From Candidatus Bathyarchaeota archaeon (GTDB taxonomy: Archaea; Thermoproteota; Bathyarchaeia; TCS64; B23): DNA of 36,956 nucleotides. Under the pieces are notes generated by a model. The model ran no database searches, was not told where the DNA came from, and saw nothing but the letters and a program-made list of their open reading frames with translations. Within the stretch, counting starts at the first letter, position 1; the number at the start of each line of letters is the position of its first letter. The stretch spans positions 1-36,956 of the forward strand of contig JAGHBJ010000074.1 in assembly GCA_021161045.1 (NCBI GenBank). The letters are read 5' to 3'. Shown piece by piece: positions 1 to 36,956 of the stretch. Both the position numbers and the translations under genes were made by a program.

Positions 1-226
1 GGGGGTAGCGCTCCTCGACGAATCTCAAACCCCCATCGGCATAGAACTTATAGAATCTCCCCCGAGGCCCAATCCTAATGGCCCTCGGCTCCTCTGACCT
101 GTAGATGTGTTCAGATGCGTACTCTAGGTCGCAGAAGTAGGCGTCCTCAGGGTGATCATAGCCGTAGACCCTGAAGATTAGGCCCTCATCCGTCACCGGT
201 GCGTCTCTATCCCTGAGCCTCATCAT
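1..226 (-). CDS. 5' part of a predicted archaeal nucleotidyltransferase-fold protein (COG1665-like); runs off the window edge
   Basis: Not in the ORF track. Manual translation from ATG at 226 gives MMRLRDRDAPVTDEGLIFRVYGYDHPEDAYFCDLEY..., matching the RxRD...GLIFxVxGYxHP N-terminus of this family. The start overlaps the upstream deaminase stop (ATGA). Confidence 0.7.
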   Translation of the reverse strand, partial: MMRLRDRDAPVTDEGLIFRVYGYDHPEDAYFCDLEYASEHIYRSEEPRAIRIGPRGRFYKFYADGGLRFVEERYP

Positions 227-759
227 CTCTTACAGCCACTGTAATTCTTATCCCCTCTCCCCAGCCGCCCTGAGCGGGCATCCTCCAGAGCCTTCAGATA
301 CCAGTTGGTGTCTTCCTCCACCCATTTCTTAACGTCGAATCTCAGCGGTTTGCCGTCCTCGTCGAGAATTATGACCTCCTCTATACCGGCGTTTATGATG
401 GCCCTACGGCATCTCCGGCAGGGTATCGCCTTCGTATAGTTTCCCTCCGCGTCGTAGCCGGCGATGTAGAGTTTAGCCCCTATGCGATCCTCCCTATTTG
501 AGTTGATTATGGCGTTCTCCTCCGCATGAACCGCTGGACATAGGTCGTAGGCCTCCCCTGAGGGGAGGTTCAGCTCATCCTTTATACAGCCGACCTCGAA
601 GCAGTTGATAACCCCCTTCGCGGGGCCGTTATACCCCGTGCCGACGATGGTGTCCCCCTTAACGATGACCGCTCCAAATTTACGTCGGAGACAGGTAGAC
701 CTGGCGGCGACGGCGAGGGCGATCCTGAGGAAATACATCGTCTTATCGGGGCGCTCCAA
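223..759 (-). CDS. dCMP deaminase / ComEB-type Zn-dependent cytidylate deaminase
   Basis: RSTC..R.FGAVIV, GYNG, HAEENAI and PCRRC zinc-deaminase motifs. Confidence 0.9.
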   Translation of the reverse strand: MERPDKTMYFLRIALAVAARSTCLRRKFGAVIVKGDTIVGTGYNGPAKGVINCFEVGCIKDELNLPSGEAYDLCPAVHAEENAIINSNREDRIGAKLYIAGYDAEGNYTKAIPCRRCRRAIINAGIEEVIILDEDGKPLRFDVKKWVEEDTNWYLKALEDARSGRLGRGDKNYSGCKR

Positions 760-813
760 ACCTAAGCCTCAAGTGATCTCCCCTGTCAACTTTAAAAAGG
801 CTTAGAGAACGCT

Positions 814-1668
814 TCAAGTAGGTAGGAGAGGCTTCGCATTCTCTCCAAGTATGGCTTCGAGTTCTTTGATGGGTATCTCAAGCTCTGGGTTGACGGCGTA
901 TTGATTGATGGATAGGAGCATCTCGACATATTCGGCCTGCTTTATCCCTGGGTAGTCTGTGCCGAAGACTATGTGATCTAGGACTCCAAGGTTCAAGGCT
1001 TTCAAAAGGTCTCTCCATAGGAAGTATCGGTAGCTTGGATGCCTTATGTCGCCGTAGATCCAGCTTATGTCGAGCCAGATGTTCCCATGCTTCCTGGCGA
1101 GGTAGAGGGTTTCATCGACCCTTGGATAGCCTAGGTGGGCGAGGATTATCCTCAGCCTTGGAAAGCAGGCGGCCACCACATCGATCTGCTCTGGATCAGT
1201 ATGCCTCAAAAGGGCCTGTGGCTCCGGCATCCCAGCGTGGTGGAACATAACCGGCATCTCCATCTCCTGAGCCATCTCATAAACCCTGAAGGCCTTTGGA
1301 TCATCAGCCCTATATCCATCGAGGGTTGGATAGAGCTTCAAGCCATACAGGCCGAGCTCCTCTCGCTGCCTCATCACCTCCTCTGGAGCCTCAGGCCTCA
1401 AGGGGTTGACGTATCCGAAGCCTATTAGGCGATCTGGGGCGGCTGAGATGAACTGGGAGACGGCCTCAGGCGGTGTTCGGCGGTCTGATAGTATGACGGC
1501 CATATCGAAGCCTGCGGCGTCGAGGTCTGAGAGGAGCTCCTCCCTTGAGATCCTCACTATCCTAGGATGTCTTGGGTCTGTATATTCGACGATGGAGATG
1601 TGGCAGTGTATATCGATCTTCAATCCTTCCCTCGGCCTCTCAGCCTTCATCACGGCTTGGATCGCCAT
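814..1668 (-). CDS. metal-dependent amidohydrolase (Amidohydro_2 TIM barrel)
   Basis: DIHCH, GLKLYP, MFHH, ILAHLG and FGTDYP motifs. Confidence 0.88.
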   Translation of the reverse strand: MAIQAVMKAERPREGLKIDIHCHISIVEYTDPRHPRIVRISREELLSDLDAAGFDMAVILSDRRTPPEAVSQFISAAPDRLIGFGYVNPLRPEAPEEVMRQREELGLYGLKLYPTLDGYRADDPKAFRVYEMAQEMEMPVMFHHAGMPEPQALLRHTDPEQIDVVAACFPRLRIILAHLGYPRVDETLYLARKHGNIWLDISWIYGDIRHPSYRYFLWRDLLKALNLGVLDHIVFGTDYPGIKQAEYVEMLLSINQYAVNPELEIPIKELEAILGENAKPLLPT

Positions 1669-1680
1669 GATGGTTCACCG

Positions 1681-2436
1681 TTAGAAGATGATGGAGAGGC
1701 AGGTTAGGGCGCCTTCGCATTTCGTGAATTCGCTGACGTCTAGGGTGATGACATCGAATCCGGCTTCCCTCACCATCTCAACGGCTCTGGGATACCCCTC
1801 AGGCATGAGGACGACGTCGCCTATGGAGAGCGTGTTGGCGGCATACCACTCCTCATCTGGGACTATGAGCTTCTCAAAGGGTTTGAGGACGGGGTGATCG
1901 GCGTATTTCCTCGTCGTGATCATGATTCCTCTGCCGAGGTAGGTGATGTAGCTCTTCAAGTGGACGATGCTTGGATCCTCTATGGTCTCCACGGGGACGT
2001 TCAGCCACTCCCTCATCTGGGCTACTCCCTCAGCGTTAGTCCTCTCCGTCAACCCCGAGATCAACCTATCCGGTAGATGTATGACATCGCCTCCCTCTAT
2101 GGTGGCCGGCGGCTCAGCCCGTTTCACAGGCATATACTGCCTCAGAACCTCCTCCACAGCCGTCTCCTCCCCCCTCCTGCTGGGCTTAGCCATCCTGCAG
2201 ATGAGGGCTCGGCCGCCGTGGACGACGGCGTTATCCTCAACGAAGCAGGAGTCCGGATGCTCATCGTCCCTCGGCAGCCTGATGATCTCTAAGCCCAACT
2301 CCTCCAATACCCTACAATACTTGGCATGCTGCTTCCTCGCCCTCTCCACGTTGATGGTATGCCTCAATGGATGCGATGATATGCATCTTGGATAGGTGGC
2401 TCCAGGCTCCCTAACCAGCGCCCTCTTGGGAGTCAT
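1681..2436 (-). CDS. N(G),N(G)-dimethylarginine dimethylaminohydrolase-like protein (amidinotransferase superfamily)
   Basis: PDSCFVEDNAV, SRRGE, IEGGDV, HLKS and C-terminal GALTCLS catalytic Cys; 251 aa is typical of DDAH. Confidence 0.88.
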   Translation of the reverse strand: MTPKRALVREPGATYPRCISSHPLRHTINVERARKQHAKYCRVLEELGLEIIRLPRDDEHPDSCFVEDNAVVHGGRALICRMAKPSRRGEETAVEEVLRQYMPVKRAEPPATIEGGDVIHLPDRLISGLTERTNAEGVAQMREWLNVPVETIEDPSIVHLKSYITYLGRGIMITTRKYADHPVLKPFEKLIVPDEEWYAANTLSIGDVVLMPEGYPRAVEMVREAGFDVITLDVSEFTKCEGALTCLSIIF

Positions 2437-2458
2437 GTTGAATCCTACTCATCAATAT

Positions 2459-2473
2459 GATAAAGGATTTATC
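2459..2473. promoter_or_regulatory. back-to-back TATA-like elements of the divergent DDAH-like / ADI-like promoters
   Basis: GATAAA-GGA-TTTATC inverted repeat gives TTTATC on each strand about 23-28 nt before each start codon. Confidence 0.55.
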
Positions 2474-2490
2474 TCCAGAACTCTTTTCAA

Positions 2491-3429
2491 ATGGGAGCTG
2501 AGATGGAGTTCGGCGCACAATCAGAGTATGGAAGGTTGAGGAAGGTCTTGATGCATAAGCCCTCGGAGCATCTGAGGAGGGTGACACCTCAGACGAAGGA
2601 TCACTACCTCTTCAGAGACATCGTCTATTGGAGGGAGTTCGTCAGGGAGCATGAAGCCTTCGTAGAGGCCCTCAGAGGCGAGGGGGTGGAGGTCTATCTG
2701 CTGGGGGAACTACTCGAAGAGGAGGATAGACGCATAGCGGAGCTGATGCCAGACCTCGTCTACACGAGGGACATCTGCAGCGTCACAAATCTCGGAGCCA
2801 TAAGGATGAGGATGCGACATCAGGCCAGATACGCTGAACCCCTCCTGGCCGAGAGGGCGATGAAGAGGCTGGGCATACCCATCGCGCTGAGAGTTAGGCA
2901 TCCAGCCTACCTGGAGGGTGGAGACCTCGTCTACCTCGACCCCGAGACACTGCTCATCGGCTTCGGCCCGAGGTCAGATGAGGGAGGAGTCGAGGCGGTG
3001 AGGGAATTGCTGCTTGGCAAAGCCGTAAAGGAGCTGGTGGCCGTCACCCTACCAAGCTTCAGGGTTCACCTCGATGGAGCCTTGATGATCCTCAGCCGAG
3101 ACCTAGCGGTAATCCATAAACCCTCCCTGGAGCTATACCCAGCCTGGATCTACAGGGGGGACGGGGAAGTGGAGCTGGCCTTCATCGAGGACTACCTTAA
3201 GGAGAGGGGCCTCGACATCATCTACGTCGACGATTGGGAAGTTCGAAACTTCGGCACCAACATCCTCGGCATAGGCGACGGGAAATACGTCACCTACGAG
3301 TGGAATGAGCGGGTTAAGAAGCTGCTAGAGGAGAGAGGGTTCGACGTCATCGGCATCCCAGGATGCCAGCTCAGCCTCGGCGGAGGCGGCCCTCACTGCA
3401 TGACCTGCCCCATACTCCGAGTGCCTTAA
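2491..3429 (+). CDS. arginine deiminase-family protein (short form, amidinotransferase superfamily)
   Basis: SEYGRLRKVLMHKP N-terminus, YTRD, LEGGD, HLD and GGGGPHCMTCP; 312 aa, shorter than canonical ~410-aa ArcA. Confidence 0.85.
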   Translation: MGAEMEFGAQSEYGRLRKVLMHKPSEHLRRVTPQTKDHYLFRDIVYWREFVREHEAFVEALRGEGVEVYLLGELLEEEDRRIAELMPDLVYTRDICSVTNLGAIRMRMRHQARYAEPLLAERAMKRLGIPIALRVRHPAYLEGGDLVYLDPETLLIGFGPRSDEGGVEAVRELLLGKAVKELVAVTLPSFRVHLDGALMILSRDLAVIHKPSLELYPAWIYRGDGEVELAFIEDYLKERGLDIIYVDDWEVRNFGTNILGIGDGKYVTYEWNERVKKLLEERGFDVIGIPGCQLSLGGGGPHCMTCPILRVP

Positions 3430-3443
3430 TGTCCTAAATATAA

Positions 3444-3476
3444 CAAAATTTATCTCTCTTTGCACCAATTAGTGCA
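3444..3476 (+). promoter_or_regulatory. BRE/TATA-like element plus palindromic candidate operator upstream of the ArcE-like gene
   Basis: CAAAATTTATC followed by TGCACCAATTAGTGCA (3461-3476, 14/16 self-complementary) ending on the A of the ATG. Confidence 0.45.
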
Positions 3477-4807
3477 TGATGGCTCGGAGAGTCGTCATCC
3501 TAGGAGCGGCCGGTAGGGATTTCCATAACTTCAACGTATACTTCAGGGACAACCCCCAATACGAGGTTGTGGCCTTCACGGCGGCTCAGCTTCCAAACAT
3601 CGCCGGTCGAATCTATCCGCCGGAGCTGGCTGGTGAGCGATACCCTGATGGGATACCGATACTCCCCGAGGAGGAGCTCCCAAGGCTGATAGGGGAGGAG
3701 AGTGTCGAGCTGGCGGTTCTCTCCTACAGCGACCTCCTCTACGAAGATGTGATGAAAAAGGCCTCAGAGATTCTGGCGCTGGGAGCCGACTTCATGCTCC
3801 TAGGCCCAGGTTCGACGATGCTGAAGTCTAAGCGTCCGGTGATCTCCATCTGCGCCGTCAGAACCGGAGCGGGGAAGAGCACCGTCACCAGGAGGGTTCT
3901 GCGCATACTGCTGTCAAAGGGCCTAAAGCCCGTCGCCATCAGACATCCCATGCCCTATGGAGACTTGGCCAAGCAGGCTGTTCAACGATTCGGAGATTTC
4001 GAGGATCTCGACCGCTATGAGTGCACCATCGAGGAGAGAGAGGAGTATGAACCCATCATAAGGCTGGGAGTCCCCCTCTACGCAGGCGTCGACTATGAGG
4101 GCATCATCAAAAAGGCTGAGGAGGAGGGAGACCTAATCGTCTGGGATGGAGGAAACAACGATCTACCCTTCTACAGGCCGGATCTCCACATCGTCGTGGC
4201 AGACCCCCTGAGGCCTGGACATGAATTGAAGTCCTATCCAGGGACGGCGAATGCGATGATGGCCGACGTCTTCATAGTGAACAAGGTGAACGTCGCAGAC
4301 AGGGAGTCGATTGAAACCGTCAAGGAGAATCTGAGAAAGCTGAATCCGGAGGCACCCATCATCGAGGCAGAATCCATCATCTCGGTTGATAGACCTGAAC
4401 TAATAGAGGGTAAACGCGTCCTCGTCGTCGAGGATGGGCCTACGGTCACCCATGGAGGCCTCGGCTACGCAGCTGGATACGTCGCGGCGAGGGAGTTTGG
4501 GGCCGCTGAGATCGTCGACCCCCGACCCCACGCCGTCGGCTCCCTGAAGGCCGTCTATGAGGAGTATCCCCAGCTTAGGGAGGTATTACCCTCCATGGGC
4601 TATGGCCGTGAGCAGATGAGGGAGCTTGAGGCCTCAATCAACGCCGTTGACTGCGACGCCGTCGTCCTCGGAACTCCCAGCCACCTGGAGAGATTCCTGA
4701 AGCTGAACAAACCCGTCGTCCACGTCTCCTTCGAGCTGAGGGAGACAACAAAGCCGGATCTCGAGGAGATCGTCAGCCGCTTCCTCTCTGAGAGGGGCTT
4801 AATCTAA
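3476..4807 (+). CDS. arcE: arginine synthetase (ArcE)-type P-loop enzyme; COG2403, often annotated as cyclic 2,3-diphosphoglycerate synthetase or GTPase
   Basis: N-terminal GAAGRDFHNFN, AVRTGAGKS P-loop, RHPMPYGDL, EEREEYE, WDGGNND, EDGPT and PSMGY; lacks the DGEHYP start of true CpgS. Confidence 0.75.
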   Translation: MMARRVVILGAAGRDFHNFNVYFRDNPQYEVVAFTAAQLPNIAGRIYPPELAGERYPDGIPILPEEELPRLIGEESVELAVLSYSDLLYEDVMKKASEILALGADFMLLGPGSTMLKSKRPVISICAVRTGAGKSTVTRRVLRILLSKGLKPVAIRHPMPYGDLAKQAVQRFGDFEDLDRYECTIEEREEYEPIIRLGVPLYAGVDYEGIIKKAEEEGDLIVWDGGNNDLPFYRPDLHIVVADPLRPGHELKSYPGTANAMMADVFIVNKVNVADRESIETVKENLRKLNPEAPIIEAESIISVDRPELIEGKRVLVVEDGPTVTHGGLGYAAGYVAAREFGAAEIVDPRPHAVGSLKAVYEEYPQLREVLPSMGYGREQMRELEASINAVDCDAVVLGTPSHLERFLKLNKPVVHVSFELRETTKPDLEEIVSRFLSERGLI

Positions 4808-4818
4808 CCTCCTCCTTT

Positions 4819-5640
4819 TTACAGCCTCAGCCCATAGGGCATGAGGACTCCATCGATGTAGACTCCGCCCTCACCGTCGAGGGCTATACGCCCCTCAGCG
4901 ATCATCTGAAGCGTCAATGGATAGATGACCCAGTCCCCATGCCTCTTCAACCTGTTCTGATTCTCCCTCACAACCTTCTCCAGGAGCTCCTTATCCCTCT
5001 TTAGGTCTTCGAGGGTTACGCCTTCGGGGAGTATGACGGGGACGGGCTTAGATCTCACCAGTATCTCGCCGTAATCCACCTTCTCCCTAACCACATGCGT
5101 CGTCGAGTATAGGTATCGCTCACCGGCGAGGATGGCGTCCCTAACGGCGTGGAGGCCTACATATTTGCGTCTGCCACCCTCCATGATGGATAGGTCTGCC
5201 GGATGGACGTTCACGATCCTCCCAGGATACCTATCGAGGAGAGGCTTCGTTATGATGCTCATATACCCAGCTAAGGCGATGACATCAATGTTGTATGGCT
5301 CTATCCTCCTGGCCACCTCCTCATCGTATATGGGCCTAAGCGTCAGATCCCTCTTCGTTTTGCGACCGTGACTCCTATAGAAGTCGAGGATGTCTATACA
5401 CTCATAGGGGACTCCATACTCCTCGGCGATGTCCAAAGCCCTACAACGCTTCTCACCACTTCGATCCAGGCGGTCATCCCTAACATCGGTAAAGATTAGA
5501 ACTACCTCATATCGGGCATCCTCCTCAAGGGAGCGCTCGATGATCTTCCTCGTATTCGTCCCAGAGCCGGACATGAAGCAGGCAACCCTCATGCGACGCC
5601 CGACACTTGGATCGAAGATCGGCGTCACAGCCACTTTCAT
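4819..5640 (-). CDS. purN: formyltransferase, PurN (GAR transformylase)-like with insertions
   Basis: SGSGTN, LAGYMSI, NVHP and HVVREKVDYGEIL motifs; likely start MKVAV at 5640 rather than 5766. Confidence 0.75.
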   Translation of the reverse strand: MKVAVTPIFDPSVGRRMRVACFMSGSGTNTRKIIERSLEEDARYEVVLIFTDVRDDRLDRSGEKRCRALDIAEEYGVPYECIDILDFYRSHGRKTKRDLTLRPIYDEEVARRIEPYNIDVIALAGYMSIITKPLLDRYPGRIVNVHPADLSIMEGGRRKYVGLHAVRDAILAGERYLYSTTHVVREKVDYGEILVRSKPVPVILPEGVTLEDLKRDKELLEKVVRENQNRLKRHGDWVIYPLTLQMIAEGRIALDGEGGVYIDGVLMPYGLRL

Positions 5641-5672
5641 CCATCCCCCATCATAGAGTGAATCCGCATCCC

Positions 5673-5680
5673 TTTTAAAA
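5673..5680. promoter_or_regulatory. palindromic TATA box TTTTAAAA between divergent genes
   Basis: Lies about 25-40 nt from both the 5640(-) and 5705(+) starts. Confidence 0.5.
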
Positions 5681-5704
5681 GAGGGGGAGACGCCCAAATT
5701 AGGG

Positions 5705-5830
5705 TTGAAAGGCGACAGCCTCGATATACTCGTCGTCTGTAAGAGATGTGGACATCTAGTCCCCAAGACTCAGCTCTGCATCTACTGTGGAGCTCCAATA
5801 CTCTATAGGCCTCCAAGGGGTAGGAGCTGA
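5705..5830 (+). CDS. 41-aa Cys4 zinc-finger micro-protein
   Basis: Manual translation from TTG at 5705: MKGDSLDILVVCKRCGHLVPKTQLCIYCGAPILYRPPRGRS*; two CxxCG knuckles and an upstream TATA box. Confidence 0.75.
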   Translation: MKGDSLDILVVCKRCGHLVPKTQLCIYCGAPILYRPPRGRS

Positions 5831-5868
5831 GCTTATATCATGGTTAGGGGCCATCTATATCGAGGGAG

Positions 5869-6696
5869 TTGAAGGTTTACATATCCATCGATATGGAGGG
5901 TATAAGCAGCATCGTCGACTGGAGTCAGGTTGACCCTAGGAATAAGGAATATGAGCGGTTTAGGAGGCTGATGGTCGGCGACCTGAATGCAGCCATAGAG
6001 GGCGTCCTGGAGGCTGGGGCTGAGGAAGTTGTGGTCGCTGATTCACATGGGCGTATGAGCAACCTCCCACCGGAGGAGGTTCACGAAGCAGCGGTTCTCA
6101 TCAGAGGCTCCCCGAGGCCATGGCTGATGATGGAGGGAATCGACGACGGCTTCGACGCAGCCCTCTACGTCGGCTACCACTCCATGAAGGGAACCGAGCG
6201 GGGAGTCCTCTGCCACACCATCTCAGGCCGTGTCGTCGATGCGGTTTACATCAACGGCGTGGAGATGGGGGAGTTCGGCCTGAACGCGGCCCTAGCGGGA
6301 TGGCATGGAGTCCCCTCCATCTTCATCTCAGGAGATCAAGCCGTCGTCGAGGAGGCTAGGAGACTGGTGCCGAATATCAGGGGCGCAGTCGTCAAATGGG
6401 GTGTCAGCCGATACGCCGCGAGATGTCTACACCCCGCCAAGGCGAGGAGACTGATTAGGGAGAAGGCCTCAGAAGCCCTAAAGGCCCTCGATGAATTCAA
6501 GCCCTTCAAGGTCGAGGAGCCGGTTGAGGTGAGGATGAGATTTGCAACCTCGACGATGGCCGATGTCGCGGCTTTGATACCCTACGCCGAGAGGGTGGAT
6601 GGCAAAACCATCAGGATGGTCTTCGACGACTATCCAACGGCCTTTAGGGGAGTTAGAACCGCTATCGCCGTCGCCTATCCAGTTGAGGAGCGGTGA
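5869..6696 (+). CDS. dppA: M55 family D-aminopeptidase (DppA-like)
   Basis: KVYISIDMEG, DSHG, MMEG, VGYH, HTIS, GEFGLNA and ISGD motifs. Confidence 0.92.
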   Translation: MKVYISIDMEGISSIVDWSQVDPRNKEYERFRRLMVGDLNAAIEGVLEAGAEEVVVADSHGRMSNLPPEEVHEAAVLIRGSPRPWLMMEGIDDGFDAALYVGYHSMKGTERGVLCHTISGRVVDAVYINGVEMGEFGLNAALAGWHGVPSIFISGDQAVVEEARRLVPNIRGAVVKWGVSRYAARCLHPAKARRLIREKASEALKALDEFKPFKVEEPVEVRMRFATSTMADVAALIPYAERVDGKTIRMVFDDYPTAFRGVRTAIAVAYPVEER

Positions 6697-6718
6697 AGAC
6701 TCCCTGGGGAACGGTGAG

Positions 6719-7228
6719 ATGAGGGGAAGGAGACTCGCCCCCATCATCGCCGCCATAGTGATCGCGGTGGCAGCCCTCTACATCCTCGCCAGGCCTAGGG
6801 CTGAACATGTAGAGGAGGGGGTCTACATCGGCATGAAGGCTCCAGACTTCACCGTCGTCGGCGTAGATGGCTCCACCTTCACGCTCTCGAAGCATAGAGG
6901 CGAGATCGTCGTCATCGAATTCTCCACGATGTGGTGTCCCTACTGCGCGAAGCAGATAGAGGTTTTCAGAAGGCTGTCGGAGGAGTTCAAGGAGGGGGTC
7001 TACATCGCCTCCATAGACGTCGACCCCTCAGAGGAGCCTAGTGGGGATTGGGTTAGGAATATGGGTATAAGCTGGTTTTATGGACACTCACCCGAGGCCG
7101 GTCTCCTCTATAAGGTCTCCTATGTCCCTATGGTCATCGTCGTCGATGAGAGGGGCATCATTAGATATCGAGGCGCCTACACCCCCTATGAGAAGTTGAA
7201 GCTCATCATCCTCCAGCTGAGTGAGTGA
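6719..7228 (+). CDS. membrane-anchored TlpA/ResA-type thiol-disulfide oxidoreductase
   Basis: Start MRGRRLAPII (6719) with an N-terminal hydrophobic anchor, APDF, WCPYC and cis-Pro VP motif. Confidence 0.85.
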   Translation: MRGRRLAPIIAAIVIAVAALYILARPRAEHVEEGVYIGMKAPDFTVVGVDGSTFTLSKHRGEIVVIEFSTMWCPYCAKQIEVFRRLSEEFKEGVYIASIDVDPSEEPSGDWVRNMGISWFYGHSPEAGLLYKVSYVPMVIVVDERGIIRYRGAYTPYEKLKLIILQLSE

Positions 7229-7892
7229 GATGGAGGCGGCTAGGCTTCTATTGGCCTTCACAGCTGGCGTTCTATCTCCCCTCTCACCCTGCTCCCTGCC
7301 GCTGCTCCCCTCCTACATCGCGTATTATCTCACAGCCGTCGACGCCCATCGGCTTCGAGGTGGACTCACCCTGGCGTTTACAACCCTCCTAGGCTTCCTA
7401 TCCGTCTACACCCTAATTGGATTCGTCCCATCACTCGCCCTTGGATTCATCCCCCTCAGCGAGAGGGTTTTGAACCCTATCTTCGGCGTTATACTAATCC
7501 TATTAGGCCTCATCACCTATCGGAGAGGCGGTCTCACCCTGTCGGGTATGCCGCATCCAGCTCCACCTGAAGCCGGGGGCCTATTATCCTTCTATCTCTT
7601 CGGCGCAATCTATGCGGTGTCCTCCCTCGGCTGCTCCCTCCCCGTCTTCCTCCTACTAGTCTTCACCTCCGCGGGGGCAGACCTCAACGCCGTGGCGCCC
7701 CTCTACGTCTCCTATGCCCTCGGTTGCGCAGCCCTATTCATACCCCTCTCCCTAGCCGTCGCCTACTCCAAAAGCTATCTAATAGAGAGGATTAGGGGTA
7801 TGGGGGGAATCATCTCCAAAGCTACGGCTTACATATTGATGGCCGCTGGAGTATACATGGCTCTCTCACCCCTCCTCTATGGGAGTGTATAG
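7221..7892 (+). CDS. ccdA: CcdA / DsbD-beta transmembrane disulfide interchange protein
   Basis: About 6 TM segments with SPCSLPLLPSY and SLGCSLP Cys motifs; overlaps the upstream TlpA gene. Confidence 0.88.
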   Translation: MSEMEAARLLLAFTAGVLSPLSPCSLPLLPSYIAYYLTAVDAHRLRGGLTLAFTTLLGFLSVYTLIGFVPSLALGFIPLSERVLNPIFGVILILLGLITYRRGGLTLSGMPHPAPPEAGGLLSFYLFGAIYAVSSLGCSLPVFLLLVFTSAGADLNAVAPLYVSYALGCAALFIPLSLAVAYSKSYLIERIRGMGGIISKATAYILMAAGVYMALSPLLYGSV

Positions 7893-8505
7893 AATCGAAG
7901 GCGTCGAGATCATGGATGTAGTCGGGAGAGCCGAGTTTGAAAGATTTCTATGGAGATGTATCTCACCTATGCCCTATAGACGATATAGGAGGCGGGGTGA
8001 ATACCTAGAGAGGGCTATTCCAAGTGAGAAAGGAGATTCTATTCCTCCACGGCGATGCCGTAGGCCAGATCGAGTATGCGCCGCCGGAGGCCTCGGGCTA
8101 CCCGATAAGTGGAGAGGGATCTGGGTGATGAACTGTATCTGGGTTCTGAGGAGAGCTGGAGGTAGAGGCCTGGGGAGGATGCTCATGAATAGAATGCTGA
8201 GGAATATCGGGGAGGCTGCTGGCGTAGCCACCATCGCCCTAGAGGGGCATCACAGCCCCTGGCTTAAGCTGAGGCAGATGGAGTATCTCGGCTTCAAATC
8301 CATAGACCATAGGAGGCTTAGGCATAGGGTTAAGCGGAGAGACGTCTGCTTAACCCTCCACCTGATGTGGATGCCCCTGAGACCTGGGGCCAAGCCTCCG
8401 GAGATGGATTGGGCTGAGATGCTTAGGAGAGTCGACTTCTGCCTCGCCCATCCGCTATATAGGGCTGAGAGCTGGAGTCTCGACGTCGTCTATGAGCCAT
8501 GCTGA
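7879..8505 (+). CDS. GNAT-family acetyltransferase (YoaP-like) with an internally frameshifted segment; possible pseudogene
   Basis: NCIWV..R.GGRGLGRMLM acetyl-CoA motif is in frame, while 8024-8120 reads RKEILFLHGDAVGQIEYAPPEASGYPISGEG only in the +1 frame. Confidence 0.7.
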   Translation: MGVYRIEGVEIMDVVGRAEFERFLWRCISPMPYRRYRRRGEYLERAIPSEKGDSIPPRRCRRPDRVCAAGGLGLPDKWRGIWVMNCIWVLRRAGGRGLGRMLMNRMLRNIGEAAGVATIALEGHHSPWLKLRQMEYLGFKSIDHRRLRHRVKRRDVCLTLHLMWMPLRPGAKPPEMDWAEMLRRVDFCLAHPLYRAESWSLDVVYEPC

Positions 8506-9524
8506 TGGGGCTCGATGACCACCTTCAACGACTCACCGGCCCTCTCCACCAATCTGAAGCCCTCAGCTATTCGACCCAGGGGAAGTCGATGCGTAACCAT
8601 CTCCTCAGCCTCCACCCGCCCATATCTGATGAGATCAAGCGCCGTCAATAGATCGGATGGCGCCGCCGCATAGCTGCTGGTCATCGTCAGCTGCCTCATC
8701 CAGAAGTCGTTGAAATCGAGGGGGAGCTCCACCCCCGGCGGCGTCGGGGCGAAATAGAGTATGCGCCCCCCATCCTCAGCACAGCTGGCCGCAGCCTTAA
8801 TGGCTTCAAGAGCCGCCGTGCAGACTATCACCCTATCAGCTAGACGACCATCATTTGCCTCCCTAACCTGCTGGGATAGAGGCCTCCTCGCATCGAGAAC
8901 CACATCGGCCCCGAAGCGCTCGGCAGCCCTCATCCTATACTCATTTATATCCGCGGCGATGATGGGGCCGGCGCCCTTAACCCTGGCCAACTGTATGTGG
9001 AGTATGCCGGCCACTCCGCTTCCGATGATGAGAACCGAATCCCCAGGCCCAAGGCCTAGCTTCCTCTGACCCCTGACTACACAGCCCAAAGGCTCTATGA
9101 GGACTCCGTCGAGGAAGGAGACCTCAGGGGGGAGCTTGAAGACGCCTCTATCAACGTTGATGCGGGGCACCCTGGCATACTCGGCGAAGCCTCCAGGGTC
9201 TATGTTGGTTCTATGCAGCGTCTCACAGGCTGTATGCTCGCCTCGGAGGCATCTTCGACAGGTGTTGCAGGGGACGTGATGCGATACGAAGATTCGGTCT
9301 CCGACCTCGAAGCCCTCAACCCCCTCGCCGACCTCCTCGACGACGCCGACGACCTCATGCCCCAAAACCCTCGGAGCCTTAGGCACCCTATACCACTCCA
9401 TAACATCGCTGCCGCAGATTCCACAGGCTTCAACCCTCATCAGAAGCTCCCCAACCCCTATGCGGGGCAGAGGCATCTCAACGACCCGTATATCCCGATT
9501 GTTGTAGTAGAGGGCAGCCCTCAT
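8490..9524 (-). CDS. Zn-dependent medium-chain alcohol dehydrogenase (sorbitol/threonine DH-like)
   Basis: CGICGSD, GHE, CNTCRRC...C structural Zn site, EPLGC and GSGVAG Rossmann motif. Confidence 0.92.
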   Translation of the reverse strand: MRAALYYNNRDIRVVEMPLPRIGVGELLMRVEACGICGSDVMEWYRVPKAPRVLGHEVVGVVEEVGEGVEGFEVGDRIFVSHHVPCNTCRRCLRGEHTACETLHRTNIDPGGFAEYARVPRINVDRGVFKLPPEVSFLDGVLIEPLGCVVRGQRKLGLGPGDSVLIIGSGVAGILHIQLARVKGAGPIIAADINEYRMRAAERFGADVVLDARRPLSQQVREANDGRLADRVIVCTAALEAIKAAASCAEDGGRILYFAPTPPGVELPLDFNDFWMRQLTMTSSYAAAPSDLLTALDLIRYGRVEAEEMVTHRLPLGRIAEGFRLVERAGESLKVVIEPHQHGS

Positions 9525-9668
9525 ATCAGATGGATAGGGCCGCCAGGCTTAATTCCTTTCCCATAGAGGGAGGGGGTCTATCCCAGGGGAGTCAGATTTA
9601 AACTCCTCTTATAATTTGGAGCTCCATAATCCGCCGATTTCCCCTGGATTTCACATCCTTGTTCACGT

Positions 9669-10166
9669 TTAGAGGGGCCAGTGTATTCGCCTTGAGGTCG
9701 TATAGCGCTGCTTCCACCTCAAACCCAACCCGATCTCGACGACCTCTGGGAGTATATGCCTAACGAAGTGTTCACTTGGCCTTCCAGGTTTTATGCCCTC
9801 GCAGTGGGGGTCGAGGTAGATGTGGAGGGTTTTACCCCTATAATTGTAGGCTGAGCCGTCTTCACGACTGTATATGGGCCTCATATAGATTCTGAACGGA
9901 TAGAGCTTGCAGGCGAGGGGCTTCATCGATTGGAGGGTGCAGACCCATCGGCCTAGTATTGGTCTGAGGAACACACATCGATTATCAGGCCCCCTCCTCA
10001 GGTAGACCTTCCCCATCCCCACCTCGACGACGTCGTAGCCGTAGAGCTTCGTTATCCTGATATACTCATCCATCTTCAGCGGAACCCTATAGCCTATACA
10101 GCAGCGTCCGCAGGCGGTGCACTCCCATGTCCTCACCTCCCTCCAGGGGATGAGGCCCCTCTTCAT
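9669..10166 (-). CDS. YkgJ-family cysteine-cluster (CxxCxxCC) protein
   Basis: CTACGRCC...CVFL...CTLQ..KPLACKLYPF. Confidence 0.85.
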   Translation of the reverse strand: MKRGLIPWREVRTWECTACGRCCIGYRVPLKMDEYIRITKLYGYDVVEVGMGKVYLRRGPDNRCVFLRPILGRWVCTLQSMKPLACKLYPFRIYMRPIYSREDGSAYNYRGKTLHIYLDPHCEGIKPGRPSEHFVRHILPEVVEIGLGLRWKQRYTTSRRIHWPL

Positions 10167-10221
10167 CCGCAGAGAAGAGAGGGGAGATGCCTAAATATCT
10201 TACCTTAAGTTAAAACCTTGA

Positions 10222-10606
10222 TTGAGATGCCCTCAGCCTCACTTCATCTTCCTCGCGGAGACAGCTCTGGCTCTGTCGACGAATCGTAGACTTGGGCCAG
10301 AGTCACAGAGAGAGAGAGAGATCAGCCTTAGGATGTTAAGAGGGGGTTCTTCTGCTCCTAGAGATCTTCGTGGTCTCACCGGCCTTCAGCTCTCAGCCGA
10401 CATACTTGCTTGGCGTGATGGGTCTCGGATGGTGCTTCGACATCTACCTCCTTAGACATCGCTCAGACCCCAGGGCCTTAACCCTAAAGCTCATCGGCGT
10501 CGGCGTCCTGGCCCACATACTCTGGCTGCTGGTCAGATGGCTGAATGCCTATGTCACCCATCCCCACCTAGTCACAATCTGCTCAGGCGTCGGCAGGCCC
10601 GTGTGA
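10222..10606 (+). pseudogene. probable degraded membrane-protein gene remnant
   Basis: Hydrophobic coding-like pieces in two frames (FIFLAETALAL; VLLLLEIFVVSP...LIGVGVLAHILWLLVRW) joinable by a 1-nt slip in the G5 run at 10342-10346. Confidence 0.4.
10307..10321. repeat. (AG)7A dinucleotide simple repeat
   Basis: agagagagagagaga read directly. Confidence 0.85.
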
Positions 10607-10719
10607 CTTCCCAAATCTGGCTGTTGAATCTCTCTGAATATATCGTATATATTTTGAGGCTGGAAATACCGATTTTAGGCGCTCGACTTTTAAAGGCGTC
10701 TCAAATTAATTGATCAGAG

Positions 10720-11373
10720 ATGACCTTTCCTGTCGAGAGCGAGAATAGGGCTATGAGGAGTATGCTCATGCTCTACCAGGATCACGCGAGGCTACTCGTA
10801 GATATCTTCAGGAAGATTCTGGCGATGCTGGAGGCCATAAACTCCGATGATCCCTGCGACATGAAGGGGCTATTAGGGGAGCTGGAGGATCTCTATAGGA
10901 AGTCCCTGGAGCTGAGGGGAATGATGATAAAGGAGTTGAGGGAGGTCGGCCCCTTCCTCGTAGCTAGGGGAGACCTCTACATGCTGACGGCTAAATCCGG
11001 CGAACTCATCGATCACATCGAGGGCGTTGGAACCCTTCTAAGGGAGATCGTCGACAGGGGATGGAGAATTCCACGGGAGGTGGCGGAGGGCCTCATGGAG
11101 ATAGCGGAGGAAGTCTTCAACGCCCTTAAACGACTTAGAGAAGGGGTTTTAGCCCTCTCCTTCAGCCCTGAGAAGGCCGCCTCCATCGTCGAGGACATCG
11201 ATGAGGAGGAGAGGAAGGCCGACTCCCTCTATAGAAGCCTAGACCTGAAGATCATAACCAGCGGATTGGAGCTCCCCCTAATGCTCCTCCTCAGAGAGGT
11301 TGTGGAGCTCCTAGAGGGGACTATAGACAGGGTGAAGGAGGAGGCAGACATCATCAGGGTTATGGCCCTCTAG
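10720..11373 (+). CDS. DUF47 / PhoU-like helical phosphate-transport regulator
   Basis: All-helical, RGDLY..L, EERKADSLYR and LLLREVVELLE patterns; 217 aa. Confidence 0.8.
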   Translation: MTFPVESENRAMRSMLMLYQDHARLLVDIFRKILAMLEAINSDDPCDMKGLLGELEDLYRKSLELRGMMIKELREVGPFLVARGDLYMLTAKSGELIDHIEGVGTLLREIVDRGWRIPREVAEGLMEIAEEVFNALKRLREGVLALSFSPEKAASIVEDIDEEERKADSLYRSLDLKIITSGLELPLMLLLREVVELLEGTIDRVKEEADIIRVMAL

Positions 11374-11931
11374 GTGTCGAGGTTGCCTGAGCCGATAGCG
11401 GAGGTTGAAGCCCTAAGGGATAGCAGACTCATTGTCTGGTCTAGGGAGGAGAGCAGACACCTCTACTGGCAGGGATACTATGGCAAGCCCCTCGGCATAT
11501 CTAAGCCCAAGAGAGATTTCGATGCCCCCCTCCTCCTAGACCCCATCGAGGGCCTCTACCTCCTAGAGAAGGGCCTCATCAGGGTCAGGGGATCCGATGG
11601 AGAGATGAATGTAGAAGAGCTGCGCTCCATAGCGAGGGAGACGATGGAGCGCTTCGACGAGAAATACCTCGTCTACAAGGATCTGAGGGATAAGGGCTAC
11701 ATAGTGACCCCAGGCATTAAATATGGCTGCGACTTCGCCGTCTACCGCTATGGACCTGGGATCGATCACGCACCTTACATCGTGGAGGTTCGAAGAGTTG
11801 ATGAGGAGATCTCCGCCTCGGAGATCGTGAGATCCGGCCGATTAGCGACAACGGTGAGGAAGACCTTCATAATCGCCGCCGTCGAGGGGAATAAAGTTAG
11901 ATACTTGGGCTTCGAGTGGTGGAGGGCTTGA
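11374..11931 (+). CDS. endA: tRNA-intron endonuclease, catalytic (alpha) subunit
   Basis: VYKDLRDKGY, GIKYGCDFAVY, HAPY and RLATTVRK (Tyr-His-Lys triad); GYYGKPLG..KPK loop. Confidence 0.93.
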   Translation: MSRLPEPIAEVEALRDSRLIVWSREESRHLYWQGYYGKPLGISKPKRDFDAPLLLDPIEGLYLLEKGLIRVRGSDGEMNVEELRSIARETMERFDEKYLVYKDLRDKGYIVTPGIKYGCDFAVYRYGPGIDHAPYIVEVRRVDEEISASEIVRSGRLATTVRKTFIIAAVEGNKVRYLGFEWWRA

Positions 11932-11935
11932 CGCT

Positions 11936-12913
11936 CTAAATCTCCCTGCTCACACCCCTCTCCCTAGCCAGCCTATAGACCTTATAGGCGGTTCCGACAT
12001 CCTGTATAGCCAGCCCCGTCGCCTTGAAGAGGGTTATCTCCTCGTCGCTCTCCCTCCCAGGCTTCAAACCCGCGACTATCTCACCCATCTCGGCGTAGAC
12101 ATCCTCCTCCCTTATAGCCTCCTCCTTCAAGGGTATGGCAAAGTCGCCGACGATGAAGGCTTGAGGCTTGAAATCCACAACGATCTTATCAGCCCTCGTT
12201 AGGACGCTGGTCTCAAGCTCCCTCTTCGCTGCGGTGTCAGCCCCTATGGCTGAGATATGAACTCCAGGGCTGAGCATATCGCCGCTTAGGAAGGGCCTCT
12301 GAGACGGGGTACAGGTGACGATTATATCCGCATCCTTCACGGCCTCCTCCACTGACTCGGCCTCCCTGATGTCTATGCCCGTCTTCCTGCTCATCTCCTC
12401 TACGTAGCGCTTCCTCGCGGAGGGGATGACGTCATAGACCTTCACCTCCTCTATGGGTCTGACCTCGCAGAGGCCGAGGAGCTGTGAGCGGCCCTGGACT
12501 CCGCAGCCGATGATGGCTGCCGTCTTCGATTTCTCCCTGGAGAGATATTTGGCTGCGACGGCTCCCGCAGCCCCTGTTCTCATCGCCGTGATGTAGGTTC
12601 CATCCATTATGGCGAGGGGCTCCCCCTTCGCGGGGTCGTTGAGGATGATGCGGGCGATGACGGCTGGCAGTCCATGCTTCTTTGGATTGTCGGGGTGGAC
12701 GGTCACCACCTTGAGTCCTGCTGCGTCCAGCGGCTTTATATAGGCTGGCATAGCTATGAGGATCCCATTGTATTTCTCGAAGTGGAGGTAGACTCTCGGC
12801 GGCATCTCTATGTTGCCTAAGGCCATCTCCCTGAAGGCTGACTCCACCGCCTCTATGGCTCCCTTCATGTCTAGCAGTGATTCAACCTCCTCCTGTGTAA
12901 GGTATAGGGTCAT
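11936..12913 (-). CDS. ornithine cyclodeaminase / mu-crystallin family (archaeal alanine dehydrogenase-like)
   Basis: [33 protein letters not shown] and TGLAIQD motifs. Confidence 0.9.
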
Positions 12914-12962
12914 CTAAATGCACCGAAAAATGGTGGGTCTCCCATATCCTTAATACTATCGC

Positions 12963-13733
12963 TCACTGGGTGAAGCACTCCCCCTCGACGAAGACCCTTG
13001 AAAGCTCTGCGTATAGCTCTGTGAAACCCATGTAGGTCTTAGATGAAACCGGTATGGGGGAGAACTCCATCCCAAGCCTGTTGATGATCTCCATCATGTC
13101 CTGGCTGATGACCCTATCCATCTCCGAGACCTCTCTGCCGACGGCATCCTGTAATAGAGCCGGATCCTCAGACCAGCGTTGAATCTCCTCCAACTCGGCT
13201 TCGCTGAGTAGGTCGGCCTTCGAGAGTATCGGTATGAGGGGTAGCAGAAACCTGTTGGCGATGGCTGAGGCGATGAACATGTTCATCACATAGTTGAGGG
13301 GGTTTCGGCAGTAGGTGGCGTCGAAGAGATAGATGATGCCCTTAGGCTCATCGGATAGGCCCTCCGCGATCTTGACGCCTATATCTCTAAAGGCGAAGAG
13401 CTCCATCTGTCCAGGGGTGTCGAGGACGACGAGGTCTGGGTCGAAGGACTCGATCTCCCTGGCGAGCTTATTGATGATCTCTATCATCATGTCGCAGGCA
13501 TAGACCAATCCCCCATTCGGCCCCAGGCCGTAGCGCTCCATCACCTCCTCGACGGTTATGTAGTCCCTCACATCGACGTTCGCCGGATAGGGGACGATGA
13601 TGGCCCCTGGATCGAGATTGACGGCTAGCACATCCTCCCCCTGGATCTCCAGCCATCTGGTGAAGGATGCTGTCAGCTCCGTCTTCCCCGAACCCGCCGT
13701 GCCTATGATGAAGGCGAGGTTCAAAGCCCTCAC
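12963..13733 (-). CDS. GPN-loop GTPase
   Basis: GTAGSGKT, NLDPG, LGPNG, DTPGQME and SKAD motifs. Confidence 0.93.
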   Translation of the reverse strand: MRALNLAFIIGTAGSGKTELTASFTRWLEIQGEDVLAVNLDPGAIIVPYPANVDVRDYITVEEVMERYGLGPNGGLVYACDMMIEIINKLAREIESFDPDLVVLDTPGQMELFAFRDIGVKIAEGLSDEPKGIIYLFDATYCRNPLNYVMNMFIASAIANRFLLPLIPILSKADLLSEAELEEIQRWSEDPALLQDAVGREVSEMDRVISQDMMEIINRLGMEFSPIPVSSKTYMGFTELYAELSRVFVEGECFTQ

Positions 13734-14773
13734 CCAGATATGAACTCCTCAAACAGTCTATGAGCCTCACTCAACCTGAACCGTTTAGGGGGATTCTTGA
13801 AGGCGTAAGCTGAGATGGGGATGATGACTCCGCTTAGACCCCTGTCGAGGGAGAGCTTCACCGCCCTTATCACATCGAGGAGGACGGAGCCGGCGTTTGG
13901 AGCATCAACGGTTCCCAGCTTGAGATCGATGGTGAAGGTGGCGCCGCCGAAGTAACGGCCCTTAACCCAGAGGAAGCTGTCCCTGGAGTTGCCTAGGAAG
14001 TCGACGTAATCCGTGGAGCCTGAGACTATGGGGAACTCGTAGGGGATTGAGGTGGCGACGGCCTGGGTCTTGATCCTCCTCTTCTCCTCCCTCACCCTGG
14101 CTAGGGTGTTGAGAGCCTCCATTCCGCCGCCGACGTCTAGCTGGAAGCTCTCCTCGATGCGGACACCTCTCATGTGTAGAAACTCTAGGAGGGCCATGTG
14201 GAGGGCTGTCGCGCCCACCTGGTCTAGGAGGTCGTCGCCCACGAGGGGCAGCTTAGACGCCTCGAATTTCTCAGCCCAGGCTGGGTCGCTGGCTATCTCG
14301 GCTGGAGTGACGTTTATGAAGGCGCATCCGGCTTTGAGGGCTGCCTCGGCGTAGAACCTCGACGCCTCTTCCGCTCCACCTGAGATTAGGTTTACCAGCA
14401 TATCTGCTCCGCTTTTCTTCAGCTCCTCGGCTACATCCACCTCCTCATCCCCTGAGACCATTATGAGCTCCTTTGTGAGGTCGCTTACGCCGTCTAGGAC
14501 AGGCCCCTTCTTAACCTCGACGCCTAGCCTTGGAACCTCCATGAATTTAGGGGCTTCATTAACCTCGCTGAAGATGGCCTCTGAGAGGTCTCGGCCAACC
14601 TTTCTACTGTCGATGTCGAAGGCTGCGACGAACTCGATGTCGTCCACCCTGTATCCGCCGACATTCTCATGTAGCAGACCTATAGGCTCCGCCTCCCTAT
14701 AATAGTAGACTCCTTGGACGAGGGCTGAGCAGCAGTTTCCAACACCCGCCACGGCAACCCTTATTCTTCCCAT
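13730..14773 (-). CDS. ino1: myo-inositol-1-phosphate synthase family protein (divergent)
   Basis: GVGNCCSALVQG, AAFDID..KVG.DL.EAI, GDD...QVGAT, KTQAV, D.PN and FK.PP motifs. Confidence 0.85.
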   Translation of the reverse strand: MGRIRVAVAGVGNCCSALVQGVYYYREAEPIGLLHENVGGYRVDDIEFVAAFDIDSRKVGRDLSEAIFSEVNEAPKFMEVPRLGVEVKKGPVLDGVSDLTKELIMVSGDEEVDVAEELKKSGADMLVNLISGGAEEASRFYAEAALKAGCAFINVTPAEIASDPAWAEKFEASKLPLVGDDLLDQVGATALHMALLEFLHMRGVRIEESFQLDVGGGMEALNTLARVREEKRRIKTQAVATSIPYEFPIVSGSTDYVDFLGNSRDSFLWVKGRYFGGATFTIDLKLGTVDAPNAGSVLLDVIRAVKLSLDRGLSGVIIPISAYAFKNPPKRFRLSEAHRLFEEFISG

Positions 14774-14823
14774 ATTCCCTCACCTTTGGGGTGGTTAATG
14801 ATGGGAAGCGGCTATATAAAGCC

Positions 14824-15282
14824 TCATCTCTCATCGGAGAGGGATTTCTCCATCTTTAAGGCTGTAAGCCCCCAATAGTAGCGTTTCAACATCCCCGTCT
14901 CCCTGTAGCCTAGATGCCTATAGAAGGCCTTAGCCCCCTCATTCCCCTCCCTAACCTCCAGCCTCACCTTCTCAGCTCCAAGCTCCCTGAATATGCGCTC
15001 GATCTCCCTCATCAACTGCGTCCCGATGCCCCGCCTTCTATAGGCTTCATGAACCGCGATGTTAACCACATGTCCCACCTTAACGCCATCATCCTCCTCC
15101 ATCTCCCCCATAACATATCCGATGACCCTTCCATCGGCTATGGCGACGAGGAAGAGGTGGGGCGTAACTCTATAGAAGTGGATGAAGACTCCTCTTGACC
15201 AGGGCCATAGGAAGGAGCGTCGCTCTATGGCGTAGACCTCATCCAAATCCTCAGGTTTGAAGGGCCTGATCTCGATGCTCAT
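14824..15282 (-). CDS. rimI: RimI/Ard1-type protein N-acetyltransferase
   Basis: IERRSF..PWS, HVVNIAVH..YRRRGIG, LEVREGN..A..FY..LGY and YY motifs; start MSIEIR at 15282. Confidence 0.9.
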   Translation of the reverse strand: MSIEIRPFKPEDLDEVYAIERRSFLWPWSRGVFIHFYRVTPHLFLVAIADGRVIGYVMGEMEEDDGVKVGHVVNIAVHEAYRRRGIGTQLMREIERIFRELGAEKVRLEVREGNEGAKAFYRHLGYRETGMLKRYYWGLTALKMEKSLSDER

Positions 15283-15283
15283 C

Positions 15284-16306
15284 TCAACACCTTCCCAGGA
15301 GGCTTCTCCCCAATTGGAATAGGCCTCCAAGGGTGAAGGAGAACCCCCTCAAGACATCTAGGAGGGGGTAGAGAAACATCTTCCTCATCCTCTTAGACCT
15401 AATGGCCGTCCGAGCGTAGAGGATCATGTGAAGCGTGTAAACTGAGACCGCCAGGGTGAGGAGAATCCTTAGAAGCTTAGGTATAAGCGTCAGGCCTAGG
15501 GCTAGGAGGAAGATGGATAGGAAGAGGAGGATGGTTGTGGAGAAGAGGTAGGCTGAAAACCACCTGGCGAGGCGGCTCGCTCTCTTATGGATGAGGAGCA
15601 AAGATCCACCTCGGCCATAGTTGAAATGCTGCTTAACGAGGCCCCACAGCGTCGTCCTATGCTTATGCCATACAAATACCCTGGGATCAAGTATGATTCG
15701 GAATCCCCTAAGGCTGAGCTCCTCAACCGGCTCTAGATCGTCGAAGCCATAATAGATTCTTTCGTCGAAGAGGTCGATCTTCTCAAGGGCATGCCTCCTA
15801 AAGGCCATGTTACATCCAGCTGGGAAACATAGCATCTTGAGATCCGTGGTTTCATAGCGGTTTGAGAAGCTTGGAACGGCGTGGAAGAAGGTCTCATCCA
15901 TATAGACTGATAGGAAGTTATCCCTCCGATAGCCCTTGACGAGGCCTCCGACGAATCCGACGGAGGGATCCCTGAAGTTCTCTATTATGGCTCTAATCCA
16001 GTTCGATGGGACGACGCAGTCTCCATCAGTGAAGGCTATGATCTCCCCCTTCGAGTATCTAACGCCGGTATTCCTAGCGGCGTTTAGACCCCTCCCCTCC
16101 TCCTCCAACAGTCTAACCGGATATCTCTTAACGATCTCCCTCGTTCCATCAGTCGATCTGCCATCTACAACGATTATCTCCAGTTTCTCTCGATTATATT
16201 CAAGCCTCATAAGTGAATCCATGAGTTCCCCTATTGTGTCAGCGGAGTTCTTCACCGGAACGATGATGGAGACGTAGGGCTCGTAGTGGCCCTCTGGCAT
16301 GCCCAT
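15284..16306 (-). CDS. family 2 glycosyltransferase with C-terminal TM helices
   Basis: VSIIVP, VVDGRSTDGT, ARNTG, FTDGD and GCNMAFR motifs. Confidence 0.92.
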   Translation of the reverse strand: MGMPEGHYEPYVSIIVPVKNSADTIGELMDSLMRLEYNREKLEIIVVDGRSTDGTREIVKRYPVRLLEEEGRGLNAARNTGVRYSKGEIIAFTDGDCVVPSNWIRAIIENFRDPSVGFVGGLVKGYRRDNFLSVYMDETFFHAVPSFSNRYETTDLKMLCFPAGCNMAFRRHALEKIDLFDERIYYGFDDLEPVEELSLRGFRIILDPRVFVWHKHRTTLWGLVKQHFNYGRGGSLLLIHKRASRLARWFSAYLFSTTILLFLSIFLLALGLTLIPKLLRILLTLAVSVYTLHMILYARTAIRSKRMRKMFLYPLLDVLRGFSFTLGGLFQLGRSLLGRC

Positions 16307-16355
16307 TTAGTTGGAGGGAGGGGAGTTTTTTAAGGTGAGCGATAAATAAACCTCT

Positions 16356-17273
16356 CTAGGGCTGGCCGCCTCCATCCGCCTCTACATAGCTCACCCAGGG
16401 GAACCTTCTAAGGGAGTATTCGTAGACCCCCCTATTCTTATGGTATCTATTCCCTATGAGTAGCGTCTCCTTCCCGAGGATGGCGGCGAGGATGGCGACG
16501 TGGAGCCTATCCGTATAGACCCTATCCGCGTTGGCTATGATTGAGACGAAATCCTTGAAGCTCCCCCTCTTGGATATATCCATCACCAGGGGGTTCACAG
16601 CCTCGTTTAGGATGCTCCTCCTCAAGTCGCGTGATATCGCCGACTCTCTGTCGTCTCTGAGGCAGATGAGGTCGTAGTCATCCTCAACAGGCTCTATGTA
16701 GTCCTCTAGGTCTTCAGCCTCTAGGTAGAGGGCTGTATCCTCGGCGAGGAGAACCTCCACGGATGGGGGGACGCCGATCTCGGTGAGGTGTCTATGACTG
16801 TAAGGTTCACGACAGAAGAGAGTGATGCTCCTCCCCCCGCGTAGAAGCTCCATAAAGCCGCTGTCTCTGAACCAGTAGCTCTGGGGGGCGACGACTATCG
16901 GCTTATCATGCTTCAAGGCCTCCATCATGAGGGCTGGGCCATACCATAGGTCATTCATATAGCCTCCACCCTCGAAGAGGAGGAGGTCGAAGCCCTCAGC
17001 ATCTAGGAGTTTGAAGATCCATCTGAGGCCGAGTCTCCAGGAGGCGATATTCATCAGATACTTAAGGCCTAGGAGGGGTCTCCTCCACCCCTCCCTCTCA
17101 AGGTTTATAGCCTCAAACTCTATTCCAAGTTCCCTCAGCTTCTTCTCCAATCCCATGTGAATGAGGGTGTCGCCATGATTTCCACCTGGAGAGATGACGA
17201 GGATCCTGTCATCGCCGTGGCTGTGGAGATATCTCTCGAAGTTATCCATCAAATTATTATTCAATTTAAACAT
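16356..17273 (-). CDS. polysaccharide pyruvyl transferase family protein
   Basis: GNHGD, GGGY.NDLW, PQS, CRE, DTA, TDRLH.AI.A and N.YHK motifs; true start may be MDNF at 17249. Confidence 0.85.
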   Translation of the reverse strand: MFKLNNNLMDNFERYLHSHGDDRILVISPGGNHGDTLIHMGLEKKLRELGIEFEAINLEREGWRRPLLGLKYLMNIASWRLGLRWIFKLLDAEGFDLLLFEGGGYMNDLWYGPALMMEALKHDKPIVVAPQSYWFRDSGFMELLRGGRSITLFCREPYSHRHLTEIGVPPSVEVLLAEDTALYLEAEDLEDYIEPVEDDYDLICLRDDRESAISRDLRRSILNEAVNPLVMDISKRGSFKDFVSIIANADRVYTDRLHVAILAAILGKETLLIGNRYHKNRGVYEYSLRRFPWVSYVEADGGGQP

Positions 17274-17287
17274 CTCTAACTGCTATC

Positions 17288-18328
17288 GTGTCCAGGAGGG
17301 GTGGAGGACGTAGGGGGAGGGTAGCCCTCATATTTCTACTCATAGGCCTACTGCTCTTCGCCCTCTACCTCCTCTGGACAAATCCCTTCAAGGTTCTCCT
17401 TGAAGCCGGTAGGCTGAACCTCCCCCTCTTCCTCCTCTCCATCCTCATCAACGATACAGGCCTACTCCTCTTCGCCCTCTCATGGCATCTACTCCTCAGG
17501 GGTATAGGTGTTAGGGTCTCAGCTCTCAAATCGGTCTTAGCGACCTTCATCAGCCTCTTCGTCGTCTGGCTCATGCCTATACCAATAGGCTCCGAGCTTA
17601 TCAGGGCCTATCTCATGCGTAATGAGGAGGGGTCAGACCTAGGGAAGGCCACGGCGTCGGTGATGATCCATAAGGCGATGTACAACCTCTCCTTCGGCCT
17701 TCTAATCACCCTCGCAGCCGTCATAGAAGCGTGGAGGGGCGTGAACCTCCCAATAGAGAAGAGACTTCTCCTATTCGTCATCTTCTTCGGCGTCTCCACA
17801 AGCATCATCTTCAGCCTCCTCCTAACCCCAAGCCTCCTGAGAGGCATCTATCGACGCCTACCAAACTGGCTGAAGGTGAGGGTGGAGAGGGGTCTAAATC
17901 ATCCACGGATTGGAGCTGGGGGCTTCGAGGTTCTCATCAACGGCGTGGAAGACGCCCTCTCAACCCTCAGATCCAAGCCTCTCCTAAAACTCTCAGCCTT
18001 CCTGATGGTGGCCTTCCAGTGGAGCACTGGCTCCATAACCACGTGGCTCGTTGCCATGTCCCTGGGCTGTCGAATTGACTTCTGGATCATCGTCGTCCTA
18101 TACGCAGCCGTGGAGTTCATACAGCAGCTAAACATAGTTATCCCAGGGGGCCTAGGAATCGTCGACGCAGGTCTCACAGCCTCTCTATGTCTCCTAGGCC
18201 TACCGCTCAGCCTCTCCTCAGCCATATCGCTTCTAACTAGGCTCGTAACCTACTGGCTTGAGCTTCTTCTCTGCGCAGCCTTCTCCCTCTACTATGGCTA
18301 TAGGGAGCTCCTCGGGGAATATCTCTAA
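17288..18328 (+). CDS. UPF0104 / LPG-synthase-TM flippase-like membrane protein (AglD2-like)
   Basis: About 8 TM segments, GSELIRAY, IPGGLGIVD and LLTRLVTYW motifs. Confidence 0.85.
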   Translation: MSRRGGGRRGRVALIFLLIGLLLFALYLLWTNPFKVLLEAGRLNLPLFLLSILINDTGLLLFALSWHLLLRGIGVRVSALKSVLATFISLFVVWLMPIPIGSELIRAYLMRNEEGSDLGKATASVMIHKAMYNLSFGLLITLAAVIEAWRGVNLPIEKRLLLFVIFFGVSTSIIFSLLLTPSLLRGIYRRLPNWLKVRVERGLNHPRIGAGGFEVLINGVEDALSTLRSKPLLKLSAFLMVAFQWSTGSITTWLVAMSLGCRIDFWIIVVLYAAVEFIQQLNIVIPGGLGIVDAGLTASLCLLGLPLSLSSAISLLTRLVTYWLELLLCAAFSLYYGYRELLGEYL

Positions 18329-18367
18329 AGTAGATGTGGATCCATTATCTCGTGAGAGCTGATCCCC

Positions 18368-19357
18368 TTGAAGCTGAGGCTGGGCATCATCGGATGTGGA
18401 AGGGCCACGACGATGTTCCACCTAAAGGCTGTGGAGGAAGTTGAGGAGATCGAGGTGGTGGCCGTCGCCGACAGGGATCCCAACAGGGCGAGGGGAGTGG
18501 CGGAGGACATCGGTGCTAGATGGTATGTAAGCCATGAGGAGCTCCTCGGAGATAGAGATGTAGAGGCCGTCGCCATCAACACCCCTCCAGGCCTCCATGA
18601 GGAGATGTCCCTCGAAGCCTTGAAGGCGGGTAGGCATATCCTATGCGAGAAGCCGATGGCGAGGAGCGTTGAGGGGTGTAGGAGGATAGCGGTTGAAGCT
18701 GAGGAGAAGGGGCTTGTAGCCCACCCCTTCCATAACTATGCTCACACCCCAATCCTAGACGAGGCTCTAAGACTTCTAGGGGAGGAGGCGATAGGCGAGA
18801 TAGAATGCGTTAAGATTAGATTGATGAATAATCTCAGGGGCTATAGACCCATGACACCCTTCAGGCTTCAGGGCGACAACGCCATAATCGAGGATCTAAT
18901 CCCCCATATACTCTCCGTCGCAGGCCTGATCACGGGGTGGAACTTCCAGGTCTTAGATGTTGAGGGCTGGAGGAGGAGCTACCCCGTCGTCGACAACCTC
19001 ACCTTCCACCTCAAGGCGGATACCATCCCCCTCAAGGGGGAGGCTAGCTGGACGGCCATCATACCAAGCTTCGAGGTTCAAATAGAGGGGTCAGAAGGCT
19101 CGATGAGGATGGATTTGATGAGGAATCCATGGACACTCACCCTGAAGAGGGATGGGGAGACGAGGAGGATTGGGGGAGGAGGCCTGAGTCGATATTTCAA
19201 GCTTCTCAGGATGAGGCACCCCTCCTTCACGAGGCAGTATAGACACTTCTATAGGGTTGTTAGAGGCTTGGAGGCACCGAGGGTGACGATGGAGGCTGAG
19301 ACAGCCATAATAGCAGCCCTAAGGGAGATGGGGGAGGTGATGGAGATCCATGGGTAG
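18368..19357 (+). CDS. Gfo/Idh/MocA family NAD(P)-dependent oxidoreductase
   Basis: GIIGCG, INTPP..H, AGRHILCEKPMA and DLIPH motifs. Confidence 0.9.
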   Translation: MKLRLGIIGCGRATTMFHLKAVEEVEEIEVVAVADRDPNRARGVAEDIGARWYVSHEELLGDRDVEAVAINTPPGLHEEMSLEALKAGRHILCEKPMARSVEGCRRIAVEAEEKGLVAHPFHNYAHTPILDEALRLLGEEAIGEIECVKIRLMNNLRGYRPMTPFRLQGDNAIIEDLIPHILSVAGLITGWNFQVLDVEGWRRSYPVVDNLTFHLKADTIPLKGEASWTAIIPSFEVQIEGSEGSMRMDLMRNPWTLTLKRDGETRRIGGGGLSRYFKLLRMRHPSFTRQYRHFYRVVRGLEAPRVTMEAETAIIAALREMGEVMEIHG

Positions 19358-20249
19358 AATAGCCATCGTCAAAGTCGAGGGGGGCGACGTATACGGAGCC
19401 ATCGAGGAGGCGGTGGAGCTCCTAGATGGATTCAAAATCAGGAGGGGGGCGAGGGCCGTGATAAAGCCGAACATCTGCTATCCCAGGAATCCCTATGGGA
19501 TGGTCATCACAGACTTCAGGGTTATAGAGGCCGTCATAAGGCTGCTGCAGGATGAGACGGATGATATAGTCGTGGTGGAGAGCGACAACATCTCTGGAAC
19601 GGCGGATAGTAGAGCTGAGAAATCCGGCCTACTAGACCTATTGAGACGTCTCGACGTCGAGTTCATAAACCTAAGCAGGGATGAAGGTGAGACCCATAGG
19701 ATCGGGGAGGTTGAGATAAGGCTGCCAAAAACTGTCCTTGAGGCGGACTACTTCATAAACCTCCCAAAGATGAAGACCTGTGGGCCAACCCTCGTCACCC
19801 TATCCATAAAGAACCTCTTCGGCCTCCCCATGAGGAGGGATAAGAAGAAGCTCCACCCATATCTCAACGAGATCCTCCCCTATCTAGCGAAGGTGATTAG
19901 GCATGATCTCATCGTTCTCGACGCAATAACAGCTATGGAGGGGAATGGCCCCGTCATAGGGACGCCGAAGGAGATGGGCCTCATAATAGCCGGTAGAAAC
20001 CCCCTGGAGGTGGACGCCATCTCCACCAGCATCATGGGCATAGACCCCATGGAGGTTGAGCATCTAAGGAGGGCCTACGAGCTAGGCGTCGGAGAGATCG
20101 ATGTAGAGAAGCTCGATGTCGTGGGGGAGGATTGGAGACGCTTCATAACACCCTTTGAGCGACCCTACTCCCTCAGGGCTTCGGTGAGATCAATCAAGTC
20201 AATCCTCAAAACCTTTTCTCGGCTGATTCGGCGATCGCCGAATGGCTAA
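19350..20249 (+). CDS. DUF362 family protein
   Basis: IKPN, VVES, INLPKMKT, TLSIKNLFG, EGNGP and D.I motifs. Confidence 0.88.
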   Translation: MGRIAIVKVEGGDVYGAIEEAVELLDGFKIRRGARAVIKPNICYPRNPYGMVITDFRVIEAVIRLLQDETDDIVVVESDNISGTADSRAEKSGLLDLLRRLDVEFINLSRDEGETHRIGEVEIRLPKTVLEADYFINLPKMKTCGPTLVTLSIKNLFGLPMRRDKKKLHPYLNEILPYLAKVIRHDLIVLDAITAMEGNGPVIGTPKEMGLIIAGRNPLEVDAISTSIMGIDPMEVEHLRRAYELGVGEIDVEKLDVVGEDWRRFITPFERPYSLRASVRSIKSILKTFSRLIRRSPNG

Positions 20250-20260
20250 TCGATGCTCAA

Positions 20261-20275
20261 CGAAAACTTATAAAT
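20261..20275 (+). promoter_or_regulatory. canonical BRE + TATA box of the HMGS operon
   Basis: CGAAAAC-TTATAAAT about 40 nt upstream of the start. Confidence 0.7.
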
Positions 20276-20311
20276 AGTACATGAATATGAATCCATCAAT
20301 CATCGCCACTG

Positions 20312-21361
20312 GTGATGGTTTTGAAAACAAGCCGCCCCGTCGGCATAATAGGTTATGGGGCCTATATCCCCATGAATAGGCTCAAGGCTTCCGAGATCAG
20401 CAGGGTCTGGGGTGGATGCGCTGAGCCGATAGAGGAGAAGGCCGTAGCCTCCATCGATGAGGACGCCGTAACCATCGCGGTGGAATGCGCCCGATACGCC
20501 ATAAAACGGGCTAAGATAGATCCAAGGGAGATCGGAGCCATCTATGTCGGAACCGAGTCCAAGCCCTACGCCGTAAAGCCCTGCGGAACCATCGTCGCCG
20601 AGGCGATAGGGGCGACGCCCCACGTGACGGCCGCCGACTATGAGTTCGCCTGTAAAGCCGGAACAGAGGCCTTCCAGGCCTGTATAGGATTGGTGTCCAG
20701 CGGCATGGTGAAGTATGCCATGGCTATAGGGGCCGACACGGCTCAGGGGCGGCCCGCAGACCCCTTAGAGTATACCGTGGCCTGTGGTGGAGCCGCCCTC
20801 ATCTTCACCCTCAAATCCGAGAGGACTCTCGCCTATCTTGAAGGCTCCTACTCCTACGTCACCGACACCCCAGACTTCTGGAGGAGGGGCCTTGAGATGT
20901 ATCCGCGGCATGGGAACAGGTTCACGGGTGAGCCAGCATATTTCAGGCATATCATCGGGGCCGCAAAGGGCTTGATGGCTGAGCTGGGCTATGGCCCCGA
21001 GGATTTCAAGTATGCCGTCTTTCACCAGCCGAATGTTAAGTTCCCAGTTAAGGTGGCTAAGAGGCTTGGCTTCAGCATGGATGCCATAAAGCCTGGTCTC
21101 ATCGTCCCCTACGTCGGCAACACCTACGCCGGCTCCACGCCCATCGGCTTGGCTGCCACCCTCGATGTAGCTGAGCCGGGAGATAGAATTCTCGTCGTTT
21201 CCTACGGCTCTGGGGCTGGGAGTGACGCCTTCAGCTTCGTCGTCCAGGACGCCATAATGGAGGGCAGACCAAGAGACCTACCCGTCTCAGCCTTCATAGC
21301 TAGGAAGAGATACATAGACTACAGCCTATACTCCAGGATGAGGGGAAAGATCCACCTATGA
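20312..21361 (+). CDS. mvaS: archaeal hydroxymethylglutaryl-CoA synthase
   Basis: [23 protein letters not shown] (catalytic Cys), FHQPN, GNTY and SYGSGAGSD motifs. Confidence 0.95.
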
Positions 21362-22491
21362 GACCCGTATACATCGCCGGGGTGGCCCTCACCCCCATAG
21401 GGGAACACTGGGAGCTATCGCTGAGAGACCTCGCCTGCGAGGCAGCCCTAAAGGCCTTGGAGAAGGCTGAGGTGGAGCGCATAGATGCGTTATACGTCGC
21501 GAATATGGGGGCCGCGCCGCTTCAGAGTCAATTACACCTGGGAGCCTTGATGGCTGACGCCCTCGGGCTATATGGCCTCCCAGCCATGAGGGTTGAGGCA
21601 GCCCAGGCCAGCGGCGGAGTCGCCGTTCATGAAGCCAACCTCGCCGTCGCTTCAGGCCTCTACGATAGCGTCCTCGTTGTAGGCGTTGAGAAGATGAGTG
21701 ACGCCCTGCCACTTGAGGTTCGCTCAGCCCTGGCGATGGCCGAGGATCAGGAGTACACAGCCTACACCGGTGTCACAGATGTAGGCCTATGCGCCCTACT
21801 CCATAGGCTCTACATGGAGCGCTATGAGGCTAAGCCCGAGGAGGTCGCAGCCCTCGCAGCCATAAGCCATGAACACGCCGTGGGCTGCCCCCATGCTCAG
21901 TATCCCTTCAGGGTCAGCGTCGAGAAGATCCTCTCCTCCCCGATGGAGGCAGACCCGATACATATGCTTGAATGCTCCGGCATAGGCGACGGAGCGGCGG
22001 CCCTCGTCCTAACCGCAGATCGCGGCGATGTGGAGATAGCAGCCTCAACAGTCGCCGTGGATCACTTCTTCCTAACCGAGAGAAGCGACCCCCTAATCCT
22101 CGAAGCTGTGAGAACCGCGTCCAAGAGAGCTTATGAGAGGGCTGGCATCTCCCCACGGGACATAGACCTGGTGGAGCTCCACGACTCGACGACGATCATA
22201 GGTATCCTCAGCCTAGAGGACTTAGGCTTCGTCGAGAAGGGATTTGGAGCTCGCTATGTATCGGAGGGAAATGTCCGGAGAGATGGGGAACTTCCTGTCA
22301 ACACCTTTGGCGGATTAAAGGCTAGGGGCAACCCCGTGGGGGCGACGGGCGTATATCAGGTTGCGGAGATAGCACTCCAGCTCCTAGGGGAAGCGGGTCG
22401 ATGCCAGGTGGAGGATGCGGAGGTGGGTGTAGCCGAGAACCTCGGCGGAGTCGCCTCCACCGCCTCGATTACAATTCTACGGAGGCATTAG
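21358..22491 (+). CDS. thiolase-family protein (archaeal SCP2-type) with a degenerate active site
   Basis: [33 protein letters not shown] and NLGG fold motifs, but EAAQAS and GNP replace EAACAS and GHP. Confidence 0.9.
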
Positions 22492-22492
22492 G

Positions 22493-22894
22493 ATGAGTGT
22501 CCCAAGGTATTGGAGGGAGATCAAATATCGCTATAGGCTGATAGGAGAGCTTTGCACCGAATGTGGCGCAATAATCTTCCCCAGGAGACGACTCTGTCCA
22601 CACTGCGGCTGTAGGGAGTTGGAGGAGTGTAAACTAAGCGAGACTGGGACGGTGCTATCCTGGACCGTTATACAGCATCCCCCTAAGGGGTATGAGAAGT
22701 ATGCCCCCTACGTCGTCGCTCTCATAAAGCTGGATGACGGCGCTCAGATCCTCTCTCAGGTCGTCGATGTGGAGCCTGAGGAGATGAGGGTTGGCCTCCG
22801 AGTTGAGGCCACCTTCAGGAGGGTTAGGGAGGACGGCTCCTCTGGCATCATCGAATACGGATATAAATTTAGGCCGATCATAGAGGAGCCTTAG
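22493..22894 (+). CDS. DUF35 Zn-ribbon / OB-fold scaffold protein
   Basis: WRE...RYRL.G, CTECG..FP.R..CPHC and I.YGYKF motifs; follows HMGS and the thiolase. Confidence 0.93.
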   Translation: MSVPRYWREIKYRYRLIGELCTECGAIIFPRRRLCPHCGCRELEECKLSETGTVLSWTVIQHPPKGYEKYAPYVVALIKLDDGAQILSQVVDVEPEEMRVGLRVEATFRRVREDGSSGIIEYGYKFRPIIEEP

Positions 22895-22951
22895 GGAGGA
22901 GCTCCTTATTCATCTTTATATGGATCAACATCAATTCGATTAGGGCTGGAT

Positions 22952-24472
22952 ATGGAGGGGAGGGAACTCCACGAGGCTATTATGGAACTCGCCAGGAGGA
23001 GAGGCTTCTTCTGGCCCTCCTTCGAGATATATGGCGGCCTCAGAGGCTTCTACACCTATGGGAACCTGGGGACGAAACTGAAGAGAAACATCGAGAAGGC
23101 TTGGAGACGCTTCTTCGTCGATCCCCACGGCTTCCTCGAACTGGACACGCCTGTTCTCAATCCCCTGAGGGTTTTCAAGGCCTCGGGGCATCTGGAGCAC
23201 TTCAAGGACGTTATGGTGGAATGCCTTAAATGCCACAGGGTCTTCAGGGCTGACCACCTCATAGAGGAGGAGGCGGGTCTCGAATACGTAGAGGCGATGG
23301 GTGAGGAGGCCATAAGGAGGCTGCTACGGGAGAAGAGGATTAGATGTCCCGAGTGCGGCGGAGACCTAGGCGAGCCACAGGAATTCCTCACCATGTTCCA
23401 AACCCAGATCGGGCCTATGAGTGGAGAGCCAGGCTTCGCCAGGCCCGAGGCCGCTCAGGGGATGTTCCTCAACTTCAAGCTCGGCTTCCACCACGCCAGA
23501 GAGCGACTCCCCTTCGCCCTCGCCCAGATCGGGAAAGTCATGAGGAATGAGATCTCGCCTCGAAGGGGATTGCTGAGGCTTAGGGAGTTCACCATCATGG
23601 AGCTGGAGCTCTTCTTCGACCCTCAGGAGGGTCAATGCCCCTGGTTTAAGGAGGTTTCAGACGAATCCGTCAAGCTCATAACTGAAGAGATGGAGGCTGA
23701 GGGCTTCAAGGAGCCGCTGGAGGTTACGCTGGGAGAGGCCGTGGAGAGAGGCTACATAAAAACCGAGTGGCAGGCCTACTTCATGGGGGTATCGAAGAGG
23801 TTCATCACATACCTCGGCGTACCCCCTGAACGGCAGCGCTTCAGGGCGCATCTGCCCGAGGAGAGGTCGCACTATTCGACTCAGACCTATGACCATGAGG
23901 TCTACCTTGAGAGCTGGGGATGGATCGAGATTGCTGGACACGCCTATAGAACCGACTATGACCTCAAAGCCCATCAGAAGGCCTCTGGAGTAGACCTTAC
24001 GGTTCGTAGGGCCGATGGATCGAGGTTTCTACCCCACGTCGTTGAGCCGAGCTTCGGCCTGGATAGACTCGTCTACGTAGCCCTTGAGGTGGCATATCGT
24101 AAGAGGGATGGGAGAACAGTCCTAGCCCTGCCTAGGTGGATCGCCCCCATACAGGTTGCTGTGATGCCCCTCGTCACGAGGGATGGCCTACCTGAGAAGG
24201 CGAGGGAGATATGGAGCCAGCTGAAGGATGCGGGATTGACGGTCGAGTATGAGGAGAAGGGGTCGATTGGGAAGCGGTATGCTCGTCAAGATGAGATTGG
24301 AACACCCATCGCCGTAACGGTTGACTATCAAACCCTTGAGGATGACACCGTAACGCTGAGGGATAGGGACAGCTGGAGGCAGGTGAGACAGGAGGCTTCA
24401 AGGCTTCCGGAGCTGTTAAGGAGCTATATAAACGGCGAGAGGGGGTTCGACGAACTCGGGAGGCCCCTCTAG
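22952..24472 (+). CDS. glyS: glycyl-tRNA synthetase (alpha2 type)
   Basis: RRGFF, SGH..HF.D, RPEAAQG, QIGK..RNEISPR, EPSFGLDR and SIGKRYARQDEIGTP motifs. Confidence 0.96.
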   Translation: MEGRELHEAIMELARRRGFFWPSFEIYGGLRGFYTYGNLGTKLKRNIEKAWRRFFVDPHGFLELDTPVLNPLRVFKASGHLEHFKDVMVECLKCHRVFRADHLIEEEAGLEYVEAMGEEAIRRLLREKRIRCPECGGDLGEPQEFLTMFQTQIGPMSGEPGFARPEAAQGMFLNFKLGFHHARERLPFALAQIGKVMRNEISPRRGLLRLREFTIMELELFFDPQEGQCPWFKEVSDESVKLITEEMEAEGFKEPLEVTLGEAVERGYIKTEWQAYFMGVSKRFITYLGVPPERQRFRAHLPEERSHYSTQTYDHEVYLESWGWIEIAGHAYRTDYDLKAHQKASGVDLTVRRADGSRFLPHVVEPSFGLDRLVYVALEVAYRKRDGRTVLALPRWIAPIQVAVMPLVTRDGLPEKAREIWSQLKDAGLTVEYEEKGSIGKRYARQDEIGTPIAVTVDYQTLEDDTVTLRDRDSWRQVRQEASRLPELLRSYINGERGFDELGRPL

Positions 24473-24648
24473 GTCTTTCCAAGTAGGAGTCTGACAGCTG
24501 AGACGTCGACCTCTAGGATTTTAGCCCCCTCCACAATCCTGGTCTCGCCGAGGACATCTCTGAGGATCACCTTATCGCCTTCTTCCCTGGCGTAGATGAC
24601 GTCTCTCATGATCTCCTCATCCTCCAGGAAGACTTTAAACTCGCACAT
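24469..24648 (-). CDS. CooT-family small Ni-binding protein
   Basis: MCE start, IMRDV, LRDVLGE and I.EVD patterns; about 59 aa. Confidence 0.8.
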   Translation of the reverse strand: MCEFKVFLEDEEIMRDVIYAREEGDKVILRDVLGETRIVEGAKILEVDVSAVRLLLGKT

Positions 24649-24744
24649 CTTGGACACCATTTTACACTCCCTAAAGGCTTGATTAGAGTCTTCCCCTTAG
24701 GGAACTCTTTTAAAACATGGGGAGAAGATGTCTAGGGTGCTTCT

Positions 24745-25230
24745 ATGGGTAGAAAGGGTCGGGAAATAGTGAAGGTTGATGTGGGGGAGCTGATAGAGCT
24801 TCTGAAGAAGGCCTACGCGGATGAGTGGATCGCCTACTATGCCTATAAGTGGATCGCGAAGATGGTTCATGGCCCTGGTTCCCCCCATATCGCCGAGTTA
24901 GCTGAGAAGATCGCGGAGGAAGAGGAGGAGCATGCTAACGAGCTTGCTGAGAGGATCCTAGAGCTTGGTGGAGATCTCCCCTATGGAATCGAGAAGCTCT
25001 ATGAGATCGCGAACTGTAAGACGGTGAAATACCCTGAAGATCTAAACGACCTTAAGGGGATATTAGAGGCCCTCGCGGAGGCCGAGGCCTGCGCCATCGA
25101 GGTATATAACAAGATATTGAATTGGTTAAGCCCCTGCTACGAGAAGGACGTCAAGACCTTCCATCTCATCGAGCACATCCTCTCCGAGGAGATAGCCCAC
25201 GAGGAGTCCTTCGAGAATCTAATAGAATAA
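24745..25230 (+). CDS. dpsL: DPS-like (DpsL) ferritin-superfamily protein
   Basis: LL..AYADEW..YY.Y, EE.EHA, RI.ELGG, AE.CAI and EEI.HE; Cys pair (IANC, EACA) consistent with the thioferritin motif. Confidence 0.85.
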   Translation: MGRKGREIVKVDVGELIELLKKAYADEWIAYYAYKWIAKMVHGPGSPHIAELAEKIAEEEEEHANELAERILELGGDLPYGIEKLYEIANCKTVKYPEDLNDLKGILEALAEAEACAIEVYNKILNWLSPCYEKDVKTFHLIEHILSEEIAHEESFENLIE

Positions 25231-25244
25231 ACAACCAGCAACTC

Positions 25245-25264
25245 TCTTTTTATTCTTTAAAAAA
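25245..25264. terminator. bidirectional T-rich terminator region between convergent dpsL and dfx
   Basis: TCTTTTTATTCTTT on + immediately followed by AAAAAA (T-tract on -). Confidence 0.45.
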
Positions 25265-25276
25265 GGAGATGTTATT

Positions 25277-25654
25277 TCACCTACTCATCCATAGACCGTG
25301 TAGATTACAGTAATCCCTAGCCTTCAAGATCTCCTCATCGGTCTTGAAGACTGCCTCGGGCTTATCACCAGGCTTGAGGAATCTCACCATCACACCCTTC
25401 TCGGTCTCAACCTCTATCCACTCTATGTAGTGATCCTCCTCCATGGGATGTGGGATGGAGCCGATCTTAACCCTCACCTCTCCCCCAACCCTCTCAACGA
25501 CGGGTAGATGCTTCTCATAGCCACTCTCCTCTCCCTTCTCCTCCATCAGCCTCATAGGCTGACCACAGCAGACGAGCTGTCCAACGCCGCTATGCATCAC
25601 CAGAACGATGTTGCCGCAGATATCGCATTTATAGATCTGTAGCTTCTCAGTCAT
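25277..25654 (-). CDS. dfx: desulfoferrodoxin (class I superoxide reductase)
   Basis: YKC..CGNIV...LVCCG centre I; EKHLP, HPM...HYIEWI and CNLHG centre II. Confidence 0.96.
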   Translation of the reverse strand: MTEKLQIYKCDICGNIVLVMHSGVGQLVCCGQPMRLMEEKGEESGYEKHLPVVERVGGEVRVKIGSIPHPMEEDHYIEWIEVETEKGVMVRFLKPGDKPEAVFKTDEEILKARDYCNLHGLWMSR

Positions 25655-25656
25655 TT

Positions 25657-26847
25657 CTACTCCTCCTTTATTCCAATCTCCTGATGCTTATTTAAGATCT
25701 CTTCAGCTAATCGATCTATTCTCTCGAGATCTCTTTCCCTAGCCTTTCCCTTGATTTCTATCGAATCTATGATCTCCGCTTGGAGGCCTGATAATGTCTC
25801 CCTCAACATCTTCAGTGTTCTCCCGCCCCAGGCGTAGGAGGTTATGAGGACGATGTATCTCAGCTTAGGTCTGAGGGCGTTGATGATGTGAGCCGCGTAT
25901 AGTATGCTTGGATGGGGGCCTCCAAGCACCGTTGGAGATGCGACCACGAGGGTTGCGGCGTCGACGAGGGCGATTGCCAACTCGCCAATGTCCGTCACCG
26001 TGAGGTTGAAGGGCTTCACCCCTATGCCCCGCTCCATCAAGGCGTCGACAAGTCGGGCAATCATCTCCCCCGTGCTTCCATGCATGGAGACGTATACGAT
26101 GACGACCTCGTTCTCCACCTCATCTGAGATCCAGTGCTCATAGGCCTTGAGTATGAAGGAGGGGTCTCTATAGATCGGGCCGTGGCTCGGAGCTATGACG
26201 TCTACCTCCAGCTCCCTGATCCTCTCCAAGTGTCTGCGTATGACGGCTCTGAAGGGCATCATGATCTCGGCGTAATATCTCTTCGCAGCCTCATAGACCT
26301 CCCCCTCGTCTCTGACTGAGAGATCGCTGGTGGCGAGGTGGGAGCCAAAGAGGTCGCAGGTGAAGAGGATTCGCTGCTCCCTCAGATAAGTCAACATGGT
26401 CTCAGGCCAGTGAACCCAGGGGGCGTGAATGAACTCCAGGGTTTTATCCCCCAGCGATAGCTGCTCCCCATCTTCAACCGTCTTGATCCTCTCCTCGGGG
26501 AGGTGGAGGAGATCCATGAGGAGCTCCCTACACCTCGGCGTTGCGACAACCGATGCCTCGGGATAGGCTTCCAGGATCTCGGGTATACCACCCGAGTGAT
26601 CCTGCTCAGCGTGATTTGCGACGACGTAGTCTATCCGTTCTATGTTCAGATCCCGAAGGGAATCGAGGAGTCTCTCAACCTTAGAGGGATCTACGGTGTC
26701 TATTAACGCCACCCGCCTGTCTCCCTGAATTAAATACGCGTTATAGCTTGTCCCATCGGGGAGGGGTATCAACTCGTCGAAGAGTCGTCTATCCCAGTCT
26801 AGAGCTCCAACCCAGTAGACTCCCTTAGCCACTTTCCGCGGAGCCAT
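25657..26847 (-). CDS. fprA: flavodiiron protein FprA (O2/NO reductase)
   Basis: GTSYNAYLI, NHAEQDHSG, HWPE, CDLFG, PSHG and flavodoxin-domain YVSMHGST motifs. Confidence 0.95.
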   Translation of the reverse strand: MAPRKVAKGVYWVGALDWDRRLFDELIPLPDGTSYNAYLIQGDRRVALIDTVDPSKVERLLDSLRDLNIERIDYVVANHAEQDHSGGIPEILEAYPEASVVATPRCRELLMDLLHLPEERIKTVEDGEQLSLGDKTLEFIHAPWVHWPETMLTYLREQRILFTCDLFGSHLATSDLSVRDEGEVYEAAKRYYAEIMMPFRAVIRRHLERIRELEVDVIAPSHGPIYRDPSFILKAYEHWISDEVENEVVIVYVSMHGSTGEMIARLVDALMERGIGVKPFNLTVTDIGELAIALVDAATLVVASPTVLGGPHPSILYAAHIINALRPKLRYIVLITSYAWGGRTLKMLRETLSGLQAEIIDSIEIKGKARERDLERIDRLAEEILNKHQEIGIKEE

Positions 26848-26849
26848 CC

Positions 26850-27011
26850 TTAATTCCCCAGCTTCTCGAAGAGATCCTTGCCGACGCCGCAGATGGGGCA
26901 GACCCAGCTCTCAGGCAGCTCCTCGAAGGGGGTTCCAGGCTCAACTCCTGAATCGGGGTCGCCAACCTCTGGGTCGTATATATATCCGCAGATAGAGCAT
27001 CTCCACTTCAT
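26850..27011 (-). CDS. rub: rubredoxin
   Basis: Not in the ORF track. Manual translation: [53 protein letters not shown]; GGTGA SD-like sequence upstream. Confidence 0.97.
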
Positions 27012-27056
27012 ATTCATCACCATATCAATCTTTCATCGTCGATAAAAAGTTAGGGA

Positions 27057-27632
27057 TCAATACTCCTCGCAGAGGATCTCGAAGTAGGTCCAGGAGTGTC
27101 CGCAGGAGGGGCATCTCTCCGGAGGCTCCGTGCCCTCATGGACGTAGCCGCATTTACGACACTTCCATCTCACAGCCTTATCCTTCTTGAAGACAGTTCC
27201 CCTCTCCACGTTCTCTAGGAGCTTTAGGAATCTCTCCTCGTGATGCTTCTCTGCGACGGCTATGGCTCTGAGGGTGGCGGCGATCTTATTGAAGCCCTCT
27301 TCCTCCGCCACCTTGGCGAACTCGGGGTACATCTCGGTATGCTCGTATCGTTCACCCTCAGCGGCGGCTCTCAGGTTCTCGGCGGTGCTTCCGATCTTTC
27401 CTGCTGGATAGGAGGCGGTGATCTCAACGAGGCCTCCTTCAAGGAGTTTGAAGAGGGTTTCCGCATGCTCCCTCTCATTCTCGGCGGTTTCCAGGAAGAT
27501 GGCTGCGATCTGCTCATAGCCCTCCTTCCTCGCCTGGGAGGCGAAGAAGGTGTATCGGTTTCGGGCCTGGGACTCTCCTGCAAAGGCTATCAGGAGATTC
27601 TTCTCGGTTCTGGTTCCCTTTAGGCTCTTCAT
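27057..27632 (-). CDS. rbr: rubrerythrin
   Basis: AFAGESQARNRY, E.EHA, GE.YE...MYP, EKHH and C-terminal WKCRKCGY...CPSC. Confidence 0.96.
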   Translation of the reverse strand: MKSLKGTRTEKNLLIAFAGESQARNRYTFFASQARKEGYEQIAAIFLETAENEREHAETLFKLLEGGLVEITASYPAGKIGSTAENLRAAAEGERYEHTEMYPEFAKVAEEEGFNKIAATLRAIAVAEKHHEERFLKLLENVERGTVFKKDKAVRWKCRKCGYVHEGTEPPERCPSCGHSWTYFEILCEEY

Positions 27633-27664
27633 CTATTCTCGATTGACATCTATGTGATATATCT

Positions 27665-27709
27665 TTTTCGGATGAATTTCGACGAAAAATTAATTAATTT
27701 ATCCGAAAA
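27665..27709. promoter_or_regulatory. inverted-repeat operator region between rbr and the Lrp gene
   Basis: Arms TTTTCGGATGAATT (27665-78) and AATTTATCCGAAAA (27696-709) match 13/14; nested TTTCG-A-CGAAA palindrome at 27677-27687. Confidence 0.65.
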
Positions 27710-27720
27710 TAGGATCAACG

Positions 27721-28149
27721 ATGCTCGACGAGATCGATCTGAGGATCATAGAGCTGTTGATGGAGGATGGACGGAGACCCTACACGGAGATGGCTAAGAA
27801 ACTTGGCCTAAGCGAGTCAACGGTGAGGAAGAGGATTCAGGCCCTGGTGGAGGAGGGGGTGATTAGGCGTTTCACGGTGGAAGTGGAGCCCTCGAAGCTA
27901 GGCTTGAGAACCGTCGCCATAGTAGGCGTCGATGTGGAGCCTCCTAGGCTGCTGGAGGTGGCTCAGAGCCTTTCACAGCTTCGGGAGGCGAGATGGGTGG
28001 CCACCTCAACTGGTGATCACATGATCATGATGGAGGTCTGGACTAGGGATGGCCGAGCCCTGACGCGGTTGATCTCTGAGCGTATAGGTGGAATCGAAGG
28101 CGTTAAACGGGTCTGCCCAGCGATAATCCTGGAGAGGTTGAAGGGTTAG
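27721..28149 (+). CDS. lrpA: Lrp/AsnC transcriptional regulator (LrpA/Ptr2-like)
   Basis: LDEID..I...L..DGR, LGLSESTVRKRI..L...GVI HTH; STGDHMIM and VCPAII.E features of the LrpA/Ptr2 clade. Confidence 0.9.
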   Translation: MLDEIDLRIIELLMEDGRRPYTEMAKKLGLSESTVRKRIQALVEEGVIRRFTVEVEPSKLGLRTVAIVGVDVEPPRLLEVAQSLSQLREARWVATSTGDHMIMMEVWTRDGRALTRLISERIGGIEGVKRVCPAIILERLKG

Positions 28150-29318
28150 CAGAATCCGAGTAGGCGTTCAGCAGCCCTATCCCGTTTGAAGATTGCGAAT
28201 TCCCTATAGCCTAGGAGCTCCGCCTTAGTCTTCCTCCCCGAGGCGACTTGGATGACGAGGTTGAAGATGCGCTCGCCCACCTCCCTTATCGATTCCACGC
28301 CCTCTATGATGGTTCCGGCGTTGATGTCGATATTATCCCCCATCCGTCGATAGGTCTCAGGGTTTCCAGTCACCTTTATCACTGGGGCTATGGCATGGCC
28401 TACGGTTGAACCCCTCCCCGTCGTGAAGACGACGATCTGCGCTCCGGCTGCTACCATGTGGGTGACAGACCCAATATCCCATCCGGTTCCATCCTGAAGC
28501 CAGAGTCCACCGCCCTTCGGCTTATCGAGGCCGCTCCAATCGTTTCTCAGCACTCCCATTATCGTTTTTGTTCCCCCCTTCCTTACGGCTCCTAGACTCT
28601 TCTCCTCTATCGTGGTTAGACCTCCCTCGATGTTTCCCCTAGACATATATCGACTTTCCACCCCCATCGCCTCCAGTCTCCTAACCTGCTTCTGGATCAT
28701 CTCCCTAATCGCCTCGGCCACCTCCCTGTTCACGGCTCGTTTACAGAGATAGTTCTCCGCTCCGATCATCTCTTGTGGTTCGCTGATTATGACGGCTCCA
28801 CCCTCCTCGATGAGGAGGTCTGCGGCCACTCCCACGGCTGGGTTAGCCGCTATCCCAGATGTGGCATCTGAACCACCGCATTCGACGGCTAATGTGAGCC
28901 TTGAAAGAGGGAAGGGTTCCCGCCGCTGCTCTGAGACCTCCTCAGCCATCTCGCGTAGCAGCCTCACTCCTCTCTCTATCGCCCTTATGGTTCCACCCTC
29001 CTCCTGGATGATGACCCTCTCAACTCGTTTACCCGTCGGCTTCAAGCCCTCCTCTATTATATCGGCGTTCAGGGTTTCGCAGCCGAGGCCGACTATGAGG
29101 ACGGCGGCCACATTGGGATTCGAGGCTATGCCGATGAGGTTGTGAGCCACCATCCAATCCAGTCCACAGCCATGATGCTGAGTTACGGCCACGGCTCCCT
29201 CCACTTGATGCGCGATCCTCTTAGCCGGCTCAAAGCTGCAGTCGATGGGGGCTAAAACTAGGAGGTGGTTTCTAACTCCCACCGAGCCGTCAGGTCTCTC
29301 ATAGCCGTAGAACTCCAT
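28146..29318 (-). CDS. UxaA/GarD/SuyB family dehydratase-lyase, large subunit
   Basis: GY.RPDG.VGVRN, HHGC, GLGCE, ECGGSD..SG..ANPAVG, GNI.GGLTTIEEKSLG and FTTGRG motifs. Confidence 0.92.
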   Translation of the reverse strand: MEFYGYERPDGSVGVRNHLLVLAPIDCSFEPAKRIAHQVEGAVAVTQHHGCGLDWMVAHNLIGIASNPNVAAVLIVGLGCETLNADIIEEGLKPTGKRVERVIIQEEGGTIRAIERGVRLLREMAEEVSEQRREPFPLSRLTLAVECGGSDATSGIAANPAVGVAADLLIEEGGAVIISEPQEMIGAENYLCKRAVNREVAEAIREMIQKQVRRLEAMGVESRYMSRGNIEGGLTTIEEKSLGAVRKGGTKTIMGVLRNDWSGLDKPKGGGLWLQDGTGWDIGSVTHMVAAGAQIVVFTTGRGSTVGHAIAPVIKVTGNPETYRRMGDNIDINAGTIIEGVESIREVGERIFNLVIQVASGRKTKAELLGYREFAIFKRDRAAERLLGFC

Positions 29319-29319
29319 C

Positions 29320-29622
29320 TCAAATCCTCCTCTCTGGAAGTCTCAAGCTCTCAACGTTGTGTGTATGAACCCATTCACCCCGTCTTATCGGCTTGGAGGC
29401 CACACCGATGACCTCCCCATACTTGATGATCTCCTCGCCCTCCGCTATGTCGATGAGGGCGATCTTATGGCTGAAGGGGATGGCCTCGAGGGCTTCAACC
29501 CTATCGATGATGGATCCTCCACCGGAGACGATCTCCACGATCTCCCCACCGGAGGCCTGAGATAGAAGGGTGGCTACATTGTCCACCTCATCGATCCTCA
29601 GCGCCCTAGCCATGGCGATCAT
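29320..29622 (-). CDS. SAF-domain small subunit of the UxaA/SuyA family
   Basis: DNVAT, IPFSHKIAL.DI..GE.IIKYG..IG and GEWVHTHN motifs. Confidence 0.92.
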   Translation of the reverse strand: MIAMARALRIDEVDNVATLLSQASGGEIVEIVSGGGSIIDRVEALEAIPFSHKIALIDIAEGEEIIKYGEVIGVASKPIRRGEWVHTHNVESLRLPERRI

Positions 29623-29694
29623 CCTCTATTCCTCCATCGGCTAATAATGGTTGCCAGAAAGGGTTATTTAGATAGGGGAGTATTGGGGTGCGGG

Positions 29695-30867
29695 ATGTCT
29701 CCGAGGTTTGAGCGTGAACTTCTGATGATACCTGGCCCCACCATGGTCTCGCCGAGGGTTCTGAGGATCCTATCTAAACCCGTCATAAGCCATTGGAGTG
29801 AGGAGTTCAAGGAGGCCTTCCTCGAATCCTTGAGGCTTACCCAGATGCTCTTCCAGACCGAGGGACACCCCTTCATCCTCCCTGGAAGTGGGACTCTCGG
29901 CATGGAGGCCGCCATAGCAAACATCATCGAGCCTGGCGATCGAGTTCTCTGCGTTGAGAACGGCTTCTTCGGTGAGCGTTGGAGCGAGATCGTCGAGGCT
30001 CATGGAGGAGTCGTCGACCATCTCCGCTTCGACTGGGGTCAGCCCGTAGATCCGAAGCTCGTCGAGGAGAGGCTTCAGGAGGCCGATTATAAGGCTTTCA
30101 CCGTCGAGCATGTCGAGACCTCGACGGGTGTGGCAAACCCCGTGGAGGAGATAGGCCGCATCGCCAGGGGTACGGACGCCGTCTGTATCATCGACTCCGT
30201 CTGCGGCGTCGGAGGTATGCCCTTGAAGATGGATGAGTGGGGCCTCGACCTCTGCCTCACCGGAAGTCAGAAGGCTCTTGGAGCTCCACCTGGATTGGCT
30301 CTTCTCTGCCTTAACGATAAGGCTTGGAGCGTCGTTGAGCGCCGTGAGAAGCCTGTAGCCGACTACTTCGCCGACTTGAGGCGTTGGGGGCCGGTGATGA
30401 GGGATCCCAGCGGATACTTCGCCACCCCGCCTACGGGTATGATCCTAGGCCTCCTAGAGGCGTTGAGACTCATCGCCGAGGAGGGGTTGGAGAACCGGTG
30501 GAGGAGGCATAGGGCCTTCTCAGAGGCCTTCAGAGCTGGCTTGGAGGCCATAGGCTTGGAGTCCTTCCCAGCGAGGGGCTATGAGGCCCACACCGTCTCC
30601 GTGGCTAAGGTTCCGGAGGGGATCGACGACGCCGAGTTGAGGAAGATTATGAGGGAGAGGCATGGAGTCGTCATAGCTGGAGGCCTTGGAAAGCTGAAGG
30701 GGAGGATCATTAGGATTGGCCACATGGGATCGGCTACCATCACCGACCTGGCGGCGACGATGTCCAGCCTGGAGATGGCATTGAAGATCCTCGGCTATGA
30801 GTTGAGGCTGGGCGCAGGCGTTGGGGCGTTGGAGGAGAGGCTTCTCCCCTATCTTTCTACCCCTTAG
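29695..30867 (+). CDS. class V PLP aminotransferase (alanine-glyoxylate / serine-pyruvate type)
   Basis: LMIPGP, GSGT.GMEA, NGFFGER, HVETSTGV, GSQKAL and RIGHMG motifs; start at 29695 preferred because a BRE/TATA lies at about 29657-29670. Confidence 0.93.
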   Translation: MSPRFERELLMIPGPTMVSPRVLRILSKPVISHWSEEFKEAFLESLRLTQMLFQTEGHPFILPGSGTLGMEAAIANIIEPGDRVLCVENGFFGERWSEIVEAHGGVVDHLRFDWGQPVDPKLVEERLQEADYKAFTVEHVETSTGVANPVEEIGRIARGTDAVCIIDSVCGVGGMPLKMDEWGLDLCLTGSQKALGAPPGLALLCLNDKAWSVVERREKPVADYFADLRRWGPVMRDPSGYFATPPTGMILGLLEALRLIAEEGLENRWRRHRAFSEAFRAGLEAIGLESFPARGYEAHTVSVAKVPEGIDDAELRKIMRERHGVVIAGGLGKLKGRIIRIGHMGSATITDLAATMSSLEMALKILGYELRLGAGVGALEERLLPYLSTP

Positions 30868-31576
30868 CCCCCTCTAGGATGACCCTCGCGTCGACGATCT
30901 TCGCTCCCTTCTCGTAGACCATTATGGGGTTTAGGTCTAGCTCCTTTATCTCGGGGATATCCATCAGCATCTCAGAGGTTTTAAGGAGGATCTCTATCAG
31001 GGCCTCCTTATCGGCCTTGGGCATGCCTCTAGCCCCCTCGAGGATCTTGTAGGCCTTTATCTCTCCTATCATCTCCTCGGCGTCGACGCGTTCTATGGGG
31101 ACTAATCGGAAGGAGACATCTCTGAGTATCTCGACGAAGATCCCTCCGAGGCCGAACATGATGGTGGGGCCGAATGTTGGATCCTTAATGGCTCCCACGA
31201 TGACCTCCGTCGAGCTGGGCGCCATCTCCTGGACGATAATCCCCTCGATGACGGCTCCTGGAACCTTCGCCTTCACGTTTTCATGTATCCTCCGGTAAGC
31301 CTCCCTAACTCCCTCCTCGTCTCTGAGATTTAGGATGACTCCTCCAACATCGGATTTGTGGAGAACCTGCGGTGAGATCACCTTCAGGACTATGGGGAAT
31401 CCAATTCTCCTCGCGGCCTCTACGGCTTCATCCTCCGATTTGGCCACCTCAAATCTGGTGACGGGCAGCCCATAGAGGGCGCAGAGTCTCTTAGCCTCAG
31501 GCTCTAGGAGGAAGTCTCGATCCTCCTCCCTCGCCTTTGAGATGATCTTCTCGGCCTCCCCCTTCATCGCGGACAC
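30857..31576 (-). CDS. acdB: ADP-forming acetyl/acyl-CoA synthetase beta subunit (ATP-grasp)
   Basis: LLEPEAK, GFPIVLKV.SP..LHKSDVGGV, DP.FGP.IMFGLGG.FVE and LDLNP motifs. Confidence 0.93.
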   Translation of the reverse strand: MSAMKGEAEKIISKAREEDRDFLLEPEAKRLCALYGLPVTRFEVAKSEDEAVEAARRIGFPIVLKVISPQVLHKSDVGGVILNLRDEEGVREAYRRIHENVKAKVPGAVIEGIIVQEMAPSSTEVIVGAIKDPTFGPTIMFGLGGIFVEILRDVSFRLVPIERVDAEEMIGEIKAYKILEGARGMPKADKEALIEILLKTSEMLMDIPEIKELDLNPIMVYEKGAKIVDARVILEGAKG

Positions 31577-31665
31577 CGGCTCCTATACTCTCCGCTTCTA
31601 GGCTTTAAAGTTTAGAGGTTCATCGAGAAGCTTATATGAGGAGGGGTTTCACTCATGGCAGAGCC

Positions 31666-33891
31666 ATGAGGAAGCTCTTAGCCTATCCCCTCTGCGTTCT
31701 ATTGGCCTTCACCCTCGGCTATCTACTTCTACATCCAACCTTAAGGATGATAGCTGACTGGCTCAGCCCCCTCTTAGGCTCATCATTTCTCACCCTTATA
31801 GTCTCAGCCTACCTCACCTTCGGAGACTCCCTAGCCTATAGGGAGCTTCTACTCATCTGGGTGTTAACCGGCATCCTCTGCGGGGTCATCATCCGCAGGA
31901 GGTTGGGGGGAGTCTCCACAGCCGTGGGCATCTACTCCACCATCTCAGCCTTCATGGGCCTCTCCCTCTACAACATCATCCAGAGGGCTAGGGAGCTAGG
32001 CCTCATGGAGGGTGGGGGAAACCTCCTCACCATGATTCCACCCCTCCCAAGGGGCTTGACCATCGCCCATCTCATGGAGGCCCCGATAATCGGCCCCCTC
32101 ATCGAGAGGATTACACCCCTCATGGCTGGTGGTATGCCCTCCATGGAGTCTATGAGGGAGCTCCTATCGATGTTGATCACCAACATCCTTTCCCCCATCC
32201 TCATCGCCTCCGCCGAGAACACCGTCATCGTCGCCGTATCAACCCACATCGGGGTGGAGGTGGGGAAGCTGCTGGAGAAGGTCCTCACACCCCTCTCCGA
32301 GGGCCTTAGAGATAGGCTTAGAGGTGGAGCCGCCACAGCGGCGTTAATATTCCTCCTCACGGCGGCATTCCCCTCCCCCGTGATCCAGGCTCAGGGGGAG
32401 GAGGTCTACGTGGAAAATCTCATCGCCCTCGCCGACGATGTCGGCAGAGGCTATATAGCAGCCTTATTCCTCGACTCCGAGCTCTCCATTGGGGACATCG
32501 ACCTGAAAGGCCCTGAGGCTGAGGGCCTCCTCGCCTCGGTGGTCATCACCCATGAGGGCCTCATAGACCTACTGAGGGAGGTGATGAGGGATGGGGGAAT
32601 GGAGCTGGGGGGCTTCGCTCCCTCCTCCTTCATGGAGCTAGCTCCGCCGACGCTTCTCCTCAATATCTACCTCGACACCCCCCTGGAGGTGGCGGAGGAG
32701 CGCTCCTCATCCATAGTCTCAGCCTTCTCTAAGCAGCTGGACATCCAGCTCCATCGACTCCTCTCCATCGAGAGGGAGATTAACTCCACGGAGGGGCCGG
32801 AGAAGATATACCTCGGCGTCTATACCTCCTCCGCCGGCGTTGATGAGCTGGCTGATGAATATCTCAGCCTCATCCCCTCAAATCGAGGGGGCCTCGCTGA
32901 GGCCGTCGTCGAGGCCTATAAGACTGGGAGGCTCAGGGAATCCGCCGACGGCGTCCTACTATACGCGGGCATCATCAACCCCCTGACGCTCATCCAATAC
33001 CTCCCCATGGAGCAGCTGGAGACCCTAAACCTGACGGATCTCATCCTCCCCAGGGTTGAGGGAGGAATAGGAGTCTCAGGACTCATAGGCTACTGGAGGA
33101 GAGGCGTCCACTCCCCACCTGATAGGCATACGTTAAGCCTCGATGATCTCCTCGGCGCTGAGGGCATCTCCTTCTCCCCAGATGCCGAGGTGTCAAACCT
33201 ACTCCTCCTCATCATGAACACCACCATCGGCGCACCCATCTATGGCAAATTGTACACAACCCTACCTCTCGAGAAGCCGCCGGCTGGGATGATGGTTGAG
33301 ACCCTACCCACGGGCGCCTCCATACCTGCCTCCGCCCTCTCAGCCAACTTCGAGGCATCTCTCCCACCGGAGATAAGGGTCATCAAAACCGTCTCGCCAA
33401 CCATCGTGGATCAGGGGGAGGAGGTGACCGTCACCGTCATCGTGGAGAATCTAGGAGAGGATTCCGTAGAGGCCGTCTATCTAAACGACTCCCAAACAGC
33501 CTACCATTATCCCCTAAGCCTGGAGATCTCAGGCTCCACAGCTGAGGGTTGGGGAGGCATAGAGCCAGGCGGATCTAGGAGCATCACCTATAGATTGACG
33601 CCGAGGGCTGGGGGCATCTACACCCTAAGTCCAGCCGTCGCCAGCTATAGGTGGAGAGGTGAGACATATTTCACCGTCTCCGAATCCGTGGAGTTTAGGG
33701 TGAGACAGCCTCCACCTCACGCCATAGTCGTCGGGATGCTCATAGGCCTATGGATGGATGCCGCGAGGCTCCTCGACACCCTCATCGGGGGATGGGGAAC
33801 AGAGGTGATGCAGCTCCTCACCATCGGCGTCATCATCCTCCTCGCCGTCCAGGAGGCTCGAAACATCAGGAAGTGGCTTAGAGGAGAATAG
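31666..33891 (+). CDS. large multi-pass membrane / cell-surface protein with a C-terminal Ig-like (DUF11/CARDB/BatD-like) domain
   Basis: N-terminal TM bundle; V.KTVS...V..GE.VTVTV.VEN.G, I.PG.S...TY and G.YTL.PA...Y pattern; C-terminal TM anchor. Confidence 0.7.
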   Translation: MRKLLAYPLCVLLAFTLGYLLLHPTLRMIADWLSPLLGSSFLTLIVSAYLTFGDSLAYRELLLIWVLTGILCGVIIRRRLGGVSTAVGIYSTISAFMGLSLYNIIQRARELGLMEGGGNLLTMIPPLPRGLTIAHLMEAPIIGPLIERITPLMAGGMPSMESMRELLSMLITNILSPILIASAENTVIVAVSTHIGVEVGKLLEKVLTPLSEGLRDRLRGGAATAALIFLLTAAFPSPVIQAQGEEVYVENLIALADDVGRGYIAALFLDSELSIGDIDLKGPEAEGLLASVVITHEGLIDLLREVMRDGGMELGGFAPSSFMELAPPTLLLNIYLDTPLEVAEERSSSIVSAFSKQLDIQLHRLLSIEREINSTEGPEKIYLGVYTSSAGVDELADEYLSLIPSNRGGLAEAVVEAYKTGRLRESADGVLLYAGIINPLTLIQYLPMEQLETLNLTDLILPRVEGGIGVSGLIGYWRRGVHSPPDRHTLSLDDLLGAEGISFSPDAEVSNLLLLIMNTTIGAPIYGKLYTTLPLEKPPAGMMVETLPTGASIPASALSANFEASLPPEIRVIKTVSPTIVDQGEEVTVTVIVENLGEDSVEAVYLNDSQTAYHYPLSLEISGSTAEGWGGIEPGGSRSITYRLTPRAGGIYTLSPAVASYRWRGETYFTVSESVEFRVRQPPPHAIVVGMLIGLWMDAARLLDTLIGGWGTEVMQLLTIGVIILLAVQEARNIRKWLRGE

Positions 33892-33900
33892 TTGGCCTTT

Positions 33901-34269
33901 CTATACCTCCATCCCTTTATGCTCCCTCAATCTCTCCCTAAGCCACCTCGCCACCTCCTTTAAAAGTGGGTTAGGCGTAGCGAGAACCGGAACCTCCCTG
34001 GCGCCTACTCTTAGTATGGGTCGGTACTCAGGCATCTCCGCGTAGAGGAGGCTCGCCCAGTAGATGCGGCCCCTCATACGCTCCTTCAGGAGCTCCTTGG
34101 TGTTGAAGGGTAGGGGGACGTGGTGGAAGGCGACTCCCTCCGCCCAGTTGAGGACGACGGGTCTCCCAGCCTCTATGAGGAGGGCGCAGACCTCGGCGAG
34201 CTCCTGTAGGGTGTACTCAACCATCTCTAGGATTATGAGCTCCTTAGCAGGCATGTAGGTGATCTTCAC
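33901..34269 (-). CDS. conserved archaeal hypothetical protein
   Basis: Clean 122-aa ORF with host codon usage, 2 nt downstream of the aminotransferase stop. Confidence 0.75.
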   Translation of the reverse strand: MKITYMPAKELIILEMVEYTLQELAEVCALLIEAGRPVVLNWAEGVAFHHVPLPFNTKELLKERMRGRIYWASLLYAEMPEYRPILRVGAREVPVLATPNPLLKEVARWLRERLREHKGMEV

Positions 34270-34271
34270 CT

Positions 34272-35627
34272 CTACCCCCTCAGCTCCCTCTTCACCTCAC
34301 CTATGGATTTGTAGAGTCTATCAACGATCTCGTCAACCTCGCCGTGGCCGACGATGAGGGGTGGAGCCACCTGTATGTGGTCGCCCCTAACTCCATCTAC
34401 GGTTCCAGAGCCTGGATAAATGAGGAGGCCATTCCTCAGGCAGGCCTCGTAGACCCTCTGGTGAACCCTCTTCTCGGGTGGGAAGGGTTTCTTAGATTCT
34501 CGATCGGCGACGAACTCTATGCCCGCGAAGAGTCCTAGGCCTCGGACATCGCCGACGATGCCATAATCATAGAGGTCTTGAAGCCTCCTCAGTAGGTGTC
34601 TCCCCATCTCCGCCGCCCTCTCTACGAGGTTGTGCCTCTCAATATACTCCATCACTGCCAATCCGACGGCGCAGGCGACGGGATGCCCCGTATAGGTGTG
34701 GCCGTGAAAGAAGGGGCTCTTAAAGGCTTCATAGACCCTCTCAGATGCGACGGCGGCTCCAAGGGGTATGTAGCCGCTGGATAGGCCCTTGGCCACAGCC
34801 ATTATGTCGGGTTCTACGCCGTAATGTTCGAGGGCGAAGCGTCTACCGGTTCTGCCGAAGCCCGTCATCACCTCATCGGCGATGAATAGAACCCCATAGC
34901 GATCACATATCTCCCTGATTATCTTGAAGTAGTCCTCAGGCGCTGGAACGGTTCCAAGGGTGGCCCCCACAACCGGCTCGGCGATGAAGGCTGAGACATA
35001 CTCGGGGCCAACAGCCTTTATAGCCGTCTCCAAGGCCCAGGCACATTCGAGGTCACAGCTCTCAGGGGTCTTCCCAAACCAGCATCGATAGCAGTAGGCG
35101 GGCGGTATATGGGGGAAGTCAAGCAGCATGGGTGTGTAGAGCCTCCGCCTCTGGATATTCCCAGACATCGATAGGGCTCCAAGGGTGTTGCCATGATAAC
35201 TCTGCCATCGAGCTATCACCTTATATCGACTCCCCTCACCCCGTTCTAGGTGGTATTGCCTCGCCATCTTGGCGGCTGACTCCGTGGCCTCCGAGCCTCC
35301 ACAGCAGAAGAAGACCCGTGTAAGGCTTGGAGGCGTGAACTCAGCTAGCTTCTCCGCACATTTCACGACGACCTCAACGGCGTGGTGGAAGCTGTGGGCG
35401 AAGGGGAGCCTCTCCAACTGCTTTAGGGCTGCATCCCAAACCTCCCTGACGCCGTAGCCGATGTTTACGCAGATGGGCCCTGAGCTCCCATCGATGTATC
35501 GATTACCGGCCTCATCCCAGACGTAGATGCCCTCCCCCCTCACCAGCTTCAGCAATGGGCCTGAACCCCTAGAGAAGAGCCTCGTCTCCACGGGGTCTAG
35601 GAAGGGTTTTCCGTCCACTGCCATCAA
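34272..35627 (-). CDS. class III PLP (omega-amino acid / BioA-like) aminotransferase
   Basis: GEG.YVWD..G..YID, GGSEATE, SYHG.T, AFIAEPV, ADEVMTGFGRTG, AKGL and HGHTY motifs. Confidence 0.93.
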   Translation of the reverse strand: MMAVDGKPFLDPVETRLFSRGSGPLLKLVRGEGIYVWDEAGNRYIDGSSGPICVNIGYGVREVWDAALKQLERLPFAHSFHHAVEVVVKCAEKLAEFTPPSLTRVFFCCGGSEATESAAKMARQYHLERGEGSRYKVIARWQSYHGNTLGALSMSGNIQRRRLYTPMLLDFPHIPPAYCYRCWFGKTPESCDLECAWALETAIKAVGPEYVSAFIAEPVVGATLGTVPAPEDYFKIIREICDRYGVLFIADEVMTGFGRTGRRFALEHYGVEPDIMAVAKGLSSGYIPLGAAVASERVYEAFKSPFFHGHTYTGHPVACAVGLAVMEYIERHNLVERAAEMGRHLLRRLQDLYDYGIVGDVRGLGLFAGIEFVADRESKKPFPPEKRVHQRVYEACLRNGLLIYPGSGTVDGVRGDHIQVAPPLIVGHGEVDEIVDRLYKSIGEVKRELRG

Positions 35628-35735
35628 AGCCTGATATGGTTAAAGCTCTCTTAAAGATGAGGCTACAGCCCTCGTCAAGCAGCCCTGTGAGATCTATCCC
35701 ATCGACAGCCGATGGAGGTCTCCAGCACCCCGCTG

Positions 35736-36956
35736 TCAAGGGAGTATCTTACCAGGGTTTAGGATACCCCTCGGGTCGAAGGCTTTCTTAATGGCCCTCA
35801 TCAACTCCACCTGAACTGGGCCAACCTTCTCCACGAGATATTTCCTCTTCGTATAGCCTAGTCCATGCTCCCCTGAGACTGTTCCCCCGAGGCTTAGGCC
35901 TAGGTGGATGAGGTTGTCGATTATGGCTTCCAGCTTCCCAAGCCAGACTTCGCGCTCCATCTCCTCAGGCTTCACTATGATGGCGTGGACGTTTCCATCT
36001 CCGGCGTGGCCGTTGACGACGACCCTCAACCTATGCCTCTCCCCGATCCTCTCAGCCCCCTCCACATAGTCGGGTAGCCTGCTCCTCGGGACGCAGACAT
36101 CTACCTCATCGACCTCCCAGAAGGCCTTGTAGGCCTCAAAGAGGCATTTACGCCCCTCCCAAAGCTCCCTCATCCTCGCCTCTGTATCGGCTACATAGGC
36201 ATCCTCAGCTCCATGCTCCATACAGACCTCCCCGACGGTCTCCATCTGCCACTCAACCTCGGCCTCGCTGTTCCCCTCGACGCCGACTATGAGGTAGGCC
36301 TCATGCTCATCATCTGGCATACGACGCTCCAGGTATCGCTCAACCACCTCCACAGCATCCCTCGGCATATACTCAACGGCGAAGGGGACAACCCTTCGAC
36401 GGATCATCTCCGAGACAGCCCTCGCCGCATCCCTAGTCGAGTTGAAGAGGATGTAGAGGAGCGCCGAATACTCAGGCTTAGGCACCAATTTGAGGATGGC
36501 CTGGGTCACGACGGCCAGCGTCCCCTCAGACCCTATGAGGAGGTCGATGAGCTCATAGCCCGTCGAGTTCTTCACGATCTTGCCTCCAAGCTGGATGACC
36601 TCGCCGTTGGGGAGGACGGCTTCAAGGCCTTGGACATAGTCTCTCGTCACCCCATACTTCAACCCTCTGACGCCTCCGGCGTTGGTCGATATGTTTCCGC
36701 CGAGGCTTCCAGACTCCTCCCCTGGATCTGGGGGATAGAGAAGCCCAAGTTTCTCCGTCTCCTCGTGGAGCTCCATGATGAGGACTCCAGGCTCGACGAC
36801 GGCCATGAGGTTGTCCTCATCTATCTCAACGATCCGGTTCATCTCGTCGAGGCTGAGGGCTATCCCGCCGTAGATTGGGTGGGCTCCGCCGCTTAGACCC
36901 GTCCTCGAGCCCTGAGGGGTCACGGGTATTCGACGCTCATAGGCGAGCCTCAAAAC
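35736..36956 (-). CDS. glcD: FAD-linked 2-hydroxyacid oxidase (GlcD / D-lactate dehydrogenase family), 5' end outside the window
   Basis: P.G..TGLSGGA, YPPDP, GGNISTNAGG...KYG.T, GSEGTL, GHAGDGNVH, GEHGLG and NPGK motifs. Confidence 0.9.
   Translation of the reverse strand, partial: VLRLAYERRIPVTPQGSRTGLSGGAHPIYGGIALSLDEMNRIVEIDEDNLMAVVEPGVLIMELHEETEKLGLLYPPDPGEESGSLGGNISTNAGGVRGLKYGVTRDYVQGLEAVLPNGEVIQLGGKIVKNSTGYELIDLLIGSEGTLAVVTQAILKLVPKPEYSALLYILFNSTRDAARAVSEMIRRRVVPFAVEYMPRDAVEVVERYLERRMPDDEHEAYLIVGVEGNSEAEVEWQMETVGEVCMEHGAEDAYVADTEARMRELWEGRKCLFEAYKAFWEVDEVDVCVPRSRLPDYVEGAERIGERHRLRVVVNGHAGDGNVHAIIVKPEEMEREVWLGKLEAIIDNLIHLGLSLGGTVSGEHGLGYTKRKYLVEKVGPVQVELMRAIKKAFDPRGILNPGKILP

Follow-up and report, generated by a model that had tools for sequence, protein, structure and literature searches.

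Do neighbouring genes predicted to act on one metabolite work together, or can local rearrangement bring them side by side without any pathway meaning? The question is raised by a genus of sediment archaea in which three genes predicted to make or use citrulline are adjacent. The window, that is, the whole stretch of DNA analysed, comprises 36,956 nucleotides of a Candidatus Bathyarchaeota archaeon. The original prediction had seen in this locus a possible salvage route for methylarginines, in which two hydrolases would make citrulline from substrates other than arginine and ArcE would convert it to arginine; as an interpretation, it is partly supported. The four open reading frames on which it was built were confirmed at the coordinates below, and they belong to the families it had named. 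The features of the locus are as follows.

814-1668, minus strand: metal-dependent hydrolase/decarboxylase family gene, Amidohydro_2 (284 aa; PF04909, E 3.8e-40)
1681-2436, minus strand: DDAH-family guanidino-group hydrolase (251 aa; ADI/DDAH families)
2437-2490, no strand: divergent intergenic region of 54 bp, with A/T-rich TATA-like elements ATGATAAAGGATTTATCTCC
2491-3429, plus strand: short ADI-family hydrolase (312 aa; PF02274 ADI, E 8.8e-43)
3430-3475, no strand: spacer of 46 bp, with TATA-like boxes CCTAAATATAACAAAATTTATC
3476-4807, plus strand: ArcE orthologue (arginine synthetase) by its identity to Thermococcales homologues (443 aa)
4819-5766, minus strand: PurN-like formyltransferase, a synteny anchor for which no pathway membership is argued
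5869-6696, plus strand: M55 D-aminopeptidase (DppA-like; E 2.9e-105), the second synteny anchor

Families and active sites of the predicted enzymes

Judged by its sequence, the 443-residue P-loop protein is a clear orthologue of ArcE. It shares 61-62% identity over 98-99% coverage with the P. furiosus, P. horikoshii and T. litoralis proteins, 174 columns are invariant in the alignment with Thermococcales homologues, and the N-terminal GAAGRDFHNFN and the Walker A motif (RTGAGKS) are common to all. The link rests on these named Pyrococcus and Thermococcus homologues and on published work on Thermococcales (PMC11032458), not on TK2200 itself. In Pfam and NCBIfam, the protein gave only a weak cobW/HypB P-loop match. 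An identity as CpgS, the cyclic 2,3-diphosphoglycerate synthetase, was rejected: solved CpgS structures (8ork, 8oru, 9sxb) matched weakly and in part (21-35 bits, 5.9e-08 over residues 209-323), which makes CpgS a distant P-loop relative, and the tree placed the protein with the ArcE type, as the original prediction had it. Many database entries bear the CpgS name.

From this orthology, the protein would catalyse Arg + ADP + Pi <-> Cit + NH3 + ATP, the reaction given for ArcE in PMC11032458. According to that source, the equilibrium favours citrulline and ATP (K = 10.1), the reversible enzyme supports arginine synthesis from citrulline in vivo, it is slow in T. kodakarensis unless ADP builds up, and arcE homologues are found throughout Thermococcales; a complementary distribution of ADI and ArcE is also reported there.

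By its sequence, the product of 2491-3429 falls into a short, uncharacterised branch of the ADI family. Its top solved-structure matches were ADI structures (E 1e-24 to 2e-25), and alignment with two of these (4bof, 1rxx) showed YTRD, EGGD, two Arg, HLD and HCMTCP to be kept. The catalytic Cys, His and Glu are present, YTRD and HLD each supply an Asp for guanidino binding, and a pair of Arg falls at the positions that bind the carboxylate in P. aeruginosa ADI; these are the catalytic and substrate-binding residues of ArcA (1rxx/2a9g, P. aeruginosa; 1lxy/1s9r, M. arginini; 4bof, S. pyogenes). Across 55 diverse members of the short family, D94, R113, E142 and C303 do not vary, and R161, H193 and D195 hardly do. 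Several features nevertheless set it apart from ArcA (PF02274) and speak against an arginine deiminase: it is about 100 aa shorter, it lacks some 70 residues of the helical insert of ADI, its score against TIGR01078 arcA (158.5 bits) falls far under the cut-off of 489, and in the tree its clade is distinct from that of the ADIs with about 400 aa. Members listed for this clade all come from uncultured genomes. Since its orthologues begin at the residue matching M5, the true start may be at 2503.

The two guanidino-binding Asp and the two carboxylate-binding Arg favour an unsubstituted guanidino amino acid over methylarginines or citrulline, and the most likely substrate predicted from them is free L-arginine or a very close relative of this kind. 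The original prediction had proposed methylarginines, other guanidines or citrulline instead, on the ground that a true deiminase beside ArcE would be redundant or create an ATP-wasting cycle. These residues argue otherwise, and a deiminase need not be excluded: with ArcE running from arginine to citrulline, the direction favoured in PMC11032458, a hydrolytic enzyme would run in parallel and form no futile cycle. The FPNN/HTN signature of the putative citrullinase CtlX (Price et al. 2022, PMC9007349), described as another ADI-fold family of the Arg/Cit/Orn node, was sought by alignment and is absent from the short ADI-like protein. Whereas FPNN and HTN replace FTRD and HLD in CtlX, the window's proteins retain the Asp residues, which makes a ureido substrate unlikely. 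Relatives in Asgard and Culexarchaeia have arginase-family and polysaccharide-deacetylase genes as neighbours, a hint that the short family may handle other guanidino compounds.

For the DDAH-like protein, the best NCBIfam match was dimethylargininase NF045660 (Streptomyces-type DDAH; 180 bits, cut-off 340), and a further equivalog gave 158 bits (cut-off 450). It matches P. aeruginosa DDAH at E 7e-42 and equals it in length; in the alignment (3rhy, 1h70), FVED, SRRGE, EGGD, RTNAEG, VHLK and a C-terminal Cys are kept, and the catalytic residues (Cys, His, Glu) coincide, as do the Asp and Arg that bind the substrate. The claim that the catalytic motifs of both hydrolases are intact is borne out. 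The second guanidino-binding Asp, present in the ADI-like protein (HLD), is missing in DDAH (HLK). The protein differs from the known enzymes in lying under the equivalog cut-offs and in belonging to an archaeal lineage whose members, found in many archaeal MAGs, are 64-78% identical; the gene occurs in 34 of 41 related genomes. The reaction predicted from its sequence yields citrulline, with arginine or an N-omega-substituted arginine as the substrate. The Amidohydro_2 gene lies 12 nt downstream on the same strand, an arrangement seen in the window's genus only (L063, L064, L143-L145) and at none of 11 loci of other genera.

Gene order, distribution and transcription

In the window's genus, the DDAH-like gene diverges from the ADI-like gene, which is followed on its own strand by ArcE, then by the opposing PurN-like gene and M55. 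In other genera, a tRNA-editing gene (YbaK-type) takes the slot that ArcE occupies here, again ahead of the opposing PurN-like gene and M55. Among the species genomes and metagenome loci surveyed, the trio is adjacent in this genus only: it was found at 0/77 loci of species genomes outside the genus, at 0/15 more distant metagenome loci, and in none of 35 genomes of the order's other genera. Genus members and three metagenome contigs retain the cluster, with protein identities of 83-99%. The original prediction had taken an adjacency unique to this genome as a point against itself; restriction to one genus comes close to that, but an accident is still unlikely, since two citrulline-related genes came to lie beside the ADI-like gene in independent events.

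The tRNA-editing association was assessed at 38 Bathyarchaeia loci outside the genus. At 16 of them, a PF04073 tRNA_edit gene of the same orientation overlapped the ADI-like gene or lay no more than 250 bp from it, and at 23 such a family member was within 6 kb; Pfam confirmed the family for 7 of 9 candidates tested. The PurN-like gene adjoined the ADI-like/tRNA-editing pair at 27 loci. The PurN-like gene and tRNA_edit stay tightly paired even where 1.5-3.6 kb separate them from the ADI-like gene (L076, L083, L084, L087, L104), so the link to the latter may be inherited gene order only. Among relatives outside Bathyarchaeia, the only tRNA_edit neighbour was a weak match (30% identity, about 2 kb away, L102).

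ArcE has unrelated neighbours elsewhere (purE/purC, alanine racemase, LigD primase-polymerase), and in one relative (G007) carbamate kinase directly follows it. In a sister species (G003), the ADI-like open reading frame is cleanly deleted while ArcE and the DDAH-like gene are retained, which fits overlapping function. Across the 41 related genomes, 18 have both the ADI-like orthologue and ArcE (about 17.8 expected by chance), 8 the former only, 10 the latter only and 5 neither: the two are distributed independently. This counts against plain redundancy, which would predict a complementary pattern such as that reported in PMC11032458.

The genome, of about 1.26 Mb, encodes two OTCs, carbamate kinase, argG, argH and pyrB. 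OTC and carbamate kinase are absent from the window, as the original prediction had noted, and lie on other contigs; neither these genes nor argG/argH occurred within 6 kb of the short-ADI gene at any of 80 loci, and arcB/arcC adjoined it at none, another difference from ArcA. Carbamoyl-phosphate synthetase (carB, carA) was not found in this 97% complete genome; carB was found in only 7/41 related genomes and in 0/6 of the genus. T. kodakarensis, also without this enzyme, is reported to obtain carbamoyl phosphate through ArcE and OTC (PMC13260591). The resemblance to its TK2200 pathway (Michimori, Yokooji, Atomi 2024, PMC11032458; Michimori et al. 2026, PMC13260591) covers full-length ArcE orthology with both motifs and an OTC and carbamate kinase without a detected synthetase. 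The systems differ in that ArcE is here not beside arcB/arcC but immediately follows an ADI-family gene, with a DDAH-family gene close by, and in the additional argG and argH.

The TATA-like elements of 2437-2490 lie about 20-30 nt upstream of both start codons, and the region is kept in 4/4 aligned genus members, including the genome without the ADI-like frame; we infer that they act as promoters. The boxes of 3430-3475, which precede the ArcE start codon by about 22-40 nt, are kept in 5/5 members. This suggests separate transcription, and ArcE probably has its own promoter. An RNA-library contig (3302-4808) spans the spacer, a weak hint of read-through, and in one sample such contigs cover all of ArcE. 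Coverage by RNA contigs, however, is of low depth and extends over almost all of the 8 kb, so DNA carry-over is possible.

A possible meeting point at citrulline

Our preferred reading, held tentatively and a little short of even confidence, is that of a recently assembled module, confined to the genus, whose three enzymes plausibly all meet at citrulline made from arginine and its derivatives; to this extent the original prediction stands. The short ADI-family protein would hydrolyse free L-arginine or a close analogue to citrulline and NH3, as its conserved residues suggest; less firmly, the DDAH-family protein may convert N-methylated arginines from protein breakdown into citrulline and methylamines. 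The citrulline would next be used by an OTC, one of the two encoded, and by carbamate kinase. ArcE and the ADI-like hydrolase would be parallel enzymes, the former near equilibrium, ADP-gated and energy-conserving, the latter irreversible and unaffected by energy charge. In the proposed origin of the module, ArcE took the place of the tRNA-editing gene on the downstream side of the ADI-like gene, and on the upstream side the DDAH-like gene came to lie in divergent orientation.

The adjacency could also be a by-product of local rearrangement, with three separate jobs for the three enzymes; we give this roughly one chance in four. Its confinement to one genus, the distance between the genes in the order's other genera, the older and wider partners of the ADI-like gene (tRNA-editing, PurN-like, M55), the unrelated neighbours of ArcE elsewhere, its probable own promoter and the mutually independent occurrence of ArcE and the ADI-like gene all fit such a view. 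Two genes that form or use citrulline flanking a third in a genome of about 1.26 Mb would, however, be an unlikely coincidence, and the arrangement is retained down to 83% identity along with its intergenic elements. Methylarginine salvage, at a cost of 1 ATP for the ArcE step, appears less probable again, and nothing favours it. It agrees with the DDAH family membership of the 1681-2436 protein, the reported reversibility of ArcE, a distribution of ADI-like gene and ArcE that is not complementary, and the arginase-family neighbours in Asgard. The ADI-like protein, however, retains the second Asp that DDAH lacks and both carboxylate-binding Arg, argG and argH already serve the conversion of citrulline to arginine, the reported ArcE equilibrium lies towards citrulline, and the sister species dispenses with the ADI-like gene while keeping the rest. 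It is very improbable that the short ADI-like protein is an arginine-analogue detoxifier or an amidinotransferase, with a YbaK-type trans-editing partner, encoded directly downstream in most Bathyarchaeia, that ArcE has replaced here. The frequent, largely Pfam-confirmed tRNA_edit neighbours fit such a partnership, but these genes stay beside the PurN-like gene even where the ADI-like one is distant, relatives outside Bathyarchaeia offer a single weak match, and the sequence names no analogue or acceptor.

On the module reading, the cluster offers a testable example of arginine reaching citrulline in parallel by two routes in these sediment archaea, one through the recently discovered, ATP-yielding ArcE and the other through a short, uncharacterised relative of ADI.

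The four genes and the ArcE-type protein

The genome holding the window (contig C119) comprises 1.26 Mb in 137 contigs, with an estimated completeness of 97%. The closest named relatives of the window's proteins come from Bathyarchaeota/Bathyarchaeia MAGs, and metagenomes from marine sediments and hydrothermal vents contain DNA almost identical to the region. The four open reading frames of the original prediction were confirmed as described:

814-1668, minus strand: Amidohydro_2 gene, 284 aa (E = 3.8e-40)
1681-2436, minus strand: DDAH-family gene, 251 aa ('DDAH-like')
2491-3429, plus strand: ADI-family gene, 312 aa ('ADI-like'; PF02274, E = 8.8e-43)
3476-4807, plus strand: P-loop protein gene (ArcE), 443 aa, scarcely recognised by Pfam and NCBIfam

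The sole correction concerns the ADI-like start, which may lie at 2503 rather than at 2491, since the position matching M5 is where orthologues start. Elsewhere in the window, an oxygen-stress gene cluster (24745-27632; ferritin-like, desulfoferrodoxin, a flavodiiron-like ODP/metallo-beta-lactamase and rubrerythrin) is followed by an Lrp/AsnC regulator (27721-28149).

The P-loop protein matched the proteins of P. furiosus, P. horikoshii and T. litoralis at 61 to 62% identity over 98 to 99% of the length (630 to 636 bits), and its orthology to TK2200 is drawn through these Pyrococcus and Thermococcus homologues. When it was aligned with Thermococcales and other archaeal homologues (alignment A1, 9 sequences), 174 columns were invariant. 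They include G10, A11, G13, R14, D15, F16 and H17 of the N-terminal GAAGRDFHNFN stretch, and R129, T130, G131, G133, K134 and S135 of the Walker A P-loop; the use of these two stretches as ArcE family markers rests on the original prediction and on the alignment rather than on a curated model. Solved chains of cyclic 2,3-diphosphoglycerate synthetase (CpgS) gave E-values of 5.9e-08 to 1e-03 at 21 to 35 bits and with partial coverage only, and this reading was ruled out on those matches. The ArcE-type call made beforehand is thus borne out by full-length Thermococcales orthology and by the conserved N-terminal motif and Walker A. We conclude that the protein is an orthologue of the ArcE arginine synthetase, its activity being predicted from sequence. 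For TK2200/ArcE itself, Michimori et al. (PMC11032458) demonstrated the reaction Arg + ADP + Pi <-> Cit + NH3 + ATP, with K = 10.1 in the direction of citrulline; they also state that arcE homologues are present throughout the Thermococcales.

The DDAH-like and ADI-like starts are each preceded, about 20 to 30 nt upstream, by conserved A/T-rich TATA-like boxes, and the ArcE start by similar boxes about 22 to 40 nt upstream. Logan RNA contigs, which reveal neither how strongly a gene is expressed nor whether one transcript spans several genes, touched 28 of 30 bins of an 8-kb stretch for library X5 and 19 of 30 for library X6, at low depth and with DNA carry-over possible. Contigs of two RNA libraries, both made from the same sample, covered the whole of ArcE, and a contig at 3302-4808 runs from the end of the ADI-like gene into ArcE, although contigs cannot prove a single transcript.

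The ADI-like and DDAH-like proteins

The best solved-structure matches of the ADI-like protein were arginine deiminases (E = 2e-25 to 4e-23), followed by DDAH-1 (5e-04). Its residues 4-77 align to residues 4-77 of S. pyogenes ADI (4bof), and residues 76-310 to 148-408; since the alignment jumps from 77 to 148, the protein lacks the roughly 70-residue helical insert. Canonical ArcA, by contrast, carries this inserted alpha-helical domain and is about 400 to 420 aa long. The protein is judged not to be a canonical ArcA, because it falls far below the arcA equivalog cut-off (158.5 compared to 489.1 bits for TIGR01078); the same holds for NF002381 (163.5 compared to 414).

The motifs YTRD, EGGD, the Arg in 'GPRS', the Arg in 'ARYAEP', HLD and HCMTCP are all kept, and C303, H193, E142, D94, D195, R113 and R161 line up with their counterparts in 1rxx and 4bof. 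We take them to play the roles that they have in P. aeruginosa ADI, where the Cys, His and Glu are catalytic, the two Asp bind the guanidino group and the two Arg bind the carboxylate. Among 55 diverse members of the short family, D94, R113, E142 and C303 were invariant and R161, H193 and D195 nearly so. By its residues, the ADI-like protein should work like ArcA, on an unsubstituted guanidino amino acid.

When 1.84 billion cluster representatives were scanned in full, 3505 relatives came up, of which the top-ranked are about 290 to 340 aa long; proteins of about 400 to 420 aa appear from E ~1e-35. In a FastTree phylogeny of 143 of these relatives, the ADI-like protein belonged to a mostly short clade (35 short rows out of 38, support 92), next to a clade in which 68 of 73 rows are long ADIs (support 97); this tree was rooted on a single DDAH-like sequence and its branching order is tentative. 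For ten of the representatives, all listed cluster members came from uncultured genomes and were named 'arginine deiminase family' or 'DDAH family'. Searches of open-access full text brought up no characterised short-form ADI.

A third guanidino-group-modifying paralogue is encoded elsewhere in the window's genome (G000:C91:844-1875, locus L011:844-1875, plus strand). It is 343 aa long, 29 to 33% identical to the ADI-like protein, carries YTRD, HID and HCLT, and neighbours a LigT-type phosphoesterase gene. In the putative citrullinase CtlX, Asn replaces both guanidino-binding Asp, giving FPNN and HTN (PMC9007349, where these two Asp of ADI are also named), whereas the ADI-like protein has YTRD/HLD, the DDAH-like protein FVED and the C91 paralogue YTRD/HID. 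A citrullinase reading was rejected for all three paralogues on this Asp/Asn signature.

Residues 29-251 of the DDAH-like protein align with P. aeruginosa DDAH (3rhy, 1h70; E = 7e-42), and the catalytic and binding residues are kept (FVED, SRRGE, EGGD, RTNAEG, HLK and the C-terminal Cys). The protein lies below the DDAH equivalog cut-offs (180.4 compared to 340 for NF045660, and 158.1 compared to 450 for NF045658). Its family is strongly conserved, at 64 to 78% identity, and is found in many archaeal MAGs, in at least one bacterial genome and in 34 of the 41 related genomes. The 65% identity to P0512, a relative named from the bacterium Candidatus Moduliflexus flocculans, represents an unusually high cross-domain conservation.

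Distribution and neighbourhood of the cluster

We searched 41 genomes of the order with the ADI-like, ArcE and DDAH-like proteins and inspected 37 loci. The three genes were adjacent only in the window's genus: all are present together in G000 (the window's genome), G001 and G005, while G004 has the ADI-like and ArcE genes at a contig end. In the sister species G003, ArcE and the DDAH-like gene are kept and the ADI-like frame is cleanly deleted, both flanks with their intergenic elements remaining:

L037:5286-5589 (G003:C26): ADI-like deletion site, with short remnants of the ORF ends kept

Genomes of other genera in the order have the three genes on separate contigs or hundreds of kilobases from one another. 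Of 18 loci from a metagenome scan, 3 (at least 94% identity) have the cluster and the other 15 lack it. A Logan contig of 30,594 bases is the longest one listed for an ADI-like relative (P0123, 76% identity) and likewise for a DDAH-like relative (P0414, 78%), and may represent a second lineage carrying the cluster. Several relatives have in-frame TAG stops (once TAA) in otherwise intact DDAH-like, ADI-like or ArcE matches (G001:C90:2727-3479, G017:C4:24938-25855, G012:C74:4497-5405 and G026:C1:384229-385563), which could be pseudogenes, assembly errors or recoding.

Co-occurrence was scored with an ADI-like orthologue criterion of at least 55% identity, partial or split copies being counted. 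Eighteen of the 41 genomes had both ADI-like and ArcE genes, 8 only the former, 10 only the latter and 5 neither. About 17.8 genomes with both are expected under independence, a comparison that is descriptive only, as the genomes are related. This tally differs from the pattern reported in PMC11032458, where ADI and ArcE are described as largely complementary across genomes.

Species representatives were then scanned with a 14-sequence alignment of the short family, which matched 206 loci, and the best 80 were taken. Only loci of the window's genus had ArcE (3 of these 80) or the DDAH-like gene (2 of 80) within 6 kb. At that distance, none of the 80 had OTC, CK, argG or argH, and a conserved link between the short ADI family and arcB/arcC was rejected. 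A conserved operon of DDAH and Amidohydro_2 genes was likewise rejected (0 of 11 loci outside the window's genus).

In Bathyarchaeia outside the genus, the ADI-like gene belongs to another conserved block: it is followed by a tRNA_edit gene (PF04073, YbaK type) on the same strand, often overlapping it and convergent with a PurN-like gene, beyond which lies an M55 gene. In our own tally from the best 80 of the 206 loci, the 38 Bathyarchaeia loci outside the genus had tRNA_edit within 250 bp in 16 cases and within 6 kb in 23, and PurN-like within 6 kb in 27. The tRNA_edit family was confirmed by Pfam in 7 of 9 candidates. Loci from other genera of the order that show the gene in this position are:

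L038:5522-5992, minus strand: YbaK-type PF04073 gene
L039:5534-5992, minus strand: YbaK-type PF04073 gene
L040:6924-7409, plus strand: YbaK-type PF04073 gene
L047:6926-7375, plus strand: YbaK-type PF04073 gene
L048:5541-5990, minus strand: YbaK-type PF04073 gene
L042:5532-5939, minus strand: YbaK-type PF04073 gene
L045:7003-7386, plus strand: YbaK-type PF04073 gene

In the window's genus, ArcE stands exactly in the tRNA_edit slot; divergently upstream lies the DDAH-like gene, followed by Amidohydro_2. The sole tRNA_edit relative in the window's own genome is 31 to 39% identical and on another contig. The cluster is young, since the trio is confined to the genus and the ADI-like gene sits elsewhere in the tRNA_edit/PurN-like/M55 block. 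In a quick maximum-likelihood tree of ArcE (35 sequences, unrooted), the genus grouped with family f4 (support 99), separately from the clade of family f2 (support 100) and from f3. ArcE is thus not monophyletic within the order, which fits acquisition or replacement events.

Short ADI-like genes of Asgard and other non-Bathyarchaeia relatives (40 to 48% identity) have other neighbours. An arginase-family gene precedes them in 7 loci, and a polysaccharide-deacetylase-family gene follows within about 30 bp in 12. Examples of these loci are:

L101:4743-5603, plus strand: non-Bathyarchaeia locus
L115:6959-7735, plus strand: non-Bathyarchaeia locus

Arginine metabolism and the possible role of the cluster

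ArcE's expected partners, OTC (arcB) and carbamate kinase (CK, arcC), are encoded in the genome on contigs other than that of ArcE. There are two OTCs, one adjoining argG, as well as argH and pyrB; argG is split across two contig ends. Neither carA nor carB was found in the window's genome at its estimated 97% completeness; among the 41 relatives carB occurred in 7 (none of the 6 genomes of the genus) and CK in 33. In this the genome resembles T. kodakarensis, where ArcE and OTC are reported to provide the carbamoyl phosphate that pyrimidine synthesis and the maturation of hydrogenase require, CK being unable to substitute (PMC13260591). In G007, a relative from a related family, ArcE is directly followed by carbamate kinase, convergent with an arginyl-tRNA synthetase gene (contig G007:C44):

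L052:6001-7305, plus strand: ArcE
L052:7349-8296, plus strand: carbamate kinase
L052:8348-10288, minus strand: arginyl-tRNA synthetase

The window also holds a gene of the ornithine cyclodeaminase/mu-crystallin family (11936-12913, minus strand, E = 4e-104), 7 kb from ArcE, and further on a class-III aminotransferase gene (34272-35627, minus strand); their products could take up citrulline-derived ornithine.

What is new here is ArcE in tandem directly behind an ADI-family gene, ArcE having been described in 2024 as an energy-conserving replacement for arginine deiminase (PMC11032458). The best-supported explanation, which we put forward tentatively and at a little short of an even chance, is a genus-specific module in which two parallel enzymes turn arginine into citrulline. 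ArcE would carry out this step with conservation of energy and the short ADI-like enzyme would do so by hydrolysis, the DDAH-like enzyme probably adding citrulline from methylated arginines. The citrulline would then pass to OTC and CK, encoded elsewhere in the genome, to yield ornithine, ATP and carbamoyl phosphate. The original prediction had considered a true deiminase beside ArcE to be wasteful, an objection that fails when ArcE runs in its favoured direction, towards citrulline. The alternative that it offered, a salvage route in which the hydrolases act on methylarginines or other substrates and ArcE returns the citrulline to arginine, is not favoured by the residues of the ADI-like protein.

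A serious rival to the two-enzyme module is that the three genes are adjacent fortuitously, and the adjacency is indeed confined to one genus. On the other side, two citrulline-related genes came independently to flank a third, which we take as a probable sign of selection for clustering rather than of chance. The module might also work as a 'gear shift', a reading that we regard as rather unlikely. Here Bathyarchaeia would have two arginine-to-citrulline routes, an irreversible short-form deiminase from a family never yet characterised and an ADP-gated, ATP-conserving ArcE, whose genes stand in tandem in this genus. With the DDAH-like enzyme feeding in methylarginines from degraded proteins, the arrangement would ensure a supply of carbamoyl phosphate and ATP where, as in this order, carbamoyl-phosphate synthetase (CPS) is mostly lacking.

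Should the short ADI-like enzyme prove to be an arginine deiminase, the picture of either ADI or ArcE needs revising in these sediment archaea; otherwise, a family of Bathyarchaeia, Asgard archaea and Culexarchaeia that is routinely annotated as arcA is misread in metabolic reconstructions. The question bears on the source of carbamoyl phosphate in lineages that lack CPS.

What the first reader, a model, noticed from the sequence alone, without database searches (positions are those of the whole stretch)
20312..22894. HMG-CoA synthase-thiolase-DUF35 operon whose thiolase lacks its catalytic residues
Seen: the nucleophile motif reads VEAAQASGG (Gln83, codon CAG at 21604, differing from TGY at all three positions, so not a single miscall). 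The HDCF/HDAF motif reads HDST (His275) and GHP reads GNP (Asn325, 22330). The ORF is otherwise full length and translationally coupled, and HMGS keeps its Cys/His. Known: archaeal thiolase, HMGS and DUF35 form a channelling complex that needs the thiolase Cys; Cys-less thiolase-fold proteins paired with DUF35 exist (Ltp2 is an aldolase). Inference: this is either a pseudo-enzyme scaffold that heterodimerises with an active thiolase encoded elsewhere, or a neofunctionalised subunit, implying a non-standard entry into the mevalonate pathway.
Basis: partly seen in the sequence, partly recalled or inferred. Interest (0 to 1): 0.75.

Follow-up and report, generated by a model that had tools for sequence, protein, structure and literature searches.

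The report
Dead thiolase kept beside HMG-CoA synthase
In this archaeon the thiolase gene that sits between HMG-CoA synthase and its DUF35 partner has lost its catalytic residues yet is conserved, so the first step of lipid-precursor synthesis must be done by another thiolase elsewhere in the genome.

Summary
The operon is HMGS (20312-21361), a thiolase-like gene (21358-22491) and DUF35 (22493-22894). The thiolase-like protein reads Q83, HDST and GNP where solved archaeal thiolases have the Cys nucleophile, HDxF and GHP. HMGS keeps its full E82/C114/H238/N270 tetrad.

This is not decay:
- None of the 120 best homologues has the Cys.
- dN/dS is 0.09-0.12.
- The Cys-less operon thiolases of the class form one clade.

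Of 81 genomes sampled from the class, 31 carry this form. Another 11 carry an independently dead thiolase next to a DUF35-HMGS fusion. A Cys-bearing thiolase lies elsewhere in 30 of the 31 and 10 of the 11. In the window's own genome it sits on another contig, next to crotonase, 3-hydroxyacyl-CoA dehydrogenase and Etf genes.

Similar dead thiolases next to intact HMGS occur in Wolframiiraptor, Pelearchaeum, Thermoplasmatota and Chloroflexota.

Best reading (confidence about 0.6): a pseudo-thiolase kept as a structural, CoA-binding subunit of the HMGS complex, with acetoacetyl-CoA supplied in trans. This mirrors the PhlACB/MucABC complexes, where HMGS is the dead subunit. My literature searches found no description of it.

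The parts
20268..20276 (+). TATA-like box TTATAAATA, 36 nt upstream of the HMGS start; putative archaeal promoter of the operon
   Evidence: Read directly from the sequence. Promoter function is inferred and was not tested.
20312..21361 (+). HMG-CoA synthase, catalytically intact (E82, C114, H238, N270)
   Evidence: (E 2.9e-127 to the 6esq HMGS chain). It is the only HMGS found in the genome.
21358..22491 (+). SCP2/archaeal-type thiolase-fold protein lacking the catalytic residues (pseudo-thiolase)
   Evidence: AF2 model with pLDDT 97.2. Foldseek TM 0.97 and rmsd 1.3 A to 6esq_A. dN/dS 0.09-0.12.
21604..21606 (+). Codon CAG = Gln83 at the position of the nucleophilic Cys
   Evidence: In the model the position lies just before helix 85-98.
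22180..22191 (+). HDST in place of the HDxF motif (H275 kept, Phe replaced by Thr)
22330..22332 (+). Codon AAC = Asn325 in GNP, in place of the His of GHP
22493..22894 (+). DUF35 protein (zinc ribbon with C21, C24, C35, C38, plus an OB fold)
   Evidence: The four Cys are invariant in 34 orthologues. dN/dS 0.015-0.035.

Best explanation
The middle gene encodes a catalytically dead thiolase (pseudo-thiolase). It is kept because it is still a structural subunit of the HMGS/thiolase/DUF35 assembly.

Shown:
- It lacks the nucleophile Cys, the Phe of HDxF and the His of GHP.
- It is full length, and a high-confidence model predicts the same fold as the thiolase of the solved archaeal complex.
- It is under purifying selection and has been conserved in this state across many families.
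- Its HMGS partner keeps all four catalytic residues.
- The only Cys-bearing thiolase found in the genome lies on another contig. That gene has its own DUF35 and sits next to crotonase, 3-hydroxyacyl-CoA dehydrogenase and EtfBA.

Inferred:
- The dead subunit still supplies the thiolase half of the shared (fused) CoA-binding chamber, and the assembly or solubility that archaeal HMGS needs.
- Acetoacetyl-CoA is made in trans, either by the other thiolase or by oxidation of 3-hydroxybutyryl-CoA in the same butyrate/beta-oxidation-type pathway. [quoted passage not shown]
- Once acetoacetyl-CoA became a regular intermediate of central metabolism, the channelling thiolase activity was dispensable. 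It may even have been harmful, because thiolysis is the favoured direction. It was lost, and the former nucleophile site drifted to residues that cap the following helix.
For: (1) Loss of catalytic residues. Searches show it. Per PMC12960953 section 10, H284A in the HDxF motif of the archaeal complex abolishes HMG-CoA formation, and the catalytic Cys is the hallmark of the superfamily.

(2) Not decay.
- 0 of 120 best homologues (57-98% identity) have Cys.
- dN/dS for the thiolase is 0.091 and 0.105 against two congeners. HMGS gives 0.036 and 0.025, and DUF35 gives 0.015 and 0.035.
- The IQ-TREE tree puts all 27 Cys-less operon thiolases of the class in one clade (SH-aLRT 93), with a single change of state.

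(3) Relaxed but real constraint.
- The ratio of thiolase to HMGS protein divergence is 1.43 in Cys-less pairs (n=204) against 1.04 in Cys-bearing pairs (n=22). These pairs are not independent.
- 22 positions invariant in Cys-bearing operon thiolases are relaxed, and only 3 are newly fixed.
- No Cys is invariant in the clade.

(4) No conserved replacement chemistry. Over 147 sequences, position 83 is S96 D16 Q15 A13 E4 T1 Y1 N1, position 275 is H102 Q42 M2 Y1, and position 325 is N118 H27 S1 D1.

(5) Fold intact. AF2 pLDDT is 97.2 and pTM 0.95. TM is 0.97 with rmsd 1.3 A to 6esq_A.

(6) HMGS is live. The ECHN tetrad is kept in every HMGS linked to a Cys-less thiolase: all such operons in the class and 15 of 15 in the set of named genomes plus the window's own HMGS. 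The tetrad is lost only where the linked thiolase keeps its Cys.

(7) Active thiolase in trans.
- The window's genome has only 3 Thiolase_N genes, of which only the one on contig C1 has Cys/HDCF/GHP.
- Of the 31 class genomes with this operon type, 30 carry a Cys-bearing paralogue.
- Of the 13 genomes whose operon thiolase keeps Cys, 10 have no second thiolase match.

(8) Context of the active copy: its own DUF35, then crotonase, 3HCDH, EtfB and EtfA.

(9) Why keep a dead subunit. PMC12960953 (sections 8, 9 and 12) reports, citing the original structure paper, that archaeal HMGS alone is inactive and ACAT alone insoluble, and that the CoA site is fused at the HMGS-ACAT interface. In the homologous PhlACB/MucABC complexes the reverse dead subunit (HMGS) is retained and required.

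(10) Recurrence. There is an independent second dead lineage in the class, with a 4-residue deletion at the nucleophile plus YDQST and GNP, in 11 of 14 thiolases that precede a DUF35-HMGS fusion. Dead copies also sit next to intact HMGS in Wolframiiraptor, Pelearchaeum, Thermoplasmatota and Chloroflexota. A FastTree of 136 rows needs at least 6 changes of state.

(11) Weak hint of expression. Contigs of RNA libraries from one sample, 95-99% identical, cover parts of all three genes. The tool warns that DNA may be present in such libraries.
Against: - No biochemical or structural data exist for this protein. Complex formation is inferred from operon conservation and homology.
- No Cys-bearing thiolase was found in two genomes with a dead operon thiolase: G030 (86% complete) and G026 (97% complete; only the dead copy was hit by PF00108). 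If that absence is real, acetoacetyl-CoA must arise in another way there.
- Eleven genomes of the class have an HMGS-DUF35 fusion with no thiolase gene beside it. HMGS in this class may therefore not strictly need a dedicated thiolase subunit, which weakens the 'indispensable scaffold' argument.
- Asp or Glu recurs at the nucleophile site in several independent lineages. From a TGY codon this needs two changes. Helix capping could explain it, but so could a selected chemical role.
- H275 is retained in the window's protein and in 102 of 147 clade members, and D276 in 141 of 147.
- The single-loss tree rests on an SH-aLRT of 93, and the node is unresolved in the larger FastTree.
Confidence: 0.6

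Rival explanations
1. Heteromeric thiolase. The dead subunit pairs with the active C1-type thiolase inside the HMGS complex, so channelling is preserved with one live and one dead protomer.
For: The dead operon copy and a live paralogue co-occur in 30 of 31 genomes. Thiolases are obligate dimers (established knowledge). Live/dead pairs exist in the superfamily, such as KS-CLF (recalled).
Against: The live paralogue is only 38-41% identical. It has its own adjacent DUF35 and is embedded in a crotonase/3HCDH/Etf cluster. The same paralogue type is the only thiolase-DUF35 pair in many genomes of the class that lack any HMGS-linked thiolase. In G020 the live enzyme is instead a classical NEAF/CIGGG thiolase of another subfamily, which is unlikely to fit the same interface. 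No test of the pairing could be made.
Confidence: 0.1
2. Neofunctionalised enzyme. The thiolase fold now catalyses a different reaction on a CoA ester (retro-aldol as in Ltp2/Sal, malonyl-CoA decarboxylation as in KS-Q/KS-DC/TbSLP, or thioester hydrolysis), or it acts as a CoA-ester sensor that regulates HMGS.
For: Cys-less thiolase-fold enzymes paired with DUF35 exist, namely the Ltp2 and Sal aldolases (PMC12329534, passages read). TbSLP has weak malonyl-CoA decarboxylase activity (same passages). Gln at the nucleophile site is what converts ketosynthases into decarboxylases (recalled). Acidic or Ser residues recur at the site in independent lineages. H275 and D276 are mostly kept.
Against: None of the three former catalytic positions is conserved within the clade, and Gln occurs in only 15 of 147 members. 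The Tyr of the YDHF/YDCY motif and the Tyr344 equivalent are absent (H275, N325). There is no MaoC-type hydratase partner, and DUF35 is free-standing. Neither an acyl-CoA carboxyltransferase nor a biotin carboxylase was found in the 97%-complete genome, so malonyl-CoA is probably not made. Only Y46, L246 and S367 are newly conserved.
Confidence: 0.15
3. Still a thiolase, using an unconventional nucleophile or a Cys from elsewhere in the pocket.
For: C206, next to the substrate-binding DGAAA motif, is present in the window's protein and in 74% of clade representatives.
Against: C206 is equally invariant in canonical Cys-bearing relatives, so it is not a replacement. No Cys is invariant in the clade. 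The GHP His is also lost. H284A alone abolishes HMG-CoA formation by the archaeal complex.
Confidence: 0.03
4. A decaying gene or an assembly or sequencing error.
For: The thiolase evolves about 1.4 times faster than its HMGS partner.
Against: The ORF is intact and the start overlaps the HMGS stop. dN/dS is about 0.1. The same state is seen in 147 sequences from many assemblies. The AF2 model is of very high confidence. The two codons are unchanged in independent RNA-library contigs.
Confidence: 0.02

Closest known systems
Archaeal acetoacetyl-CoA thiolase / HMG-CoA synthase / DUF35 complex (Methanothermococcus thermolithotrophicus, PDB 6ESQ/6ET9)
   Same: It has the same three genes. HMGS is 6esq-like (E 2.9e-127), with an identical E82/C114/H238/N270 tetrad. 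The thiolase fold superposes on 6esq_A (TM 0.97). DUF35 has the zinc ribbon plus OB fold.
   Different: The thiolase lacks the Cys nucleophile, the Phe of HDxF and the His of GHP. The coupled reaction from acetyl-CoA to acetoacetyl-CoA to HMG-CoA therefore cannot run within this trio.
PhlACB (PpATase) and MucABC (SmaATase) Friedel-Crafts acyltransferases, and the P. fluorescens ACAT/HMGS-DUF35 complex (PMC12960953)
   Same: These are homologous tripartite HMGS/ACAT/DUF35 modules in which one of the two thiolase-fold subunits is catalytically dead but is retained and needed for the other. The window's model also matches PhlC and MucB structurally.
   Different: This is the mirror image. In those complexes HMGS has lost E-C-H-N and ACAT keeps its Cys. 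Here ACAT is dead and HMGS is intact. The window's operon sits in primary metabolism (it holds the only HMGS found in the genome), not in a secondary-metabolite cluster.
Ltp2-ChsH2(DUF35) and Sal-Shy steroid side-chain aldolases; TbSLP
   Same: These are thiolase-fold proteins without the nucleophilic Cys that work with a DUF35 domain. They are structural neighbours (6ok1 and 5ab4-7 appear).
   Different: Ltp2 uses Tyr294 of YDHF plus Tyr344, and Sal uses Tyr302 and Cys304 of YDCY. The window's protein has HDST and Asn325. There is no MaoC hydratase partner and no steroid context. Sequence relatedness is far lower (E 2e-21 against 1e-101 to P. furiosus thiolase).
Pyrococcus furiosus thiolase PFC_04095 (PDB 7YVY)
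   Same: It is the closest solved sequence (E 1.9e-101, full length). It shares the HDAF-type motif with the Cys-bearing sister lineages of the window's clade.
   Different: It has the canonical VEAACASGG, HDAF and GHP.
KS-CLF pairs, KS-Q loading domains and KS-DC of HMGS beta-branching cassettes (recalled, not tested here)
   Same: These are thiolase-superfamily proteins whose active-site Cys is replaced by Gln or Ser. They work beside a live condensing enzyme, and in beta-branching cassettes that enzyme is an HMGS homologue.
   Different: They decarboxylate malonyl-ACP and keep their His pair. Here the replacement residue is not conserved, one His is lost, and no route to malonyl-CoA was found in the genome.

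Membership tests
Archaeal thiolase/HMGS/DUF35 module | Co-localised, co-directional HMGS, SCP2-type thiolase and DUF35 genes | tested here: met
   The same order is seen in all 29 relatives' loci.
Archaeal thiolase/HMGS/DUF35 module | HMGS catalytic tetrad E-C-H-N | tested here: met
   E82, C114, H238 and N270 are present.
Archaeal thiolase/HMGS/DUF35 module | Thiolase nucleophilic Cys (CxS motif) | tested here: not met
   Gln83 occupies the position. 0 of 120 closest homologues have Cys.
Archaeal thiolase/HMGS/DUF35 module | HDxF motif of the thiolase | tested here: not met
   The motif reads HDST. His275 and Asp276 are kept, and Phe is replaced by Thr.
Archaeal thiolase/HMGS/DUF35 module | GHx motif His of the thiolase | tested here: not met
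   The motif reads GNP, with Asn325.
Archaeal thiolase/HMGS/DUF35 module | DUF35 with a four-Cys zinc ribbon and an OB fold | tested here: met
   PF12172 and PF01796 match. C21, C24, C35 and C38 are invariant.
Archaeal thiolase/HMGS/DUF35 module | Physical dodecameric assembly with a fused CoA-binding site | not testable with these tools
   This needs purification or a solved structure. It is inferred only from homology and operon conservation.
SCP2/archaeal-type thiolase fold | Thiolase_N plus Thiolase_C_1 domains in the five-layer fold | tested here: met
   Pfam, AF2 pLDDT 97.2, and Foldseek top hits 7yvy and 6esq/6et9.
Ltp2/Sal thiolase-fold aldolases | Catalytic Tyr in a YDHF/YDCY motif, and the second Tyr (Ltp2) or Cys (Sal) | tested here: not met
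   The window has HDST and Asn325. The motifs are as given in PMC12329534.
Ltp2/Sal thiolase-fold aldolases | Partner is a MaoC-type hydratase carrying the DUF35 domain | tested here: not met
   DUF35 is a free-standing 133-aa protein, and no MaoC domain was found among the window's ORFs.
PhlACB/MucABC acyltransferases | HMGS-like subunit without E-C-H-N, ACAT subunit with catalytic Cys | tested here: not met
   The situation is reversed here. Features are as given in PMC12960953 section 10.
KS-Q / CLF / KS-DC decarboxylases | Conserved Gln or Ser at the Cys site, a retained His pair, and a malonyl thioester substrate available | tested here: not met
   Gln occurs in only 15 of 147 clade members, and the GHP His is lost in 120 of 147. 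No carboxyltransferase or biotin carboxylase was found in the genome. The family's features are recalled, not read.

The most novel reading that the evidence does not exclude
The death of the thiolase subunit is adaptive and recurrent, not just tolerated. In anaerobes that run a butyrate/beta-oxidation-type pathway, free acetoacetyl-CoA is abundant. A live thiolase fused to the HMGS CoA chamber would cleave it, because thiolysis is the favoured direction. Selection has therefore repeatedly killed the thiolase site while keeping its CoA-binding half: at least 6-7 times, in Bathyarchaeia (twice), Wolframiiraptor/Pelearchaeum, Thermoplasmatota, Chloroflexota and Njordarchaeota. This converts a channelling machine into an acetoacetyl-CoA capture subunit for HMGS. 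The polar or acidic residue at the old nucleophile site would steer the pantetheine arm to HMGS. On this reading, the supposedly near-universal archaeal channelling complex is absent as a functional unit from about half of a major archaeal class.
Probability: 0.25. Interest if true: 0.78.

Novelty: new variant of a known kind. Interest (0 to 1): 0.68.

Why it matters
The thiolase/HMGS/DUF35 complex is presented in the literature as the near-universal archaeal answer to the endergonic thiolase step at the entry to membrane-lipid (mevalonate) synthesis (PMC12960953 Discussion).

This work shows something different. In 42 of 81 sampled genomes of the window's class, and in several other archaeal and bacterial lineages, the complex-encoded thiolase is catalytically dead. 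HMGS stays intact, and a separate thiolase is present.

- The two reactions have been physically uncoupled repeatedly.
- Automatic annotation of these genes as 'acetyl-CoA C-acetyltransferase' (source names) is wrong.
- Metabolic reconstructions of Bathyarchaeia should route acetoacetyl-CoA from the other thiolase or the 3-hydroxyacyl-CoA pathway.
- It supplies the natural mirror image of the PhlACB/MucABC case, where HMGS is the dead subunit. That gives a clean system for asking what each subunit contributes structurally to the fused CoA site.

Tried and rejected
(1) Complex prediction on HMGS, DUF35 and the thiolase-like protein as partner. The verdict was 'no answer': the score was 0.89, but a control with HMGS replaced scored 0.72. 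It is not used as evidence either way. Any pass would in any case have leaned on likeness to 6ESQ.

(2) Malonyl-CoA decarboxylase idea, prompted by Q83 as in KS-Q. PF01039 and PF02785 gave 0 hits in the genome and Gln is not conserved. Set aside.

(3) NphT7-type acetoacetyl-CoA synthase as an alternative source. PF08541 hits only HMGS itself.

(4) Ser83 as a DpsC-like nucleophile. This is impossible in the window's protein (Gln), and the site is variable.

(5) The search for related loci with a 42-sequence alignment failed because no stretch was conserved enough. It was repeated with a 10-sequence alignment.

(6) The original structure paper (doi 10.1073/pnas.1718649115) is not held. Statements about that complex come from PMC12960953 (sections 8, 9, 10 and 12 read), from the preprint 10.1101/2024.07.05.601840 (sections 8 and 9 read), and from PDB titles.

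(7) RNA evidence. Only low-depth contigs from RNA libraries of one sample were found, with no raw reads. They cannot show a transcript, its ends or its level. Stretches without cover mean nothing.

(8) The search of earlier findings returned nothing.

(9) Literature searches for a prior description found none. Subscription journals and supplements were not searched.

(10) I could not map conserved against relaxed positions onto the HMGS, DUF35 or CoA interfaces, because no coordinates are available to scripts.
Full report
**1. What is in the window**

Three co-directional ORFs occupy 20312-22894: a 349-aa HMG-CoA synthase, a 377-aa thiolase-fold protein and a 133-aa DUF35 protein.
- Pfam gives ACP_syn_III_C / HMG_CoA_synt_C for the first.
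- It gives Thiolase_N (3.7e-19) plus Thiolase_C_1 (1.4e-46) for the second.
- It gives zf-ChsH2 plus OB_ChsH2_C for the third.
- The HMGS stop overlaps the thiolase start (ATGA, 21358-21361).
- The thiolase stop TAG is followed after one base by the DUF35 ATG, with GGAGG upstream.
- A TTATAAATA box lies 36 nt upstream of the HMGS start. Its promoter role is inferred.
- Flanking genes are unrelated housekeeping genes: DUF362, a GFO/IDH/MocA oxidoreductase, and glycyl-tRNA synthetase.

**2.

Against solved structures, the thiolase-like protein matches full length to Pyrococcus furiosus thiolase 7yvy (E 1.9e-101) and to the thiolase of the M. thermolithotrophicus thiolase/HMGS complex 6esq (E 1.2e-75).
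- In those alignments Q83 replaces the Cys of VEAACASGG.
- HDST replaces HDAF and HDCF.
- GNP replaces GHP.
- HMGS aligns to the 6esq HMGS chain at E 2.9e-127.
- It keeps E82, C114, H238 and N270. This is the tetrad whose replacement abolishes HMG-CoA synthesis in the archaeal complex (PMC12960953, section 10).

**3. It is not decay or error**
- None of the 120 best database homologues (57-98% identity) has Cys at the nucleophile column. Counts including the query are S92 Q12 A10 E4 T1 Y1 N1. Where sources name these proteins, the names are Bathyarchaeia or Bathyarchaeota.
- Nei-Gojobori dN/dS against two congeners is 0.091 and 0.105 for the thiolase-like gene. HMGS gives 0.036 and 0.025, and DUF35 gives 0.015 and 0.035. 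This is strong purifying selection, about three-fold weaker than on its partners.
- Across operons of the class, thiolase protein divergence is 1.43 times that of HMGS where Cys is lost (204 pairs). It is 1.04 times where Cys is kept (22 pairs). The pairs are not independent.
- The AF2 model is very confident (pLDDT 97.2, pTM 0.95). It superposes on 6esq_A with TM 0.97 and rmsd 1.3 A.

**4. Distribution in the class**

I searched 81 genomes of the window's class, including its own. I fetched the 150 listed thiolase matches. A further 50 weaker matches were not listed and not fetched. I classified the fetched matches by script.

*Canonical HMGS-thiolase-DUF35 order with a Cys-less thiolase: 31 genomes.*
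- Q in 4, S in 4, A in 4 and D in 18.
- In one further genome (G036) the nucleophile region is cut off by a contig end.
- In G030 the gene is interrupted by an N run, and the nucleophile region reads Ala.

*Same order with the Cys kept: 13 genomes.*

*Tree.* An IQ-TREE (quick, PMSF) tree of 56 rows puts all 27 full-length Cys-less operon thiolases in one clade.
- Support is SH-aLRT 93, which is not a starred branch.
- The clade is nested in a 100%-supported group with Cys-bearing, HDAF-type operon thiolases.
- The fewest changes of state is 1.
- In a larger FastTree this node is unresolved. A single ancient loss is the most parsimonious reading but is not proven.

*A second, independent dead lineage.* It occurs where the thiolase precedes a DUF35-HMGS fusion of about 507 aa.
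- In 11 of 14 such thiolases there is a four-residue deletion at the nucleophile, YDQST for HDCF, and GNP for GHP.
- Together, 42 of 81 genomes have a dead HMGS-linked thiolase.

*A third arrangement.* Eleven fetched loci have an HMGS-DUF35 fusion with no adjacent thiolase.

**5. A live thiolase is almost always elsewhere**

The window's genome is 97% complete.
- It has three Thiolase_N genes and nothing else of the fold except HMGS.
- Only the gene on contig C1 has EAACGSSG, HDCF and GHP.
- That gene is followed by its own DUF35. It is flanked by enoyl-CoA hydratase, 3-hydroxyacyl-CoA dehydrogenase, EtfB and EtfA.
- The third copy (contig C49) is also Cys-less: Ala at the nucleophile site, with HDAF and GHP kept.

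Across the class:
- Of the 31 genomes with the window's operon type, 30 have a Cys-bearing paralogue.
- The exception, G030, is 86% complete.
- Of the 11 with the second dead type, 10 have one. In G020 it is a classical NEAF/CIGGG thiolase. G026, 97% complete, showed only the dead copy with PF00108.
- Conversely, 10 of the 13 genomes whose operon thiolase keeps Cys have just one thiolase match.
- These genomes are related, so the contrast is descriptive and not a test.

**6. HMGS stays alive whenever the thiolase is dead**
- In 46 class HMGS sequences, 40 have ECHN.
- The six without it are all linked to Cys-bearing thiolases: G016/G073, and the HMGS-like-DUF35 fusions of G004, G005, G017 and G074.
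- In the set of named genomes plus the window's own HMGS, 15 of 15 HMGS next to Cys-less thiolases keep ECHN.

**7. No replacement chemistry is apparent**
- Over 147 clade sequences the three former catalytic positions all vary. Position 83 is S96 D16 Q15 A13 E4 T1 Y1 N1. Position 275 is H102 Q42 M2 Y1. Position 325 is N118 H27 S1 D1.
- No Cys is invariant.
- 22 positions invariant in Cys-bearing operon thiolases are relaxed. Only Y46, L246 and S367 are newly conserved.
- In the model, position 83 sits immediately before helix 85-98. The spectrum of replacements (S, D, G, N, T, Q, E) resembles known helix N-cap and N-terminal preferences. That knowledge is recalled, not tested. It fits selection for stability rather than catalysis.
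- The Ltp2/Sal aldolase signatures (YDHF with Tyr344; YDCY) are absent.
- Malonyl-CoA decarboxylation is unlikely, since no carboxyltransferase or biotin carboxylase was found.

**8. Beyond the class**
- Of the 150 nearest 50%-identity cluster representatives, 80 have Cys at the nucleophile column. Another 68 have a different residue and 2 have a gap.
- Of 80 loci from named genomes, 18 have a Cys-less thiolase. HMGS is visible immediately upstream in 15 of these.
- Those 15 are 5 Bathyarchaeia, 3 Candidatus Wolframiiraptor, Ca. Pelearchaeum, a Thermoplasmatota MAG, a MAG labelled Proteobacteria, and 4 Chloroflexota.
- A FastTree of 136 rows needs at least 6 changes of state.
- Whether those organisms have a second thiolase was not tested.

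**9. Mechanism proposed**

From the literature:
- The archaeal complex has a CoA-binding site fused at the HMGS-ACAT interface.
- Isolated HMGS is inactive and isolated ACAT is insoluble.
- In the homologous PhlACB/MucABC complexes a dead HMGS subunit is retained and required.
- All of this is from PMC12960953 sections 8, 9, 10 and 12. The original structure paper could not be read.

Proposal:
- I therefore propose the mirror case. The dead thiolase is kept as the structural, CoA-binding partner of a live HMGS.
- Acetoacetyl-CoA comes from the C1 thiolase/DUF35 pair, or from 3-hydroxybutyryl-CoA oxidation in the adjacent pathway.
- Multiple thiolase/DUF35 pairs with different roles per archaeal genome are already documented (preprint 10.1101/2024.07.05.601840, sections 8 and 9).

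The residue losses, conservation, co-occurrence and contexts are shown. Assembly, CoA binding and the source of acetoacetyl-CoA are inferred.

**10. Caveats**
- There are no experimental data on this protein.
- Two genomes have no detectable live thiolase.
- The existence of HMGS-DUF35 fusions without any linked thiolase shows that HMGS in this class may manage without a dedicated thiolase subunit.
- Recurrent Asp/Glu at the old nucleophile site could reflect function.
- Complex prediction gave no verdict.
- RNA-library contigs from one sample cover parts of all three genes at 95-99% identity. They cannot prove transcription.

**11. Novelty**

Six literature searches found no description of a Cys-less thiolase in an archaeal HMGS operon. 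In the sections I read, the 2026 paper on repurposed complexes discusses only dead HMGS. Its supplements were not examined.

I rate this a new variant of a known kind. It is of real interest to those working on archaeal lipid biosynthesis and pseudoenzymes, and it is directly testable.

Noticed in passing
G000 contig C49 (L002 1501-2664, 2669-3001, 3025-4152): A second Cys-less thiolase-like gene in the same genome. It has Ala at the nucleophile site, with HDAF and GHP retained. It is followed by a short DUF35 and a family III CoA-transferase, and preceded by a class-III aminotransferase. It groups with G028/G064 proteins that have Pro at the site (IENGPAAGG). This is a different, unexplained Cys-less family.
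   Followed up: partly
L149, L151, L153-L160, L138 (class genomes G008, G020, G067, G026, G056, G072, G077, G062, G037, G038, G004): An independent dead-thiolase lineage. The thiolase precedes a DUF35-HMGS fusion of about 507 aa. It has a 4-residue deletion at the nucleophile, YDQST (Tyr as in the aldolase YD motifs) and GNP. HMGS keeps ECHN. Three relatives (G003, G006, G054) keep Cys, HDCF and GHP.
   Followed up: partly
L024/L025 (G073, G016) and L165/L166: The reciprocal case. The operon HMGS has lost the tetrad (SGPN/TGPN) while its thiolase keeps Cys. These genomes also carry a separate HMGS-DUF35 fusion with ECHN.
   Followed up: partly
L135, L137, L139, L141, L145 (G004, G074, G017, G005, G047): HMGS-like-DUF35 fusions of about 480-520 aa. 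Four of the five (all but G047, not examined) lack ECHN (TTNI/TTNL/TMPN). Each lies next to a Cys-bearing thiolase of a distinct type (VENFCASGM, FGHPI). They resemble the bacterial ACAT/HMGS-DUF35 modules with dead HMGS.
   Followed up: no
G026 (L154, L188): In a 97%-complete genome, PF00108 found only the dead thiolase. If this is real, the source of acetoacetyl-CoA there is unknown.
   Followed up: partly
L221, L253, L261, L236, L249, L258, L235, L259, L264, L272: Cys-less thiolases (E, D, A or G) between an intact HMGS and DUF35 in Ca. Wolframiiraptor, Ca. Pelearchaeum, a Thermoplasmatota MAG, a MAG labelled Proteobacteria, and four Chloroflexota MAGs.
   Followed up: partly
L209 (Desulfurococcales MAG): The HMGS next to a Cys-bearing thiolase reads ETTC at the tetrad columns. 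It may be another dead-HMGS case or an alignment slip.
   Followed up: no
window 24745-27632: A cluster of oxidative-stress genes: a ferritin-like/rubrerythrin protein, desulfoferrodoxin, an ODP-type flavo-diiron protein and rubrerythrin. This is typical of a strict anaerobe.
   Followed up: no
window 3476-4807, 7221-8505, 33901-34269: ORFs of 443, 223, 208 and 122 aa with no Pfam match at E <= 1e-5.
   Followed up: no
window 1681-2436 (-) and 2491-3429 (+): Two divergently oriented arginine deiminase / DDAH-superfamily ORFs. The first matches only the middle of the profile.
   Followed up: no
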